Shown: positions 1 to 64,000 of the stretch, one piece after another
Numbering within the stretch: position 1 is the stretch's first letter
Layout of the letters: each line of letters opens with the position of its first letter
Virus record (IMG/VR): IMGVR_UViG_3300042923_000619
Coordinates: 1 to 64,000 of that record
DNA length: 64,000 nt
Direction: 5' to 3' (one strand)
Source of the DNA: a virus
Made by a program: the position numbers and the translations under genes
The notes under the pieces: generated by a model
Databases searched by the model: none
What the model saw: only the letters and a program-made list of their open reading frames with translations
Told to the model about the DNA's origin: nothing

Positions 1-292
1 TAAACCAGAATTATCTTATATAATTGGAAATATAGAAACACCTAAGTTTGGAGATGTAGATTTTCTAAAATATATATCAAATATATCTACAAGAAAAGAG
101 AAAATAAGAAAAATTGATTCTTTAGAACAATTAGACGTTAAAGAATTTTTAGATGATAAATATGCCGAAGAAAATTATTGTGATGAAATAAAGGTTAAAA
201 GATGGGACGATATGATGAACCCTAAAGAAGAGGATATAGAGAAATTTAAAAGAGAATATGAATGTACTTGGATAGAGAAGGAGTGTGATTGA
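1..292 (+). CDS. Hypothetical protein, 5'-truncated by the window edge
   Basis: Open frame from base 2 (KPELSYIIG...EKECD) to TGA at 290-292; not in the ORF track because it has no start codon. Confidence 0.7.
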   Translation, partial: KPELSYIIGNIETPKFGDVDFLKYISNISTRKEKIRKIDSLEQLDVKEFLDDKYAEENYCDEIKVKRWDDMMNPKEEDIEKFKREYECTWIEKECD

Positions 293-294
293 TT

Positions 295-597
295 ATGATG
301 GTAACATTAGATAATGGAGAAAATGTACTAATTCTTGAACAACAGAATATACTACCACAGATTAAAGAATACATAGATAAAGAAATATATGATTTGCTTG
401 AAGAACAATACAGTGATGTAGATAATTTAGAATTTAGAAATGAAATATTAGAGGATAAAATAGCTGACCAAGACGAAGCTTACGATTCTTTAGAACAAGA
501 TTTAAATAATGCAAATGATTATATATCTGAACTTTTAGAAACAATTAAAGAATTAAGAAAAGAAATAAGTAAATTGGAGGAAGAATTGAATGATTAA
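295..597 (+). CDS. Hypothetical coiled-coil phage protein
   Basis: ORF track 289..597; AAGGAG RBS upstream of ATG 295; acidic heptad-rich C-terminus. Confidence 0.7.
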   Translation: MMVTLDNGENVLILEQQNILPQIKEYIDKEIYDLLEEQYSDVDNLEFRNEILEDKIADQDEAYDSLEQDLNNANDYISELLETIKELRKEISKLEEELND

Positions 598-934
598 ATT
601 AGAAGAGTTAAAAATTGGAGATAAAGTATATTGTGTTTGTTCAGATGGATTTAGTTGGCATGGAGGATTAACTATACATAAAGAATTATTAATGTTAGAT
701 GCGATGCCAAACCCTTTTGAAGCAGTAATATGTGAAGGTTCTATAGAAGTATTAACAAGATCACATGAAAAGTATTTATTTAGAACGCTTGAAGAAACTG
801 AAAATAAATTAAAAGAATTGCAATTAATAACTGCTAAAGAATTATTAAATAGCAATAAATTTAAAACATCTAGCATAGAAATATATCAAAAAGAAAATCA
901 AACATTTGGATGTAGCGGAATAGAATTGCTTTAA
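590..934 (+). CDS. Hypothetical phage protein
   Basis: ORF overlapping the upstream stop; GGAGG RBS. Confidence 0.7.
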   Translation: MIKLEELKIGDKVYCVCSDGFSWHGGLTIHKELLMLDAMPNPFEAVICEGSIEVLTRSHEKYLFRTLEETENKLKELQLITAKELLNSNKFKTSSIEIYQKENQTFGCSGIELL

Positions 935-992
935 AGGAGAAATTTTAAAGGAATATTAATAAATTAATATATAGAAATAAGGAGAGATTGAA

Positions 993-1430
993 ATGGATTT
1001 TATAGAAGCAGAAGAATTTTTAAAACAAGATGAAATAGTACAAAAGGTATTTTTAGGTTGGTGGAAGCCAAGTTTTGGAGACTTAATTTCAACTAAAGTT
1101 ATATATGATGAGATAGACGTTATTATAGATACTACAGAAAATGCGATATGGGGAATGAATATTAACTTTTATGATACTGATGAAAGATATATAAGTAAAG
1201 CATTAAAGGTAATTCCACTATTTACAGAAGGACAACTAAGGAAGTTTATTGAGGATAAGATAGGATGTAAAGTAAATCTAGTTCAATCATTAAGTTTGCC
1301 AGTAGAAGTGTGGTTATTTAACAAGGATAGGACTATAAAGAGAATATCTTCTATAGATAAATTTGATGTGTTACAAACATACTGGAAAATAGCTTTAAAA
1401 GTTGCAAAGGAGGAAATTAAGAATGTTTGA
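993..1430 (+). CDS. Hypothetical phage protein
   Basis: ORF with AAGGAG RBS. Confidence 0.75.
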   Translation: MDFIEAEEFLKQDEIVQKVFLGWWKPSFGDLISTKVIYDEIDVIIDTTENAIWGMNINFYDTDERYISKALKVIPLFTEGQLRKFIEDKIGCKVNLVQSLSLPVEVWLFNKDRTIKRISSIDKFDVLQTYWKIALKVAKEEIKNV

Positions 1431-1638
1431 TTTTATTACATATTATAGTTTTTGGACTGATGATTGTCATATTTCATCTGATATGATTATAACTTTAGAA
1501 GACTACATAGATGATACAGAAATGTTAGAAGAAACATTGTTAGAGAAATTAAAGGAATATTTTGAAATTGAAGATATTGAACTAATAGATTATAAGTCTT
1601 TAGTTGATAGAGAAATCAATGTTGAAGATATAGAATAA
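1423..1638 (+). CDS. Small acidic hypothetical protein
   Basis: AAGGAGG RBS before ATG 1423 (MFDFITYY...). Confidence 0.7.
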   Translation: MFDFITYYSFWTDDCHISSDMIITLEDYIDDTEMLEETLLEKLKEYFEIEDIELIDYKSLVDREINVEDIE

Positions 1639-1678
1639 TAAATTAATATAAATAAAACAGGAGAGTGATTACATAACA

Positions 1679-2656
1679 ATGTTAAAAACAGAAAAGATAC
1701 ATATAGGATTTAAAAATAAAAACTCAAAAGGATATGAGTTTGAAGTAATAGAAAAATTAAAAGATTGGAAATGGAAAGTTAAATTTTTAAATACAGACTT
1801 TGAAACAATTGCTGACGGGAAAGAAGTTAAAAATGGGAATGTTAGAGATTGGAAAGCACCTTATGTTTGTGGAATAGGTGTAGTTGGAACAGAACTAAAA
1901 CATCCCCAAAGTCACTATTTATATGATAGATGGAGAGATATGTTACGGAGATGTTATGACCCTAAAAACAAAATGTATCCAACATATGGAGCGATAGGAT
2001 GTTTTGTTGTAGATGAATGGCATTATTTCCCCAACTTTGTTCAAGATTTAGAGAAAAAAGAAAACATAGATAAAATTAAAAATAAAGACAAAGAAGTTTG
2101 GCAATTAGATAAAGATTACATATGTAATGAAAAAGGTATAGAACCTCATTATTATTCTAACGAAACTACTTGTATTATAACAAAAGAACAGAATACAAAA
2201 GAAAGAAATGAGAGACAAGGAAATCCAGCCAAAAATAAAGTAATAAAAGTAATGCAATTCAATACAGATGGCAATTATATAAAGACGTGGAATAGTCTAG
2301 TAGAAGCAAGTATGTCATTACATGAAAATAATAGTACTAATACTAGTTGGTTGACTTCTTGTTGTCAAGGAAAGGCTTATACATATATGGGATATTGTTG
2401 GATTTATGAAAAAGATTTTATAAGTTTCGAAAAAACTAAAGAAGATATATTAAACAAAAAGAATAATTTAAGTAAAAAAGATATTAAGTATAGGAAAATA
2501 GTCCAACAATTTGATAAAGAAGGTAATTTACTTGGTGAATGGTTAACAGAAGATTTAGCAAAAGAATTAGGTGTAGGAATTAGTTGGATAAGCAATGCTA
2601 TTCGTAGTAAATATTTTTGTAAAGGCTATAAATTACAATACAAGGAGGCAATATAA
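1679..2656 (+). CDS. Free-standing putative homing endonuclease (HNH-like core with C-terminal NUMOD1-like repeats)
   Basis: YDRWRDMLRRCY...EWHYFPNF...WQLDKD core; C-terminal VMQFNTDGNYIKTWNSLVEAS and VQQFDKEGNLLGEW repeats. Confidence 0.65.
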   Translation: MLKTEKIHIGFKNKNSKGYEFEVIEKLKDWKWKVKFLNTDFETIADGKEVKNGNVRDWKAPYVCGIGVVGTELKHPQSHYLYDRWRDMLRRCYDPKNKMYPTYGAIGCFVVDEWHYFPNFVQDLEKKENIDKIKNKDKEVWQLDKDYICNEKGIEPHYYSNETTCIITKEQNTKERNERQGNPAKNKVIKVMQFNTDGNYIKTWNSLVEASMSLHENNSTNTSWLTSCCQGKAYTYMGYCWIYEKDFISFEKTKEDILNKKNNLSKKDIKYRKIVQQFDKEGNLLGEWLTEDLAKELGVGISWISNAIRSKYFCKGYKLQYKEAI

Positions 2657-2658
2657 TT

Positions 2659-4623
2659 ATGTCAGAGCAAATAATAGTATTATCAGATAAACAAAAGGCT
2701 AGAGACAAAATCAATGTATGGCATGGTTCTTCAAGTAATTGGATAAACATGGTCAAAGAACTTGTAGGAAATAGTTTAGACATATTTAATAACAATAAAT
2801 TAAATCATATTAAAATAATAATACATAACAAAAATAAGATTGAATTTATAGATGATGCAACAGGAATTCCATTAGAAGGAACTGCTTCAAATGGACAACC
2901 TAATTATGAAGCAATATTTGAAATTCCGTTTGCAGGTAGTAAATATTCAGCTACAGATACAGTTGGTTGTAATGGAATATTTCTTTTTACTTTATCAGCA
3001 ACTTGTGAAGATATTGAATATTTTATATCTAGACCAAATAATAATATTTATAATATAGCCTATCATAAAGGAGATAGAGTCAAAGAATTAAATATAATAG
3101 GAAAATCAGATGATACATATTCAAGGTTAATTTTTAGTTTAGATGAAGAAGTATGGGATAAACCTAATTTCACTTATAATGAAATTTGCAATATTGTTCA
3201 AGGGCAATCAAGTTTAGCCAATGTTGAAATTATTGTAGAAGATAAAGAAAATAATAAAGTATCAAAATTTTATTATGAAAATGGTATATTAGATTATTTC
3301 AATGAATTAACAAACAAAAAAACTATGATTACAGATAATATTAGAATAACTAAAGACATTGACTCAATTGTTGAAAAGAATAATGAAACTGACCATATGA
3401 CTATAGATTTACTTTTTAATTATTCTAATGACTCTGATGACGATATTCAAAAGGATTATTTAAATACAGCAGATTTAATTCAGCATGGAACTATTCAAGA
3501 TGGTATAATTCTAGGATTAAAGAATTCAATACATAAATGGTTAAAAAGTAATAATAAATACAATAAGAATGAAAAGAATATTTCTCTTGAAGATGTTTTT
3601 ACAGGTTTAAATTATATTTGTAATGTAAAGAGTTTTTATGCCGAATATGTTTCACAAGTAAAACAACAGACTTTAACTCCACATTATAAAACTGCATTAC
3701 AAAAATTCATTGAAGAATATATGGAAGTATTTTTTATAGAAAATCCAATACAAACGGAATTAATTTGCAATCAAGTTTTAATTAATTCAAGAGCTAGATT
3801 AAGTGCAGATAAAACAAGACAAAATATTAAAAAGAAATTAGAAGATGCAAATAAAGGTGGAAAAGTAAAAATCGATGGTTTAACTGATTGTGATATGAAA
3901 AAAAGTAAATTGGATGAAAGATTTTTACTTGTAGTAGAAGGATTATCTCCAAAAGAAACAGTAGTAGAAGCTTATGATAATAATACTATGGGGGCATTAG
4001 GTTTAAGAGGAAGATTTATTTCATGTTTAAAGAAAAGTGTTGAAGAAGTATTAAATAATGTTCCAGCTTATACATTGATTCAAGCGTTGGGTTGTGGTAT
4101 AGAAATTCCATATGAAGAAAGAAAGATGTTTAAAGATATAAAAACATTTGATAAAAGTAATTTAAGATATGGAAATATTGGAATACTTACAGATGCTGAT
4201 TGTTGGGGGTCAGGTATAAGGCTAGCATTATTAACTTTTATATATAAATACTTACCTACATTATTAAAAGAAAACAGAGTTTATATAATAATTTCACCAC
4301 GTTATGAAATTAAAATGAAAAATGGTGAAATGGTATACGTATATAATGACAGAGAAAAAGAACAATTTATGAAAACAATAAATGAAGATGATATTTATAA
4401 TATAGGAATTGTGAAAGGAATCGGAGAAATAAACAAAGATGATTTTTGGGACAAAGTTTTATGTCCAGAAGCAAGAGATAAAACATTTATAAGAGTTAAT
4501 TATGACAATATTGATGAAGTTATAAATAAATGTTTTGAAGATTATATGGGTGAGAATACTCAACCTAGAAAAGAATTTGTTAGTAAATTTATAACTAATG
4601 TAAACTTAGAAGAAATTAATTAG
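2659..4623 (+). CDS. gyrB: Type IIA topoisomerase subunit B (GyrB/ParE-like)
   Basis: GHKL motifs ELVGNSLD, DDATGIP and AGSKY; TOPRIM motifs VEGLS, ALGLRG and ILTDAD; C-terminal KGIGE. Confidence 0.85.
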   Translation: MSEQIIVLSDKQKARDKINVWHGSSSNWINMVKELVGNSLDIFNNNKLNHIKIIIHNKNKIEFIDDATGIPLEGTASNGQPNYEAIFEIPFAGSKYSATDTVGCNGIFLFTLSATCEDIEYFISRPNNNIYNIAYHKGDRVKELNIIGKSDDTYSRLIFSLDEEVWDKPNFTYNEICNIVQGQSSLANVEIIVEDKENNKVSKFYYENGILDYFNELTNKKTMITDNIRITKDIDSIVEKNNETDHMTIDLLFNYSNDSDDDIQKDYLNTADLIQHGTIQDGIILGLKNSIHKWLKSNNKYNKNEKNISLEDVFTGLNYICNVKSFYAEYVSQVKQQTLTPHYKTALQKFIEEYMEVFFIENPIQTELICNQVLINSRARLSADKTRQNIKKKLEDANKGGKVKIDGLTDCDMKKSKLDERFLLVVEGLSPKETVVEAYDNNTMGALGLRGRFISCLKKSVEEVLNNVPAYTLIQALGCGIEIPYEERKMFKDIKTFDKSNLRYGNIGILTDADCWGSGIRLALLTFIYKYLPTLLKENRVYIIISPRYEIKMKNGEMVYVYNDREKEQFMKTINEDDIYNIGIVKGIGEINKDDFWDKVLCPEARDKTFIRVNYDNIDEVINKCFEDYMGENTQPRKEFVSKFITNVNLEEIN

Positions 4624-4630
4624 GAGGCTT

Positions 4631-6691
4631 ATGATGGAAAAAGGAATAATAGAAGTATTACAAACAGAAATGTTAGATTTCACAGCACCAGTATTAATAA
4701 ATAATCTTCCTTCAATAGATGGGTTATTAGTGTCTCAAAGACAAGTAATTTGGGGCATGAAAAAAGCAGGAATGACTAGTGATAAACAATTTTATAAAAT
4801 GTTAAAGGCTAGTGGTAGAATATTTGATTATTACGTATTAGGTGATATGCCTCTTTGTGGAGTTATGAAAAACATGGGTAATAATTATATTTTACATAAA
4901 TATTTAATGCCTAAAGGTAGTTTTGGTAATAAGAATTTTAAGAAAAGCAAAGGTTCAGCACCTAGATATATAGAATGTAAATTAGACCCGTATTCAGAAT
5001 ATATGTTAGAAGGAATAAATAAAAATGCAGTAACTATGAAATGGAATTATGATGCTACTGAAAAAGAACCTATATTATTACCTTCTAAAATACCAAACAT
5101 ATTAGTAAATTTAAGAATGAGTATAGCTGTTTCTGAAGCAAATAAAATGCCTTCTCATCATTTAGAAGATGTTTGCAATAGTATTGTCTCATATATAAAA
5201 ACAAAAGATATTGATAAGTCTATAGAATTGATTAAAACTCCAGATTTACCAAGTGGAGGTTCTATTATTTATAATAAAAATGATTTTGAGAAGATTTATA
5301 AAGAGGGAAGTGGTTCTTTTACTATTATAGGTAAATATAAATATGATAAAGAAAACAATATAATAACCATATATGAGATTCCATACACAACATATTTAGA
5401 GAATATTGAGGAAGAACTGGAGTCTAAACTAGATAAATTTTCAAAAGAACTTGTAGATTATCATAATGGTTCTGATAAAGATGGTTTAAAATTTGAACTA
5501 TATTTAAAAAAAGGAGCAAATGTTAATACAGTAATTCAAAAGTTAAGAAAACTCACATCATTTGAAAGCAAATTTGCTTGTAATTTTACTATATTAGATT
5601 TAGATGGAAAAACTCCTAAGTGTATGTCTTTAGAAGATATATATACAAGATGGCTAATTCATAGAAAAACTTGTATTAAAAATGAATTAAATTTTGATAT
5701 GGATAGATATAATAAAAAATTACACCAGTTAAAAGGTTTAGAAAAAATATTAAATGGCTTAGATAAAGCGATTTCAATAATACAAAATTCTCAAACTGAT
5801 GAAGATGCTAAAAACAATATAATAACAACTTTTTCATTAGATAGAGAACAAGCAGAATTTTTCTTAACGATAAAACTTATAAACATAAACAAAGGATTTA
5901 TAAGTAATAAAATAAAAGAAATAAGTAATTTAGAATTAGAGATAAGTAATATAATAACTATGCTTTCTTCTGATGATAACATAAATAATATTATAATAGA
6001 ACAACTTGAAGAAGTTAAAAAGAAATTTAGTAAACCTAGATTAACAAATATTATTTATGATGACAAAACTGAAAAAATGTCAGACGATATGTTTATAGAA
6101 GACTTTACAACTACTTTAATCATGAGTGAAGAAGGGTACTTTAAAAAGACTCGTAAATATAGTGAAACTCAAAAGCTAAAAGATAATGATTCAATAAAAA
6201 CAATAGTTCAATGTAGCAATAAAGACAAGGTTATATTTATATCTAATTTAGGAAATGCTTATTTCTTAAACTTATGGGAGCAGAATGAAAGGACTCCATC
6301 TGCTTTAGGTGAATATCTGCCAAATCTATTACCACTAGAAAAAAATGAAACTATAATAGGTATGTTAACTACTAATCAATATAAAGGTCATGTAATCTAT
6401 GTATTTAATAACTCAAAAATAGCTAAGATACCTTTATCTAGCTTTAAGACAAAGACAAATAGAACAAGATTATCGAACTCCATCGCTCAAGATAATGGTG
6501 AAATATTATTAATAACTCAAATAACAGATGATGTTGATATTGAATTAATTGATTGCTTTGATAAAACTAAAGTAGTAAACACTAAGGATATTAATTCTAA
6601 AGCCAGTAAGGATACCGTGGGAGTTACAAGTTGGAATTGTAAGAAGCAAGGATTTAAAGTTATTTCAGCAAAAGTTCTAACTGATAAGTAA
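4631..6691 (+). CDS. gyrA: Type IIA topoisomerase subunit A (GyrA/ParC-like)
   Basis: NLPSIDGL, catalytic PRYIECKL, EPILLPSKIPNILVN, PDLPSGG and EIPY motifs; short beta-pinwheel-like C-terminus; adjacent to the B subunit. Confidence 0.85.
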   Translation: MMEKGIIEVLQTEMLDFTAPVLINNLPSIDGLLVSQRQVIWGMKKAGMTSDKQFYKMLKASGRIFDYYVLGDMPLCGVMKNMGNNYILHKYLMPKGSFGNKNFKKSKGSAPRYIECKLDPYSEYMLEGINKNAVTMKWNYDATEKEPILLPSKIPNILVNLRMSIAVSEANKMPSHHLEDVCNSIVSYIKTKDIDKSIELIKTPDLPSGGSIIYNKNDFEKIYKEGSGSFTIIGKYKYDKENNIITIYEIPYTTYLENIEEELESKLDKFSKELVDYHNGSDKDGLKFELYLKKGANVNTVIQKLRKLTSFESKFACNFTILDLDGKTPKCMSLEDIYTRWLIHRKTCIKNELNFDMDRYNKKLHQLKGLEKILNGLDKAISIIQNSQTDEDAKNNIITTFSLDREQAEFFLTIKLININKGFISNKIKEISNLELEISNIITMLSSDDNINNIIIEQLEEVKKKFSKPRLTNIIYDDKTEKMSDDMFIEDFTTTLIMSEEGYFKKTRKYSETQKLKDNDSIKTIVQCSNKDKVIFISNLGNAYFLNLWEQNERTPSALGEYLPNLLPLEKNETIIGMLTTNQYKGHVIYVFNNSKIAKIPLSSFKTKTNRTRLSNSIAQDNGEILLITQITDDVDIELIDCFDKTKVVNTKDINSKASKDTVGVTSWNCKKQGFKVISAKVLTDK

Positions 6692-6719
6692 ATAAATTAA
6701 AAGAAATACAAATAAACTA

Positions 6720-6748
6720 TTGACAATAGAATCCAATAATGCTAAGAT
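6720..6748 (+). promoter_or_regulatory. SigA-type promoter
   Basis: TTGACA-17 bp-TAAGAT with extended TG; followed at once by a hairpin (6749-6782). Confidence 0.6.
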
Positions 6749-6782
6749 AATACCAATGAGAGAAGTTCTTGTTGGTATTTTT
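6749..6782 (+). terminator. Intrinsic terminator-like hairpin
   Basis: AATACCAATGAGA / TCTTGTTGGTATT stem followed by a T-run. Confidence 0.6.
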
Positions 6783-6819
6783 AAATATAAATAACTTAAA
6801 CAAATTAATAGAAATACTA

Positions 6820-6848
6820 TTGACAAATAACTTTGGAAGTGGTAAACT
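6820..6848 (+). promoter_or_regulatory. SigA-type promoter
   Basis: TTGACA-17 bp-TAAACT with extended TG, upstream of ORF 6884. Confidence 0.65.
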
Positions 6849-6883
6849 AAGATTAACCAATAAAGGAAAGAGGTGATAAATTT

Positions 6884-7186
6884 ATGTCAGCAGATGAATT
6901 ACTACAAGTGATATGGGAGTATTGTAGAACTAATACAAAAGAAACAATAGAAACTGTAAATGAATTAATAGCACAAATTACAGACAATCCAAAACAATTG
7001 GCTTATGACTTATCAGAAAGACTTGAAGAGTGGTCATTGGAAAGAGGTTATTGTCCATTATGTGGAGAAAATATAGTTCAGCTAGGAAGAAATACTCAAT
7101 CTAGTGAATATTTTGGACAACCAGTAGAAGAAATAGAAAATATATATGGTTGTGATAATCCAAGTTGTGGATACATAAAAGAGTGA
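6884..7186 (+). CDS. Hypothetical protein with C-terminal zinc ribbon
   Basis: CPLCG...CDNPSCG; GAGGTG RBS. Confidence 0.75.
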   Translation: MSADELLQVIWEYCRTNTKETIETVNELIAQITDNPKQLAYDLSERLEEWSLERGYCPLCGENIVQLGRNTQSSEYFGQPVEEIENIYGCDNPSCGYIKE

Positions 7187-7222
7187 AATAAATTAACATA
7201 AATAAAAGGTGGTGAAATTAAT

Positions 7223-7504
7223 ATGACTAAGTATCAAAAAGTAATATACAAAACTGCTAAGTTAGTATGCAAGAATAAAGATAATAAAGAGTTAATTTCT
7301 TGTTACAAGGCTAGATTAAAATTATCTAGGCAAAACAAATTCTCATTTAAAGAGGTAGTGGAAGAATATAAAGATTGGTTAAAATGGGGAAAGTGGTGGA
7401 ATACATATAAATGGGTTTGGAATGATGAAAAATGTCATGCAGAATGGATAAACAAGACTACAGGTATGGTTGCAACACAAGAAGATTGTGATAATTTTCA
7501 ATAG
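7223..7504 (+). CDS. Hypothetical basic, Trp-rich protein
   Basis: ORF with AGGTGGTG RBS. Confidence 0.7.
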   Translation: MTKYQKVIYKTAKLVCKNKDNKELISCYKARLKLSRQNKFSFKEVVEEYKDWLKWGKWWNTYKWVWNDEKCHAEWINKTTGMVATQEDCDNFQ

Positions 7505-7573
7505 GTAAATTATGTTAAAATCGAATTTTAAAAGAACTTAATAAATTAATATAGAAAGGAGAAGAAAATAATA

Positions 7574-7774
7574 ATGAAAAAAGTTGCAATTATACCAGAA
7601 CAAGATTATGAAGAAGTTGTTAAAGACTTAAATGAAAGTGAATCAAATATTATTAAATTAATGCATTTAGATAAAAATTTAGATAATTATAATGATAGAG
7701 TAGATATTTCAATTGAAATATTATTTAAGAAAATAAGAAATATCACAAATTTACTTGTTTATAAAGATAAGTAA
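7574..7774 (+). CDS. Hypothetical protein
   Basis: ORF with AAGGAG RBS. Confidence 0.7.
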   Translation: MKKVAIIPEQDYEEVVKDLNESESNIIKLMHLDKNLDNYNDRVDISIEILFKKIRNITNLLVYKDK

Positions 7775-7934
7775 TGTCGAATTAAAACTATATAAAACAA
7801 ATATAAGATATGGTATTATTAAAATAACTACTAAATACTACATAATACGACATATAATATCATACATTCCGACAATTTAGAGTTGACATAATTAATAAAA
7901 GCCAACTAAATAAAAATATGAAGGAGTGTTAAAT

Positions 7935-8801
7935 ATGATGAATATATTTAAAAATGAAAAAGGTTTAATGGAATTAAGAGAAACTCTAGAAAAGGAAATG
8001 AATGAAAAACTACAATCAATATTAATTGAAAAAGATAATGAGATTAACAAACTAAAATTGACTAATGAGAAATTACATACTGAATTAACTAATAAAGATA
8101 AAGAATTCGAAGAATATAAAAAATCAACAGATAAAGTAGGTAAAAATATACTTACAGAAATAGAAACTATCAGTAATACTATTACAGGTCAAGCAGGTTC
8201 AGTTGAAGAAATAAGTGCAACCATTCAAGAAGTTACATCAAATATTGTTCATATTACTTCAGAAGTTAATCTTGCATATGAAAGTGCTAAAACTAATAGT
8301 GGAGTTATGGAAGTATTTCATAATGATAATATTGATATTTTCAAAAATGTAAATGGATTATATACAAAAATGAAAGATATTTCTAAAATAACAAATGTAA
8401 TTCAAAAAATTGCTGATCAGACAAATTTATTATCACTAAACGCAAGTATAGAAAGTGCAAGGGCTGGTGAAGCTGGAAAAGGCTTTGCAGTTGTTGCAAA
8501 TGAAGTTAAAAAACTTGCTGAAGAAACCAAAAACTCAAGTATAATGATTAGTAAAATTATAGAAGAATTACAAGTCATAGTTAATGTTGTTCTTGAAAAA
8601 ACTGAAATAGGTAAAGAAAATAGTCAAAAACTTAAAGAAAGTAATGTGCTAAGAATATCTCGTATAGAGGGAATAAATGATGGAATGATTTCAATAAGTG
8701 CTTGTATGGAACAAACCAGTTCAGTAGTTCAAGAACTTGCTAATAATACAGTGGAAATAGCACATGAAACTGAAAAAGCTATAGATATGATTAAGAAATA
8801 A
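7935..8801 (+). CDS. Soluble methyl-accepting chemotaxis protein (MCP signalling domain)
   Basis: Hallmark hairpin-tip sequence [40 protein letters not shown]; N-terminal coiled coil; no transmembrane segment. Confidence 0.9.
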
Positions 8802-8822
8802 ATATAAGATTGGAGTGATTGA

Positions 8823-9383
8823 ATGTTGAAGACTAAATGGTTAATGCTTACTTTAAGTGGAACATTATTATTTACAACATCTGTACAAAGTAGCATTATG
8901 CCATTCCAGCCAACAACAAGGCAACTTATTGAAAACAAAGTTGATAAAAATGGAATGGTACAATATTTAAGATTAACTAAATTTATGGAACAATATGAAA
9001 AAGATAAAAAGAGAACTGAAGAAGAAACTAAAAAGAAAAAAGAGTTGGAGGAACAAAAGAAAAATGAACCTCAATGGCAAGAATTTATATTAACCTATTA
9101 TTCAAGTTTAAATTCTGAAAATGGCTATGGAGCAATTACAAGTCAAGGTAAAAAGCTAAGTAGAGGTGGAGTTGCAAATAATGTAATACCACAAAATACT
9201 AAAATATATCTTGAAGGATATGGACAAGTAATTGTTAATGATAAAGGTTCTAATAAGCATTTTAGTGTTGATAACCGATTAGATGTATTTATAGAAAGAG
9301 AATATGGTGAGTCAGATAGAGAGTATTCAAAACGCATTGCCAAATTAGGGGTTAAAAAGGTTCGTGGTTATATAATTAAATAA
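8823..9383 (+). CDS. Secreted or membrane-anchored 3D-domain protein (peptidoglycan lytic-transglycosylase-like)
   Basis: Hydrophobic N-terminus; LTYYSS...ITSQGKKL...VANNVIPQNTKIYLEGYG...VNDKG...NRLDVFI. Confidence 0.8.
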   Translation: MLKTKWLMLTLSGTLLFTTSVQSSIMPFQPTTRQLIENKVDKNGMVQYLRLTKFMEQYEKDKKRTEEETKKKKELEEQKKNEPQWQEFILTYYSSLNSENGYGAITSQGKKLSRGGVANNVIPQNTKIYLEGYGQVIVNDKGSNKHFSVDNRLDVFIEREYGESDREYSKRIAKLGVKKVRGYIIK

Positions 9384-9396
9384 ATTAATATAAATA

Positions 9397-9425
9397 TTGA
9401 CTTTAAATATTTATTAGCATATTAT
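9397..9425 (+). promoter_or_regulatory. SigA-type promoter
   Basis: TTGACT-17 bp-TATTAT. Confidence 0.5.
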
Positions 9426-9450
9426 AGTAATTGAGGGAGGAAACAATACA

Positions 9451-9606
9451 ATGAAACAAATGAGTAAACAAAAAATACTAGGATTAACTTTAGATGTGGG
9501 GTTACTAATAAGTATATTATTTGTAAATGATGTTACATATTTAAAATTTGTTGGAATAGTAGCAATATTAGTACTAATAGGTGATACTTTATTTAATAAA
9601 ATGTAA
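9451..9606 (+). CDS. Small two-TM membrane protein (51 aa)
   Basis: Read by hand as MKQMSKQKILGLTLDVGLLISILFVNDVTYLKFVGIVAILVLIGDTLFNKM; GGGAGG RBS; below the ORF-track cutoff. Confidence 0.7.
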   Translation: MKQMSKQKILGLTLDVGLLISILFVNDVTYLKFVGIVAILVLIGDTLFNKM

Positions 9607-9622
9607 AAAGGAGGATTTAACA

Positions 9623-9817
9623 ATGTTTATATATAAAATAGAAAATATCTCAATTGGTCGTAATTTTTTTAAGATAGAAGCAAATGTTAATAATAGTGCA
9701 GTAGAATTTGATTTTTTTCAAACACCATTAGATATCATCATCAAAACATTAGACATAAATGGAATAGATTTTAATGATGAAGAAATTCAAGAACATATCA
9801 ATAATTATGAATTTTAA
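9623..9817 (+). CDS. Hypothetical protein
   Basis: AGGAGG RBS before ATG 9623. Confidence 0.7.
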   Translation: MFIYKIENISIGRNFFKIEANVNNSAVEFDFFQTPLDIIIKTLDINGIDFNDEEIQEHINNYEF

Positions 9818-9877
9818 AGTAAAAGAATAGATTTTAAAGGAATGTTAATAAATTAATATAATATAAAGAGGTGTATT

Positions 9878-10117
9878 ATGAGTAAATTAAATGCTAAATT
9901 AAGTTATAAAGACTGGTGCATTCTTAAACACGCACTACAATACAAAGTAGATGAAAAAGAATTCAATCTTAAAAGTGATGAATACTTATTTAAAAAGGGT
10001 TGTCAAGATTTTACCTTAGAAAGGGTTAATAAGACTAAAAAAGAGTTATCAGAAGAAAAAGCAACATTAGAAAGAATTACTGAAATTGTAGATAATTTTA
10101 AAGACTATATTAAATAA
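9878..10117 (+). CDS. Hypothetical protein
   Basis: ORF with GAGGTG RBS. Confidence 0.7.
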   Translation: MSKLNAKLSYKDWCILKHALQYKVDEKEFNLKSDEYLFKKGCQDFTLERVNKTKKELSEEKATLERITEIVDNFKDYIK

Positions 10118-10132
10118 AAGGAGTGAAATATA

Positions 10133-10336
10133 ATGAGTAAAATTAATAAATAAATAGTTATATTTGATAGAGAAATTTCAATTAATGATGATATTATTCT
10201 ATACATTAAACAAGATGTAAATAGACCTAATAACCCTACAGATGATGAGTTGATTCAAGAATATATTTATAATAATTATGGTCATTGTAATTATGAAGCT
10301 GAGGCATTAGATAGTTTAGAAGAAGAAATTATATAA
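10133..10336 (+). pseudogene. Small acidic ORF interrupted by an in-frame TAA at codon 7
   Basis: AAGGAG RBS, then ATG AGT AAA ATT AAT AAA TAA(10151-10153), then 60 more in-frame sense codons (IVIFDREIS...EEEII) to TAA 10336. Confidence 0.6.
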
Positions 10337-10350
10337 AGGAGATTGATAAC

Positions 10351-11540
10351 TTGAAAAAATTTCAAAATAAATGGGTTTGTGGTGCTATTCCAGCACTACT
10401 CATTCATTGTAGTATAGGTACAGTGTATTGTTGGTCTTTACTTAAAGGAAGTATAGCAACTTACATAGATAGAACAAATAGTGAAGTAGAATGGGCATTT
10501 AGTTTAGCAATATTCTTCTTAGGTATGTCAGCTTCATTTGGTGGTAGGTTTGTAGAAAAAGACATACATAAATCTTCATTATGGGCAACCATATTGTTTA
10601 CACTAGGAATGCTAGGAACAGGATTGTCTATATACTTTAAATCTTACATAGGAGTATTGATATTTTATGGAATATTTTGTGGCTGTGGATGTGGGATAGG
10701 TTATATCTCACCAGTAAAAACATTAATGTTATGGTTTAAAGAAAATAAAGGTTTAGCAACAGGAATTGCAGTTATGGGATTTGGTTTAGCTAAAGTTATA
10801 GCATCCCCATTAATGCAATATTTCAACAAGTAACAACTATTTATAATATGTTCTTTATCTTAGGTGTAATGTACTTTATATCAATGTTCATAGGACACTT
10901 ATTACTTAATAAACCTAAAGAATGGCAAGATAATGATACATATATTCCAATTAACAAATTATCAATTATTAAAAATAAAACCTTTTTAAGTATATGGATT
11001 ATGTTTTACATTAATATAACATGTGGATTAGCTTTAATTGCACAAGAAAAAGACATTTATACATATATGGGATTTGGTGCAATTGCATTGGCAAGTTCAT
11101 TATCAGCAGTATTTAATGCTAGTGGAAGATTGGTATTTTCTTCAATAGGTGATAAATTAAAAGATAGAAATACAATTTATAAAGTTATATTTGGATTATC
11201 TATTTTAGCTATAGGAATAACAATTTTAACAAATGGTATAAGCAATTCAATTATCTTATTAGTAATATGTTTACTTTGCATAGTTAATGCTGGATATGGT
11301 GGAGGATTCTCAAATCTACCTACATTACTATCAGATAAGTTCGGCATGAGTAACATAAGTACAATTCATGGACTCGCACTTTCAGCATGGGCTATAGCTG
11401 GATTATCAGGTAATCAACTAAGTGCTTATATAATATCAAAAACACATAATTATAATATTCTCTTAATAGTTTTATTAGGATTATATACAATAGCAATGGT
11501 TATAAGTTTGACTATAAAGCCAAATTGTAATAATAAATAA
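10351..11540 (+). pseudogene. OFA (oxalate:formate antiporter)-family MFS transporter, split by a 1-nt frameshift near 10820
   Basis: N-half HCSIGTVYCWS and GIGYISPVKTLMLWF...GLATGIAVMGFG; C-half FNASGRLVFSSIGDKL and YGGGFSNLPTLLSDKFG. Adding one T to TATTTCAA (10819-10826) joins the halves as MQYFQQVTTIYNMFF. Confidence 0.8.
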
Positions 11541-11566
11541 ATTAATAGAAGAAAGAGAGTGATTAA

Positions 11567-13864
11567 ATGCAAATAATTAAACGTGATGGAAGAAAAAAAG
11601 ATTTTGATATAGTTAGAATAAAAGAGGCTATTCATAAAGCTTATTTAGATGTATCAAATGAAGAAACTTTTCAAGATGAATATAACTTTTTAGAACCAAT
11701 GATAATAAAAGATATTGAAACCAAAAATAAAGAAGAATTTAAAATTGAAGATGTTCAAAATATAATAATTAATAAACTTAAGAAAATTAATGAAGATGTT
11801 GCAAACAGTTATCAAGATTATAGATATAAAAGGTCTATTGAAAGAGAGAAAAGCACTGATACATACAAAAAGATTCATAAAATAATACAATGTAATGATA
11901 TTTTAAATTCCAATGCTAATGTAGATGAACATTCTTTTGGAGGACGTAAATTTGAAAGTGCTGGAGTAGTAATGAAAAATTTTGCCTTATATTCAATTAT
12001 GAAACCTGAATTTACAAAAGCACATTTAGCTAATTTAATATATCAACATGACCTAGATAGTTATGCTGTAGGATTGCACAATTGTTCTTTTGTAGATGCA
12101 AAAAAATTAGTAAATGAAACTGGATTTGAAACAAGAAATGGAGATGTAAGACATTCAAATAGTTTATCTACTGCATTTCAACAAATTGCTGTAATATTCC
12201 AAATTCAATCCCAAGAACAATTTGGTGGAACTGCTAGTGGTCATATAGACTATGATTTAGAACCACAAGTAAACATAGCTTTTAGAAAACATTTTGCAGA
12301 TGCATTATATTATTTTAGTGATAAATTTGATAATGATACAGATGAATTTTCACAAGATTATTTTCAAGCTAAAATATCTGAAGGAGTAGATTATAAATTA
12401 TTAGAAGAAGAAATTGATATCGAAAATATAGATGATCTATACAAGAAATATCCTAAAGAAATGAAAATGACTATGAGAGAACTTGAAAAAGAAGGCAGTC
12501 AAGCTGGGCAAGGTTTATATCATAATTTAAATACATTGGAATCTCGCCCAGGGTCGCAAGTTCCTTTTACATCAATTAACTTTGGTAGAAGAACTACAGT
12601 TGCAGGAAGATTAATTTGTAAGTGGTTACTAAATGCTAGTTTAGAAGGTATAGGTAAATTCCATAGAACTTCAATTTTCCCAATTAGTATATTCCAATAT
12701 AAAAAAGGTATTAATGCACATAAAGGAGACCCAAACTATGATGAAAAACTAAAAGTAATTGATAGTTTATGTCATAGAATATATCCAAACATAGTAAATG
12801 GTGATTGGTCACAAAATATAGATGACCCAAATAATCCAGATACATTTATGATGACCATGGGATGTCGCACACTTATAGGATTTGATAGAAATGGTATGGG
12901 ATATATAAAGATAGGTCGAGGAAATGTAGCACCAGCTACAATAAATTTAATTAAACTTGGTATTAAACATGGTATTTGTTTAGGTAAAAGACAAAAAGCA
13001 GACTTAAAAGGATTTTGGAAAGAATATGACAAAGTAATTGACCTTTGTGCAGAATCACTTAAATTCAGATTTGATTATATTTGTTCTCAATCTTCAAGTT
13101 CAGCTCCATTCATGTATAAAAACAAATCAATGAGAGGTGGAGAATTTGAAAGAGATGATTGTGTATATGAAGTAATGAAACATAGTACATTAGCAATGGG
13201 ATATATAGGTGTAGCTGAAATGTGTCAAGCTTTATTTGGACAAGACCATGCTGATGGAAATGAAATAGTATATAACTTTGCATTAGAGGTTGTAAAACAT
13301 CTTTATGATAAAGCTAAAGAGTATAGTGATAAATATAATTTGAATTTTGGATGCTATGCAAGTCCAGCAGAATCAACTTGTGGAACAGTAATTACAGGTA
13401 ATAGAGATATCAAAGGATTAAGAGAAGAATATGGAATTATTTCAAACGTGACTGACCGTGATTGGGCAACAAATTCTCACCACGTACCAGTATGGAAAAA
13501 GGTTGATATATTTACTAAGCTACAATTAGAAGCACCTTTCACTAAATATGCTACTTCAGGATGTATTACATATATAGAATTAGATAGTGGAATAATGAAA
13601 AATCCTAAAGCTATTGAAGAATTAATTGATTATGCTATGGATTTAGATATACCTTATTTAGCTTTTAACTTTCCAATAGATACTTGTTTAGATTGTGGTT
13701 ATCAATCAGAATTTAATAACAATTGTACGATGTGTGGAAGTGACCATATAGAACAATTAAGAAGAGTTACTGGATACTTAACTACAGATTATAGAAAGTT
13801 TAATCATGCTAAACAAGAAGAAGTGCAATCAAGATTTAAACATAGTACAATGACAAAATTTTAA
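11567..13864 (+). CDS. nrdD: Anaerobic (class III) ribonucleoside-triphosphate reductase
   Basis: N-terminal ATP cone (IIKRDGRKKDFD), HNC and TMGCRT cysteines, YASPAES, zinc site CLDCG...CTMCG, glycyl-radical RRVTGYL. Confidence 0.95.
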   Translation: MQIIKRDGRKKDFDIVRIKEAIHKAYLDVSNEETFQDEYNFLEPMIIKDIETKNKEEFKIEDVQNIIINKLKKINEDVANSYQDYRYKRSIEREKSTDTYKKIHKIIQCNDILNSNANVDEHSFGGRKFESAGVVMKNFALYSIMKPEFTKAHLANLIYQHDLDSYAVGLHNCSFVDAKKLVNETGFETRNGDVRHSNSLSTAFQQIAVIFQIQSQEQFGGTASGHIDYDLEPQVNIAFRKHFADALYYFSDKFDNDTDEFSQDYFQAKISEGVDYKLLEEEIDIENIDDLYKKYPKEMKMTMRELEKEGSQAGQGLYHNLNTLESRPGSQVPFTSINFGRRTTVAGRLICKWLLNASLEGIGKFHRTSIFPISIFQYKKGINAHKGDPNYDEKLKVIDSLCHRIYPNIVNGDWSQNIDDPNNPDTFMMTMGCRTLIGFDRNGMGYIKIGRGNVAPATINLIKLGIKHGICLGKRQKADLKGFWKEYDKVIDLCAESLKFRFDYICSQSSSSAPFMYKNKSMRGGEFERDDCVYEVMKHSTLAMGYIGVAEMCQALFGQDHADGNEIVYNFALEVVKHLYDKAKEYSDKYNLNFGCYASPAESTCGTVITGNRDIKGLREEYGIISNVTDRDWATNSHHVPVWKKVDIFTKLQLEAPFTKYATSGCITYIELDSGIMKNPKAIEELIDYAMDLDIPYLAFNFPIDTCLDCGYQSEFNNNCTMCGSDHIEQLRRVTGYLTTDYRKFNHAKQEEVQSRFKHSTMTKF

Positions 13865-13868
13865 TATT

Positions 13869-13888
13869 AGGGAGATTAATTTCTCCCT
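13869..13888. terminator. Perfect palindrome or hairpin between nrdD and nrdG
   Basis: AGGGAGA-TTAATT-TCTCCCT. Confidence 0.45.
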
Positions 13889-13899
13889 TTAAAGAGAAG

Positions 13900-14406
13900 G
13901 TGAATATTATAGTAAATACAATTAGATTAATAGGTTATAATTCTTGTTCTTTAGCAGATGGTGAAGGCATAAGAGAGGTTGCATATTTATCACAATGTAC
14001 ACATAAATGTTTTGGTTGTCAAAATGAAAAATACTGGAATGATAAAGGAGACGAATATCCAATAGATGAGGTGGTTGATAGACTGACTAAAAATCCAATT
14101 ACTAATATTACGATATCTGGTGGCGATGGTTTAACAGTTCAATATGAAAATACATTAAAATTATTGAAAAGATTAAAGAAAAAAAGTAATAAAAACATAT
14201 GGTTGTATACTGGATATACGTGGCAACAACTTATTAATAGTAATAAAAAAGAAGTATTAAATTACATAGATGTGTTAGTAGATGGGAAATTTGAGATTGA
14301 TAAAAGAGATATAACATTGAAATTTAAAGGGTCAAGCAATCAAAAGACAATAGATGTTCAAAAAAGTTTAGAAGAAAATAAAATAATAGAGTATAAGTGC
14401 CTTTAA
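13900..14406 (+). CDS. nrdG: Anaerobic RNR activating enzyme (radical SAM)
   Basis: DGEGIR...CTHKCFGCQN, ITISGGD, YTGY, LVDGKF and GSSNQ motifs; follows nrdD. Confidence 0.93.
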   Translation: MNIIVNTIRLIGYNSCSLADGEGIREVAYLSQCTHKCFGCQNEKYWNDKGDEYPIDEVVDRLTKNPITNITISGGDGLTVQYENTLKLLKRLKKKSNKNIWLYTGYTWQQLINSNKKEVLNYIDVLVDGKFEIDKRDITLKFKGSSNQKTIDVQKSLEENKIIEYKCL

Positions 14407-14443
14407 ATCAGATAATTTATTTGAAGTGAAAGGAGAATAGTTA

Positions 14444-14623
14444 ATGTATTATGAATTTTTTAAAGATTTCATAAAAGATAATTATGAATTTAGGAAAGGA
14501 GAAAAATATCCTATATATAGTAGCCCTAAGAGTTTTATAATATTAAAACCATTAGATACAGGAAAACAAGTATTTTGCTTTCTTCGTAAAGAACTTGAAA
14601 AGAGTGCAAAAAGGATAAATTAA
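14444..14623 (+). CDS. Hypothetical protein (59 aa)
   Basis: Read by hand as MYYEFFKDF...KSAKRIN; AAGGAG RBS. Confidence 0.6.
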   Translation: MYYEFFKDFIKDNYEFRKGEKYPIYSSPKSFIILKPLDTGKQVFCFLRKELEKSAKRIN

Positions 14624-14688
14624 AAACCTGTTAAATACTACATTTTACGACAATATTAATAAAATTATAAAAGAAAGAAGGAAATAAT

Positions 14689-14973
14689 ATGTCAAAAAAT
14701 TTATACGATTTAATACAAGACGAAAAGCATATAGTTTCATCTGATTTAGCTTGTATGGAAATGTGTTTACAAACAATGATAAAGCTAGGTGGTATAACTA
14801 ATAAACAAAGAATTGAGTTTTTAAAAAGTGTACAAAAAGGAGAACTATTTAATACAGTTTTAGAAAAATTTAATAACTTAGAAGTTAAAAATATTAGAAA
14901 AGAGAAAATAATAAAAACTATTATTGCCATAGTAAGTTTAGTAGTTGGCTATGGAATAAGCAAATTTATGTAA
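14689..14973 (+). CDS. Hypothetical protein with C-terminal TM helix; paralog of 24725..24925
   Basis: LACMEMCLQTMIKLGGITNKQRIEFLKS aligns with IACIEISLQTFVKLGKISDKQRISFLKS. Confidence 0.75.
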   Translation: MSKNLYDLIQDEKHIVSSDLACMEMCLQTMIKLGGITNKQRIEFLKSVQKGELFNTVLEKFNNLEVKNIRKEKIIKTIIAIVSLVVGYGISKFM

Positions 14974-15068
14974 AAGACAACTAAACCGACACAGTTATTC
15001 ATAAGTGCAGTTGTTAAGATGAATAAATAAATTAAAATATAAAATATTGAAGGAGAGATTTATGACTG

Positions 15069-16370
15069 ATGGATTATAATAAAGATGATTTAATAAAGGC
15101 ACGACAAAATCTCTATAAACTTAAAAATCAAGAAATACACTATAGATATAAACAGAATAAAGATGGTAGTTGGGATAAAGATATAAAAAATAATAAATTA
15201 GAAGGAGAGAAAGAAATGATAACAATAAAAGGAATTAATAAAAACAATGAATTGGAGTATGAATTAATAGGGGGTAAATTACAATATAGTAATCAATTAA
15301 TAATTACAGATACTACAAATAACGAAATGATATATGATAAAACAATTACTACTTTTGAAACAACTCATAAAATACCAAATGATGTATTAGAAAATGGGAA
15401 GACTTATAAATTACTATTATTAGCTTTAGATGAGGATGATAATTTTATAGGAGAAGCTGAATATTATTATATCCCAACTAGTTTGAAACCTGTTATGAAA
15501 TTACGAACTGAAAAAGATAATGGTGGTATTAAAATTATTACATATGTAAAGCAAATATTAGAAAGAGTAGAAAATGGAGAAGATATTACATATGAAGATG
15601 GTACTTGGAAAGATGTAAATAAATCAACAATTGGAATGAATATAAATGGATTAGAAGAAAAATTAGTTATAAAAGATTGGACACCGACTATACCTCCAAA
15701 AGAAAATGATATTATGACTTATCAAAATATTCGATATATATTTAAAAATGGAGAATATATACCTATAGATATTATTACTGATAATGATTTATATTTTGCT
15801 AAAGTTGAATCTAATGCAATCATTCCATCTAAAAGAGAAGAAGATGCTGGTTATGACATTTATACTTGTGAAACTGAAACTATATTTATTCCACCATGTA
15901 GCACAAGAATGATTGATACTGGGATTGCAATAGCCTGTAGCAAAAACTATTTTCCTAAATTTTTTGATAAAGGTGGAATGGGAAGTAAAGGAATTATAGT
16001 TGGAGCAGGAGTTGGAGATAGTGGTTATAGAGATAAGTATTTTATTCCTTTGGTAAATACAAATGAAGATAAATATGTAGTCATTACAAATCAATCACAA
16101 GAAGAAATTGATAAATCTAATTATTTTGATTTGAATGACAAGATGTTTAAAAAATCAGTTTGTATTGATAATTATTTAGAAGAAAAATTAAAAAGACCTT
16201 TAGATGTTATATTTAAAGAAGATTGTATTATTAAACCATTAAATAAAGCTATTACACAGTTTGTAATGTTACCAGTTCCTAAAATGAATGTAAAAGAAAT
16301 TACATATGAAGAACTTAAAAATATCAAATCCGAACGTGGATTAGGTAAATTAGGAAGTTCAAATAAATAA
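15069..16370 (+). CDS. dut: Trimeric dUTPase with an N-terminal extension of about 240 aa
   Basis: C-terminal motifs AGYDIY, GVGDSGYR, AITQFVM and RGLGKLGSS. The extension contains a beta-sandwich segment similar to part of tail protein 51251..53905. Confidence 0.85.
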   Translation: MDYNKDDLIKARQNLYKLKNQEIHYRYKQNKDGSWDKDIKNNKLEGEKEMITIKGINKNNELEYELIGGKLQYSNQLIITDTTNNEMIYDKTITTFETTHKIPNDVLENGKTYKLLLLALDEDDNFIGEAEYYYIPTSLKPVMKLRTEKDNGGIKIITYVKQILERVENGEDITYEDGTWKDVNKSTIGMNINGLEEKLVIKDWTPTIPPKENDIMTYQNIRYIFKNGEYIPIDIITDNDLYFAKVESNAIIPSKREEDAGYDIYTCETETIFIPPCSTRMIDTGIAIACSKNYFPKFFDKGGMGSKGIIVGAGVGDSGYRDKYFIPLVNTNEDKYVVITNQSQEEIDKSNYFDLNDKMFKKSVCIDNYLEEKLKRPLDVIFKEDCIIKPLNKAITQFVMLPVPKMNVKEITYEELKNIKSERGLGKLGSSNK

Positions 16371-16388
16371 TGAAGGAGAATAAATAAT

Positions 16389-16610
16389 ATGAATGAATTA
16401 AAATTTACATATAAGAACTGGAAAGATGAAGTATCAATAAGAACAATAAATATAAACTCAATTAATATTTATTATGGAGAAGTTGAATGGCATAAAGGTG
16501 AACAATGGTTAATGAAAGCTTACGACGTTCGAAAGCAAGATTTTAGGATATTTGCAATTAGAGATATTCTTAGCAATAAGGAAGGCGTACTTGCAACAAT
16601 ATTCCAATAA
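16389..16610 (+). CDS. Stand-alone WYL-domain protein
   Basis: FTYKNWKDEVSIRTI...QWLMKAYDVRKQDFRIFAIRDI matches the WYL pattern (F.Y...R...W.L.A.D...R.F...I). Confidence 0.7.
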   Translation: MNELKFTYKNWKDEVSIRTININSINIYYGEVEWHKGEQWLMKAYDVRKQDFRIFAIRDILSNKEGVLATIFQ

Positions 16611-16669
16611 ACTCATACTTTTAAAAGAATAGAAATAAATTAATTAAATGTAGAAGGAAGGAATATAAA

Positions 16670-17065
16670 TTGAAAGATAAAATATTAAAATGGTTAATAT
16701 GTATCTTATACGTAGGAGTAATGTACGCTGGTGGAAAAATGATTACACTATTATACATAATATTAACTTATATATTGATAGGTTCACTTGTTTACTTATC
16801 TTCAAGATATTTTGTGAATAAAGAATTATCTCATTTCACACAAATATTATTTTGGACATTAGGTTTTATATTTTCTCCAGTTATCAAAACTATTATGTAT
16901 ATTGACTTTTATAATGGCATGAATAGATTTGATAAAGTTATTTCTAAAACATTAAAGAGTAATGATGTGTCTAAAGAAGATGTTGCTGAATGGATAAATA
17001 AAGGTAACTATACAGACGAGGAAAGAAAAAAGCTACTTGAATATAATGATAATCTTTATAAATAA
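16670..17065 (+). CDS. Membrane protein
   Basis: Three hydrophobic segments in the N-terminal half. Confidence 0.7.
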   Translation: MKDKILKWLICILYVGVMYAGGKMITLLYIILTYILIGSLVYLSSRYFVNKELSHFTQILFWTLGFIFSPVIKTIMYIDFYNGMNRFDKVISKTLKSNDVSKEDVAEWINKGNYTDEERKKLLEYNDNLYK

Positions 17066-17073
17066 TTAATGTC

Positions 17074-17101
17074 AGGCAGAATGTAAAAGTTCTGTCTTTT
17101 C
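17074..17101 (+). terminator. Intrinsic terminator
   Basis: AGGCAGAA / TTCTGTCT stem followed by a T-run. Confidence 0.65.
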
Positions 17102-17205
17102 TTATATGTAAATAAATTAATTAATAATGCTTGCATAATTTTTCTAAAGATGCTATTATTAACGAGTAACAACAAATTAATTAATAACGAAGGAGATGTT
17201 AAACA

Positions 17206-18489
17206 ATGGGAAGTCAAATATTTGCAGATAGTAAATTGCAATATTACCCTACATCAGAAATAGAAACTACTAAAATATTATCTGTGTTATGTAGTAGTGT
17301 AACTTATAAGAAAGGATATCAAGAAGAATATGACAAGATTGAAACATTATTAAAGAACAAATACTTTGACAATAAAGATAATATTGACTGTAGATTAACT
17401 CAGTACATAGCAAACTATATGTGTAATAATCCAAAAACATATGATTTTATGAATTGTACATATTTAGAAAATAGAGTTGTTGCTGATTTATTTGCTGGAA
17501 AAGGTGAATGGCTAAAGATATTTAAGACAATGTGTGAAAAGCAAAATATATTAATAGGAAATGAATTAGAAGAAAATAGATATAATGATATGGTTTCAGA
17601 TAATTTAATAGATTACCACTATAATTTACCTTTTGAAGAATTACAATTGCCAAAGAAAATAATAGATATAATGTTATTTAATCCTCCATATGGACAAACC
17701 AATGGAGAAAGAAATGTTAGAAGATACTTAAGAATGATATTAGAAAGAGATATTTTAAATTTTAAATCAGTAGTTGTATTTGTAGTAAAAACTGATGATT
17801 TACTAAATGTGGCTGATTTAATAACTCAAAACTTTAAATCATTGCTAGGATATAAAACACATGAAGAAGAATTTCAAAAGTTTGGACAAGTTGTGTTATT
17901 TGCTGAATTAAGAGATGAAGTCTTAAATTTAGATAAATCATCAGACGTAGCAAAATACAAAGAAGAATTGGAGCAGAATATAGCTTATATAAATTATATT
18001 AGTAATGAATATTTTAATCCATCTTATGTGGGAAAGAAATGTTATTGTACTAATAAAAATACCGATTATGAAAAAGCATTTGATAACTTTGAGTTTATTC
18101 AAAACAATAGCATTAAATATTCTAAAATGGATAAGGCTTGGAAATGGTTAATTGATGATACAAAAATAATTGATTTATCAGAAGAACAAATGTATATTCC
18201 TAAACCTTTAAAATCTGGAGAATTAGCAAACGTAATAGCTAGTGGTAAAATTAATGGTGAATTAGAGTTAGAAAATGGATTGGCACGACATATAGCAGTA
18301 GGTGGAGTAAAACAATTGACTTCACAACAAAAAGTTAAATCAACCAATCGACAAGGAGAAACAGAGTCTAAACTAGAAACCACTATACAAAACTTACCTT
18401 ATTTGAATTTGTTAATAAATAATAATGGATTTTTAGAAATAAAAGAACTAACTAATAATTCAAAAGAAATAGAGGAGGAAACTGAATAA
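17206..18489 (+). CDS. N6-adenine/N4-cytosine DNA methyltransferase-like protein (DUF6094-like)
   Basis: N-terminal YYPT, SAM-binding DLFAGKGE, catalytic FNPPY. Confidence 0.7.
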   Translation: MGSQIFADSKLQYYPTSEIETTKILSVLCSSVTYKKGYQEEYDKIETLLKNKYFDNKDNIDCRLTQYIANYMCNNPKTYDFMNCTYLENRVVADLFAGKGEWLKIFKTMCEKQNILIGNELEENRYNDMVSDNLIDYHYNLPFEELQLPKKIIDIMLFNPPYGQTNGERNVRRYLRMILERDILNFKSVVVFVVKTDDLLNVADLITQNFKSLLGYKTHEEEFQKFGQVVLFAELRDEVLNLDKSSDVAKYKEELEQNIAYINYISNEYFNPSYVGKKCYCTNKNTDYEKAFDNFEFIQNNSIKYSKMDKAWKWLIDDTKIIDLSEEQMYIPKPLKSGELANVIASGKINGELELENGLARHIAVGGVKQLTSQQKVKSTNRQGETESKLETTIQNLPYLNLLINNNGFLEIKELTNNSKEIEEETE

Positions 18490-21041
18490 TGATGCCATAT
18501 ATAAGGAGTAAAGGTGAAAATGCAATAACTTGTAATTGTGATTTAGCTATAATAAAAGAAAACAATGAGCCATTATTAATATCTTTATTTGATTATGGAA
18601 TAAAAACAAAAAAGATAGTTGCTGACTTTTATAAAAGAAACTTTTATTCCGAAATAACATTAGAAGATAGAGAAAATGTTAGATTCTCAAAAAGGATTTC
18701 TATTCCATATAATGATTATTCTTATATGTCTAAAAGTGATAGACAAGGAGAATTAACACATACAATTATAAGAAGTAAGAATGTTGATAAATATATAATT
18801 GATTGGGATAATAAAGGTAAAATATCTTCAATAGTAAATTATATTAGAAATAAATTATATATACCAATGACAGAAGAAATCTTCATAGAATTAAAAGCTG
18901 ATTCATTAATATCTGAATTAGATGTTTTTACAAACAATCCTATATTTGAAAATTTAAAAGCATATTCTTTTAATGAATATTGGTTTAAGCAAAAATTAGA
19001 AGAATATAAAGGACAAAGAAAAGCCGATACTTTTGATTGGAATGAAATAGAAACCATACAAGATTATATTTATACATTTTTAGAACCAATTAAAAGTAAA
19101 ATATCTAAAACAATAACACCCTTGTATAATCCTAATAATATTAATGATGGAATATTTGAAGGAGTACAACCATTTGAAGGTCAACTTCCAATAATTCAAG
19201 GTGGAATTGAAGTATTAAAACAAGATAAATTTGTATATGTTGGGGCTGAGATGGGCTGTGGTAAAACTATTTGTGGTATTAAAATAAATCATAATTATTT
19301 AAAAGCAAATAAAGATAATTACACTACTTTAGTAATTGCTCCAGCAATAACATTATCTCAATGGGTGGATGAAATTAAACGTTCTTTCAATGAAAAGGTT
19401 AATATAATTACATTAAAGAAAACAGAAGATTTCATTAAATGGTACAGATCAAGAAATACTCATAAATCACAAATTACATATTTATTAATAGGAAAAGAAA
19501 CTTTTAAATTGAGTTATGCCACAGAACCTAGTTATAATAAATCTAAGCAATTGGTTCAATTTAAAGAAATGGATGATTATTACAAGAATAACTATTATAC
19601 TAAAAGAGATTATATGTATTCCACAAGAAAACAAATTAAAGAGGTATTAACTTGCCCTAAATGTGGTAAGCCATTAAAGAATCCTAATATTACATCAGAA
19701 GACAAGTTCTTTGAAGACAAAGACTTTAAGAAACCAAATAAGGGAAATTATAAATGTAATAATTGTGGTGAAATATTATGGTCAGCTACATATAATAAGA
19801 CGAAAAAAACAAGTGCAATAGATTATATACATAGAAAAGGAATTAAATTTGATAGTATAATTTTAGATGAAGCACACGAATCCAATAATTCAGGTTCAAT
19901 AATTGGGAATGCTACAAGAACAGTATTAAGAAATCATACTAAAAAAGTAATTGCCTTATCTGGAACAAATAATAATGGTTACGCTTCAAGCTTACATAAT
20001 CTATTTATGGCTTTATGCCCTAATAAATTAATAAAAGATGGATGCTTAGATGTAAAAGATTTTGTTAAAAAATATGGAACTTTACAAGCAGTAACACCTT
20101 TGAAAGATGAAAGAAGAAGTTATTATTCAAGAGGAAAAGCAGAAATAAAAGATAGTGAATTTAAAGAAATTGAAGGTATAAATCCTATTGTATTTACCAA
20201 GTATTTAGCTTCTAATTCTATATTTGCTACTTTAGATGATTTAAAGGACGATTTACCACCTATTAAGGAAATGTATATACCAATTCAACCTTTGGATCAA
20301 CAATATCATGCTACAAGAAATTTATTTGAGGATATAAAGAAAGTAAATTGTTTCAATGCAAAAATGTATATTGATAGTATAGTTAAGCATTACATAAATA
20401 ATCCTGTTGAATGGGATAGCATAGAAATAACAAATGGAGATAATCCTAAAACAGTTAAACCACAAAACTTATACATAGAAGGAAATTTACCTAAAGAAGA
20501 TGAATTGATAAATATAGTAAAACAAGAACACTCAGAAGGAAGAAAAGTATGGATATATACTGACTTTAATAATGGTGGCAATTATATGAAAGAAACTCCA
20601 ATTCCTAAAAGACTGAAAAAAGCTTTAGAAAATGAAGGATTAAGAGTATTTTTATTAAGTACATCTGTAAGTACATATGATAGAAAAGAAACTATAGAAA
20701 ACAACAAAGATAAATATGATGTATTTATATGTAATCCTAGACTTGTAAATGTAGGTATTAATTTAGTATTCTGTCCTACATACATATTTTATATGCCTAG
20801 TTATAGAGTTGATATTGTAAGCCAAGCAAGTAGACGTGGCTACAGAGCAAATAGCACATTAGAGAATAGAATATATCACCTATATTATAAAGATACTATA
20901 GAAGATGAAATAATCAAAAGATACCAAAGAAAACTTGCAGAAAGTAATGCAATCAATGGTAAATTTAATGTACAATTAGAAGATGACAAAAAGATTAGAA
21001 CCGCTAGTCAATTCTCAAGCAAGTTAAATCAAGGGTTATAA
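18489..21041 (+). CDS. SF2 (SNF2/DEAD-like) helicase with zinc-finger insertion
   Basis: AEMGCGKT (Walker A), ILDEAHE (Walker B), LSGT, VGINL, QASRRGYR; CPKCG...CNNCG; start codon overlaps the methylase stop (TAATG). Confidence 0.85.
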   Translation: MMPYIRSKGENAITCNCDLAIIKENNEPLLISLFDYGIKTKKIVADFYKRNFYSEITLEDRENVRFSKRISIPYNDYSYMSKSDRQGELTHTIIRSKNVDKYIIDWDNKGKISSIVNYIRNKLYIPMTEEIFIELKADSLISELDVFTNNPIFENLKAYSFNEYWFKQKLEEYKGQRKADTFDWNEIETIQDYIYTFLEPIKSKISKTITPLYNPNNINDGIFEGVQPFEGQLPIIQGGIEVLKQDKFVYVGAEMGCGKTICGIKINHNYLKANKDNYTTLVIAPAITLSQWVDEIKRSFNEKVNIITLKKTEDFIKWYRSRNTHKSQITYLLIGKETFKLSYATEPSYNKSKQLVQFKEMDDYYKNNYYTKRDYMYSTRKQIKEVLTCPKCGKPLKNPNITSEDKFFEDKDFKKPNKGNYKCNNCGEILWSATYNKTKKTSAIDYIHRKGIKFDSIILDEAHESNNSGSIIGNATRTVLRNHTKKVIALSGTNNNGYASSLHNLFMALCPNKLIKDGCLDVKDFVKKYGTLQAVTPLKDERRSYYSRGKAEIKDSEFKEIEGINPIVFTKYLASNSIFATLDDLKDDLPPIKEMYIPIQPLDQQYHATRNLFEDIKKVNCFNAKMYIDSIVKHYINNPVEWDSIEITNGDNPKTVKPQNLYIEGNLPKEDELINIVKQEHSEGRKVWIYTDFNNGGNYMKETPIPKRLKKALENEGLRVFLLSTSVSTYDRKETIENNKDKYDVFICNPRLVNVGINLVFCPTYIFYMPSYRVDIVSQASRRGYRANSTLENRIYHLYYKDTIEDEIIKRYQRKLAESNAINGKFNVQLEDDKKIRTASQFSSKLNQGL

Positions 21042-21069
21042 ATTATTTAAACAAATTAATAGAAATACA

Positions 21070-21098
21070 TTGACATAATTAATTAATAAGAGTAAAAT
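21070..21098 (+). promoter_or_regulatory. SigA-type promoter upstream of ligase
   Basis: TTGACA-17 bp-TAAAAT, followed by hairpin 21102-21150. Confidence 0.6.
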
Positions 21099-21188
21099 AT
21101 AAATTGTGGAGGAGATAAAACCCAAATAGTCCAAGCTTTCCTTCACAATTACATAATAACAAATTAATAGAATAAAGGAGATAGAGAA

Positions 21189-22484
21189 ATGGAAGAAGTA
21201 ATAAAAATAATTGAGGATTTAAGAAATACCAATGGAACGAACGATAAAATTTCAATACTACAAAAGAATAAGGATAATAAATTACTAAAGAAAGTTTTGT
21301 TGTATACATATGACCCTTTTAGGAAATATGGTATTAGTGAAAAAACATTAGAAACTGATGTACCTCATAATGAGCCAAGTTTTGATATATTTGAATTATT
21401 AGATATATTAGCTAGTTCCAATATAAATGATTCACTAAGAGGTAAAACAAATTCATTTTTATCAAGTGTAAAATTTAAAAACAATAAAGAAATGGAATTA
21501 TATAAAGGGATATTACTAAAAGATTTAAAACTTGGTTGCAATGTTTCTACTATAAATAAGATATGGAAAGACTTAATTCCAGAATTTAATGTTCAATTAG
21601 CAAATTCGTACTTCAAAGAAAAGGAAGGATTTTTAAAAGGGAGAACTTTTATATTATCTACAAAATTAGATGGAAATAGACTTGTTATAATCAAAAGAAA
21701 TGGTATTATAGAGTTTTACACTAGACAAGGAAAACTAATGGAAGGTTTAGTAGAAATAGAAACTGATGGTAAATTGCTTTTAGATAATATGGTATATGAT
21801 GGTGAGTTAATTTCTGAAAATATTGATAACTTACCTAGCGATGAATTATTTAGAGTAACTATGACAAAAGCTAGAAAAGATGGAGTTAAAACAGGATTAA
21901 TATTTAATTGTTTTGACATGTTACCATTAGATGAATTTGAAAAAGGTAAATCAAAAGAAGGGTGCTTAACTAGAAAAACTAAACTAAAAGAATTACTTGA
22001 ATCATTAAATTTACAATACATAGTAAATGTAGAAAATTTATACGTAGGAAATGATGAATCAGAAATAATGAAATGGTTAAATTGGGCTAAATCAAATAAT
22101 CTTGAAGGTATAATGTTACAGATAGCTAGTGCAGTATATGAATGTAAAAGAACAAAAACAACATTAAAAATAAAGCAGTTCCAAGACGCTGATTTAAAAG
22201 TATTAGATATTATTGAAGGTACAGGTAAAAATGTTGGTAAATTAGGTGCTATAACAGTACAATTTGAAGTTGATGGTAAATTATATACTTGTGATTGTGG
22301 TTCTGGTTTCAGTGATGATGAAAGAAGTTTATACTATAATAATAAAGAATTGCTATTAGGAAAGATAGTCACAATAGGTTATTTTGAAATAAGTCAAAAT
22401 AGTAAAACAAAAGAATATGGACTTCGTTTTCCAACATGGAAGGGAATAATTAGACATGATAAAACTGAAATAAGTATGTATTAG
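21189..22484 (+). CDS. lig: ATP-dependent DNA ligase
   Basis: KLDGNR adenylation motif, YDGEL, FDML, EGIML, LKIK, OB-fold GSGFSD and LRFP. Confidence 0.92.
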   Translation: MEEVIKIIEDLRNTNGTNDKISILQKNKDNKLLKKVLLYTYDPFRKYGISEKTLETDVPHNEPSFDIFELLDILASSNINDSLRGKTNSFLSSVKFKNNKEMELYKGILLKDLKLGCNVSTINKIWKDLIPEFNVQLANSYFKEKEGFLKGRTFILSTKLDGNRLVIIKRNGIIEFYTRQGKLMEGLVEIETDGKLLLDNMVYDGELISENIDNLPSDELFRVTMTKARKDGVKTGLIFNCFDMLPLDEFEKGKSKEGCLTRKTKLKELLESLNLQYIVNVENLYVGNDESEIMKWLNWAKSNNLEGIMLQIASAVYECKRTKTTLKIKQFQDADLKVLDIIEGTGKNVGKLGAITVQFEVDGKLYTCDCGSGFSDDERSLYYNNKELLLGKIVTIGYFEISQNSKTKEYGLRFPTWKGIIRHDKTEISMY

Positions 22485-22496
22485 AAAGGAAATTAT

Positions 22497-23261
22497 ATGA
22501 AAAAGATTGATAGAACAGGAGAAACAAATACCAATAAATATGGAAGTGAAATGACTATTATTAAATATCATAATGCAAATGATATGGTTGTTGAATTTAA
22601 AAATGATTATAAAACCAAACCTCAATATAAAGATTTCAAAAAAGGAAATGTAAAAAATCCATATGATAAAACTGTTTTTAATATTGGTTATTTAGGAGAA
22701 GGGATATATACATCTAGAACAAATAATATAAAGAATATTCAATATATCTATTGGATAAGTCTATTTTCAAGATGTTATGGAGAATCAGAATTACTAAAAA
22801 GACCAAGATATAAAGATTGCACAATATGTGAGGAATGGCACAACTTTCAAAACTTTGCAGAATGGTTTGATAATAACTATTATGAGATTGATAATGAGAA
22901 AATGTGTTTGGATAAAGACATTTTGGTAAAAGGGAATAAGGTTTATAGTCCTGATACTTGTATTTTTGTTCCTGATAGAATAAATTGTTTATTCGTAAAG
23001 TCAAATAATGTACGAGGAGATTATCCAATCGGTGTAAGCAAAAGCAGAAATACAACTAATAAACATTTCTTATGTAGATGTAATACATTAGATAAAAGTG
23101 TTTATTTAGGACATTATCAAACACCAGAAGAAGCATTTTACAAAGGTTATAAGCCATTTAAAGAACAATATATAAAACAAGTAGCAAATGAATATAAAGA
23201 CAAGATACCAAAAGTTTTATATGATGCTTTATATAGATATGAAGTTGAAATTACTGATTAA
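22497..23261 (+). CDS. Free-standing putative homing endonuclease (HNH-like with AP2-like C-terminus)
   Basis: RCY...EEWHNFQNFAEWF...LDKDILVKGNKVYSPDTCIFVP; C-terminal YLGHYQTPEEAFY; core is similar to 1679..2656. Confidence 0.65.
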   Translation: MKKIDRTGETNTNKYGSEMTIIKYHNANDMVVEFKNDYKTKPQYKDFKKGNVKNPYDKTVFNIGYLGEGIYTSRTNNIKNIQYIYWISLFSRCYGESELLKRPRYKDCTICEEWHNFQNFAEWFDNNYYEIDNEKMCLDKDILVKGNKVYSPDTCIFVPDRINCLFVKSNNVRGDYPIGVSKSRNTTNKHFLCRCNTLDKSVYLGHYQTPEEAFYKGYKPFKEQYIKQVANEYKDKIPKVLYDALYRYEVEITD

Positions 23262-23321
23262 ATAAATTAACAGAACCCAATAAAAGTTAAATTTTACAAG
23301 GAGTTGAAAGGATGTGATTTA

Positions 23322-23657
23322 ATGAACGATTTTTTAATTACAAAAATTACTTGTCATTGTGATATGATTAGGAAAGGTAAACCATGTTCATGTGAGCCAA
23401 TACAAGATAGATATGTTCAAGAAGCTATACAAATGATTAATAATGAGAATTTACAATCATATATTGAAGAACTCTCGGAAGGTTGGAAAACAATATGGAT
23501 TTATAAAGATGACTATATGTTAGAAATAATAAAACAACTTCCTAACAATCCTAAATCAACTTTTGAACATTGGATTTTAGGTAAAGCTTTTGGATATGCT
23601 GATGAAGCTATTAAAAACTTTATATCAAATAAAATAAATAAATATAAAAGGAGATAA
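23322..23657 (+). CDS. Hypothetical protein
   Basis: ORF with AAGGATG RBS. Confidence 0.7.
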   Translation: MNDFLITKITCHCDMIRKGKPCSCEPIQDRYVQEAIQMINNENLQSYIEELSEGWKTIWIYKDDYMLEIIKQLPNNPKSTFEHWILGKAFGYADEAIKNFISNKINKYKRR

Positions 23658-23662
23658 TAAAA

Positions 23663-23986
23663 ATGAGTTATGAATGTGAAAAATTTGAAGAAATTGAATC
23701 ACCAATAAATTGTGAGAATCCAACATTAATACAAATACTAGAAGAATTAAATAGATTAAAATTAGAAAATGAATTACTTAAAGCAGATAAAAAAGAAATG
23801 CTAAGAGAAATTCAACAATTAAAAAATGACAAGATGGTATTACATAATAAATTTGATGAAAATAATCAATACACTACTGTAGTAGATGGAAATGACGATT
23901 TAAGTTATATAGATGAATATGCTAAAGGATTAGACTTATTTAAAGATAATTATAAAATTGGTGGAAATGATATAAAAAATCAATAA
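23663..23986 (+). CDS. Hypothetical coiled-coil protein
   Basis: ORF with AGGAG RBS; heptad repeats. Confidence 0.7.
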   Translation: MSYECEKFEEIESPINCENPTLIQILEELNRLKLENELLKADKKEMLREIQQLKNDKMVLHNKFDENNQYTTVVDGNDDLSYIDEYAKGLDLFKDNYKIGGNDIKNQ

Positions 23987-24018
23987 ACAGATTAATAGAA
24001 GAATGGAGAATTAAAAAT

Positions 24019-24723
24019 ATGAAATATTATGGATTAAGAGTTTACGATTTAGAAGAAAGTATAATAGCAAGTTCATTACCAATGTTAAAAAAGAAATTAT
24101 CATCAGAAGAATTTGAAAATGAAGTATCAAATTTAAAAATTGTAATTGAATTATATGGAAAAGAAAAAATGATGTATTTTTCTAATTTATCAAAAGATGA
24201 ATTAAATTTATTACCCGAATCAATTATTAAAGCAGTAAAACATTTTAAAAGAGCAATAAATTTAGGCAATGCAAAACCAAATTCAGGACACGACTGCTTC
24301 AGTAAGGGTTGTATGATTGCTGTAAATATCGAAGCAGATCAAAGTTTTTGGTTGCAATGGGAAAGATATCATCATCAAGACACGGTATCTAGTATGAGTA
24401 CAATGCACAGTTTATGTAAGTTTGACTTATATGATGGGTTATTTAGTGAATGGACTGACAAAAGACAAATAGATATATTAAATGAAAAGATAGTAGAATA
24501 CAATGAAAATCCAACACAAGATAATTTTCAAAAAGTGATTCACAATTGCCCTGAAGGAATTGAATTATGTAGAAGATTAGATAGTAATTATCTTCAATTC
24601 AAGACCATGCATAGTCAAAGAGAATTTCATAAAATGTATAGTTGGTCAAAAGATTTTTTAAGATTATGTGATGAATTACCATACTTTAAAGAATTATGTT
24701 TAAATAAAAAGGAGGATAAATAG
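24019..24723 (+). CDS. Divergent ThyX-like (flavin-dependent thymidylate synthase fold) protein
   Basis: SGHDCF and WLQWERYHHQDTVSSMSTMH, a degenerate RHRx7S-like segment; DNA-metabolism context. Confidence 0.45.
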   Translation: MKYYGLRVYDLEESIIASSLPMLKKKLSSEEFENEVSNLKIVIELYGKEKMMYFSNLSKDELNLLPESIIKAVKHFKRAINLGNAKPNSGHDCFSKGCMIAVNIEADQSFWLQWERYHHQDTVSSMSTMHSLCKFDLYDGLFSEWTDKRQIDILNEKIVEYNENPTQDNFQKVIHNCPEGIELCRRLDSNYLQFKTMHSQREFHKMYSWSKDFLRLCDELPYFKELCLNKKEDK

Positions 24724-24724
24724 T

Positions 24725-24925
24725 ATGAATGTATATGAATTACTTCAAAGTGAGAATGAAACAATTACACCTGAAATAGCATGTATTGAAATTAGCTTAC
24801 AAACATTTGTTAAATTGGGCAAAATAAGTGACAAACAAAGAATTTCTTTTCTAAAGAGTATTTATTGTGGTGAACAAATTAGTAGTGCTCTTAAAAAATA
24901 TAATGATTTTATACGAAATATTTAA
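24725..24925 (+). CDS. Hypothetical protein; paralog of 14689..14973 lacking the TM tail
   Basis: Clear pairwise similarity over about 55 aa. Confidence 0.75.
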   Translation: MNVYELLQSENETITPEIACIEISLQTFVKLGKISDKQRISFLKSIYCGEQISSALKKYNDFIRNI

Positions 24926-24990
24926 TAATTAATCCAAATAAAATAAAAGGATAATTTTAACAAATTAATATATAAGGAGAGGATAATTTT

Positions 24991-25170
24991 ATGATTGTAA
25001 AAGATTTAATAGAAGAGTTGCAAAAGTTAGACCAGTATAAACAGATAGGGATTTTATATACAGATGACGAAGATGATACATTTTTCCCAAGTAGAACAAT
25101 ATGTATTCAAAGCGAAGAAAATATGGAAGATAAAATCAAATGGAAAAATGGTGGTTATTATTTATTTTAA
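24991..25170 (+). CDS. Hypothetical protein (59 aa)
   Basis: Read by hand as MIVKDLIEELQKLD...GGYYLF; AAGGAGAGG RBS. Confidence 0.7.
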   Translation: MIVKDLIEELQKLDQYKQIGILYTDDEDDTFFPSRTICIQSEENMEDKIKWKNGGYYLF

Positions 25171-25190
25171 ATATTAAAAAAGAAAAAAAT

Positions 25191-25252
25191 AAGGGAGTTA
25201 TAAATATAGTAAATAACAAATTAATGTTAAATATTATATTTATAACTCCCTT
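25191..25252. terminator. Long inverted repeat ending the + arm
   Basis: AAGGGAGTTATAAATATA ... TATATTTATAACTCCCTT (18-bp arms). Confidence 0.7.
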
Positions 25253-25258
25253 AAGGTG

Positions 25259-25286
25259 TTGACATTTAATTTAAAAAGTGTATAAT
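25259..25286 (+). promoter_or_regulatory. Consensus SigA promoter with no downstream + strand ORF
   Basis: TTGACA-16 bp-TATAAT with extended TG. Confidence 0.7.
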
Positions 25287-25291
25287 TATAG

Positions 25292-25366
25292 TTACAGAGA
25301 ATATTAATGACCATGATTTCTCTGTGGTTTTGTGTAAGAAGTTGGCTTGTGAAAGTTGACTTCTTT
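25292..25366 (+). ncRNA. Candidate small RNA of about 75 nt
   Basis: Follows a consensus promoter; hairpin ACAGAGA/TCTCTGT, then terminator AAGAAGTTGGC/GTTGACTTCTT with a T-run; abuts the stop codon of the convergent gene. Confidence 0.5.
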
Positions 25367-25678
25367 TTATTTACCAGTATATCTAGCTATTGCAAATCCT
25401 ATAACTCCTGTTATTACTGAACCTATTAAAGTAGTTATAATTTGATTCCAATTCTTAGCTGGAACTTCTTTTAATTCTTTTAATGTTGTACTCACTTCAT
25501 TCATTTGTGTACCTAGATTTTCTAATTTTACTAATATAGTTTGAACGGCTGTATTATTATCATTTGAATCTTTCTCTAACTTTTCACATTTTTTATATAA
25601 TTCAGCAACATCTTGAAAAACTATATCTACCTTTGTTGATAATTCTGCTATTTTTTGTATAATTGTATCATTATCCAT
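25367..25678 (-). CDS. Coiled-coil protein with C-terminal TM helix (XhlA/holin-like architecture)
   Basis: GGAGG RBS before ATG 25678; ends ITTLIGSVITGVIGFAIARYTGK. Confidence 0.7.
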   Translation of the reverse strand: MDNDTIIQKIAELSTKVDIVFQDVAELYKKCEKLEKDSNDNNTAVQTILVKLENLGTQMNEVSTTLKELKEVPAKNWNQIITTLIGSVITGVIGFAIARYTGK

Positions 25679-25697
25679 TGTAATACCTCCTTGTAAA

Positions 25698-25835
25698 TTA
25701 CTTATTATCCTTATCTTCTTTTTTTTCCTCAACTTGTACATTATCTTCTTTTTTAGAAGTTAATGCTGAAGCTGTTGGTTTAGATGGTTTACTTGGCTTA
25801 GTTCCTTTTGAAAATATCCAATCGAATATCCCCAT
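25698..25835 (-). CDS. Small peptide (45 aa)
   Basis: Read by hand as MGIFDWIFSKGTKPSKPSKPTASALTSKKEDNVQVEEKKEDKDNK; AGGAGGT RBS. Confidence 0.65.
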   Translation of the reverse strand: MGIFDWIFSKGTKPSKPSKPTASALTSKKEDNVQVEEKKEDKDNK

Positions 25836-25893
25836 ATTATATTACCTCCTTTAAGTTTAATATTTCTTTTAATTTATTATCAATTAATTGTTT

Positions 25894-26175
25894 CTATTTT
25901 TCATTTATATTTTTATTAACATTTTCGTTATAATTATAATTAGAATTTTTTTCTTTTATTTCGCTTGAAAAATCATTCCCGAAATAATTAACAAAGAAAA
26001 TTCCTAATATTGCAACTAATGCTATTGCATTAACTATTATCACTAATTTTATTGTTTTTTGAAAATCTTTTACTATATTTGAAATAGTGCATATTGAATC
26101 ATTTAATAAACTCTGATTTTTTTCTAATTGTTTTTGTTGCTGTTCAATTATTGAGTCTTTTATATTTTTTTCCAT
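25894..26175 (-). CDS. Coiled-coil protein with one TM helix
   Basis: AGAAAGGA RBS before ATG 26175; TM segment VIIVNAIALVAILGIFFV. Confidence 0.65.
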   Translation of the reverse strand: MEKNIKDSIIEQQQKQLEKNQSLLNDSICTISNIVKDFQKTIKLVIIVNAIALVAILGIFFVNYFGNDFSSEIKEKNSNYNYNENVNKNINEK

Positions 26176-26278
26176 CGTTAAATCAATCCTTTCTTTGTTT
26201 AACAAAACCATCTCCTTATTAATTTATTTTCTTTAGTTAAACCACTTTTACATCATTAGTTTATTAATTTTAATATAT

Positions 26279-26494
26279 TTATAGTAATAAATGATATATA
26301 CACATTCCACTAGATACCATGAGTAAAATACTTAACATTGCTATTATCATTTTGTATCTCTTGTAATCGCTATTTATAATATCTTTTATATATTCGTTCT
26401 CTTTTTCTAGTCTTGATATTGTATTGTCTTTAAATTTAATCTGATTTTGTAATGTTTTTATATATCTTAAAATTGTTTCTTTATTATTTTCCAT
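26279..26494 (-). CDS. Coiled-coil protein with C-terminal TM helix
   Basis: AAAGGATGG RBS; ends MIIAMLSILLMVSSGMCIYHLLL. Confidence 0.65.
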   Translation of the reverse strand: MENNKETILRYIKTLQNQIKFKDNTISRLEKENEYIKDIINSDYKRYKMIIAMLSILLMVSSGMCIYHLLL

Positions 26495-26553
26495 AATTGA
26501 CACCATCCTTTCATATTCATATGCATTTATTAACTTTTATGCTATAATAATAG

Positions 26554-26685
26554 GTATACAAAAACATTTATAGTCATTATAAAAAATAAAGTTGATTATT
26601 AATATTTATATTAACTTACCATAAATTTAATATTAATGTGCATTTCTATATACAATATATAGTGGTTAGTAATGTTTTTGTATAC
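26554..26685. repeat. 15-bp perfect inverted repeat
   Basis: GTATACAAAAACATT (26554-26568) and AATGTTTTTGTATAC (26671-26685). Confidence 0.7.
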
Positions 26686-26697
26686 TATATATTGTGT
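26650..26697. promoter_or_regulatory. Tandem NrdR-box-like operator pair
   Basis: ATACAATATATAGTGG (26650-26665) and ATACTATATATTGTGT (26682-26697), with starts 32 bp apart. Confidence 0.5.
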
Positions 26698-26759
26698 TAA
26701 TATTACTTTAAAAAACGTATTTTATGGTAATAAAAGGTACATTTTAAATTAATTTGTCA

Positions 26760-27836
26760 TTAAAACTTTTTACCACCAAATGAATTAGAAGATTCTGAAT
26801 CTAGGTTATTTAATGAACCAGTTTGTATATCATCTCTAACACCATCTTCAGAAAAATAATCACCTAATTTACTACTTAAATCGTTATCTGAATAGACTGC
26901 TACCATTGATACGTCTTCCCATCCAATTATATCTTTAATAACCATAGCTGGAATTTTACTTGCTTCTAATGAACTTGTAAATTGATGCCTTAGACAGTGA
27001 AAATAGAAGTCTTTATGTAAAAACTCTGTGAATTTACTAGCATATGAATCTAATAATGATATTTTAGCTGGTTGCCATTCACCTTTTCTTTTATTTACAA
27101 ATATTTCATCTATTTCATCGGGTACACCTAATCTTTCTCTTTCTTCCATCCATAAATCAAAATATTTTTTAAATTTAGGTTTCAGTACATAAACATCTAT
27201 AAATTTTCCACGACCCTTGCCCTTTGTCTTCACCTTTTCTGGAGATTTATATAGTGAACCAAATTGTAAGTTTTCTTCAGTTATATAACTTCTTTTAATA
27301 CGAAGCAATTCTGATTTTCTACGTCCTGATGCCCAACCTAATGCAAAGGCACATGCTTGTTGATATCTTTTATTTTCCACCAAGAAATCCAATAAATTTT
27401 GACATTCTTCATCACTTAAAACTGTCTTTTCTCTTACAACTCTTTTATTTGGAGCAGGAATTTTATTAATTATGTTTCTAAAGTTTTCCCACTTTTCCTC
27501 CTCATCAAGTACGCTTTCTATAAAGTTACTCATAGAAGACAAAGTACTTTTTATATTCTTTATACGTGATGGAGATAAATCATTTTTCACCATATAATTT
27601 TGAAAATTCATTATATGTCTTTTCTTTAAATTTACAAAATCTAAATTTTTCTCATGTTTCATTAAATAGATAAAGAATATTTCTAAATTATTTTTATATA
27701 CTCTTATGCTTGTTTTAGCGTGGTCAGTTGTTTCCATATAATTTAAGAAATCGTCCATTAATTCCTTGTTTTCTGGAAGAATTGCCTTTATCTCTTCCCC
27801 AGTTGTTTCAAAAACTTGTACTGTTTGTCTTGCCAT
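26760..27836 (-). CDS. Tyrosine recombinase/integrase
   Basis: SGRRKSELL (R), KTKGK (K), HCLRH (HxxR), IGWEDVSMVAVY (W, Y); N-terminal SAM-like domain. Confidence 0.9.
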   Translation of the reverse strand: MARQTVQVFETTGEEIKAILPENKELMDDFLNYMETTDHAKTSIRVYKNNLEIFFIYLMKHEKNLDFVNLKKRHIMNFQNYMVKNDLSPSRIKNIKSTLSSMSNFIESVLDEEEKWENFRNIINKIPAPNKRVVREKTVLSDEECQNLLDFLVENKRYQQACAFALGWASGRRKSELLRIKRSYITEENLQFGSLYKSPEKVKTKGKGRGKFIDVYVLKPKFKKYFDLWMEERERLGVPDEIDEIFVNKRKGEWQPAKISLLDSYASKFTEFLHKDFYFHCLRHQFTSSLEASKIPAMVIKDIIGWEDVSMVAVYSDNDLSSKLGDYFSEDGVRDDIQTGSLNNLDSESSNSFGGKKF

Positions 27837-27875
27837 ATTAAATCAATTCCTTTCTATTTTGTATTAATTTATTTA

Positions 27876-28436
27876 TTATTTAGTTTTTAATTTATTGCAC
27901 ATCCATTTATCATCTACTAATTCAACATGTTCATTTATTTTATTTTCTTTGCTCTCTAAAAATACTGAACACCTTCCTTCTTTATAGTTACTGCATGTTT
28001 TACACTTTTCTTCAAAACTTTCAAAGTCAGTTTTATTATCAAATATTCCTATAGTTCCTGTAGGAGTCAAAGTAATTTCAATTCTTGGATTATTCTTATC
28101 TATGTATATCCTATTAGTTCTAGGCATACAGTAAGTATCATCAAACCAAACTACTTCACATTCTGTAATTGTATCTTGTGTTAACTTTTTTAAGTTGTCA
28201 GAGTCACGACCTTTTTTATTCATATATACAACTTCGTCAAGATAACAATATTCGAATTCTGATAATTTTTCCCATCCTTGTTTTATTACCTCTTGTTCTA
28301 TGTATTTACCATTTATTAATTTATAATCCTTACCTTCTTTTTTTAAATAAGTTGAACCAAATTTATTTCTTCCATAAATATGATTAATTGAACTTGGTAA
28401 TGGCAAAGTTAATTTTAGTTGCTTAATTTCTTCCAT
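27876..28436 (-). CDS. rusA: RusA-like Holliday junction resolvase
   Basis: LPLPSSIN...RDSDNLKKLTQDTI...WFDD...NPRIEI. Confidence 0.75.
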   Translation of the reverse strand: MEEIKQLKLTLPLPSSINHIYGRNKFGSTYLKKEGKDYKLINGKYIEQEVIKQGWEKLSEFEYCYLDEVVYMNKKGRDSDNLKKLTQDTITECEVVWFDDTYCMPRTNRIYIDKNNPRIEITLTPTGTIGIFDNKTDFESFEEKCKTCSNYKEGRCSVFLESKENKINEHVELVDDKWMCNKLKTK

Positions 28437-28523
28437 AGTTATATTCCTTTCTATTTTTAGACATAATAAAAAGGCTTGTACTATTACAAACCTTCAATAA
28501 TCTAATATATTTATTTTTTAAAC

Positions 28524-29348
28524 TTAATCCATATTTTCTATAATACTAAGTAATTCACTTTTACTCTTTCTCAAATATTTACGAGTGACGGAAATATCCT
28601 GATGTCCAGCCAAATCAGCTATAATATCTATAGATACAGAACTATCCCCTAAATTTTTGCAATACAGATGCCTTAGTGAATGGCAATGGGTTTTAGATTT
28701 ATCTATATTACATAACTCACCATATTTCTTAATTATTAAATCAGCACATTTACGTGTTATTGCACCACGTTTTCCAACAAATAAATAATCTGAACCTTTA
28801 TTAACTCTACCATTTCTACAATAATCCAACCAAATAGCATTTAACTTTTTAGGTATAAAAACCATTCTTATTTTATTACCTTTACCAACAACTTGCACTG
28901 CATCTTTATGAACATCGTTAATAGTAAGCTGAAGTGCCTCAGAAATTCTTGTTCCTGTTAACTCTAAGGTACGTAATAATGCGACAGCTCTTAAATCCTT
29001 TTTATTTCTAGCCATTTCTACCATTTTGTGAATGTCTTCTTTGTTTAATACATTTTCTAGAAAATTTTGAGATTGAACCTTTACAATTGTAGTTGTAGCT
29101 GATATTTCATTAAATGCTAAGTATTGATGAATGGCAACTAACTTTCTATTAACAGTAGTAGTAGCAAGAAATAATTTAAATAATAAATATTCCTTATAAT
29201 CTTTTAATGTACTATTATGTAGTTCTGAAATATCATTATCTTTTAAATATTTTAAGAACTGATTTATATCCCTTGAATATGCTTCAATAGTTTGTAAACT
29301 TTTTTCTTTATCTAATAAATAATCTTTAAATTCATTTAAGTTACCCAT
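28524..29348 (-). CDS. XerC/D-like tyrosine recombinase
   Basis: GGAGGG RBS before ATG 29348; TGTRISEAL, VGKGNKIR, HCHSLRH, AGHQDISVTRKY. Confidence 0.9.
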   Translation of the reverse strand: MGNLNEFKDYLLDKEKSLQTIEAYSRDINQFLKYLKDNDISELHNSTLKDYKEYLLFKLFLATTTVNRKLVAIHQYLAFNEISATTTIVKVQSQNFLENVLNKEDIHKMVEMARNKKDLRAVALLRTLELTGTRISEALQLTINDVHKDAVQVVGKGNKIRMVFIPKKLNAIWLDYCRNGRVNKGSDYLFVGKRGAITRKCADLIIKKYGELCNIDKSKTHCHSLRHLYCKNLGDSSVSIDIIADLAGHQDISVTRKYLRKSKSELLSIIENMD

Positions 29349-29381
29349 AATATCCCTCCATGAGTTAATTATATCATAGTT

Positions 29382-29409
29382 TGTACCCATAAGAAATATT
29401 ATGTCTTGA
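29382..29409. other. dif-like recombination site
   Basis: TGTACCCATAA-GAAATA-TTATGTCTTGA: 11-bp arms with a CATAA/TTATG core and 6-bp spacer, about 35 bp upstream of the Xer-like gene. Confidence 0.6.
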
Positions 29410-29833
29410 AAATAAACCAACTTTTCCATAACCCAAAGTATAGTAGTAATTATTAATATTTAAATACATTTTTATCCGTATGAAAGATTTTATAATAATC
29501 AATTCTGACAAAAAAATAAATTTGAACGCAATAAGAGTCTAGTAAGTATTAGTTTAAACAATTCTATATAATTATGAAAATTTTCTGTTCTATTCCAATT
29601 TAAAATATAATATGATATAATTAAATTTAATGAACTAAATTGTACAAGTACATATACAATATATCTAATAGTAGAAGGGGATTACCAACTAAATTCTTTT
29701 CTACTATTTTTAATTTATTTTACAAAAATATATTTACAAACATATTAATTTATGTTATATTTATATTGTAATAAAGATTTGTTTAATTCATTTAATCAAA
29801 CTTCTTTTATTATATTAATTTGTTTAACTTGTT

Positions 29834-29871
29834 AAAAGTAGAGTAGCTATTAATTTAACTACTCTACTTTT
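29834..29871 (-). terminator. Intrinsic terminator of the tail cassette
   Basis: AAAAGTAGAGTAG / CTACTCTACTTTT. Confidence 0.7.
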
Positions 29872-29924
29872 GTTTAAGTCTGAATAAAATGTTAGATTTA
29901 CTTGAAAATTATTATATTAATTTA

Positions 29925-30098
29925 TTACGCTGTTACAATACAATCAGCATATCCATCTTTAGTTAGTGCATCATCTACACCAGCTTTAAAATTTAAATAT
30001 AAATTTGTATTAATAAAATATTTTCTATATTGTTCTTGCCCATCTGCTAAAGATACTTTTGCCTTTTTTTCAATATCGTTTTTAATAAATGTAACCAT
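29925..30098 (-). CDS. Small tail-associated protein (57 aa, XkdX-like position)
   Basis: Read by hand as MVTFIKNDIEKKAK...YADCIVTA; AAGGAGTG RBS. The + strand ORF at 29902..30117 is its shadow. Confidence 0.7.
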   Translation of the reverse strand: MVTFIKNDIEKKAKVSLADGQEQYRKYFINTNLYLNFKAGVDDALTKDGYADCIVTA

Positions 30099-30128
30099 TA
30101 ATAATCACTCCTTTTAATTTTTATTAAT

Positions 30129-30515
30129 TTATTTTTGTAAACTAGGTATTATATCAGTTAACAAATAACTCAATGTATCATTATTTGTCGAGATATCAAC
30201 TTCATTTTCTGTAGTTCTGGTTGGTAATGGGGGTTCTGTTTCTAAAGTTTCAACTCTAGAATTAACATTACTAATTTTTTCTATTAACCAAGCATCTTTC
30301 CCTTTAGTAAAATAAGTTCTTTCATCAATCAAATTTGAAATATCAATTATATCCCCTATATTTTTATCAATTGAATCTTGTAAAACAATATAATCTGAAC
30401 CCCCTCCAAAAACAATTGTACTATCTCCAATTATTTGATTGTCTGAAATTGAAGTTACATTATTTATTATACAATTTATTCCAAAACTACTTTTCCAATA
30501 TACATATGCTATCAT
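30129..30515 (-). CDS. Putative tail fibre assembly protein (XkdW-like position)
   Basis: Position before a tiny terminal ORF; C-terminal amphipathic helix. Position-based inference. Confidence 0.5.
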   Translation of the reverse strand: MIAYVYWKSSFGINCIINNVTSISDNQIIGDSTIVFGGGSDYIVLQDSIDKNIGDIIDISNLIDERTYFTKGKDAWLIEKISNVNSRVETLETEPPLPTRTTENEVDISTNNDTLSYLLTDIIPSLQK

Positions 30516-30516
30516 T

Positions 30517-31902
30517 TTAAATCATTCCTTTCTTCTTTATAAAATTTATTTTATTATTAATTGATTGTTTCCAAACGTCTTCTTTATCAAATGTCCAATA
30601 TGGTATTTCTAAATAACTATATCCTTGCTGAATTGCTTTAATTCTCTTATATCTATCTTTTAATTGTTGATAATGAATCTCTTGTTCTGGTGTAGTATTA
30701 TTTTTTCTTGCTAATTTTTTATGCCATGAATTAATTTCATAATGTTGAATTCCATGAACCTCAATTACTAATTTTAATTCTTTTATTTCATTATCAAAAG
30801 GAAGTCGTCCTCGTTTATTTTTTATTTTAGGATTTTGTGGAATTATTGTACAATTATATTCATGCAATATCGTAAAGCCCATTTCTTCTAAATATACTCT
30901 GACTTTTTCTTGAATAATTGATTCTTTTCTTTCTTTAACACAATCTGGACATCTAAAATCTGTCATATAACTTATACATATTTTTCTTTTAAAGTCATCA
31001 TGTTTTTTATCGAAACATCTCCACCACACTATTTGTTCTGTATATAAAGTATATTCAAAAGGTGATTTTTTATTTTTATTACTCCATATTTTACCTAAAA
31101 AGTCTTGTCCAAAATTATCAATTATGTATTGTCCTAAACTATCTTTAGGATGTACTTTTCCATGAAATGTAGCACAATAAGGACATCTTTGCCCTACAAT
31201 AAAATCTGCACACCTTATTTGATAATCCTCATGATAATCTTTTTCTTGACATTTTATAAAAACTTTTTTATTGCAACTATGACTAATATCCCAAGGATTC
31301 AAAGTATTTTTATTTGACCAATATTCTTTTAAGAAGTCATCTCCAAAATTATCAATTCCCCATTGTGCAAAAGAATTACATTGATTACAATTTATATTTC
31401 CATTTTTTCTATAAGTAAAAGAATTTATGTTTTTTAATTCACTATTATGTATTCCTTTTGGACATTTAAACCAATATTTTTTATTAGCACTATAAGTTAT
31501 TTCACTTGGTTTATAATCATTTAACTCATAATCCCATCTATCCAATATATCTTGCCTATTGTTTTCTGTACACCATTGCTCAAAAGATTTGGATTTTTTT
31601 AGTATGGTTCTGTTTGCCTTTTCCCTACCAAACACATTTGTTCCACATTGCTGACAATAGTACTTTCCATCTTCATGTAAAAACATATTGTAGTTATTAT
31701 ATGATATATTTTTTATTATATTCGGTTCTTTGCAATTTTCACAATCGCATTTTGCTTGGATTTTAACAGGACTACCTTTAGATAAATCTTCAATTTTAAC
31801 TTCAAATTCTTGTCCTATTTTTGTGTAAATATATCCTAAATTTTCATATCTATCTTTGTTTCTTGGATGCCATTTCAATATTACAGTTTGATTTAATATC
31901 AT
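30517..31902 (-). CDS. Zinc-ribbon/EDxHD (Vsr-like) putative homing endonuclease
   Basis: Repeated CxxC and WxC motifs; C-terminal LPFDNEI...IEVHGIQHY...YLEIPYW. Confidence 0.7.
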   Translation of the reverse strand: MILNQTVILKWHPRNKDRYENLGYIYTKIGQEFEVKIEDLSKGSPVKIQAKCDCENCKEPNIIKNISYNNYNMFLHEDGKYYCQQCGTNVFGREKANRTILKKSKSFEQWCTENNRQDILDRWDYELNDYKPSEITYSANKKYWFKCPKGIHNSELKNINSFTYRKNGNINCNQCNSFAQWGIDNFGDDFLKEYWSNKNTLNPWDISHSCNKKVFIKCQEKDYHEDYQIRCADFIVGQRCPYCATFHGKVHPKDSLGQYIIDNFGQDFLGKIWSNKNKKSPFEYTLYTEQIVWWRCFDKKHDDFKRKICISYMTDFRCPDCVKERKESIIQEKVRVYLEEMGFTILHEYNCTIIPQNPKIKNKRGRLPFDNEIKELKLVIEVHGIQHYEINSWHKKLARKNNTTPEQEIHYQQLKDRYKRIKAIQQGYSYLEIPYWTFDKEDVWKQSINNKINFIKKKGMI

Positions 31903-31956
31903 AAATATTCCTTCTTTCATAAATTATTCATAAAAATAAACAATAAAAAAGACCTA

Positions 31957-32145
31957 TCATCTTTTTCTGATGATAGACCATTCTTTTAATGCCTCATTTA
32001 ATTTGTTATCTTCTTTGTAAATATACAACCAAAATTCTCTATCTGTTTTACAATGTTTTGCTTTGAATTCACTTTTAATATGTTTTGATTCTAAAAATTC
32101 TTTTAATGGCAAAGAAAAACATTGGTAATATATTTTATTATTCAT
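31957..32145 (-). CDS. Small DUF5659-like protein
   Basis: YYQCFSLPLKEFLESKHI...FWLY...LNEALKEW; family name recalled, not searched. Confidence 0.55.
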   Translation of the reverse strand: MNNKIYYQCFSLPLKEFLESKHIKSEFKAKHCKTDREFWLYIYKEDNKLNEALKEWSIIRKR

Positions 32146-32176
32146 ATATTAATAAACTCCTTTTATTTTTAATTTA

Positions 32177-34231
32177 TTAACTTGTTGTTACAATTAAATT
32201 TGGATTCACTGTTCGATTCCGATTAGTCAAATTCTTAACTGCCATTTGATTTGTTTTTGTATTATCTAATGGATCTCTGATTATTTTTACACCAAAAGTT
32301 GCATAAGCGTCATCATATCTTCCAAAAGTTGAGTATTCTAAATGTGGTAATGTTGTGTAAGTCATTGTTAATGTTGACGCAATTGGAGTAATTGTAATAT
32401 CTGTTGTAGAAAATTGCCATGCAAAATCTAATGACACAGGCACTATACTTAAACCACTTAAATCTGTTGTTAGTGTTGTTATTGGTAAATTTGTAAAATA
32501 TGTTTGTAAGTCTGTATTATTGCTATAACTTGTCCATGCGATATTCAAATCTCCGGTATATTTGTGAATTCCTGTTCCATCTTTATACAACCAATTGACA
32601 CCATTATCTACAGTAAACAAGAATTTTATTCCTGTATTAGCTAATATTGTAACTGGTATTGTCAATGAGGTTATTGTATCAATTGTTGTCAAACTAAAAT
32701 TACTAGCACCTGTAGTCTTAAAATAAGTTGGATTAGTATTAGACACTGAAAAATCTATTATATCATTGTAAATTTCCAAATTATCTAGTATTCCTTGAAA
32801 ATAGTAATTTGAATAATTATTATATCCAATTAATAAATTCATATCACCAGTTATTGTTATTTGTGAATTAAGAACTAAACTGGCTTTAGGATTTATTAAA
32901 TCATCAACATATAAACTTATCGTTTTAGTAGCATGTGTATACCTATATATGATAGTGTGTTTAATTCCATCAAAATAAGGTGACATATCATAAGAAAGAG
33001 TACCATTTGAAGTGGGATAACTTACAAAGTAACTAAGATTTAAAATTTTAGTTGGAGTTATTGTTACTTCTAATCCATTACTTGATCTGTTTGTAATTAA
33101 AGTTTCATAATGTGTTGGGAGTACACTTTTCTTAAAATCAAATTTAATTGTAAAGTTTTTGTTATAAGGTATAACTGGATTGGAGAAACTTATATAATCA
33201 CTTGACCCATTGAAACTTCGTGCATAACCAGTTCCATCTAACCCTACAACACTAGTAGTTCCATGATATACTCCATTATATAAACCTTTTGAATCCGCAC
33301 AAACTGTTCCACTTGTTTCCTCAAATTTATAATTATTTACGCAAGTCACTCCTGCTTTTAATTTAACAGTATTTCCACTAAATAATAATTTAGTGGAATC
33401 TTGCAATGTGTATTTATTACTATCACTAAAATCACAATGATTATCTATTATAGAACTACCAGCAATTTGTTCTTGAATATTGATTAACATTTTATCTGCA
33501 TAACAACTAGGATAACTGAATGTTTTTTCTTCTCCACTTGCAATAGTTACTGGACTTCCACTAGGTTGTAATATCGTTCCATTTGTTGCTACCAAACCTG
33601 CTACATTAACATTAGCATGAGTATAATTACCACTATTATCTGCAACAAGAACTCTATTAGGTGAATAAGTTGAATTATCTACAATATGAGAATTAATGCT
33701 TTTTGCATCACTTCCAGATACACTAATGGTTACATCATTCCCAATAGTATTTAAATTTATATTCGTACCAGCTTTTATATTGCTAGAAGTTAATAAATTT
33801 GTGGGTTTATTATTTATGTAATCTAGTTTTGTATTGTCATTTTGATTCCAATCAGATTGAATTTGAGAACTAGAACCACTAACATTACCCCAAGAAGTAC
33901 CATTATAATATTTTAGTATTGGTGTTGATGTTGTATCTAACCATAATTTAGTTGTATCAGTATTTGAATTACCAATCACAATCTGTTTATCATTCAACTT
34001 ATGCCAACTAGAGTCATAATAATTCATACTAAAATCTGGTAAAATGTATATTTTATCTGAACTGATTTGAGAATTTGGAAGTGATGAAACAACTTCTATT
34101 GAACTATATTTTATTTTACTACCATCATTTTTAACTAAATAAAGATTATCCTCAGTAAATATAACTTGACCAGACGTTGTATAACTAGCCAAGTTACTTT
34201 TACTATCCGCATTAAAATTTAAATTTGCCAT
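32177..34231 (-). CDS. Tail fibre/receptor-binding protein with LamG (concanavalin-like) domain
   Basis: YKFEETSGTVCADSKG...FNGSSDYI...YFQGILDNLEIYN. Confidence 0.75.
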   Translation of the reverse strand: MANLNFNADSKSNLASYTTSGQVIFTEDNLYLVKNDGSKIKYSSIEVVSSLPNSQISSDKIYILPDFSMNYYDSSWHKLNDKQIVIGNSNTDTTKLWLDTTSTPILKYYNGTSWGNVSGSSSQIQSDWNQNDNTKLDYINNKPTNLLTSSNIKAGTNINLNTIGNDVTISVSGSDAKSINSHIVDNSTYSPNRVLVADNSGNYTHANVNVAGLVATNGTILQPSGSPVTIASGEEKTFSYPSCYADKMLINIQEQIAGSSIIDNHCDFSDSNKYTLQDSTKLLFSGNTVKLKAGVTCVNNYKFEETSGTVCADSKGLYNGVYHGTTSVVGLDGTGYARSFNGSSDYISFSNPVIPYNKNFTIKFDFKKSVLPTHYETLITNRSSNGLEVTITPTKILNLSYFVSYPTSNGTLSYDMSPYFDGIKHTIIYRYTHATKTISLYVDDLINPKASLVLNSQITITGDMNLLIGYNNYSNYYFQGILDNLEIYNDIIDFSVSNTNPTYFKTTGASNFSLTTIDTITSLTIPVTILANTGIKFLFTVDNGVNWLYKDGTGIHKYTGDLNIAWTSYSNNTDLQTYFTNLPITTLTTDLSGLSIVPVSLDFAWQFSTTDITITPIASTLTMTYTTLPHLEYSTFGRYDDAYATFGVKIIRDPLDNTKTNQMAVKNLTNRNRTVNPNLIVTTS

Positions 34232-34249
34232 TTATTTTATCACTCCTTT

Positions 34250-36068
34250 CTAAAGATTGAATGTATTCCATGTTGAAATTCCTGTTCCACCAGAAGCAGT
34301 ACTATTTATAGTTACATCATTACCACTTGTTGTAACAGTAATATTAACTCCAGCTTTTATGTTGGTTGTTTCTAATTTGTTTGTTACACTAGGGATATTT
34401 CCGATAGTTGCAACTTTATCCCTAACTGTTCCTTTTGTGAAATATAAGTCCGTACCATCATATTCAATTAATCCATCTTGTACAGTTGGTTTTAATGTCC
34501 CTCCACGAAGTTTTATTGATGACATATTAATAATATTAGCACCCAAACCTCCATTAAGTGTTGAGGCAGTTCCTTTTCCAATAGAAGGATATACTATAGC
34601 TGATTCAGCAAATAGTCCTACACCATCTACCATTGGTATACTTGTACCAATTTGAATACAATTTAACATTGTTGTCAATCCACTTGAATTTGTAATAACT
34701 GACGGCACTGAATTAGTAGTATGAGATACCATTGCTGATGTATATGATGCTGTATTGTTTACTACTGCTTGACCAATAACTACATCACTTGTATGTGTAA
34801 AAGCAACTGAACCATTAATAGACAAACAAACATTATTAGGATTATTTATATTGAAGCTCACCCTGTTGGCTATCAATTTACCTTTTGCAGTACTTGCACT
34901 ATAAAAACATCTTGCACTTGTTCCACTAGTAGAAACATTACATGTTCCATCTTCAAAATAGATTCTTGAACTTGTATTAGTATTTGTATAATTTATTGCA
35001 TCACCACTTACTGAATTGACACTTGAACCTATTAATTGTAGATTTTGTATTCCTGTTCCATTAAATGATAATGTATTACCACTAGTTGAATTTAATGTAA
35101 TATTATCTATAACTACAGTTCCAGTAAAATCTGCTATATGATTTCCAGTAATAGTTACACCAAATTTAACTGGTGAAGTAAGCATTACGCCTGCTTTAAA
35201 GATGATATTTTCCACATAGCTAGAAGGAAATATAAATATAGTAGTTCCACTAGTAGCTGTATCAATAGCTTTTTGAATTGTTAAGAATGGTTTTGAAGCA
35301 CTTCCATCATTAGTATCTAATCCATTCTTTGCTACATATAAATAATTAGTTGGTTTGACTAACATTGTATTTTTTAATTCATATTTTGCATCAGCATCAA
35401 CTATTTTTATATAGTTAGCTAATGCATCTGATAAATTAGTAGTAGTTACTAAGTTGGCAACTACTATTGCATTTAATTTAGTTTTATCTTCTTTTGAAAG
35501 TAATCCATCAATACTTTCAGTTGCAATAGGAACACTTGAACTAGAACCTAAACTAACCCATGCACTATTACTATATATATAGATAGTTGAATTCTCAGTT
35601 ACTACATGTGCATCTCCTTCAACCATTCCTGTTAATGCTTGTAAATTAGCATAAGTATCTATTGGAGCTTTCCAATTCATATTCTTACTTATTGAATTAA
35701 ATAATATTTGAATAGCCTCTTTACTCATTGTCTCATCTTTAGGGTATCTATTATCAAGTGCAGTTTGAAGATTTATTATTGATGAAATTTCTTGAATATG
35801 TGTTATATCAGCCTTTGTATCTAAACCATTTGTTAATTCTAATTTAGAAGCCAAATTGGATATATCTGGAATTGTTGGGCGATTATTTAGTTCATTATAA
35901 TCTTTTGAAAAATTTTCTAATGAAGCTAATTTAATTTTTTCCCCATCAGTATAATCATTTGAACTTAAAGTTTTTCCTGTTACTTTGTCAACTTTTCCTT
36001 CAACTACTGAACTTATATTAATACTATTGAGTATATATTGAATAAGTTGTGAATTTTCGATAAGTCAT
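34250..36068 (-). CDS. Tail fibre/tailspike with beta-helix (pectin-lyase-like) region; apparent 1-nt frameshift right after the start codon
   Basis: YVAKNGLDTNDGSASKPFLTIQKAID motif. The frame stays open 70 codons upstream of the track's start, to 36064. ATG 36068 overlaps the upstream stop (TGATG) but is 1 nt out of frame. Confidence 0.7.
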
Positions 36069-37270
36069 CAGTCCTTTCTATTTAATTCTTTTAATTTATT
36101 TTCTATGTCATATTTTATATATTCTTCTGTTGTTAGGTCAGAAATAAATTTAAAATGATATCCATGATGTGTTAATCTTTTACCAGTACATACTGAAGAT
36201 ATTTTAGATTGAGTTAATTTTATTCCATAGTATTTAATAGATAACTTTTCACAATTTGTACTACTAGTATAAACTCGTCCATCATCTAAATTTATAATTG
36301 GCTTTTCTTTATATCTACTGTTATAATCACACCAACATATTTCTGCTCCCCTTTTTAAGTAGTCTAAAATAGTTTTTGATGATATTTTCATAATTTTACC
36401 TATTTCTTTTGTGCTGTGAACTCCGCTATTCCAATAATCACAAGCTTCTTTAACCCTATTACTTAGAGCAAATTTTTCACATTCTACCCAATTAACATTA
36501 TTAAAATTAAATATATTTTGTAATTTAGCGATAGTATTTTCTTTAAAGTTTCCTTCATCAGAAATTCTAATAACCTCATAACCATATTCCTTAACTAATC
36601 TATCTTTCTCATCATCAAGAAATTTAGACTCTTCTTTAGTTTGACCATTCATATTATTGTCAGTTCTATGAAATCCACCATCAACTTCTATAATAAGTTT
36701 TTTATTCTCAATTACAAAATCATATTCTCCACTTACCTCTTTTTGTTTAAAAGGGTTATAAAATTTACACCAATCAAAGGTATGATTATCTATAAAATTT
36801 TGATTAAGTTGTGTTAGTAAATTAAATGTATATTTATGTCCATAACTATATCCATCTCCACATATACACCCTATGTCATGTCTATTATAAATATTATTTA
36901 TTTGATATTTTTTTATTGCTCCGCAGTTAGGACATTTAATTAATATCCTTTTATTACTTTGACATGTATACATTTTTGCTTCATCAATAGCACCTTGAAA
37001 ATATTTAATCATCCAAGGTGCTACAGTGGGGATGTCATTTATTCCTTCTACTACTATTAAAGGATTTTCACAACAACATAAACAACCAACTCCATGTAAT
37101 AAAGTTGATTCTAATACCCAAAATGGACAATCTGTCGATAAGCTTTTTCCCCCTAATTCATATCTAATACCATTTGATTTTAAATATTCTTTTTGAGGAA
37201 ATGAATAACAACAATATAGTATTTTACTATTATCCACACTTCCATTCTCCATTAAGACCACTCCTTTCAT
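36068..37270 (-). CDS. EDxHD-type endonuclease with a DUF5659-like N-terminus (chimeric)
   Basis: LYCCYSFPQKEYLKSNGI...FWV fused to CLCC...CPNCG...YDFVIENKKLIIEVDGGFH; NUMOD1-like tail. Confidence 0.65.
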   Translation of the reverse strand: MKGVVLMENGSVDNSKILYCCYSFPQKEYLKSNGIRYELGGKSLSTDCPFWVLESTLLHGVGCLCCCENPLIVVEGINDIPTVAPWMIKYFQGAIDEAKMYTCQSNKRILIKCPNCGAIKKYQINNIYNRHDIGCICGDGYSYGHKYTFNLLTQLNQNFIDNHTFDWCKFYNPFKQKEVSGEYDFVIENKKLIIEVDGGFHRTDNNMNGQTKEESKFLDDEKDRLVKEYGYEVIRISDEGNFKENTIAKLQNIFNFNNVNWVECEKFALSNRVKEACDYWNSGVHSTKEIGKIMKISSKTILDYLKRGAEICWCDYNSRYKEKPIINLDDGRVYTSSTNCEKLSIKYYGIKLTQSKISSVCTGKRLTHHGYHFKFISDLTTEEYIKYDIENKLKELNRKD

Positions 37271-37385
37271 TTTTGTATATTCATCTTTTGTTTAATAAGA
37301 ATAAGACCCAGATAAAATAATTCTAGGTCTCTAAAAGTTCACTTCAAATTACGATTTTAAAAACTTTTTATTTTGGTATATTTTA

Positions 37386-39956
37386 TTAATCAAATATTAC
37401 AATATTTAATTTTATAGTTTGTACAGACGTAGATGTTTCTTCATAATATACTCTTATTTGGCTATTAGATATTCTTGTAAATACTGTTTGAGTTATATCA
37501 TTAGCATATAATTGATTCCCAGTATTCTCAGTAGTAATATTATATATTGCATTAGAAGATACAGAAGGATGATTTATTGTTATGGATACTGCTGAACCAG
37601 TAGTAATTGATGCAGATATTATATCTCCCGATACAGGTAAATTGCCACTTGTTCCACCAACATCGCCAATACTTACAGTTCCTTTATATATGGACATTCC
37701 CCATGTTCCGTCACCTTTTAATATTGAATTTTGTTTACCTACCAATGGTTGAGGAACTAATCCACCTTGACCATTCACCGTACTTGATGCACCTGTCATT
37801 GTTTTTATATCATTTGTTAAAGCAATAATTCCATCTTTATCAGGTATTGTTAATGTTCTTATATTTCCTGTCGTAATTCCACTAGCTTCAAATTGTGCTA
37901 TTTTTGTATTGTCTATTTCATCAATTATTTTTGTAGATGAATCAACTAATGATTTATTAGTTAGTGTTTCAATTCCTGTTTTAGTAACATCAGCATTAAC
38001 TGTAATAATTGTATTGTCATTAGTAGAGTCATCTATTACTGAGACTCCATTTCCCATAAATTTTAAATTAGAACGTTTTGCATAAAAATTACTTCCATCT
38101 CTAATTATATGTCCACTTATTAAAGTCCAGTTAGAAGCTATAAAAGTGGCATCTGTGTTTAATGTTTTACATCTATACAACAAATCATCATGAATAACAT
38201 ATTCTCCTACTTTATATTCGGTATTAGAAATCCAATCATTTATTTTTGTACCACCAGCACTTCCAATTCCTACCCAAGAAGTTGAATTATAGGCACTTAT
38301 AGAATATGGAATACTTGTAGTATCTATCCATATATCATCTTTAACCATTCCTACAGGAGAATCTGATTGCATAAATATTCTTCTTTTTTTATCTTCTAAT
38401 TCTAAAATATGTTTTATACTATATGTTTTTATAGTACTTGTTGTATCCGCATCATCAATTTTTGCATATTCATGTAATTTATTTATTAAATCAGTTTGAG
38501 TTGATATGTCTCCTATTATACTTCCCCAACTAGTACTTCCATTATGAATTTTTAAATATCCACCTGTTGAAGTTTTTATAACTAAATCATATTGAGCAAA
38601 TGTTATTGAATTTCCTCCTAAAGTCTGTGTTCCACTAACTAAAACTATCCAAGCATAACTTTTGCCATTAGTATTTACAATTGTAATATCAGGAGTATTT
38701 GTTGAAGCATCATAATAATCATTTTGTATAGATAATCCACCTAAAATACTTTGATCTACATATTCCTTTGAGGCTAATGAAGTAAAAATATTTGTATTGT
38801 TTTTTTGTATTTCTAAATAACCTATTTCTCCACTTGAATTCTTAATTGGAATTGTATTATTATTAGCATTTTCAAATCCGAATAATTCCATATTCCCCAT
38901 AGAATTTACATCAATCGATTTATCATCTCTAACTACAGATGAGCCGTTAGTTGAAGCAAAAACAGTTACTTGCCAATTTGACACGGTTTTATCATAAAAA
39001 GCTATACCTACTTGACCTGAAACTGTACTTATAATAGCAAATTTATAAGAATCTGCACCACTTGGATAAGCTATTTTTAAATCAGCTAATGATGAAAATT
39101 GCCCTAAACAACTATTTAACTTCTCAAGCCATTCTGTTTCAGTTCCAGAGAACCCTTGTTTTTCTATTGCTGATTGATAAGCACTTTTACCTTCGACCCC
39201 TTGTATTCCTTGAATACCTTTATCCCCTTTTTCACCTTTTAATAAAACTGTAGAATTATACCATAGTAAGTTATCATATGAAGATGGCGAGTCTAAGCCA
39301 CTCCAAGTATAAACAACTTGTGATACTCCACTTCCTACTAAAATAACTAAACCATTTTGTAGTGAATTCGGTGAAACACTGAAATAATTATCTCTATCAA
39401 TAATTGTTGGAAACATATAATCACTACGAACAACTGCAATATTTTCCAATCTTTGTCCATTACTCGAACTATAATTAACAACTATTCTACCTGAGAAAGA
39501 AGAAGTTGACGTTAATTTTATTGTATCAGCATTTATTATTTGTACGCCAATAGTCTCTTCTTTTTCTTCAGAATTAAATATTTTATAGTTTATATTTAAG
39601 TCATTTAATTTATGTTCTAAAGTTAATGTATATATAGTATTATCAACAGTATCTCGTACCCATTGAGAACTTGTAAATACAAAATTTTTATTATCATTTA
39701 TATTAGGATTATTAATTAATTTATATGTACCATCATTAGTAAGAACTAGTTGTCCACTGCCATTAGTAATTAAATGTGCTACTTTATCTTTATCTATTTG
39801 GTTATAAGACATCCAATCTGCTATAGGAATATTAACTTTTGTAGCATCTTTTAAAGTAAATTCAATTCCTGTAGGTGTTCCTATGCCACTTTGAATTCCT
39901 ACACTATTCATTTTAAGAGCATACTTCTTTGCCAAAGCAAGAGTTACTACGTCCAT
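37386..39956 (-). CDS. Tail fibre protein with collagen-like repeat and CBM5/12-like module
   Basis: KGEKGDKGIQGIQGVEGKSAYQ; DWISNTEYKVGEYVIHDDLLYRCK. Confidence 0.75.
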   Translation of the reverse strand: MDVVTLALAKKYALKMNSVGIQSGIGTPTGIEFTLKDATKVNIPIADWMSYNQIDKDKVAHLITNGSGQLVLTNDGTYKLINNPNINDNKNFVFTSSQWVRDTVDNTIYTLTLEHKLNDLNINYKIFNSEEKEETIGVQIINADTIKLTSTSSFSGRIVVNYSSSNGQRLENIAVVRSDYMFPTIIDRDNYFSVSPNSLQNGLVILVGSGVSQVVYTWSGLDSPSSYDNLLWYNSTVLLKGEKGDKGIQGIQGVEGKSAYQSAIEKQGFSGTETEWLEKLNSCLGQFSSLADLKIAYPSGADSYKFAIISTVSGQVGIAFYDKTVSNWQVTVFASTNGSSVVRDDKSIDVNSMGNMELFGFENANNNTIPIKNSSGEIGYLEIQKNNTNIFTSLASKEYVDQSILGGLSIQNDYYDASTNTPDITIVNTNGKSYAWIVLVSGTQTLGGNSITFAQYDLVIKTSTGGYLKIHNGSTSWGSIIGDISTQTDLINKLHEYAKIDDADTTSTIKTYSIKHILELEDKKRRIFMQSDSPVGMVKDDIWIDTTSIPYSISAYNSTSWVGIGSAGGTKINDWISNTEYKVGEYVIHDDLLYRCKTLNTDATFIASNWTLISGHIIRDGSNFYAKRSNLKFMGNGVSVIDDSTNDNTIITVNADVTKTGIETLTNKSLVDSSTKIIDEIDNTKIAQFEASGITTGNIRTLTIPDKDGIIALTNDIKTMTGASSTVNGQGGLVPQPLVGKQNSILKGDGTWGMSIYKGTVSIGDVGGTSGNLPVSGDIISASITTGSAVSITINHPSVSSNAIYNITTENTGNQLYANDITQTVFTRISNSQIRVYYEETSTSVQTIKLNIVIFD

Positions 39957-39983
39957 TAAAATCACTCCTTTCCATTTTTTATT

Positions 39984-40169
39984 TTATTGTTGTAAAATCC
40001 AAATATCGTTTTCCTCGTCATAAAGATAAGCATCCCCAGTATCTTTACAATAAGCACTTGACCCATCACCAAGTTTATTATCGGCTTTTTTAGGTAAGTT
40101 TGGAACATCGGTACTTAAACACCAATAATCGACTTGACCTGTTTTATAATATTTATAAGGTTTTATCAT
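39984..40169 (-). CDS. Small structural-region protein
   Basis: AGAAAGG RBS; GSSAYCKDTGDAYLYDEENDIW. Confidence 0.65.
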   Translation of the reverse strand: MIKPYKYYKTGQVDYWCLSTDVPNLPKKADNKLGDGSSAYCKDTGDAYLYDEENDIWILQQ

Positions 40170-40334
40170 ATTAATCATCCTTTCTATTATTAATTTATCT
40201 CCGAATGCCTAGCTAACACATTCATAAGTTATTTCTAGCTACTTATCATTTGATAAGCACCACAAAAACAACTTTTGTTAAAAGAGACTAGATTTAATTT
40301 CTAATCTCCTTTATATTTTTAATTAATTTGTTAT

Positions 40335-41543
40335 TTATAATAATTCACATTCTTTAGCTTGGTTTAAATATGAATTTATAGTTATATACCCAGTATTAAA
40401 TTTTTTCACCAAATCTATCTTTTTATAATTAGGATTACTAGATACGTATTTTACTATCTCTACTACTAAACTTTTAATTGATTGAGACATTATGCAATTC
40501 CAATCCACTGTGATTAAATTAAATAATTTATTTAATTGACTACTTAACATTGAATTTCTAATCCATTCTAAAGAGTCATATCTTGTATCAATAACTATGT
40601 AATTTTCTTCTTTAATCCCATTAGATAAAGCTAATTCTTTTTTTAATCTGTCGTTTTCTTGTTCTTCTTCTAGTGTTTTAGTATTTGAATTCCATCCTGT
40701 ACTATCTTGATAATGTTGCATTCCATGAGTTTCTACTATATACTTTTCACCATTTAGTTTAAAAAAGAAATCATATCTGTATTTATCACACCATTCTTCA
40801 TTAATTTTTGAGTATTCTGATATAAAATCAACATTCATATTATATAAAAAATTACTCATAAACTTTTCTCCAAAAGGGACTTTATCAGAACATGAACAAC
40901 TAAATCCACTTCTAGAGTATATCTTTCCCAATGTTAATTTCTTACTTTTGTTTTTTCCACAATTTGGGCAAATAGGAAATATACTTTTAGTTGAACCATG
41001 ACTATATTTTTGGGCAATTTCGTTACCAACAATAGGAATCATCCAAGGGTCTGTAGTTGCAATATCATTTATTCCTTGAACTACTATTTGCTTAGTACAA
41101 CATAAACAACCTGAATTTATAAAACTTGCCTCATCAGCCCAATACTCTTTTTGATATTCACCATTTTTATAATGCTCGCCACATTTAAATCCACATACAT
41201 TACAAGTGTATTTATACAAACTACGATATGACTTTCTTTTCTCTATATATTCTCTTTTTCTGTCTGTAACAACAATATCTTTCTTTTCATTTATTATACT
41301 AACTCCAATATTATATTTAAATTCAAAAGGTTTAAAATTAAATATTTTTGATAGTCCACATTTTTTAAAATATAATGAGTTAATATAATAAATATTATCA
41401 TTATATTCAACTTTTAATGTACAATTTTTATCTTTTTTATTAAGTTCCCATCCTAATATAGTAAGATATCCTTGTATTGTGCTATAAACAAAGAATACTT
41501 TCTTATGTATAGAATCTTCCCAATTAAACAACGTTTTGTTCAT
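40335..41543 (-). CDS. Zinc-ribbon/EDxHD putative homing endonuclease
   Basis: CNVCG, CLCC and CPNCG; RYDFFF...IVETHGMQHY. Confidence 0.7.
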   Translation of the reverse strand: MNKTLFNWEDSIHKKVFFVYSTIQGYLTILGWELNKKDKNCTLKVEYNDNIYYINSLYFKKCGLSKIFNFKPFEFKYNIGVSIINEKKDIVVTDRKREYIEKRKSYRSLYKYTCNVCGFKCGEHYKNGEYQKEYWADEASFINSGCLCCTKQIVVQGINDIATTDPWMIPIVGNEIAQKYSHGSTKSIFPICPNCGKNKSKKLTLGKIYSRSGFSCSCSDKVPFGEKFMSNFLYNMNVDFISEYSKINEEWCDKYRYDFFFKLNGEKYIVETHGMQHYQDSTGWNSNTKTLEEEQENDRLKKELALSNGIKEENYIVIDTRYDSLEWIRNSMLSSQLNKLFNLITVDWNCIMSQSIKSLVVEIVKYVSSNPNYKKIDLVKKFNTGYITINSYLNQAKECELL

Positions 41544-41554
41544 GGGAATTATTT

Positions 41555-41845
41555 CTAAGAATATTTTTTAAAATTTGTATCGTGTAATAAATCATGATTT
41601 TCTTTTTTCCAATTATCTATATATTCGTCATATTCTATTTGTGTCATATTAATCTTTATTTTTGATTTATCATATACTTCGTCAATAATAATGTTATTTC
41701 CTTTTCTATGATAATTAAAAAACATCTTAAACTCATCAAAATGTTTTTTATGTTTGCTACATTCTCTTGGTTGTTCTTCTAATAAATAACATAACTCGTC
41801 ATAATTTTTTATTACTTGTCCTACTTTTAATATACTTGTATTCAT
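41555..41845 (-). CDS. Hypothetical protein (N-terminal module common in clostridial phage proteins)
   Basis: LKVGQVIKNYDELCYLL...IIIDEVYD. Confidence 0.6.
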   Translation of the reverse strand: MNTSILKVGQVIKNYDELCYLLEEQPRECSKHKKHFDEFKMFFNYHRKGNNIIIDEVYDKSKIKINMTQIEYDEYIDNWKKENHDLLHDTNFKKYS

Positions 41846-41894
41846 AGCTTAAATTCCTTCTTTCTAAATTAAATTTTTACAAATAAAAAGACGC

Positions 41895-42081
41895 TTACTT
41901 TTTGTAAACGCCTAATTTCCAATTATCTAATATTCTTTTACATTTATCATCTCTAATAAATACCCAAAAGTCTTTATTCTTTTCTTTATTATATCCATGA
42001 ATAACATATTCAACTTTTTCTTCATTTAATTTATTTTTTTAAATTATTTGAATAACATATAAATAAATCTTCCTTTGTCAT
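41895..42081 (-). pseudogene. DUF5659-like ORF frameshifted in an A7 run
   Basis: MTKEDLFICYSNNLKK then stop; removing one A gives ...LKNKLNEEKVEYVIHGYNKEKNKDFWVFIRDDKCKRILDNWKLGVYKK. Confidence 0.65.
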
Positions 42082-42098
42082 AATTTATTTCTCCTTTA

Positions 42099-42401
42099 TT
42101 ATTTGTAATCCGATAAAGATATTAAGAATAATCGACTGTTCAATTTTTCTTCGGATAAAACAAACCATTCCCCGCAACCTCTTGAAAAATCTAAAATTTT
42201 ATGCAAATGTCTTTCTAGCTTTTTATATTGTACACAAGGAATTATTTGTATAAGTTCTAATTCATCTTTAGAACCAACAAATCTATTGGTGCTTTGTATC
42301 TGTTTAAACCTCAATTTACAATCTTTTGAACACCCAATTTTTATGTACATACTTTCATTAGTAGACTTTGATATGTTTTTTATAAAATATACTCCACTCA
42401 T
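42099..42401 (-). CDS. GIY-YIG (T5orf172-like) nuclease
   Basis: GVYFI...YIKIGCSKD...RF...LERHLH...GEWF. Confidence 0.75.
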   Translation of the reverse strand: MSGVYFIKNISKSTNESMYIKIGCSKDCKLRFKQIQSTNRFVGSKDELELIQIIPCVQYKKLERHLHKILDFSRGCGEWFVLSEEKLNSRLFLISLSDYK

Positions 42402-42584
42402 TTTATTACCCCTTATTTTAAATTATTTTATTCATCTTAGAAATTTTCACTCTATATAATTACATTAATATATACCTTATAAACCTAGTAATAATGCCAT
42501 TATTGATAACGACCTTGGTAACTTTTATATACTTATATAGTACATTATATATTAGTTGGTCTACCAATCAGCTAACTTAACTAA

Positions 42585-44255
42585 TTAACAATTGAGCCTA
42601 TATCTATAATAGTCGTATCCATTATTCTTACTTGTTCTAATATCATAAATATCAATAATATGACAATCAATTAAGTTCTTTATCATTTTACTTATATTGG
42701 CTTGATTTTCAGTTGTATTATTTTTATAGTAAGCTTTTGCTAAGTCTACTTGAGACATTACAAATATATTTCCTTTTGTTTTATTCTCCACTAATTGTTG
42801 TTTATGTAGATATCTGATTAGCACATATAAAGCTAATTCATTGGGATTAATATTCTGACAAATACACATACAAGTTGCCATAAAGCTTATTTTTATTGTC
42901 TTATCTAAGGCAGTTCTTATTGGATTAAATTTGTAATATTTTTTATTTCTTGAACCAATTTCTTCTGTAATAAACTTTTTCTCAATAAGACTATTTAAAG
43001 TTTCTCTTAATGTTTTTTCAGATAAACAAGATTTTTTCTTATGTGTAATACTTCTAATAAGTAATTTTATATCCATACCAAACTTTTCTGTTAAAGGTCT
43101 AGGATTATCATATTCTAACCTTAATATGTTTAATATTAAAATTTCATTACCATTTAACATGTTAATCCCTCCATTTTGTTTATTTCTTATTTTCTTTGTT
43201 ATTTTATCTTCTAATTGATAAGTTTCATAAATTACTCCGTCTTCATCAACTAATGAATCAAAATCAAATTCTGACTCTGTAAAATTAAAGCATTCACTTT
43301 TACTATCACATTCTTTACAATTCATATGTACATACTTTAAATTGTTATAAATACTTTTAATTCTATAATCTAAATTGTCATTATAACTGCTTTTATCTGC
43401 CCATGATTTACAAGCCAAAGTTATTTCTTCAATTGTTTTATTTCTTTGTCTTAAATTAACTACTATCTTTTGAAGGTCAGAATATCTATCTCCTTCGATA
43501 GTTCCATTTTCTAATATACTTAATATGCATTTGGGAATATTAGTATTGTTAGTCATATATTTAATTTGTTTTTTACTTGCATTATTAACAACTGTTTTTC
43601 CACAATTCTTTTCATATAGAAATTCAATATCATATGGTTTAATTTCATCTCTATTATCCATAGCTATTATTTTAACTAATTTAGTTTTATTCTCATCTTT
43701 AATGTTGTATGAGTATGGTGTTCTTAATATTTGTGTTGGCAAACAGGCATGGTTATCAGCCTTTAATTTTTCACATAATACCTTTTGAACTTCATTTACC
43801 ATATCTAATTTATTTGTCTTATTGATACAAACATAGACATGATACCCATTACCTGAATCTACAAGACAATGAAAATGAATTTTATTTTGCTTAAATATAT
43901 TTAATATATCTAAATGGTCAAAATCTTCGCCTAAATCTTTTTTGTCGAAGTCAAATCCAAGACAATATCTATATTTTAAATTTTCAGTTTTCCCACTTTC
44001 ACTATCATCAACACTAGAAAGTTGAAAATAAGTATTTTTATTATATTTAGCACCACTTGTAACATAATTTACTACACTATCAATATCATTAAAGAATTTC
44101 GTTTTAATTTCAGTTGCTTCAGTATTTCTAGTTTCATTATTTTGAAATATTCTTATATACTCCTCATCTTCGTCAAACTCTCTAAAAATTAGTTTTAGAA
44201 ATTTCTTTACTTTAATATCTTTGTCCATTGCTTTTAGTTCTTCTTTACTGTACAT
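42585..44255 (-). CDS. Plasmid-type replication initiator: AEP/RepB-like primase, PriCT-like helices and two winged helices
   Basis: LGFDFD, VDSGNGYHVY, ILRTP; CKECDSKSEC; wHTH-like LSEKTLRETLNSLIEKKFI and SQVDLAKAY...ISKMIKNL. Confidence 0.65.
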   Translation of the reverse strand: MYSKEELKAMDKDIKVKKFLKLIFREFDEDEEYIRIFQNNETRNTEATEIKTKFFNDIDSVVNYVTSGAKYNKNTYFQLSSVDDSESGKTENLKYRYCLGFDFDKKDLGEDFDHLDILNIFKQNKIHFHCLVDSGNGYHVYVCINKTNKLDMVNEVQKVLCEKLKADNHACLPTQILRTPYSYNIKDENKTKLVKIIAMDNRDEIKPYDIEFLYEKNCGKTVVNNASKKQIKYMTNNTNIPKCILSILENGTIEGDRYSDLQKIVVNLRQRNKTIEEITLACKSWADKSSYNDNLDYRIKSIYNNLKYVHMNCKECDSKSECFNFTESEFDFDSLVDEDGVIYETYQLEDKITKKIRNKQNGGINMLNGNEILILNILRLEYDNPRPLTEKFGMDIKLLIRSITHKKKSCLSEKTLRETLNSLIEKKFITEEIGSRNKKYYKFNPIRTALDKTIKISFMATCMCICQNINPNELALYVLIRYLHKQQLVENKTKGNIFVMSQVDLAKAYYKNNTTENQANISKMIKNLIDCHIIDIYDIRTSKNNGYDYYRYRLNC

Positions 44256-44299
44256 TAAATAACATCTCCTTTATAAATTTATAAGCAATTCCACTACTT

Positions 44300-44397
44300 G
44301 CCGAGAAGCAGAATAACCCTCTAAAAGAGAACTGAAGAATCTCGGCTTTCTTAGTTCTCCATAAAGGAAATGACTAAGATAACTTTTTTCAGTTACC
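44300..44397 (-). promoter_or_regulatory. Structured 5' leader of the rep-like gene
   Basis: Three adjacent stems: GGTAACT/AGTTATC, TTAGT..TCC/GGA..ACTAA and GCCGAGA/TCTCGGC. Confidence 0.45.
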
Positions 44398-44489
44398 TTT
44401 TACAAGGTTCATAAATTTTTACATAATAAAAAGACCTAAGAAGATTACTTCCTAAGCCTTTTTAAGTTCCAATAAATCAATTATTTTAT

Positions 44490-45125
44490 TTATTGTATAG
44501 TATTAGTAGTAATTCCATTTACATCTGCTTGTGCTAATATATTATTTGCTGTTTGTTGATCTACTGTAACAGCGTTTACTACAACATTATTAGCATTACT
44601 TAAAGCACTATTAATAATATTCAATTTATTATTTAAATCCTCAACTTGTTTCTTTAGTAACACATTTTCAGCAACTACATTTGTCTTTTCATTAATTAAT
44701 TGTGAATTTTGATTTTGTAAATCTACATTAGATTGTTTTAATGATTCATCGGTAATAACTGCTTGTTTCCCTTTATTAAATTCACCAGCAATAGCCTGTC
44801 TCAAATCATCAATATTTTCTTGAGTTAAATAAGGAATCTTTTGTAACAATAATTGGTCAAACATTTGTGATTTAGAAACTAATAAGTCTTCTACTTTTTC
44901 AGTAATTCTATATTTTTCTTCAACAATGTTCCATATTTCTTTAGCAGTATTAATCTCATCTTGATGTTGTGCTAATTGCTTTGTAACTCCTGAACTTTCT
45001 TTTTTAGCTTTCGCAGTATCAATAATAATGTCACCAACTTTAAAAATAAGTTTTCCTATAATACCTACTGCCCCTGTTATAATAATTGGTAAAGCCACAC
45101 TAATAATTATATTCCATATTTCCAT
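44490..45125 (-). CDS. Holin (single N-terminal TM, LL-H-like) with coiled-coil tail
   Basis: IIISVALPIIITGAVGIIG...AKEIWNIVEEKYR...LRQAIAGEFN; adjacent to the endolysin. Confidence 0.65.
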   Translation of the reverse strand: MEIWNIIISVALPIIITGAVGIIGKLIFKVGDIIIDTAKAKKESSGVTKQLAQHQDEINTAKEIWNIVEEKYRITEKVEDLLVSKSQMFDQLLLQKIPYLTQENIDDLRQAIAGEFNKGKQAVITDESLKQSNVDLQNQNSQLINEKTNVVAENVLLKKQVEDLNNKLNIINSALSNANNVVVNAVTVDQQTANNILAQADVNGITTNTIQ

Positions 45126-45192
45126 AATTATTTTCCTCCTTGACCTTATAAGTAGTCTAACTATCTATTTTTATTACATTAATTTGTTTTGA

Positions 45193-45987
45193 TTAATTAT
45201 TACCAGTATAATCTGAGTTTAAGAAAATATTCGCTTCTTTGGTACGTCTGCGATATAAACCTTCTATTCTCTTACCTCCTCCATTACTCCATGATTGAAA
45301 GTTCCCTAGAATGGTATTATAATCTCTTATTCCATTACAGACATTTTTATATAAAGTAGATTGATTTAACAATGCGTCAGTTCCACAATTGTATGCAAAA
45401 CTTACTAATGCATCAAATTCATTTTGTGATAATGATACTCCTTTATTATTTAAATCATCTTTTATTACTTGTGCATAGTTTTTATTTATCAAATCTTTTA
45501 ACATATTACTTGCAGTTTCTTCTGATATTTCGTTTGGTAAATTAGCAATCTCAATTCCAGTCATACCATAGCCTTGTGTCAAAACCCCAACACAATCATA
45601 GTATTTATTTGGGAAGAATCCTTCAAAAGATTTTACAAAATTTATACAATTATCAGAAACTAAACTATTACTAATCAAATGCCCTTGTGGATCAAAACTG
45701 TAAGACTTACCATCTATAGTAGCAGTTCTATTTACGTAGCATTCACCCATGTATCCATTACTATCTCTTTCAAGAAAAAACCAAACTCCTTTTAATTGAA
45801 TCCAACCAGTTTTTAAATCTCCATTAACTTCATCTAAATAATACCATCGTTGGTCTTTATCTTGAAACCATCCAGTATCTAAAACACCAACATCATTATT
45901 TAAGTGATACCATTTACCATTATCAAAGTACCATCCTTTGATAATTTTACCATCAGAATTTGTAAGACACCATTTCCATTGATTCAT
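45193..45987 (-). CDS. Endolysin: N-terminal choline/cell-wall-binding repeats and C-terminal GH24 lysozyme
   Basis: GWYFDNGKWYHL, GWFQDKDQRWYYL and GWIQLKGVWFFL repeats; FEGF...YYDCVGVLTQGYG, QNEFDALVSFAYNCG, GLYRRRTKE. Confidence 0.9.
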   Translation of the reverse strand: MNQWKWCLTNSDGKIIKGWYFDNGKWYHLNNDVGVLDTGWFQDKDQRWYYLDEVNGDLKTGWIQLKGVWFFLERDSNGYMGECYVNRTATIDGKSYSFDPQGHLISNSLVSDNCINFVKSFEGFFPNKYYDCVGVLTQGYGMTGIEIANLPNEISEETASNMLKDLINKNYAQVIKDDLNNKGVSLSQNEFDALVSFAYNCGTDALLNQSTLYKNVCNGIRDYNTILGNFQSWSNGGGKRIEGLYRRRTKEANIFLNSDYTGNN

Positions 45988-46006
45988 TTATTATCTTTCC
46001 TTTCTT

Positions 46007-46492
46007 TTAATTTATTTTGATTAATAATTTACTTTCACTTATATCTTTAGGCGATGGATATTTAGAATCTATATCAGGACATAAATCTATTCCAACACTT
46101 TTAAATGCATCATACCATAACATACTGCATATGTGACTTCCAAAAGGTTCTTTATAAGGTAAAATTATATGAAATACATATCTAAATAATTCAACAAACA
46201 ATAAGAAATAATCATATCTACTTCCAACTTGTCCATTTATATATCCAATAATTAAATCTTTTTGTTCTTCTGTTAATCCTTCATATCTATATACATCATA
46301 TATACCAACATATTTATCTATAGATACTTGTCCTGTTTTCTCAAAACCTTCAGCCTCAACTAATTTACTGTTATTATCAATCACACCAGCAACATGCGAA
46401 TAATTAGAGTCTGTTATATCCTTTATGATATCGCTCACTAGACCATGATTCCTTACTAATATTAAATCACAAGGTTTTAATTCCATAAACAT
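46007..46492 (-). CDS. Permuted papain-like (YiiX/YebB-like NlpC/P60) protein
   Basis: LKPCDLILV...YSHVAG...YDY...ICSML...PSPKDI (His before Cys). Confidence 0.75.
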   Translation of the reverse strand: MFMELKPCDLILVRNHGLVSDIIKDITDSNYSHVAGVIDNNSKLVEAEGFEKTGQVSIDKYVGIYDVYRYEGLTEEQKDLIIGYINGQVGSRYDYFLLFVELFRYVFHIILPYKEPFGSHICSMLWYDAFKSVGIDLCPDIDSKYPSPKDISESKLLIKIN

Positions 46493-46724
46493 GCCCTCTT
46501 TCTTTAATTTTAATGTATATTTATTGTTATATTACACATAATAATGTTGTAAGAAATTATGATAAAACATGGTATAACTATGGTTATATTTGTGTTATTG
46601 ATTTTTTCTTATTAAACCTAAATGGAATTTTGTACTTGCAATATTAAATTAACCATTTAGGTTTATATTTATAAAAACATATAATAATCAAGTAAATTGT
46701 ATCTTTTATTAATTTATGATATTC

Positions 46725-46871
46725 TTATTTATTAACTTCTATTAATATATTTTCTTTTTCTTCATCTGTTAACTTTACATAATCTACAATTATTTCTTCA
46801 GCAGTTTTATTTTCTAATTCCATTCTTGACTTAATTGCTCTCACAAATATTCTTAATTTATATCCTTCCAT
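46725..46871 (-). CDS. Small XkdX-like protein (48 aa)
   Basis: Read by hand as MEGYKLRIFVRAIKSRMELE...LTDEEKENILIEVNK; TGATG coupling with the upstream gene. Confidence 0.7.
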   Translation of the reverse strand: MEGYKLRIFVRAIKSRMELENKTAEEIIVDYVKLTDEEKENILIEVNK

Positions 46872-47140
46872 CAATTAGTACCTCCAAGTACCTTAGCTAA
46901 TGCTATTTCTATATCTGTAATTCTATCGGAATTATTAGATGTAATAGTTTCTTTTATATCTTCAACAGTAATATCTCCAAAAATACCATAACTAGATTTG
47001 ATAATATTTAACCAATAATCCAATTCTTCATCTTTCGTTTTATATATTAATTGCCTAATTTCATAATTATCTTCTATTAATTCTTTTTCAAAATCACTAT
47101 TATTTTTTAATTCTTTATTATAATAAATTATATTTTTCAT
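46871..47140 (-). CDS. Tail fibre assembly-like protein (XkdW-like position)
   Basis: GGAGG RBS before ATG 47140; ends DRITDIEIALAKVLGG. Confidence 0.6.
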   Translation of the reverse strand: MKNIIYYNKELKNNSDFEKELIEDNYEIRQLIYKTKDEELDYWLNIIKSSYGIFGDITVEDIKETITSNNSDRITDIEIALAKVLGGTN

Positions 47141-47151
47141 TTTTATACCTC

Positions 47152-48540
47152 CTATGGTATTACTGTATAAACTGGAGTATTTGTAGAATCTAAACTCCAA
47201 TATACATAATATCCATCACTTCTTGATTCTATAGTAGTTATATACGCTCTACTTTCTAAAGATGTTAAAGATGATAAATCTTTTGAATTCAACAATTTAA
47301 TGAACAAATGTTGTTTATTACTCCCTACAATATTAGAGGTACAACCATTTCCTAAAGTATTATTATTACAACCATTTCCTAAAGTATTATTATAACAACT
47401 ACTTCCAAAAGTATTGCTTGAACATCCAATTCCTAAAGTATTATTTCTACAACTATTTCCAAAAGTATTATTACTACTATTAGGACTTATGAAATTTTCT
47501 AAACAATTATTCTCAAACATATTATTGCTATAGCTAAAACTACCATGTAAAAAATTATTTTTATTACAACCATTACCAAAACTATTATTTATACAAACAC
47601 TAGATGCTGAACCAAATACATTATTCGAACAGTTATTCCCAAAAGTAAAGCTAGTAACTTTACAAAAGAATGTGTTATTTAAAAAACTATTTTCGGAATA
47701 AAAGTTTAGAACATCTGTATAAAATATATTATTTGTTAATCCTTCATAATCACCAATATAAATATTTTTAGAATTTATTGAATTAAAAGTAATATATTCA
47801 GTATAAGAAGAAGATTTAGTAAGATATAATTTGACACCATTAGAATAACCTACAAATTTTGTGTCAATCATATCATTTGTTATAGTATTGCCTACTAAAT
47901 TGAACACATTAACATCAGTAGAACTTGTAGGGGTATTGGTATTTTTTGCAACATATATATTAGTACCACTTAGATATAAGACTCCCATTACAGCATTACC
48001 AGAAGTCCATACTGAATATGGTGTCAATGTTGTACCTATCAAATAATTGCTAGAATCTGCTGTATACCTTGCCCATAGCATAGTTCTCCAATCATTAGGT
48101 GCATTTATTTTTAATTTAGTATCATTTCTTCTTAAAATAAAACCATTTCTTGAAGTAGTACCATCTTCACATAAGTTATTAGTAAAATCATAATAAATTA
48201 TATCTTGTGGATAGTCTAAACTACTACATTCAATAGCAAACCTATTTGTATTTATTGCGGTTAACACTAGGCTTTCAACAACAGAAGATTCTTTTATTAC
48301 ATTTGTCGTTGGTTGTTGATATTTTGTTTTATAATCTGTTAATATATATTGCACTCCAGCTATTAGTGTATTGTTAGACACCATTATTTGTAATTCAGAA
48401 TAAGTTTTTGATTGTTGAGCAATATTATTAAATGCATTCTGAATTTTATCTGTATTATCATCAGTTTTTTTTAAGTCACTAGCAGTTAATACTTGTCCAT
48501 TTTCTCTGTTCATTTTTTCTAGATTTAAATTTATTGGCAT
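47152..48540 (-). CDS. Tail fibre with Asn/Cys-rich beta-solenoid repeats
   Basis: YILTDYKTKY...DIIYYDF...GFILRRND; repeated NNTFGNxCx units. Confidence 0.75.
   Translation of the reverse strand: MPINLNLEKMNRENGQVLTASDLKKTDDNTDKIQNAFNNIAQQSKTYSELQIMVSNNTLIAGVQYILTDYKTKYQQPTTNVIKESSVVESLVLTAINTNRFAIECSSLDYPQDIIYYDFTNNLCEDGTTSRNGFILRRNDTKLKINAPNDWRTMLWARYTADSSNYLIGTTLTPYSVWTSGNAVMGVLYLSGTNIYVAKNTNTPTSSTDVNVFNLVGNTITNDMIDTKFVGYSNGVKLYLTKSSSYTEYITFNSINSKNIYIGDYEGLTNNIFYTDVLNFYSENSFLNNTFFCKVTSFTFGNNCSNNVFGSASSVCINNSFGNGCNKNNFLHGSFSYSNNMFENNCLENFISPNSSNNTFGNSCRNNTLGIGCSSNTFGSSCYNNTLGNGCNNNTLGNGCTSNIVGSNKQHLFIKLLNSKDLSSLTSLESRAYITTIESRSDGYYVYWSLDSTNTPVYTVIP
47341..47475. repeat. Five 27-bp coding tandem repeats
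   Basis: Consensus ACAACCATTTCCTAAAGTATTATTATT, encoding NNT(F/L)G(N/S/I)(G/S)Cx. Confidence 0.8.
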
Positions 48541-48633
48541 ATTTTTATATCACCATCCTTTAAATTTTCACAATAAAAAAGAACAGTAATATTTATACTG
48601 TTCTAAATTGTTTATATTTGTTTTTTATAATTA

Positions 48634-49440
48634 TCATAAAGTACATTGTAAATGACTATGCAATATTCCTACTTTACCTTCACAAGTATTACTACCATTT
48701 TTTGTACACTCTGTTGTAAAACTTTCAGTACCATCATGATACTCTTTTCCTTGTTTACATAATGCGTAGTGTGTTAACTCATGAACTAAAAATTTTTCAC
48801 TAAGTAATTGTATATTTTTTGCCTTACTGTTTATTTTAATTTCAAGTGGTTTACCATCCATTGTTATTGTATTGTAACCTCCAATATTTCCATATATATC
48901 ACTATATCCAATTGGAACATCTAAAGTTAAATTATAATTGTCTTTTAACCATTGATTAGCATATGATTTTAAATCTTCATCAGTTTTTAAGTCATTAACA
49001 TAAATTTTATCACTATGTTTTCCAAATCCCTTTAGACATGAATTTCTATCACTTAGAATTAAATCACTATCACTATTTTTAATGCTATCATAATCATATC
49101 TACACTTATCTAATAAAGAATCACTTGCAAAATTTATTTCAGTTAATGATTCTACTGGTTTAAATTTGTATTCCATTTTTGAACTATTATATGAATACCA
49201 ACTACCATCTTGATATTTAATTGTTGTAGTACCAGTATTATCAACATTAGCTGTACTTATATAATGATTATCATTACTTGTAAGTCCATTATTAACAATC
49301 ATATATTTATTGCAAAAGTCATTTATGTTTTTTATACCATCATCAGCAAAACATGTACTAATCATTGACATACTTATTATAGCAGTAGCTATTAAAGTTT
49401 TTATTAATCCTTTTATATTTTTAATTTTCATAAAATTCAA
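48634..49440 (-). CDS. Secreted SprT-like HExxH zinc metalloprotease (moron)
   Basis: Signal peptide; LVHELTHYAL...YHDG; own promoter and terminator. Confidence 0.65.
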   Translation of the reverse strand: MNFMKIKNIKGLIKTLIATAIISMSMISTCFADDGIKNINDFCNKYMIVNNGLTSNDNHYISTANVDNTGTTTIKYQDGSWYSYNSSKMEYKFKPVESLTEINFASDSLLDKCRYDYDSIKNSDSDLILSDRNSCLKGFGKHSDKIYVNDLKTDEDLKSYANQWLKDNYNLTLDVPIGYSDIYGNIGGYNTITMDGKPLEIKINSKAKNIQLLSEKFLVHELTHYALCKQGKEYHDGTESFTTECTKNGSNTCEGKVGILHSHLQCTL

Positions 49441-49503
49441 CTCCCTTTAATAATTATATTATATCAAAATTTTACTTTAAATTCTATTTCTTTCTATAAT
49501 ATA

Positions 49504-49532
49504 ATTTTACTACTATAGCAAAAGAATGTCAA
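49504..49532 (-). promoter_or_regulatory. SigA promoter of the 48634..49440 moron
   Basis: TTGACA-17 bp-TAAAAT on the minus strand. Confidence 0.65.
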
Positions 49533-49598
49533 CTATTATTCTATTAATTTATTAAAATTTTATAATTAACATTCTTTTAAAATTCCAATTTTAATTTA

Positions 49599-51200
49599 TT
49601 AATTACCTATTACTATATATGACCAATCATTTATACTTCCTTCTATTGGTATTTTAAAGCCTCCATAAAAAATATTGGTATTATCTAATATATATATTAA
49701 TGTTTCTTGTTTATCTGTGTCTCTAGTATAATGCCCTAATGCACTTAAAAAGTATTGATTAGAAGATGTTTGTGACGAGTAACATCCTAATATTGGAACA
49801 TAAGTTATACTGGTGTTATTATATATAATTATTGTATTTGGAGTAAAATCTAATCCCTGAAGTAATAAATAATCAGATGGTACAGGTAATATTCTATTAT
49901 TTTGAACTTGTTTAAATGTTATACCACTAGACCAAGTATTAGCATTTAACGTTCCTGTTTTAACTTGCATTCCACCCATACTTTGTAATGTTATATTAGC
50001 TACTAAACTAACCAAATTTCTTAAACTATTATTACTATTAGCACTAACACCTTTATTAACTAAATTACTTGCTAATATATTTTTGTCTGTTTGTATTTCA
50101 TTATTTATTTCACCAAATGTATTGCTACTTGTCACAGTACCAACAGTGTTAGCAATACTAGTTTTCCCACTATTGGCTAACGTAAAAGCCGAATTTGCTT
50201 TATTCATAACCTCTGCAAAACAAGCTTCAGCATTAGTTCCATTATATAAATTTCCACTATCAACTACATTTACTTTACTTGCAGTTAAATCAATTGTATT
50301 TACCTTCGTCATAACCTCTGTTAAAGCATCTTCTACATTAGTACTTGTATACATATTTCCAATATCAACTAAAGTTACATCACTAGCTTTTACATTTTGT
50401 CTAACCCATGTATTATTATCTGAATATCTTTTAAATACATTCTCGCCTACATTAGTATCCCACCATATAATACTAGTATCCAATGGAGTATCTGTTCCTA
50501 CCCATATTTTTTCTCCACATTTCCATCTTGCTGTGTCTGTTGGATTTATTCCTACTGTACCATCAACTATACAATAATACAATCTATGATTATATACACA
50601 AGCATCTCCAGTATTGTATGTTATTGTATTATCAAAATTACCTGTATTATCTGTTCCTTTTTTAATAGATATGTTTAATGATGGGTCTCCTTTTTCTCCT
50701 TTTATCATAAATCTTAACCAATATGTATCTGTAGAAACTTCATTATTTGGTTCATGATTTAAATTGTTATCTACTTTACTTAAAAATAAAAACTCTCCAT
50801 GTCTTACAAAATTACCTGTAGAATATGTAGTTGTTGAGTTCCAATCTCCTTTTTCAGAATAATTAGATATTATTTGATTTATTTCTGCTTGTTTTTGTTC
50901 TACAAATACTACTATTCCATCTCTCATATACATTTGCATTCCACGAATACATGCACATAATTTATTCCATGTATCTGAAGTTGGTAAATATTCTTGTAAA
51001 TTAACTGCCAATTGTGTCATTTCAGCTTTTTCTGCATCTGTAGTAAATGTTTTATTTTTTAAAACATAATATCTATCTATCATATCAGAATGTGCTTTAT
51101 CCACATCCTGAAAGACTATGAAACTATCTGGATTTAAATTATCATCTGTTGTAAATGTAGACCATCTAGTCACTAAGTCATCTGTCATATAAGTTGCCAT
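49599..51200 (-). CDS. Minor tail/fibre protein with CBM5/12-like modules
   Basis: WNSTTTYSTGNFVRHGEFLFLSK and YNTGDACVYNHRLYYC. Confidence 0.7.
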   Translation of the reverse strand: MATYMTDDLVTRWSTFTTDDNLNPDSFIVFQDVDKAHSDMIDRYYVLKNKTFTTDAEKAEMTQLAVNLQEYLPTSDTWNKLCACIRGMQMYMRDGIVVFVEQKQAEINQIISNYSEKGDWNSTTTYSTGNFVRHGEFLFLSKVDNNLNHEPNNEVSTDTYWLRFMIKGEKGDPSLNISIKKGTDNTGNFDNTITYNTGDACVYNHRLYYCIVDGTVGINPTDTARWKCGEKIWVGTDTPLDTSIIWWDTNVGENVFKRYSDNNTWVRQNVKASDVTLVDIGNMYTSTNVEDALTEVMTKVNTIDLTASKVNVVDSGNLYNGTNAEACFAEVMNKANSAFTLANSGKTSIANTVGTVTSSNTFGEINNEIQTDKNILASNLVNKGVSANSNNSLRNLVSLVANITLQSMGGMQVKTGTLNANTWSSGITFKQVQNNRILPVPSDYLLLQGLDFTPNTIIIYNNTSITYVPILGCYSSQTSSNQYFLSALGHYTRDTDKQETLIYILDNTNIFYGGFKIPIEGSINDWSYIVIGN

Positions 51201-51250
51201 TAGTTTCCCTCCTTATTTTTTCATAATAAAAATAAGCCAAGAAATTCATC

Positions 51251-53905
51251 CTAGCCTATTCTTACATCACTATTGAACCATTGTTTTATATTACTTAAAT
51301 TCCAACTTGGATTACCATCTGTAAATATACTTTCAGCACTATCAAATTCTTTATTTATAGTAATAACGTCTGATAATAAATAAACTGAATTTGTGTCTTT
51401 TTTATAGATTGTAAATTTAATTATCTTATTTTTATACTTGACACAATTTGCTTTTACCTTATTTCCAATATTTAAGTTACTAATATCTTGTATTGAAAAT
51501 AAAGATAGAATCTTAAAAGTCATATTATAACAATCATCTTTTGAATCTGACAATGTAGATACTTTAGTATTCTTAGGTATTCTTACACCAAATCTTATAC
51601 CTGTAGTATTACTATTGGGATAAATAGTTGATGAACTTTCATCTGTATTAAATACTTTTAATTTATTGTTATCAACAGTATCAATTGTTCTAGTGAAATA
51701 TGGAATATCTGCACCTAATTTTATTTCATTACTATATCCTAATACCATTTCTCCAAGTCTAGCTGTTCCTAATATCGCATCCATATTTGAAAGATTAAGT
51801 TCGTCCAATGTTGGAATATATACTTTTACGCTATCTCCATCAATTACATTGTCCATTAATATATTTTTAAAGTCTTCATGTATATAACTCAAAAATCCAT
51901 TTTCACTTGCATAACTTGGCATTTCATCATTATCATAAGATTTTTTGTACCATGTTGATCTACCATTTACAACTCTTTTTACATCAAAGTTCATTAATCC
52001 CAATGCTGTATCATTTTGAATATAAAAATATAACACATCTGTTGTCAATATATCTCCTACAACAAATGAATGTAATTCATATAATTTAATTCCACTTACA
52101 AATTTAGATAGTGAAAACATATTATTATATCTAGATAATTGTATATAATTTTTGTCATCTAATTCAAATTTAATTAGCATTACATCATGTAATTCAAGGT
52201 CTCTTGCCCATATTTTAGCAGTCCAATCTCCTTCTAGACGGAACGCCCCGTCCTTATCCCATATTACTACTGTGTTATGTAAATCAGCCCAAGTTCCATC
52301 TATATAATTTATATCATTCCCACTATAAATACGTCCTCTAATTTGTCTGACATAGCTTGTTATTTTTACACTTCCTGTAGTTGGACTATTTTCAAGTTTC
52401 ATAACTGCTGGTAATTTAGTTTGCAAAAAAACACAATAAAAATCTTGTGATATACTTGTTTCCATACCACTTGCTGTTTTTACTTTTAACTCTATAGTAT
52501 AATTTGTTTTATTTTCTAAATTAGAAAATTGATATTGTAATAATTTATCTAATAAAACACCGCTTGAAGCGATTAATGCACCATCTTCATATAAATTATA
52601 AACATAACTATATAATTCATCTGCTTCATTTTGACTATATGTAGCCATCATTACTGGATTAGGACTTTCTATTTTACCATCAATAATTGTTGTTACGTTT
52701 AGACTTGGTGGAGTCAAGCACTTTACAAGAACAGTATCGCTCCATGTCGAATACTGACCATTTGAATTATATGTTCTAATTTTTATTTGATATGTATGAC
52801 CATTACTTAATGTATTAAGTGGTATTGTATTATTAAATTCAAAACTTTCTATTTTTTTGTTATAAATTATAATTGATGAATTTATATTGTCTACAACATT
52901 TATTTCATTTGCATATACTAATTCACCACCAACCACATTAAATTTAATAATATTATCAACTAATGCGTTTATTGGTGCTAAAGAAAGTGAATTTGTTGGG
53001 GTTATAATTATAGGTCTTGTTAAATTAATTCCTGTTCCACTTGTATTATCCACTATTTTATTAAAAGTCCAAGTTCTTAATACAACATTATCACATGTAT
53101 CTGTAGTTCTTATTACAACTGTATGATTTCCAGCAGATAAATTAGTCCAAAGCGTTCCCAACAAACTATATATGAATTTAGTTTTACTAGGTTGATTTTC
53201 TAAAGTCCGTGTAACTGTTCCATCAAGTATTTCTTCAACTTTAAACAAATCATTTTCTGGGTCAGTAATTGTATATTCTTGTGTTATGCTTGAAGTAAAA
53301 TTTCCTAAAAATCTATCACTATCTGATATAACTGGAGGTTGATTATATTTCTCTAACATAATTCTCCAATTTGAGTTATCAGTTACTAATATGTTATTAG
53401 TTGTATTTATTGCATTACCACCTCTAATAATTACATTACTGCCACTAATATCTTTAGTTAAAGAAGGTGATTTCCACCAATGAAGTAAAGTGTTTGTATC
53501 AGAAGTAGAGATAGTTGTATCATTATAATTTCCAGTCAAATCATTTGAATTTGGAGTTAATAATGTATTTAAGTTAACTTGATTTAATACAAAATCGTCC
53601 CATTCTTTACTAGTAATTAATCTTATCTTATATTGATATTGATTTATAGTTACCATAGAATTTCCACCAACAAAGCCTTGAATATTCAATTGATTATAAC
53701 TTATTCCACTTAATAAATTTTTAGTAGATAATAAATACTCATGTGCGCCACTATTAATAACTAACCATTCAATATCTGTTCCACTAGATTTTAATTCTAA
53801 AACTGCATTGTTAATATAAGTAATTGGTGCAGATGAGAAATTAACTTGTATTCCATTTTGAAACAAACTACCTTGTACTATTTTTTGTACTGACAACATC
53901 CTCAC
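51251..53905 (-). CDS. Large tail/baseplate protein with Ig/FN3-like domains
   Basis: YSLLGTLWTNLSAGNHTVVIRTTD, LSNGHTYQIKIRTY, LENKTNYTIELKVKT; located in the tail operon. Confidence 0.7.
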   Translation of the reverse strand: MRMLSVQKIVQGSLFQNGIQVNFSSAPITYINNAVLELKSSGTDIEWLVINSGAHEYLLSTKNLLSGISYNQLNIQGFVGGNSMVTINQYQYKIRLITSKEWDDFVLNQVNLNTLLTPNSNDLTGNYNDTTISTSDTNTLLHWWKSPSLTKDISGSNVIIRGGNAINTTNNILVTDNSNWRIMLEKYNQPPVISDSDRFLGNFTSSITQEYTITDPENDLFKVEEILDGTVTRTLENQPSKTKFIYSLLGTLWTNLSAGNHTVVIRTTDTCDNVVLRTWTFNKIVDNTSGTGINLTRPIIITPTNSLSLAPINALVDNIIKFNVVGGELVYANEINVVDNINSSIIIYNKKIESFEFNNTIPLNTLSNGHTYQIKIRTYNSNGQYSTWSDTVLVKCLTPPSLNVTTIIDGKIESPNPVMMATYSQNEADELYSYVYNLYEDGALIASSGVLLDKLLQYQFSNLENKTNYTIELKVKTASGMETSISQDFYCVFLQTKLPAVMKLENSPTTGSVKITSYVRQIRGRIYSGNDINYIDGTWADLHNTVVIWDKDGAFRLEGDWTAKIWARDLELHDVMLIKFELDDKNYIQLSRYNNMFSLSKFVSGIKLYELHSFVVGDILTTDVLYFYIQNDTALGLMNFDVKRVVNGRSTWYKKSYDNDEMPSYASENGFLSYIHEDFKNILMDNVIDGDSVKVYIPTLDELNLSNMDAILGTARLGEMVLGYSNEIKLGADIPYFTRTIDTVDNNKLKVFNTDESSSTIYPNSNTTGIRFGVRIPKNTKVSTLSDSKDDCYNMTFKILSLFSIQDISNLNIGNKVKANCVKYKNKIIKFTIYKKDTNSVYLLSDVITINKEFDSAESIFTDGNPSWNLSNIKQWFNSDVRIG

Positions 53906-53927
53906 TCCTTTCTTTTATTAATTTATT

Positions 53928-54845
53928 TTAATTTGTTGATACTTCGTAAGTTAAATTGTTTTTTTGTAAAATTTCTATATTTTTACCATTATCTATTTCG
54001 GTAAATGTTGAACTGTATTTCCATAGTCCCCATGCGCAATCGTCTCCAAATAAAGGATTCTTTTTAATATCAGTTAATACTCCTAAAGTATAAAAACTAT
54101 GATTTCTTACTAACATTGGTTTGCCACTATGTATAAAATCTTCAAATCCTTCTCTATAAGCATTTTCTATAGCAAAATCTACTTTTCCTCCATTTTCTTC
54201 ACAATTTAAACTTATTAAATCAAATGTCAAATTACCTGACATATATTTAGAACTTCCACATAATATTGCTGGATATTGAGATGATAAAGTTTTTACAATA
54301 GTTTTATCTTCGTTCAGTGATATATCACTTAAATTTAAATCAAATCTTATTGGATAATTAACTAAATCTCCATCACTATTTCTACCAGTTAAAAATAAAC
54401 TTTTGTATAATGGGGATATTATCCCTGTAACTCCAACACCTTCGAAATTTTGAACCACTGGAACTAATGAATACTCATAATTTTTACTGTTCTCTATATA
54501 AAAGTCTTCAATATCATAATTTTCTATATCATCACTAAAAGGATAATCTATCATAGTTTCCCATGATAAATCACCAACTTTTCTTCTCTTAAATCTAATT
54601 TTTTGAATTTTAATTCCTCCTGCCATCAAGTTTCCTGCTTCAAGTGAATTCAAGAAATGGCAAAGAAAACCTGTATTCATATCCCAAGGAGTTTGAATTA
54701 TCGAATTTTCACTGTCTAAAGTTTCATCTATTTTAATTTCGTCATAAATACCATTACTTGCATAAAGACTAGCGACTTTTTTAGAAGTATCACATCTGTT
54801 TAAAAAAGGAGTATTATTAAAACCAAACCTAGTTATAAAACCCAT
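53928..54845 (-). CDS. Tail protein
   Basis: Position downstream of the tape measure gene; DFYIENSKNYEYSLVPV. Confidence 0.6.
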   Translation of the reverse strand: MGFITRFGFNNTPFLNRCDTSKKVASLYASNGIYDEIKIDETLDSENSIIQTPWDMNTGFLCHFLNSLEAGNLMAGGIKIQKIRFKRRKVGDLSWETMIDYPFSDDIENYDIEDFYIENSKNYEYSLVPVVQNFEGVGVTGIISPLYKSLFLTGRNSDGDLVNYPIRFDLNLSDISLNEDKTIVKTLSSQYPAILCGSSKYMSGNLTFDLISLNCEENGGKVDFAIENAYREGFEDFIHSGKPMLVRNHSFYTLGVLTDIKKNPLFGDDCAWGLWKYSSTFTEIDNGKNIEILQKNNLTYEVSTN

Positions 54846-54973
54846 ATATTTATTGTCACCTCAATTCTTTTAAAATCTACGTTTTATTCTATTAATTTAT
54901 TTCTTGTGTTTTTATTTTTACATAATAAAAGAACCTAGATTATTTTCTAGGTTCTTAAAAATATTATATTTAA

Positions 54974-55648
54974 TTACTTTGTGAAATCATAATCATCTAT
55001 TGTAGTATCCCAATGAAAATCTGTTATATTACCATTTTCATTATAATTTTTCCAAGTTAAAAATTGTGTTTTTGAATATCCAACTTTTAAATTAGGGTAT
55101 TCATAAAAGCTATCAAAAAATCCACCCATTACTTTTGTATTACTTTTTCCACATCCATATATAAAAGCATCACCAATAAGTTTTTGATAATTTCTTAATA
55201 ATTCTTTCGTTTTAATTTTATCTTCACTACTAATTTTTGTTGAATATTCTAATAAATAAGGATGAAATATAGTTATTTGATAAGGAGAATTAGATATTTC
55301 TCCAAATTCAGTCTGTACCCAGTAATCATAATCTGCAACTCCATAAGTATCAGTATTTATTGTAAATTTGAATTTTAACATTCCTATTGGAGTATTTAAT
55401 GTATTATATTTTGTATTCAATTCATTTTGTAAATCAGATAATGTTTCTACTTTTGAATTACCATTATTATTATTTACATTAGTAGTATTTGTGTTATTGG
55501 AATCAATATTAGTATTATTAACTATTTGACCATAATTGATATTATTTGTAACATTATTTATAGTTGTTTTATCTTCTGCCATTGTAGGTACAATAGAATT
55601 TACCATAATACTAGTTGATACAATCGCCATTAATATTATTTTTTTCAT
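54974..55648 (-). CDS. Secreted hypothetical protein with Asn-rich linker (moron)
   Basis: Signal peptide MKKIILMAIVSTSIMV...PTMA; AT-rich upstream region with TGGTATAAT; terminator AAGAACCTAG/CTAGGTTCTT at 54929-54956. Confidence 0.65.
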   Translation of the reverse strand: MKKIILMAIVSTSIMVNSIVPTMAEDKTTINNVTNNINYGQIVNNTNIDSNNTNTTNVNNNNGNSKVETLSDLQNELNTKYNTLNTPIGMLKFKFTINTDTYGVADYDYWVQTEFGEISNSPYQITIFHPYLLEYSTKISSEDKIKTKELLRNYQKLIGDAFIYGCGKSNTKVMGGFFDSFYEYPNLKVGYSKTQFLTWKNYNENGNITDFHWDTTIDDYDFTK

Positions 55649-55765
55649 AATTTAACATCCCCCTTATTAAATACATATTATATGTTATTATACCATAATT
55701 TTCTTATGTTTTATATAATTTTATAATAATACTTTTTAAGTTAGATGTAAATGTAAATTATTATT

Positions 55766-56920
55766 TTACAATGATGGATATAATTTATGACATGTTAAAT
55801 TCATAAGCCCGTTTGATTTTAAATCTATATTTATATCATCTATTAAATAATAACCATCTATATGTAAATTATCTGAATATGAATCATAATACACTTTAAT
55901 TTTCTGATTAGGCTCTAATCTATAGTCTGGAATTATACTCATTGTCAATTTTTCTTTATAATTAGTCCTTTTAGTACATTCAAATTTTGCTTGAGAAGCA
56001 CATTGTTCATTTGTATATAATTTGTCAAAACTCAAAGTTATTGGTCTTTCTCCATATATTCCATTCACATTTAAAGGATTGTTAGAATTGGTTTCTTTAT
56101 ACTGACCTATATGTTGTATTCCATCAGAAGTTGTCATTCCTACGACATTTACAACATTTCTAACATTATCAAATTGTTCATCTATTTGATATGATACAAC
56201 TATTTCCGAGTTTATGAATTCTTGAACAATAGGGTCAGTTGTTCTATCTTTTATATATTCAAATACTAATACACCTTCATTATTAAAATATAAATCATAA
56301 TTTAATGCATCAGCCATAATTGATTTTAAATGGTCAGTAATGTTTGACTCTGGTGAAGTTGAGATTTCTTCAATTATTAATGAATCTGTATGTTCTATTT
56401 TTATTTTATCTATAGGTAAATTCATCATTGATTGACTTGTTGCTACTGCTTGAATCTCACTCGATATATTGTTTCCGCTTGGCACTTTTGCAGTCATACT
56501 TGGGTCTACAGATTTTCCAAAAGTTCCATCATAATCTGCCATTAAATCAACTAAATTGACTGTTATTTTTTCAGAACCTACTGCTTGGCTTATTTGAGGA
56601 TTACTAAGTAAAAAAATGCCTTTGTCATATGTTGCTGATACTCCAGTAACTAAATCTGTTACATTTACAAGTATTCTTACTTTATGTGCTAAATCAATTT
56701 TATAATATTGAGTTGATAATGCTTTTGTTAAATTTAAATCTAGACTTCCACTACGTCTACTATAATTAGAATCAGTACTGTTTTTAATTGTTATAGTTCC
56801 ACTATTAACATCTCCTTGCAATTCATCAACTACATTATAATCGTTATTTAATAATTGAATTATGACACTTGTATTTCTGTTTCTACTTCTTGCACATATT
56901 TCTTGAGCATTATATTCCAT
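55766..56920 (-). CDS. Tail hub-like protein
   Basis: RRSGSLDL...GIFLLSNP...LYFNNEGVLVF...VRNVVNVVG...IPDYRLEPN. Confidence 0.6.
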   Translation of the reverse strand: MEYNAQEICARSRNRNTSVIIQLLNNDYNVVDELQGDVNSGTITIKNSTDSNYSRRSGSLDLNLTKALSTQYYKIDLAHKVRILVNVTDLVTGVSATYDKGIFLLSNPQISQAVGSEKITVNLVDLMADYDGTFGKSVDPSMTAKVPSGNNISSEIQAVATSQSMMNLPIDKIKIEHTDSLIIEEISTSPESNITDHLKSIMADALNYDLYFNNEGVLVFEYIKDRTTDPIVQEFINSEIVVSYQIDEQFDNVRNVVNVVGMTTSDGIQHIGQYKETNSNNPLNVNGIYGERPITLSFDKLYTNEQCASQAKFECTKRTNYKEKLTMSIIPDYRLEPNQKIKVYYDSYSDNLHIDGYYLIDDINIDLKSNGLMNLTCHKLYPSL

Positions 56921-56944
56921 TTAATAAACCTCCTTTTTAAAATT

Positions 56945-57238
56945 TTACCAATTAGGCTTTTTACATTCTATATATTTTCTGCTAAAATTTCCATTACTTA
57001 ATCGAATTAGAACAGCATCGTTGATTTGATAATTTGTAGAATCATTCTCTTTTTTAGGAACACTATACTCTATATTATCTATATTTACTATATATTTTCC
57101 ATTGCTATCAATATTTGATTTTATATATCCTATTTTTTCTGTTGTATAAATAAAGTTTTTTAAATATTTAATTATCTCTATATCTATCAATTCAACCAAC
57201 CCTTCACTGTGCGAAATCATTGATATCATTCCTTTCAT
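56945..57238 (-). CDS. Small tail-region protein
   Basis: ORF right after the tape measure gene. Confidence 0.55.
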   Translation of the reverse strand: MKGMISMISHSEGLVELIDIEIIKYLKNFIYTTEKIGYIKSNIDSNGKYIVNIDNIEYSVPKKENDSTNYQINDAVLIRLSNGNFSRKYIECKKPNW

Positions 57239-57283
57239 TATTAATAAAGACTATTAGAATTATAACTCTAATAGTCTTATAAT

Positions 57284-60200
57284 TTATTTTGGGTTTTTTA
57301 ATAAAGCAAGTTGTTTAGCTTGAGTTATAACATCAGTAAATACATCTTTAACTCCACTATCTACATTAGGGAAAGTTAAATCACCAAATTGATATGTAAC
57401 ACTACTTGCAGTTTTATTATTGTTTACTGTTGATACTGCACCACTACCACTCAAAGAATTTAATACACTAGAATTCATTGAATATCCACTTGCATTAGCA
57501 TAGTTTTTATATTGGTCATATACAGATTGGTTATAAAGTGGATTATTAGAATTATCATACAATCCTTTCTTTCCTTCTGTCCATGTAGAGATTTCTTGTT
57601 TATAAGCATTGAATTTAGTTTGTATGTCTGAAATATCTACATCTCCAATATTAACACCCATTTTATCCATCATGTTTCTAAAGTCTTGGAATGCTTCCTC
57701 ACACTGTACAAGTGCTTCCATTACATATCCCATACTACTTTGAGTTATATTTACTATATTTCCAAATCTAAAATCCCAAACCATTTGAACTAATTCTAAG
57801 AATTTATCTTCAAATTTAGTAAACTTATCTGCAAATTGAACTCTACTGTTATACTCATCAGTTTGTGATTTATTTTGTTTATCCAATTCATTTTTATAGT
57901 GAGCATCTTGTTCAGATTCTAATTTATTATTTATATCTACTAGATTTTTATATTGCTCTGACAATCCATCAGAATCAGTTTTTGTAATTTTATCTACTTG
58001 AGTTTTCCTGTCTTTAATATCATCATCTGTTATGTCTACATTCTTTTTAGATACTGCTAATTTTTCATAACTATCACTTAAATCACTTATTGATTTATTA
58101 GCAATTTTTGCACCTGAATCAACACTGTTTAAATAATTTGTTATTCCTTTTACATCTAGATTAGCTTTATCATTTAACTTATCTTTATTTTTATTAAGGT
58201 ATCCTGATACATCTCCACTATTAATTGCTTCATCTTGTTCAGTAGAAGTAAAATTAGCCTGTAATGTTTTTAAATTATTTAATTTTTGAGTTGACTGATT
58301 AACAAAAATAGAAATTGCATTAGAAATATCACTTATATTGTCGTTATATTCTTTCTTTAAAGAACCTAACATAGTCTTTGCCATTCTTTCAGTGTCAGAA
58401 TAATAAGATTCTATTCTTTTCTTATCCCTATCCTGTGTTTCCTTTAAATCATCGGATATTTTCTTTAGATATTCTTTTTTTACATTGTATGCTTTATCTT
58501 CAGCAGTTTTACTATCTTCTATTTTTTGTTTCTCTTTATCATACTCTTGGTCTGATTTTTCTTTATTGTAAGCCTTTTTAGCGTCATCAACTTCTTTTTT
58601 CTTTTTATCAACAGTTTCTTGGTCTATTGCTCCAACATATGAAAACGTATGGTCTGCATTTTCTTTTGCATATTTTACAGTTTTTTGATTTTCAAGATTA
58701 TTAAGTTCAATTTCTTTCTGTTTTAAATCATTTTTCTTTTCTTGCAGTTCATTAGATTTTTCCTCTTCATTATGTTGTTTTTCTAAAGCATTTAATTCAG
58801 CTTCATAATTATCCATTTTAGATTGATGAAGTTGTTCTTGTTGATTTTCTAAATCTTCTAAATCTTTAGTTTGTTTCTTTTGTTGAGATTCTAATGTTGC
58901 TTCTTCAATCTCTTTTTGATTATCAAACATCTTTTTAAGTTCATCAGTGTTAAACTTATCAATTTGTTCTTGCAAATTAGCTACTTCAAGTTTTTCATCA
59001 CGTAATTCTTTCGATGCCTTGAGTGTTGCTGATTCTAATTCTTTTTGTGCTTCAGCAGTAGTTACAGTTGTAGATTTTAATTTATTTAATTGAGTTTCAG
59101 CTTCACTAACAATTTGTTTTTGTTCATTCATTTTTTTAGATGTTAAATCCACTTTTTGAACAAAATTGCTATCATCAGTATCTCCAAGCAATTTTAAATT
59201 ATAATCTATTTCTCCAATATCATTTTCTATTTTATCTTTAGCTTCGTTATATGCGTCCGTGATATCTTTTATCATCTGTTTTTCTGAGTCTTCTAATTCT
59301 TTGTTCTCTTTTTCCTTCTTTTTCTTAGAATCTCCACCAGATGGCATATAATCTCCACTAGCTGAACTTGGGATATTCCCCCCATTTCCACCACTATACG
59401 GAACGCTACCAATACCAGCATATAATGAATCTGCTTGTTGTTTTGCTTTTTCATATGCATGAAGTTGGTCTTGTTGTTGCTTTAATTGTTCAAATTCAGG
59501 AGAATTTTCTTCTAAACTTTGTGCTTTTCCAATACTCATGGTTGAGTAATCTTGAGCACCAGCCATTCTAGCTGAAATAACTGCTTGAATAGCTTGTATT
59601 TCTGCTTTATACATTCCAATTCTATTAGTTATTTCAGCATATGTAACTTGTGAATTACCAACTTGCCATTCAGAATTAACTTTAGCATCAGTAATACGAA
59701 TTGCACTAAGATTATCTACTGTAAGTCCTTCTGATTGTAATCTTTGTATATTAGCTTCAATTAAAGGAGAATTAGAAATATAAGCTTTCCCATTTTCGTC
59801 AATAGATACATTTAATCCACCAACTTTTTCTTGTAATTGTTCAACTACATTCCCTAATTGAGTTTTCTGTTCAGCAGATAAACTTTCTTGAGCTGATAAA
59901 TTTTGATATTCTGAATATAAACTTTGAACAGAAGAAATATAATTATTAAATTCTGTTTGTGCTTGTTCCATATTCTGTCTATTTTCAAGTTGTGCTTTGG
60001 TTTGTTCTTTTATACTATTAATAACTTTAGTATTGTCTATTTTATCTTGTGCCTCAGTAAATTCATTAACTTTTCCAGTAGTTTCATCAATAGTATATCC
60101 AGCATCTTTTAAAACTTTTTCTTGTTCTTCTATTTTTTTATTTACTCCAGCAATTAAATCTGCTTGATTAGCACCACCAGCAGTTGGATTAAATGATGTT

Positions 60201-61015
60201 GTAGGCATATCTTGATATTTCTTCTTAATTTCAATTAATCTTTGTAATTGCTCTTGTGCCTTTTTCATCTTATCAACATCTTCTTGTGCCTTTGATGTAT
60301 CACCATTCTTTAAAGCTTCATTAACACCTTTTAACGCTTCTTTTAATGTATTAGATTGTTGTGTAAGTTCTGCTTGATGTTCCTTATATGATGTAAAAGC
60401 AGTTATTGCAATACCAACTGCAACAGCAATTCCACTTATAATAAGACCTAAAGGAGTAGTCATAAATGCTACAGAACTAGCCACTGCTTCTTTTATTCCA
60501 GTACTTAATAATACCCATGCACCTTTTAAACCAGTTAATCCTTCTGTTTGTGCTATTGCTCCCATTTGTGCTAATTGCATAGCTTTTGTTGCATTAGTTA
60601 CTTCATTTATTGTAGTACTAACTGTAGACATTCCTGTTAATACCGCTATAAATTTACTTAAACCTGTTACCGCTTCACCAGCAATTAATGTTTTATTTAA
60701 AGTTGATAATTTAGACATGACTAATACCAAGCCACCAATTGTTGCAGTAAAAGCTATAGTTTGTCCATCTACATTTGTTAAAGCCGTTACTAATTGTGTA
60801 AACTCAGATACTAACCATTTTAATTGTTCTGAACTTGTTATTTTTTCATATAATTGTTCAAATGCTCTTTTAAGGTCTTGAATACGTGCATCTAGAGATT
60901 GGTTATACGCTTCATCCATCATTTTTTTAGCTGAACCAGCAGATTGTGCAACTTCTTTTTGATGTTGATTTAACGTATCCATATTCTCCATTAATGCCAT
61001 TAATGTTTCTCTTTG
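57284..61015 (-). CDS. Tape measure protein, exon 3
   Basis: Frame QRETLMALMEN... begins at 61015, just after the intron-terminal G; long Ala/Gly-rich hydrophobic and coiled-coil segments. Confidence 0.85.
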   Translation of the reverse strand, partial: QRETLMALMENMDTLNQHQKEVAQSAGSAKKMMDEAYNQSLDARIQDLKRAFEQLYEKITSSEQLKWLVSEFTQLVTALTNVDGQTIAFTATIGGLVLVMSKLSTLNKTLIAGEAVTGLSKFIAVLTGMSTVSTTINEVTNATKAMQLAQMGAIAQTEGLTGLKGAWVLLSTGIKEAVASSVAFMTTPLGLIISGIAVAVGIAITAFTSYKEHQAELTQQSNTLKEALKGVNEALKNGDTSKAQEDVDKMKKAQEQLQRLIEIKKKYQDMPTTSFNPTAGGANQADLIAGVNKKIEEQEKVLKDAGYTIDETTGKVNEFTEAQDKIDNTKVINSIKEQTKAQLENRQNMEQAQTEFNNYISSVQSLYSEYQNLSAQESLSAEQKTQLGNVVEQLQEKVGGLNVSIDENGKAYISNSPLIEANIQRLQSEGLTVDNLSAIRITDAKVNSEWQVGNSQVTYAEITNRIGMYKAEIQAIQAVISARMAGAQDYSTMSIGKAQSLEENSPEFEQLKQQQDQLHAYEKAKQQADSLYAGIGSVPYSGGNGGNIPSSASGDYMPSGGDSKKKKEKENKELEDSEKQMIKDITDAYNEAKDKIENDIGEIDYNLKLLGDTDDSNFVQKVDLTSKKMNEQKQIVSEAETQLNKLKSTTVTTAEAQKELESATLKASKELRDEKLEVANLQEQIDKFNTDELKKMFDNQKEIEEATLESQQKKQTKDLEDLENQQEQLHQSKMDNYEAELNALEKQHNEEEKSNELQEKKNDLKQKEIELNNLENQKTVKYAKENADHTFSYVGAIDQETVDKKKKEVDDAKKAYNKEKSDQEYDKEKQKIEDSKTAEDKAYNVKKEYLKKISDDLKETQDRDKKRIESYYSDTERMAKTMLGSLKKEYNDNISDISNAISIFVNQSTQKLNNLKTLQANFTSTEQDEAINSGDVSGYLNKNKDKLNDKANLDVKGITNYLNSVDSGAKIANKSISDLSDSYEKLAVSKKNVDITDDDIKDRKTQVDKITKTDSDGLSEQYKNLVDINNKLESEQDAHYKNELDKQNKSQTDEYNSRVQFADKFTKFEDKFLELVQMVWDFRFGNIVNITQSSMGYVMEALVQCEEAFQDFRNMMDKMGVNIGDVDISDIQTKFNAYKQEISTWTEGKKGLYDNSNNPLYNQSVYDQYKNYANASGYSMNSSVLNSLSGSGAVSTVNNNKTASSVTYQFGDLTFPNVDSGVKDVFTDVITQAKQLALLKNPK

Positions 61016-62632
61016 CTTTTATATTTATCTAGAATCGCTAAATCTAGACTTGTGTATATATTTTATCATTTAATATATTTATATAATTATTGTTTTTAAA
61101 TTCCCAATATGGAATATTGTTATCTATACAATATGTATTTTTGATATCATCATGTTTCTTTGTGTAAGTATATGATTCTTCTCCACCAAAATACTCAATA
61201 GTTTCAAAATGTTGTCTTCCGTCACATTCAATTAAATATTTTAATTTATTCTCATTGTTTAATATTGCAAAATCAAATGGAAGTGGCAATATATCTTTAC
61301 ACTTATCAATTTTATATTGTGAAATATATCTAATATTATCATTCTCTAAATATTGTTTTACCAATTTCTCTAATAAAGATTCTGCCTTGGTACAACATTT
61401 ACATCTTGTTTGAAAAGATGTTCTAAAATGTTTAAAAGTAACTTCAAAAGGTTGTCCACATTCCTCACATGAAAACAATAAAGGTGTGTCACAATTAACA
61501 TATTCTATTGATAATAATTTATTTTTATAATTGTTTAGTTTTAAATATAATATTATATTATAAATGGTGTGTGGATTAAACTTGCTAAATTTATCAATAT
61601 TACAGTCCTCTTTTTTATAAAGTAGAAAATCTGATAAAGAAATACAATATCTAAATCCAATATCATCTTGAATATTTATCTTAGATTTAGAATTTTTAAA
61701 CTCAGAAGTATTCATGATTTTAAAATTGTATCCTTTAAGTATTTCATTTGCTTTTTCAATATTAATTTTATTTCTTTTATCTCCCCCAGAACATTGTTTA
61801 CACTTTGTTCTTTTCTTATCTTTTAATTCTGCAAATGAAACAGAATACTCTTTCCCACATTTTTCGCAAGTAAACATGAGTTTTCCAACATTATTTATAT
61901 ATTTATCTGATAGTAGTTTATTTTTACAATCATTTAATACCAACCATAATTTAATATTTTCTATAGTATGAGGATTATATTTGCTAAACTTATCTAATTG
62001 TTTATTATATTGAATATACTCATTAAATGATATCTCATATTTATATCCTTCATCGTCATGAATAGAAAATTTAGTCTTACTATTTACATAATCGTCCTTT
62101 ATCATATATAATCCTTTTTCTTTTAATTTATTTTTGACTTGTTGTAAAGTATATTTTACTGGCATATTTCACCTTCTTGTCCTATTTTAATTATATACAC
62201 AACTCATACTTTCATATGAGAATAGACTATTTCTTCACCTTCATCTATTATATTTTTTTATAATAATGTTAAGGGCGTACCTTTTCCATTTAAGGGATTT
62301 TCACCCACTCTAAGCGATTGAGCCGTACTCCTATTGTTCGATTTTCACGAACCTTCTCAGGGATAGTCGTTGAAGATTCCCCATATTATAAATTAACTTA
62401 GGGGCTTACCTGCATGAACAACCATTTTATTATATAATTTGTTTTATATAATTTGTTTTATATAATTGAATACTTAGGATTTAACCTTATATCCATCCTT
62501 ACGTTTTTTCTACTTTCGTCCCTTCATATACTACTTTCGTATATATTGTGGTGTAAGGCTTTAGGTATTACCTGCAATTAAATACGTGTCCTATGCACAT
62601 TTCTGTACATACGAGGCTTTTTCTAAGAAAAA
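61016..62632 (-). mobile_element. Group I intron 2 in the tape measure gene, carrying an endonuclease ORF
   Basis: TAATTGCAGGTAATACC (P region), AACGACTA (R, 62364-62371), GAAATAGTCT (S, 62224-62233), 3' end hairpin plus TAAATATAAAAG. The 5' boundary is uncertain by a few nt. Confidence 0.85.
61044..62165 (-). CDS. Intron-encoded zinc-ribbon/EDxHD homing endonuclease
   Basis: CEKCG and CEECG repeats; LPFDFAI...IECDGRQHF; lies after the S element in the P9 region. Confidence 0.8.
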   Translation of the reverse strand: MPVKYTLQQVKNKLKEKGLYMIKDDYVNSKTKFSIHDDEGYKYEISFNEYIQYNKQLDKFSKYNPHTIENIKLWLVLNDCKNKLLSDKYINNVGKLMFTCEKCGKEYSVSFAELKDKKRTKCKQCSGGDKRNKINIEKANEILKGYNFKIMNTSEFKNSKSKINIQDDIGFRYCISLSDFLLYKKEDCNIDKFSKFNPHTIYNIILYLKLNNYKNKLLSIEYVNCDTPLLFSCEECGQPFEVTFKHFRTSFQTRCKCCTKAESLLEKLVKQYLENDNIRYISQYKIDKCKDILPLPFDFAILNNENKLKYLIECDGRQHFETIEYFGGEESYTYTKKHDDIKNTYCIDNNIPYWEFKNNNYINILNDKIYTQV

Positions 62633-62780
62633 TCTTGTTCCAGCCAAAGCTTGTATTCCTGCTAAGTAATCAACTTGGCTGAGTTGACCACTTTTAAATT
62701 TTTGCATAAATTCTTGCAATACTGTATCAAATTCTTTAAATTGACCTTTATTATTTCTGATTGCGATACCAATTCTATTC
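62633..62780 (-). CDS. Tape measure protein, exon 2 (148 nt)
   Basis: G plus NRIGIAIRNNKGQFKEFDTVLQEFMQKFKSGQLSQVDYLAGIQALAGTR; its length restores the frame between exons 1 and 3. Confidence 0.85.
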
Positions 62781-63065
62781 CATTTATATTCATATAGGCT
62801 CGTTAATTCCTATACCGTTCTCTTATGAACTGCTTATAGTTTCCTATAAGATTAGACTATATCACTATCCTAAATTAATAGGAGACTCACCATTTCCATT
62901 CACTTGAATGTACTTCCCGAAGGAATAGTCGTTAGGCTTTTATATTCTATATAATAGAATAATTTAGCACGGTAGGTTAGCATATTCATTTATGAACTTA
63001 GCCTTCCCCGTATTAAGCGAGTTATTCGAAATGGATTACTCCATTAAGCCACAAGTTTGTCGTTT
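62781..63065 (-). mobile_element. Group I intron 1 (285 nt, no ORF) in the tape measure gene
   Basis: P1 pairing of exon GCCAU with IGS GUGGC (U.G at the splice site); TAATACGGGGAAGGC, AACCGTGCTAA, AACGACTA (62926-62933), GATATAGTCT (62854-62863); terminal G. Confidence 0.9.
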
Positions 63066-64000
63066 ATGGCAAATTCTGTATCGTTAATTGTTTTTCCATC
63101 TTCATCAATATTACCTAGTTTTATATTACTATACCTTGCATAGATAGTTTTAAAACTTTCGCCTATTGTTGAAGCTGATTTTCGCGTTTTCTCAGAAACA
63201 GTTGTAATATATGTGATTAGGTTACTTAGTGGAGTTCCAGCCTCCTGTGCACTAAATGCTGTACGTTGTATTGCTGTTGCTATCTCAGCAAAGCTCGTAG
63301 CAGAAACATTGTCCATCTTACTCATCATATCTACAACATTCTGCATTCCTTCACCAGTCATATTAAAGGCATTTTTAATAGCAATTAATTGTTCAGTAAC
63401 TTGTGCAGTTGTTTGACCAGAAAGTTTAGAACCCATAATAGAAGCAGACATTAACGCTTCTCCTTCTTTTCCATCAAAACCTGCTCTAGTTACTTCTTCC
63501 ATACCCTTCATCATTTCTGCATTTGTTGTATGTAATTGTTCTCCTAATTGCTTATAATTATTAACTATATCAACTATTTCACCTTTGGATTTTCCAGTAA
63601 TCATCTGCATATTAGTCATTGACTTATCCATTTGAATAGTATAATTAACAGCATCTTTTAATTGACTTGTTATTTCTTGAACTACTTGTTGAACGCCATA
63701 AAAAATTCCAACCTTACTTAAAAAATTACTTAATCCACTAAAAAATCCACCATTATTAGTTTCTTTTAAAGAATTAACTAGTTGTTTGGTTTCATTAGTA
63801 GTTTGTTCCATTGATGATTTAACAGTATTTAAACTGTTTCTAATATTATTAAAATTAACATTATCAGTTTCTTTTAATTTACTTAACAAACTGTTTAAAT
63901 CTTTAGTTGTAGACTCCACAAATCCATTAGGTAATTTATTTCCAAACTTTTGTTGCAATTTTTCAACCTGTGAAATTGTATTATTTATATCTTTAGTTAA
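63066..64000 (-). CDS. Tape measure protein, exon 1 (5' part beyond the window)
   Basis: TP901-like TMP core: DKSMTNMQMITG, SATSFAEIATAI, RKSASTIGESFKTIYARY. Confidence 0.88.

Follow-up and report, generated by a model that had tools for sequence, protein, structure and literature searches.

Why should a phage dUTPase begin with a domain that resembles a piece of a tail protein, and is the resulting polypeptide the product of one real gene? The question is raised by an ORF of 433 aa (15069..16370, + strand) in a 196,135 bp record from a clostridial-type phage, whose first 64,000 nt are the stretch hereafter called the window. The original prediction held that this ORF joins a dUTPase to a domain homologous to part of the phage's own tail protein, that the domain was acquired by intragenomic capture, and that the product might dock on the virion or moonlight.

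The similarity to the tail protein was examined by BLASTP. The N-terminal part of the fusion protein (433-aa numbering is used throughout) aligned with the tail ORF at 51251..53905 (− strand) in two collinear blocks. The first joins residues 60-115 to tail residues 318-374 (37% identity, E 6×10−9) and corresponds to the segment near 15243-15420 that had already been pointed out. The second, which is stronger and new, joins residues 134-233 to tail residues 493-590 (E 1×10−12). Its significant tail homology is restricted to residues 134-183, which are 46% identical to residues 493-542 of the phage's own tail protein (E 2×10−12) and 48% identical to the orthologue P0004 (E 9×10−13). With a profile HMM of 34 tail-family sequences, two domains were recognised in the N-terminal module (E 4.7×10−25 and 5.2×10−13), and a tblastn-type search of the whole 196,135-bp record found only these two tail places besides the dUTPase gene. 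The similarity between fusion and tail is far beyond chance. The in-frame fusion of a dUTPase to a tail-protein-type domain is a true one, and two independent relatives share it (see below).

The tail ORF encodes a tail-tip/baseplate-region protein of 884 aa, and its gene sits between the tape-measure genes and the tail-fibre gene. Its N-terminal part (residues 44-292, within 51251-53905, − strand) matches phrog_36643 and a Hoc-like Ig module (phrog_10993). Then come, all on the − strand, a first FN3 domain (FN3#1, 52715-52993), a second one (FN3#2, 52433-52711), a ConA-like domain (51956-52429) and the C-terminal part. The N-terminal third also resembles the 'Hoc-like head decoration protein' of Faecalibacterium phage Mushu (29%, E 5×10−13). 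AlphaFold2 modelled residues 305-660, using 34 sequences, as three beta domains with a pLDDT of 87.5; within FN3#1 the values per block were mostly 92-97, and 81 for the first block. Foldseek matched the FN3 pair to 3pdd (E 2×10−7), and also to lambda gpJ and the T1 tail tip, and with VIA the pair gave Z scores of 10-11 to FN3 pairs (rmsd 4.4-5.0 over 173-174 residues). Modelled alone, the third domain reached a pLDDT of 82.5. Its fold matches were middling (VIA Z 6-8.2) and all were ConA-like jelly rolls, namely LamG/LNS, GH16, PL7, legume lectins, CBM66 and a phage tailspike domain.

Weak HMM matches of this third domain onto dUTPase cores (E 0.008-1) brought up the idea that it could be a diverged dUTPase. 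At the sequence level this is ruled out by an hhalign probability of 0.1 between the tail family and dUTPases; the fold searches, of middling strength as evidence, list no dUTPase.

Orthologues of the tail ORF directly follow the tape-measure gene in contigs L008 and L009. In other large phages and prophages of Firmicutes, these orthologues and a related family of ~350 aa come right behind the tape-measure gene and an ORF of ~90 aa. This ~350-aa family, of FN3-FN3-ConA-like architecture, has no Pfam or PHROG name (L005 8001-9062, L007 659-1921) and occurs in SPbeta-like (YomN-bearing) and other large Firmicute prophages. In its members, the FN3 homologous to that of the fusion is the extreme N-terminal domain. 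In the window, the tape-measure gene (57284-63958, − strand) appears split by an HNH homing-endonuclease ORF of 373 aa (61044-62165, −), which separates an N-terminal piece with a PhageMin_Tail match (63044-63958, −) from a second piece of 1238 aa (57284-61000, −). In L007, an adjoining tail-module gene (3308-5737) carries an intein (Hint, Intein_splicing, LAGLIDADG_3).

With the tail family at hand, the N-terminal module could be divided into three segments. Residues 50-136 (15216..15476, +) are a homologue of the entire tail-family FN3#1 (HMM positions 302-379). We read this segment as an FN3-type domain on the basis of its homology to the modelled tail FN3#1; Pfam fn3 did not match the fusion protein itself. 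Residues 137-183 (15477..15617, +) share homology with the opening ~50 residues of the tail protein's ConA-like third domain. In the HMM alignment, position 379 gives way to position 482 within one residue, and the second domain hit starts where the first ends; tail FN3#2 is thus missing exactly. Compared with the complete FN3-FN3-ConA-like architecture, the fusion contains only FN3#1 and the beginning of the third domain. This beginning covers the first five short strands of a domain of ~155 residues and 13 strands, ~100 residues being absent. It is a fragment and no complete domain, probably an evolutionary or recombination scar. The third segment, residues 184-236 (15618..15776, +), begins with NKSTIGM and is common to other dUTPases of the clade: in BLASTP it matched the leaders of P0136 (E 3×10−8) and P0119 (E 5.5×10−7), against E 9 for the tail ORF, and NKSTI-type N-termini were also present in P0162, P0048, P0047 and P0002. 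These residues are not of tail origin and would be the native leader of the dUTPase. No signal peptide was seen by eye in the fusion protein, and neither an RBS nor an in-frame ATG with an RBS was found between the FN3 and the enzyme.

We then considered where translation starts. The original prediction had noted an internal RBS and ATG at 15216, and both are present: the start region (15199..15218, +) reads GAAGGAGAGAAAGAA, then the ATG at 15216, with the RBS AAGGAGAG at 15202-15209. This start is conserved in relatives. The N-termini of the two FN3-dUTPase relatives P0002 and P0003 correspond to M50, encoded by this ATG, and the DNA homology between the window and contig L001 begins at the RBS preceding 15216, the 147 bases upstream being unrelated. 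Moreover, the window, L010 and L011 have exactly the same string at the start, GAAGGAGAGAAAGAAATG, from which L001 departs at two bases. In L010 (377-418) and L011 (1117-1158) it also precedes a dUTPase, and the flanks differ among the three loci. Given the starts of the relatives, the onset of homology with L001 and the identity of this string, the true start is most likely ATG 15216 and the main product a protein of 384 aa.

The 49 in-frame codons upstream (15069..15215, +) are probably outside this main product. As they are open in frame, with no stop codon ahead of 15216, and have an RBS of their own (15050-15057), a longer isoform starting at 15069 could be made. Reading through GAAGGAGAGAAAGAAATG without a stop is common to all three loci that share the string: the upstream ORF is the 49-aa segment in the window and an unrelated Zn-ribbon in L010 and L011. 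Such read-through could reflect dual isoforms or a recombination junction. A mini-ORF of 5 codons (15062-15079, MTDGL and stop) begins 6 nt past the upstream RBS and runs across ATG 15069 in another frame; its spacing to the RBS is better than that of ATG 15069. A promoter and terminator scan returned fewer promoter-like sites than in shuffled sequence, and no terminator.

The C-terminal part, residues 237-433 (15777..16370, +, stop codon included), is a dUTPase of the trimeric type. It matched PF00692 with 39 bits, compared to a curated cut-off of 22, phrog_135 with E 7×10−30, and solved dUTPases of the PDB with E 1×10−10; the solved phi11 and 80alpha chains matched the enzyme core with E about 1×10−8. 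Identities to the dUTPases of Brevibacillus phage Sundance, Thrax2 and similar large Bacillus siphophages are 30-38%. No other PF00692 match occurs in the 196-kb record. Motifs I (A260-G-Y-D263), III (GVGDSGYR, G314..D317..Y320-R321), IV (K393..Q397) and V (R423-G..G429-S430-S431) are conserved across the clade. In motif II (D300-K-G-G-M-G), Arg is replaced by Lys and the usual Ser by Gly; motif V shows a Leu where Phe is found in many dUTPases. Because of these deviations we grade dUTPase activity as likely rather than established. An ESM Atlas search with P0002 confirmed the dUTPase part and added nothing further.

Between motifs III and IV, the predicted insertion is real, and about 50 residues long (16086..16235, +). 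The interval from Y320 to Q397 counts 77 residues, compared to about 26 over the matching interval of E. coli Dut, and the alignments to solved dUTPases end ahead of the insertion. Among P0001, P0002 and P0003 it shows indels and low identity, and between the window and L001 (one pair) its dN/dS is 0.91, against 0.08-0.11 for the enzyme core. The phi11 Dut has its motif VI between motifs III and IV (PMC9927489). The insertion described here occupies the topological position of this staphylococcal phage motif, and it evolves fast.

Two relatives, both metagenomic, carry the same fusion: P0002 (307 aa, JGI contig L001) and P0003 (273 aa, Logan). In both, the FN3-dUTPase ORF is uninterrupted and lacks residues 137-233, i.e. 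the second block, which a short NK(L/S)(S/T)I linker replaces. The fusion is thus continuous in three independent assemblies (JGI, Logan and IMG/VR). L001 is moreover syntenic with the window, with an nrdG-type gene upstream and the same small membrane ORF downstream. Searches for close relatives in IMG/VR by peptide patterns and in GenBank phages by megablast gave none, and since only three FN3-dUTPase clusters were found in the databases searched, the combination is rare. A literature search returned no relevant report on a phage dUTPase with an FN3, a virion location or a fusion.

Comparing the window with L001, a single pair of sequences, the FN3 domain has a dN/dS of 0.136 at a dS of 0.61; it is under purifying selection, at a strength similar to that acting on the enzyme core. 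The three FN3 domains are 82-86% identical to one another, whereas the enzyme body of P0003 is only ~51% identical to the two other bodies. That body is 81-92% identical to bodies associated with other N-terminal modules (P0122, P0075, P0100, P0136, P0119). Because its dN/dS is low, because it is kept across divergent bodies, and because no start lies between it and the enzyme, the FN3 appears to behave as a selected, exchangeable part of the dUTPase protein.

The exchange of N-terminal parts extends well beyond these three proteins. Among 60 cluster representatives with at least about 56% identity in the enzyme domain, about 23 have an N-terminal extension of 57-284 residues, and about 37 have none. 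In total, 86 extended relatives were retrieved, spanning 38-100% identity in the enzyme domain, and they fell into 21 groups of N-terminal extensions unlinked by BLAST. Zn-ribbons, small SH3-like domains and a MKYITP-type domain of 125-134 residues are among the types found. Proteins P0055-P0058, from plasmids and phages of C. botulinum C/D and C. haemolyticum, have an enzyme part 68-72% identical to that of the window, preceded by an N-domain of their own (72-84 residues, family unnamed) with no internal start. Some extensions are in fact ORFs located upstream whose reading frame runs on across the conserved RBS (signature ..GEKEM); others, in which no internal start occurs, are true fusions. 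Close to its 5′ end, the dUTPase gene of both P0047 and P0053 contains an in-frame insertion of NUMOD4/HNH_3 homing-endonuclease domains, and P0053 also shows a duplication of part of the dUTPase N-terminus on either side of the HNH insert. HNH insertion may be a cause of the turnover of the 5′ end. From these comparisons, the 5′ end of dut is a swap site at which large clostridial-type phages exchange many unrelated small domains, and the fusion studied here is one case of this clade-wide swapping.

Where the module came from was addressed with a phylogeny of 42 FN3#1 domains, in which those of the three dUTPases formed a long-branched clade (support 100/99). The ML tree places this clade next to members of the small family, while the phage's own tail ORF sits in a separate, well-supported clade of the 884-aa type. 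Uniting the dUTPase FN3s with the 884-aa lineage was not rejected by the AU test (p 0.42), and the best matches of the lectin-like stump were all 884-aa-type proteins. With only 36% identity between the FN3 of the fusion and that of the own tail protein, and identities of 36-46% in all, any capture would be old. Capture within this genome is unsupported by the ML tree, which places the FN3 with a different tail subfamily, and is no more than a possible origin. The simplest history would be a single old capture of an FN3-FN3-lectin-start segment, followed by the loss of one FN3 repeat.

Several accounts of the locus can be weighed against these data. That the N-terminal part is a separate upstream gene, merged with the dUTPase by a lost stop codon or a sequencing error, is correct in its substance for codons 1-49, where relatives have unrelated sequence and behind which come the conserved RBS and ATG; several seemingly extended relatives likewise turn out to be upstream ORFs running through this same RBS. 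It fails for the FN3, which lies after the conserved start, is continuous with the enzyme in all three assemblies, and has no RBS or in-frame start between it and the enzyme. For the FN3 such an artefact is largely refuted, and we hold it very improbable as an account of the fusion. A virion-docked enzyme, as originally proposed, would have the tail-type FN3, with or without the stump, fix the trimeric enzyme on the tail or baseplate for carriage in the particle. FN3 and stump do belong to a tail-tip protein family, and in its ~350-aa members the FN3 holds the extreme N-terminal position, which often anchors tail appendages; phage Ig-like domains are reportedly described mainly on virion proteins (Fraser et al. 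2006, cited in PMC8718954). The gene, however, is outside the structural module. It is on the + strand, with nrdD/nrdG upstream and a SNF2 helicase gene downstream; the tail genes occupy the − strand at about 47 to 64 kb, a distance of about 35 kb. This location leaves docking without support. Furthermore, the FN3 diverges from its counterpart in the own tail protein and groups apart from it in the tree, at this very site the same enzyme body is joined in relatives to Zn-ribbon, SH3-like and other modules of non-virion type, and the stump is an incomplete lectin-like domain that the FN3-bearing relatives lack. We consider docking distinctly unlikely.

The FN3 and the stump could also be tolerated passengers: debris of illegitimate recombination at the 5′ end of dut, including an FN3 devoid of a role, which would persist for no other reason than the tolerance of trimeric dUTPases for N-terminal additions. 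That the stump is a mere piece of a domain is clear, and the HNH ORFs at the same 5′ region in P0047 and P0053 could bring about shuffling induced by breaks. The enzyme also works without an extension, since about 37 of the 60 close representatives have none. Yet a roleless FN3 would not be expected to show a dN/dS of 0.14 at a dS of 0.61, nor to stay 82-86% identical while the enzyme body was exchanged (~51%), and in the relatives the stump is gone while the FN3 is still intact. On balance this account seems to us rather unlikely. We give no greater weight, as a tentative reading, to the view that the N-terminus is a cassette site whose exchangeable binding domains (FN3, Zn-ribbon, SH3-like and others) form, together with the hypervariable loop, a diversifying interface in conflicts with satellites or host defences, with an FN3 that may dock the enzyme on the tail. 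The clade concerned is that of the dUTPases of large clostridial-type phages, including the plasmid-phages of C. botulinum C/D and C. haemolyticum.

We favour, at somewhat better than even confidence, the view that the locus is one real gene, encoding a working dUTPase with a kept FN3 adaptor and a scar-like stump, at a 5′ swap site common to the clade. Translation from ATG 15216 would give the 384-aa product, a trimeric-type enzyme and the sole dUTPase of the phage, expected to hydrolyse dUTP within a nucleotide-metabolism module beside nrdD/nrdG. Its N-terminal module, taken from the tail-tip family of FN3-FN3-lectin-like proteins, consists of one complete FN3 and a lectin-like stump of ~50 residues, FN3#2 having been removed precisely, and is joined to the enzyme's native NKSTI-type leader. 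We infer that the FN3 is a kept, working accessory domain: each trimer would display three copies of it, most likely as a protein-binding adaptor for a partner in the infected cell. The stump would be a recombination scar that the relatives have lost. The anatomy of the protein, its homologies, the selection and the shuffling come from the data themselves; catalysis, trimer formation, the adaptor role and its partner are inferred. The swapping of N-terminal cassettes and the fast insertion would fit an enzyme surface engaged as a contact in conflicts between phage and host, or phage and satellite.

How does this dUTPase compare with known ones? The dUTPases of large Bacillus and Brevibacillus siphophages and of clostridial plasmid-phages share the same enzyme domain, an insertion-bearing core of ~190 aa. 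The Bacillus phage enzymes differ from the fusion in having neither extension nor FN3, and those of C. botulinum and C. haemolyticum in having the 72-84-aa N-domain in place of an FN3. A structural-protein domain N-terminal to a trimeric dUTPase is also found in Mason-Pfizer monkey virus, where a betaretroviral nucleocapsid-dUTPase fusion is made by ribosomal frameshifting within gag-pro; the virus is unrelated, and the fused domain a different one. FN3 and Ig-like domains are carried by virions in SPP1 gp17.1*, lambda gpJ and T4 Hoc, and the source family described here is likewise a tail-tip family with tandem FN3. These phage FN3s, however, are on particle proteins, whereas the present one is on a predicted cytoplasmic enzyme encoded among replication genes. 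The staphylococcal phi11 and 80alpha Duts are also of the trimeric type, and between their motifs III and IV lies a variable insertion specific to phages (PMC9927489). Unlike the fusion, they have no N-terminal accessory domain. Staphylococcal Dut binds Stl and derepresses SaPIbov1; the phage studied here is not known to have an Stl-like partner or satellite, and the two insertions share a position rather than a demonstrated ancestry. The idea that the dUTPase may serve as a conflict interface draws on the parallel with this Dut-Stl system (PMC9927489, PMC6695447) and on the variability seen in the clade.

Phage Ig-like and FN3 domains are regarded as decorations of the particle. Here, purifying selection keeps one of them on a cytoplasmic housekeeping enzyme, and its exchange between enzyme lineages suggests that such domains are reused as general binding adaptors. 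Even if the FN3 had no partner, the locus would still illustrate cleanly how domains are shuffled at the 5′ end of a gene, a process that homing endonucleases may drive. The many unrelated N-terminal cassettes and the fast-evolving insertion may extend to another group of large Firmicute phages the picture, drawn from staphylococcal phages, of the dUTPase as a conflict interface.

Follow-up and report, generated by a model that had tools for sequence, protein, structure and literature searches.

Group I introns have been described in the tape measure genes of Bacillus cereus-group prophages, where they are known as TMP-IVS1, TMP-IVS2 and TMP-IVS3 (Tourasse & Kolsto 2008, PMC2504315). In phage Twort, three group I introns and exon skipping were reported for the tail tube gene orf142 (Landthaler & Shub 1999, as summarized in PMC11878797). 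Group B IStrons comprise BcISt1 and the CbISt elements found in C. botulinum and in phages of that species (Tourasse et al. 2014, PMC4227781). RT-PCR and sequencing revealed that BcISt1 splices after a G and that its intron begins with U (PMC4227781). Finally, I-Bth0305I is an EDxHD homing endonuclease encoded in an intron within recA in Bacillus phage 0305phi8-36 (PMC3239194; PDB 3R3P). Group I introns in tape measure genes having been described already in 2008, the present case is a well-documented further example.

The locus belongs to a large, uncultured, Clostridium-type phage. Its genome is a metagenomic assembly of roughly 196 kb with an estimated completeness of 79%, and the phage is assumed to be viable. 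When queried against isolated phages, exon 1 has homologues at no more than 26% identity and exon 3 has no tblastn match, which indicates that there is no close cultured relative. The tape measure gene reaches into the window (the whole stretch of DNA that was analyzed, 64,000 nt), where it is, with a probability of about 0.9, interrupted by two independent self-splicing group I introns of subgroup IA2. What is shown is the sequence anatomy, the model matches, the homology, the fold of the encoded nuclease and the colinearity with alleles that lack the introns; splicing and homing themselves are inferred. The gene is organized as follows.

64813..63066, minus strand: exon 1, 582 amino acids (aa) plus 2 nt, of which 63066..64000 lies within the window
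63065..62781, minus strand: intron 1, 285 nt, a td-like group IA2 ribozyme with no ORF, ending in omega-G (AAAUG)
62780..62633, minus strand: exon 2, 148 nt, one base finishing a Met codon plus 49 codons (NRIGIAIR...LAGTR)
62632..61016, minus strand: intron 2, 1617 nt, group IA2, with an endonuclease ORF in its 3' part, ending in omega-G (AAAAG)
61015..57284, minus strand: exon 3, 1243 codons plus stop, beginning QRETLMALMEN..., based on the ORF list and the spliced frame

A first-pass annotation of this DNA had the reading frame broken twice at these positions, and the ORF list, the sequence and the splice reconstruction place the breaks exactly there. Exon 1 starts (MADSFKSS...) at genome position 64813, which lies beyond the window and was taken from the genome sequence, and ends at 63066, reading ...GAATTTGCCAT. 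It matches PF10145 PhageMin_Tail (E = 4.8e-20, profile positions 4 to 145 of 201), and the match breaks off at profile position 145, where intron 1 starts. This domain match, together with full-length homologues named tape measure proteins, identifies the product as a tape measure protein of the TP901 type (PF10145). Joining the three exons yields a single coding sequence of 5628 nt (1875 aa) with zero internal stops and the predicted reading ...DTEFAM-NRIGIAIR...LAGTR-QRETLMAL. The alignment with intron-less homologues that had been proposed as a check is gap-free at both junctions. Over the 189-aa junction region, the spliced product is 76% identical to the uninterrupted homologues P0019/P0016 with zero gaps, and P0023, P0020 and P0010, also uninterrupted, align likewise. 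Uninterrupted Clostridium tape measure proteins in general run through both junctions without gaps, and the homologues, which are 1700 to 2065 aa long, contain PF10145. At the two insertion sites, the intron-less allele L039 reads ...GCCATGAACAGAATTGG... and ...GGAACAAGGCAAAGAGAAACA...

The group I nature proposed for both breaks is borne out by full-model matches to Rfam RF00028, by blastn and by the colinearity described above. In narrow scans, intron 1 scores 74.5 bits (E = 2.3e-19, full model 1-253), exceeding the gathering threshold of 50 bits. Intron 2 scores 42.8 bits on 62637..62203 (E = 1.1e-9, full model), which is below the threshold, as are the validated control introns in the same kind of search (td type, 49.5 bits; T4 nrdB, 35.7 bits; lysK, 33.4 bits). 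No group I match was returned by a whole-window Rfam scan at the gathering threshold or by a 2.7-kb scan at E<=10, and a whole-genome RF00028 search found intron 2 only, missing intron 1 entirely. These blanks are due to the speed filters of Infernal: left at their default settings, they make Rfam scans overlook such introns in AT-rich phage DNA, so that a negative whole-genome scan is no evidence of absence. Reading the wide-scan negatives in that way was rejected in view of the narrow-scan scores and the similar behavior of the controls. The first-pass annotation would have given up the group I reading if covariance models matched nothing; the narrow scans match both introns, and a refutation drawn from the blank whole-window and 2.7-kb scans would be false.

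All the group I core motifs quoted for the two breaks could be located. AACGACTA occurs at 62933..62926 (intron 1) and 62371..62364 (intron 2), and GA(T/A)ATAGTCT at 62863..62854 (intron 1) and 62233..62224 (intron 2). In the whole 196-kb genome, GACTA...ATAGTC in an R/S context is found in two places only, namely the two introns. Covariance-model alignment locates the P3-P8 pseudoknot, P4-P6, and a P7 formed by the R/S elements in both, and P9 and further 3' hairpins are likewise present. The last base of each intron is the omega-G (...AAAUG|G for intron 1, ...AAAAG|C for intron 2). By blastn, both resemble validated phage introns, among them those of T4 td and nrdB, phage K lysK, Twort and r1t. 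P7.1/P7.2 and an extended P9 region place the two in subgroup IA2. Their 3' ends had been said to match. This holds for the layout, in which a hairpin precedes an A/U-rich tail with a final G, but the mutual similarity is weak (27 nt, 78%, E = 0.055). At 43% global identity, the introns are not twins and represent different lineages.

Intron 1 displays the following features.

63048..63070, minus strand: P1, exon GCCAU and intron AA with the guide UUGUGGC, from the covariance-model alignment
63044..63046, minus strand: in-frame UAA, 7 codons beyond the 5' splice site (read-through ...A-INDKLVA, then stop)
62925..62933, minus strand: R element, 5' strand of P7, AACGACUAU
62854..62863, minus strand: S element, 3' strand of P7, GAUAUAGUCU

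The textbook P1 (GCCAU/GUGGC) recognized in the first-pass annotation was confirmed by the covariance-model alignment, with GCCAU(AA) at 63070..63064 opposite (UU)GUGGC at 63054..63048 and, at the 5' splice site, a canonical U.G pair. P7.1 spans 62925..62914 and P7.2 spans 62910..62897. Helices P1 to P9.1 could all be mapped on intron 1, and an unconstrained minimum free energy fold recovers P2-P6, P7.1, P7.2, P8, P9 and P9.1.

For intron 2, the boundaries were set from L039, an intron-less allele, and from the orthologous intron that L038 carries. Its features are listed below.

62203..62632, minus strand: ribozyme core, from the covariance-model alignment
62611..62592, minus strand: P2
62586..62581/62281..62276, minus strand: P3
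62576..62571/62417..62411, minus strand: P4
62404..62379, minus strand: P6
62368..62363/62230..62225, minus strand: P7, followed by a P7.1/7.2 block
62274..62238, minus strand: P8
62220..62203, minus strand: P9
62421..62566, minus strand: P5-loop insertion, 146 nt, unaligned in the covariance model, with about 2.6 copies of a 14-nt direct repeat
62591..62593, minus strand: in-frame UAG in P2, 13 codons beyond the 5' splice site (...TR-FFLEKASYVQKCA, then stop)
61016..61047, minus strand: 3'-terminal hairpin CUAGA...UCUAG, overlapping the endonuclease stop and followed by the tail AUAAAUAUAAAAG, with omega-G at 61016
61044..62165, minus strand: predicted homing endonuclease, 373 aa, within intron 2
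62625..62632, minus strand: UUUUUCUU, the first 8 nt of intron 2, a candidate P1+P10 guide
62614..62617, minus strand: family-type guide GCCU, adjoining P2

Between P7 and P3', intron 2 holds an 85-nt block that includes a GUUCG/CGAAC hairpin. The N terminus of the encoded protein consists of two tandem modules of ~130 aa, each with a CxxC...CxxC zinc ribbon, and residues about 260-373 form a Vsr/EDxHD-type nuclease domain. Profile searches match PHROG 559 (1.9e-51) and phrog_9084, annotated as homing endonuclease (5.5e-25). According to an all-against-all structural aligner, the AlphaFold2 model (mean pLDDT of 88) is closest to the catalytic domain of I-Bth0305I (3r3p_B; Z 9.8, rmsd 2.9 Å, 91 of 98 residues), followed by Vsr (1cw0; Z 9.4), Z-scores that are just modestly above the aligner's typical background of 7-8. 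Foldseek with the whole model against the PDB returned nothing at E<=0.001, phmmer against PDB sequences nothing at E<=1, and Pfam and NCBIfam gave sub-threshold zinc-ribbon and MTES_1575 matches only. D298, E313, H319 and K342 are invariant (E313 and H319 in 40/40), while D339 is kept in 39/40 and D315 in 35/40. A tblastn search of the phage's own genome revealed no paralogue. The ORF is predicted to encode an active homing endonuclease of the I-Bth0305I (EDxHD/Vsr-like) type.

Intron number, presence and position vary freely among close relatives, one allele being fully intron-less. Relatives carry 0 to 3 introns in the tape measure gene region, at at least 8 sites, and a C. botulinum relative has three within about 80 codons. 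Intron 1 shares 87-88% identity with introns located 32 codons upstream in L013 and L038, which places its lineage at two sites 96 nt apart. This distribution bears on the suggestion of the first-pass annotation that the two introns gate virion production, with splicing efficiency or exon skipping tuning the supply of tape measure protein and the timing of virion formation. Full-length protein logically requires both splicing events, and there are precedents for exons being skipped by tandem group I introns, in Twort orf142 and in Bastillevirinae phages (PMC11878797). Moreover, exon 2 has a length of 3n+1 (148 nt, no multiple of 3), so that skipping it shifts the frame and would give a truncated product ending ...EFAIKEKH. 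However, close relatives have 0, 1, 2 or 3 introns at different sites, one of the two introns bears a homing endonuclease, and the sequence yielded no conserved regulatory feature, with sites resembling promoters or terminators occurring at chance level in the scan. The suggestion is unsupported, and we consider such a gate unlikely. Because their number and sites vary among relatives, the introns are better seen as selfish mobile elements than as a conserved regulatory gate.

The 5' splice site of intron 2 deviates from the canonical U.G pair, the last exon base being A (AAGA|UUUUU). In relatives, the guide GCCU base-pairs with AGG at the end of the exon, and the G of the guide with the U that opens the intron; guide and exon covary in 15 insertion contexts. 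The intron 2 family is represented on 19 viral contigs. In seven insertion contexts, three of which were verified on DNA sequence from intron-less alleles, the junction comes right after the base paired with the invariant C of the guide. In all seven, the intron ends in omega-G and guide position 1 is complementary to the base that opens the 3' exon. For L022, a protein-seeded search finds an intron-less allele, an exact-match search with the L022 5' exon having found none, and the L022 3' junction was set with intron-less alleles. The L038 orthologue has G as its last exon base, as fixed at the DNA level against the intron-less L039. In the present copy, the terminal A forms an A.C mismatch with the family guide, and good pairing is offered only by the copy-specific UUUUUCUU. 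Of these 8 nt, 7 are complementary to the junction of the ligated exons (AAGA|CAAA), which makes them a candidate P1+P10 guide specific to the present copy; by comparison of 5' ends, they are missing from the L038 and L013 orthologues. The predicted ligated junction reads ...GGAACAAGA|CAAAGAG.

A tentative reading, to which we give somewhat less than even odds, is that, with intron 2, the shifted 5' splice site of the BcISt1 type extends to a lineage of phage introns that is widespread and bears endonucleases. A G-C pair would then replace U.G at the cut, the cut itself would be displaced by one base in the 5' direction from the U.G position, and the next guide base would pair with the first 3'-exon base. 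As a further part of the same reading, the exon would have changed synonymously from AGG to AGA, and the new 8-nt guide would have been acquired in response. Since UUUUUCUU pairs with both exon ends, intron 2 would splice after the A. The non-U base at -1 matches the experimentally demonstrated BcISt1-type exception and is therefore no argument against group I membership.

Candidates with a canonical U at -1 were also considered; the in-frame alternatives give a stop or an intron that does not end in G, except for UUUUU|CUUA. In this model, which we regard as quite unlikely, the U.G site lies five bases further in, with a P1 of UUUUU/GAAAA closed by a CUUA loop, cleavage after 62628 and a 3' splice site after CAAAG (61011). 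The join stays in frame, the intron still ends in G, and the Rfam alignment puts the model's conserved splice-site U on the final base of the UUUUU run. A product of unchanged length would result, reading ...AGTRFLETLMAL, from ligated exons AGATTTTT|AGAAAC. However, CAAAGAGAAACATT is exon sequence in both the intron-less L039 and the orthologue L038, and Q-R/K is kept in all close homologues. L038 lacks the UUUUUCUUAG stretch, and hence any such alternative, yet its intron occupies the same site, and the whole family splices after the base paired with the guide's C.

That the introns no longer splice, leaving separate tape measure pieces (exon 1 of ~590 aa, exon 3 from an internal ATG at 61000) or a dead gene in a defective phage, is very unlikely. 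In its favor, gene callers treat the ORFs as separate both in this phage and in its relatives, exon 3 contains, 15 nt from its start, an ATG accompanied by a weak purine-rich stretch, and the P1 of intron 2 is mismatched. Against it, the ribozyme helices and omega-G are all intact. Exon 2 lacks its own start codon but stays in frame and is 62-76% conserved with homologues, the RBS-like stretch of exon 3 is ordinary coding sequence that is also found in intron-less alleles, and across 5.6 kb of exon sequence there is neither a stop nor a frameshift.

With both introns self-splicing, late transcription would be followed by the folding of each intron as a ribozyme. Free guanosine would attack the 5' splice site, and the released exon end would attack the bond after the terminal G, rejoining the three exons into a single mRNA for the 1875-aa tape measure protein. 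At intron 2, the 5' exon would end in a purine (A here, G in relatives), the usual last-exon U being the first intron base. The stop codons located 7 (intron 1) and 13 (intron 2) codons in would hold ribosomes away from the ribozyme cores. The endonuclease presumably cuts intron-less alleles, into which the intron would be copied through repair. We propose that the introns are selfish passengers with no designed control of tail assembly, tolerated because they splice.

The general picture of group I introns is unchanged by these findings. Gene callers split the tape measure gene into three or four 'genes', both in this phage and in many phages and prophages of the Clostridium type, and the true, spliced product of 1875 aa bears on the predicted tail length. 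The conserved stretch encoding PhageMin_Tail is an intron hot spot (at least 8 sites, up to three introns per gene) and provides useful material for studying mobility. In addition, the intron 2 family, with its purine at -1, supplies more natural substrates for studying BcISt1-type 5' splice-site choice.

Like the introns of the present phage, the TMP-IVS introns are group IA1/IA2 elements in a tape measure gene, and some prophages also have two of them in one gene; in both cases, close relatives are fitted to different nearby sites via P1 and are patchily distributed among related phages. In contrast, the present phage is of the Clostridium type with a 196-kb genome, the insertion sites differ, intron 2 retains an intact EDxHD endonuclease, and the C. 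botulinum relative packs its three introns into about 80 codons. Twort orf142, as far as the summary in PMC11878797 describes it, likewise combines several group I introns and short internal exons in one tail structural gene, with skipping possible. However, it is another gene in another phage family, and skipping in the present gene would shift the frame.

Intron 1 resembles the validated IA2 introns of T4 td and phage K lysK in P4, P7 (R/S), P7.1/7.2, the 3'-tail pattern and the canonical U.G 5' splice site, with 70-81% blastn identity over 100-190 nt. It differs in having no ORF and in residing in a virion gene rather than a thymidylate synthase or lysin gene. The lysK junctions were checked (ACGGGU|AAAU...AAUCG|GAUGG); its P1-P2 layout is like that of intron 2, whose junction lies one base upstream. 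As with I-Bth0305I, the endonuclease is encoded in a phage intron and shares the Vsr-like C-terminal catalytic fold and conserved acidic/His residues. The phmmer search above detected no sequence similarity between the two, and the N-terminal DNA-binding part of the present enzyme is built from tandem zinc-ribbon modules.

Group B IStrons are IA2 elements in which the 5' exon ends in G, not U, and the intron opens with the U of the U.G pair; the intron 2 family has the same one-base shift. Intron 2 differs in that it bears a homing endonuclease instead of IS607-type transposase ORFs (ORF A/ORF B), ends in AAAAG rather than CGG, and follows an exon ending in A rather than G. A blastn search with the 5' part of intron 2 against C. 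botulinum phage records found no IStron link. Intron 2 is not an IStron, though its 5' splice site, judged by sequence, appears to work like those of BcISt1-type ribozymes.

The tape measure gene lies on the minus strand, where the ORF list gives three frames for the region:

ends at 63044, minus strand, frame containing PhageMin_Tail
62165..61044, minus strand, 373-aa ORF
61000..57284, minus strand, 1238-aa frame

The source record is 196,135 bp long with direct terminal repeats, the window being its first 64 kb; in the genome sequence, the PhageMin_Tail frame starts at 64813 (MADSFKSS...). Joining 64813..63066, 62780..62633, and 61015..57284 yields a 5628-nt coding sequence of 1875 aa with one stop, which is terminal, and with junction peptides ...DTEFAM-NRIGIAIR... 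and ...ALAGTR-QRETLMAL... (hyphens mark junctions). Because the joined pieces give this single frame with the predicted junctions, the coordinates, the 148-nt exon, and the peptide joins proposed in the first-pass annotation proved exact.

The PF10145 match in exon 1 (E 4.8e-20) reaches only position 145 of the 201-position profile, breaking off at the start of intron 1. A protein search with exon 3 retrieved uninterrupted homologues of 1700 to 2065 aa with PF10145, several of them annotated as tape measure proteins of Clostridium botulinum and other Clostridium, as well as fragments of 1140 to 1310 aa without PF10145, which are split genes too. The comparison with intron-less homologues that had been proposed as a check bore the joins out: the 189 residues spanning both align without gaps to five uninterrupted homologues (62 to 76% identity), and the DNA of an intron-less allele, L039, is colinear and uninterrupted across both insertion sites. 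On this evidence, the interrupted gene is a tape measure gene and both joins appear real. We infer splicing, its exact junctions, homing, and any exon skipping from the sequence; skipping of exon 2 would shift the frame and end it at ...EFAIKEKH, followed by a stop.

Covariance models had also been proposed as a check. Scanned across the whole window, and at E<=10 across 2.7 kb, the Rfam group I model gave no match. In narrow scans, however, intron 1 scored 74.5 bits (311 nt, 62770-63080; E 2.3e-19) and the intron 2 core 42.8 bits (481 nt, 62170-62650; E 1.1e-9), both over the full model. Since control introns score 49.5 (td-type), 35.7 (T4 nrdB), and 33.4 bits (phage K-type lysK), a subthreshold score is normal for phage IA introns and the negatives are filter artifacts. 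The default Infernal/Rfam filters missed both introns in the two wider scans and lost the 74.5-bit match genome-wide as well, while scans of 300 to 500 nt recover both; AT-rich phage DNA seems prone to such misses.

By blastn, both cores are similar to the validated td-type, T4 nrdB, and phage K-type lysK introns, plus those of Twort and r1t. The P7.1/P7.2 block, the mark of subgroup IA2, is present in both, and the R and S elements (P7 strands) occur in context at only two loci across the whole genome, namely, the two introns. The upstream frame runs 7 codons into intron 1 and 13 into intron 2 before a stop, an arrangement often described for phage introns. The first-pass reading of a tape measure gene split by two group I introns is right. 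At only 43% global identity to each other, the introns belong to different lineages. The 146-nt P5-loop insertion of intron 2 includes a stretch (62427-62467, minus strand) in which the 14-nt unit AAUUAUAUAAAACA is directly repeated about 2.6 times; no function is suggested for it.

The ORF of intron 2 matches homing or HNH endonucleases in PHROGs (1.9e-51); Pfam and PDB sequence searches with it were uninformative. In an AlphaFold2 model (40 homologues, mean pLDDT 88), the C-terminal domain, compared with 48,161 chains, is closest to the I-Bth0305I catalytic domain (Z 9.8), followed by Vsr (Z 9.4). D298, E313, H319, and K342 never vary, while D339 is conserved in 39/40 and D315 in 35/40. The modeled protein is interpreted as a homing endonuclease of the EDxHD type that carries two zinc-ribbon modules for DNA binding at its N-terminal end.

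At the 5' junction of intron 2, exon ...AAGA meets intron UUUUU..., making A the last exon base. The same junction in L038, a C. botulinum assembly, is AAGG-AAAC, unambiguous at the DNA level against L039. A canonical 5' site would instead place the cut after UUUUU and join it to AGAAAC; although this stays in frame, it is at odds with exon conservation and with L038. The cut after AAGA also fits the intron 2 family, collected as 19 viral contigs that share its 27-nt P2 motif. Across 15 contexts, four guide bases adjoining P2 covary with the exon; guide base 2 is always C and faces G in 14 of them, and A in intron 2 of the window. In the seven contexts where junctions can be fixed (three at the DNA level), the exon ends at the G facing this C, the next U or A is intronic, the intron ends in omega-G (7/7), and the 3' exon begins with a base complementary to guide base 1 (7/7). 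In this lineage, the canonical U.G position appears shifted one base into the intron. The lysK intron has the same P1-P2 layout but a canonical splice site. What sets intron 2 of the window apart, by this comparison, is that position -1 is A and that the intron opens with an additional UUUUUCUU; this stretch is complementary to AAGA-CAAA at 7/8 positions and may act as a replacement guide.

The lineage is widespread among uncultured phages, where it interrupts tape measure genes and others besides. In a human fecal phage (L018:2990-3420, MT835469.1), a relative of the intron 2 core has P1 CAGGCA/UGCCUG without a U.G pair; by the register rule of the family, it would splice after C.

Related tape measure genes differ in intron number and position:

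L039, allele encoding the homologous protein P0019: none in the tape measure region
L010, metagenome: one, at IYSR-YSNIK
L013, metagenome: two, a td-like intron at SAETI-GESF, 32 codons upstream of site 1 (the intron 1 insertion point), and an ORF-less intron 2 relative, displaced 7 nt
L015, metagenome: one, whose ORF is of NUMOD/HNH type
L038, C. botulinum assembly: three

The L038 introns are a td-like one at SAETI-GESF, a member of the intron 2 family within a few bases of site 1, and an orthologue of intron 2, whose 382-aa endonuclease is 42% identical to that of the window. They lie within about 80 codons (L038:3414-5985; GCA_019836845.1, JACBBZ010000009.1) and measure 280, 444, and 1601 nt, the last with the endonuclease; L039 is a nearly identical allele of this locus. 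Further tape measure genes carry intron 2-family members at QYQ(R/Q)E-YN and GSAEKE-N. Intron 1 (62781-63065) is 87 to 88% identical to the td-like copies at L013:5039-5329 and L038:3414-3693. The two sites of this intron are 96 nt apart, and the 5' exons end in CCAU at both, fitting one shared guide, which suggests that it moved to a new site matching the same guide sequence. In another tape measure gene, a gap of ~240 nt (L034:2613-2856) at ...RNRFITL-MNNYDD, seven residues downstream of site 2 (that of intron 2), is probably a further intron site. Downstream of the L038 tape measure gene, the tail module holds a TnpB-like gene (L038:12232-13623; Pfam Cas12f1-like_TNB). For the earlier suggestion that the two splicing events could gate virion production, the only support is logical; the pattern among relatives shows mobility, not regulation.

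Precedents exist for introns in tape measure genes (2008), for several introns in one tail gene (reportedly Twort, 1999), for EDxHD endonucleases (2011), and for splicing after G (2014). The mobility seen among tape measure relatives follows the same pattern as TMP-IVS1/2/3 in B. cereus-group prophages (Tourasse and Kolsto 2008, PMC2504315). For the IA2 ribozyme of BcISt1, an IStron (IS/intron hybrid), RT-PCR and sequencing showed that the 5' exon ends in G and the intron begins with U (Tourasse et al. 2014, PMC4227781). Group B IStrons, among them the elements found in C. botulinum and in its phages, have this one-base shift in common (PMC4227781), and intron 2 would therefore follow a known exception.
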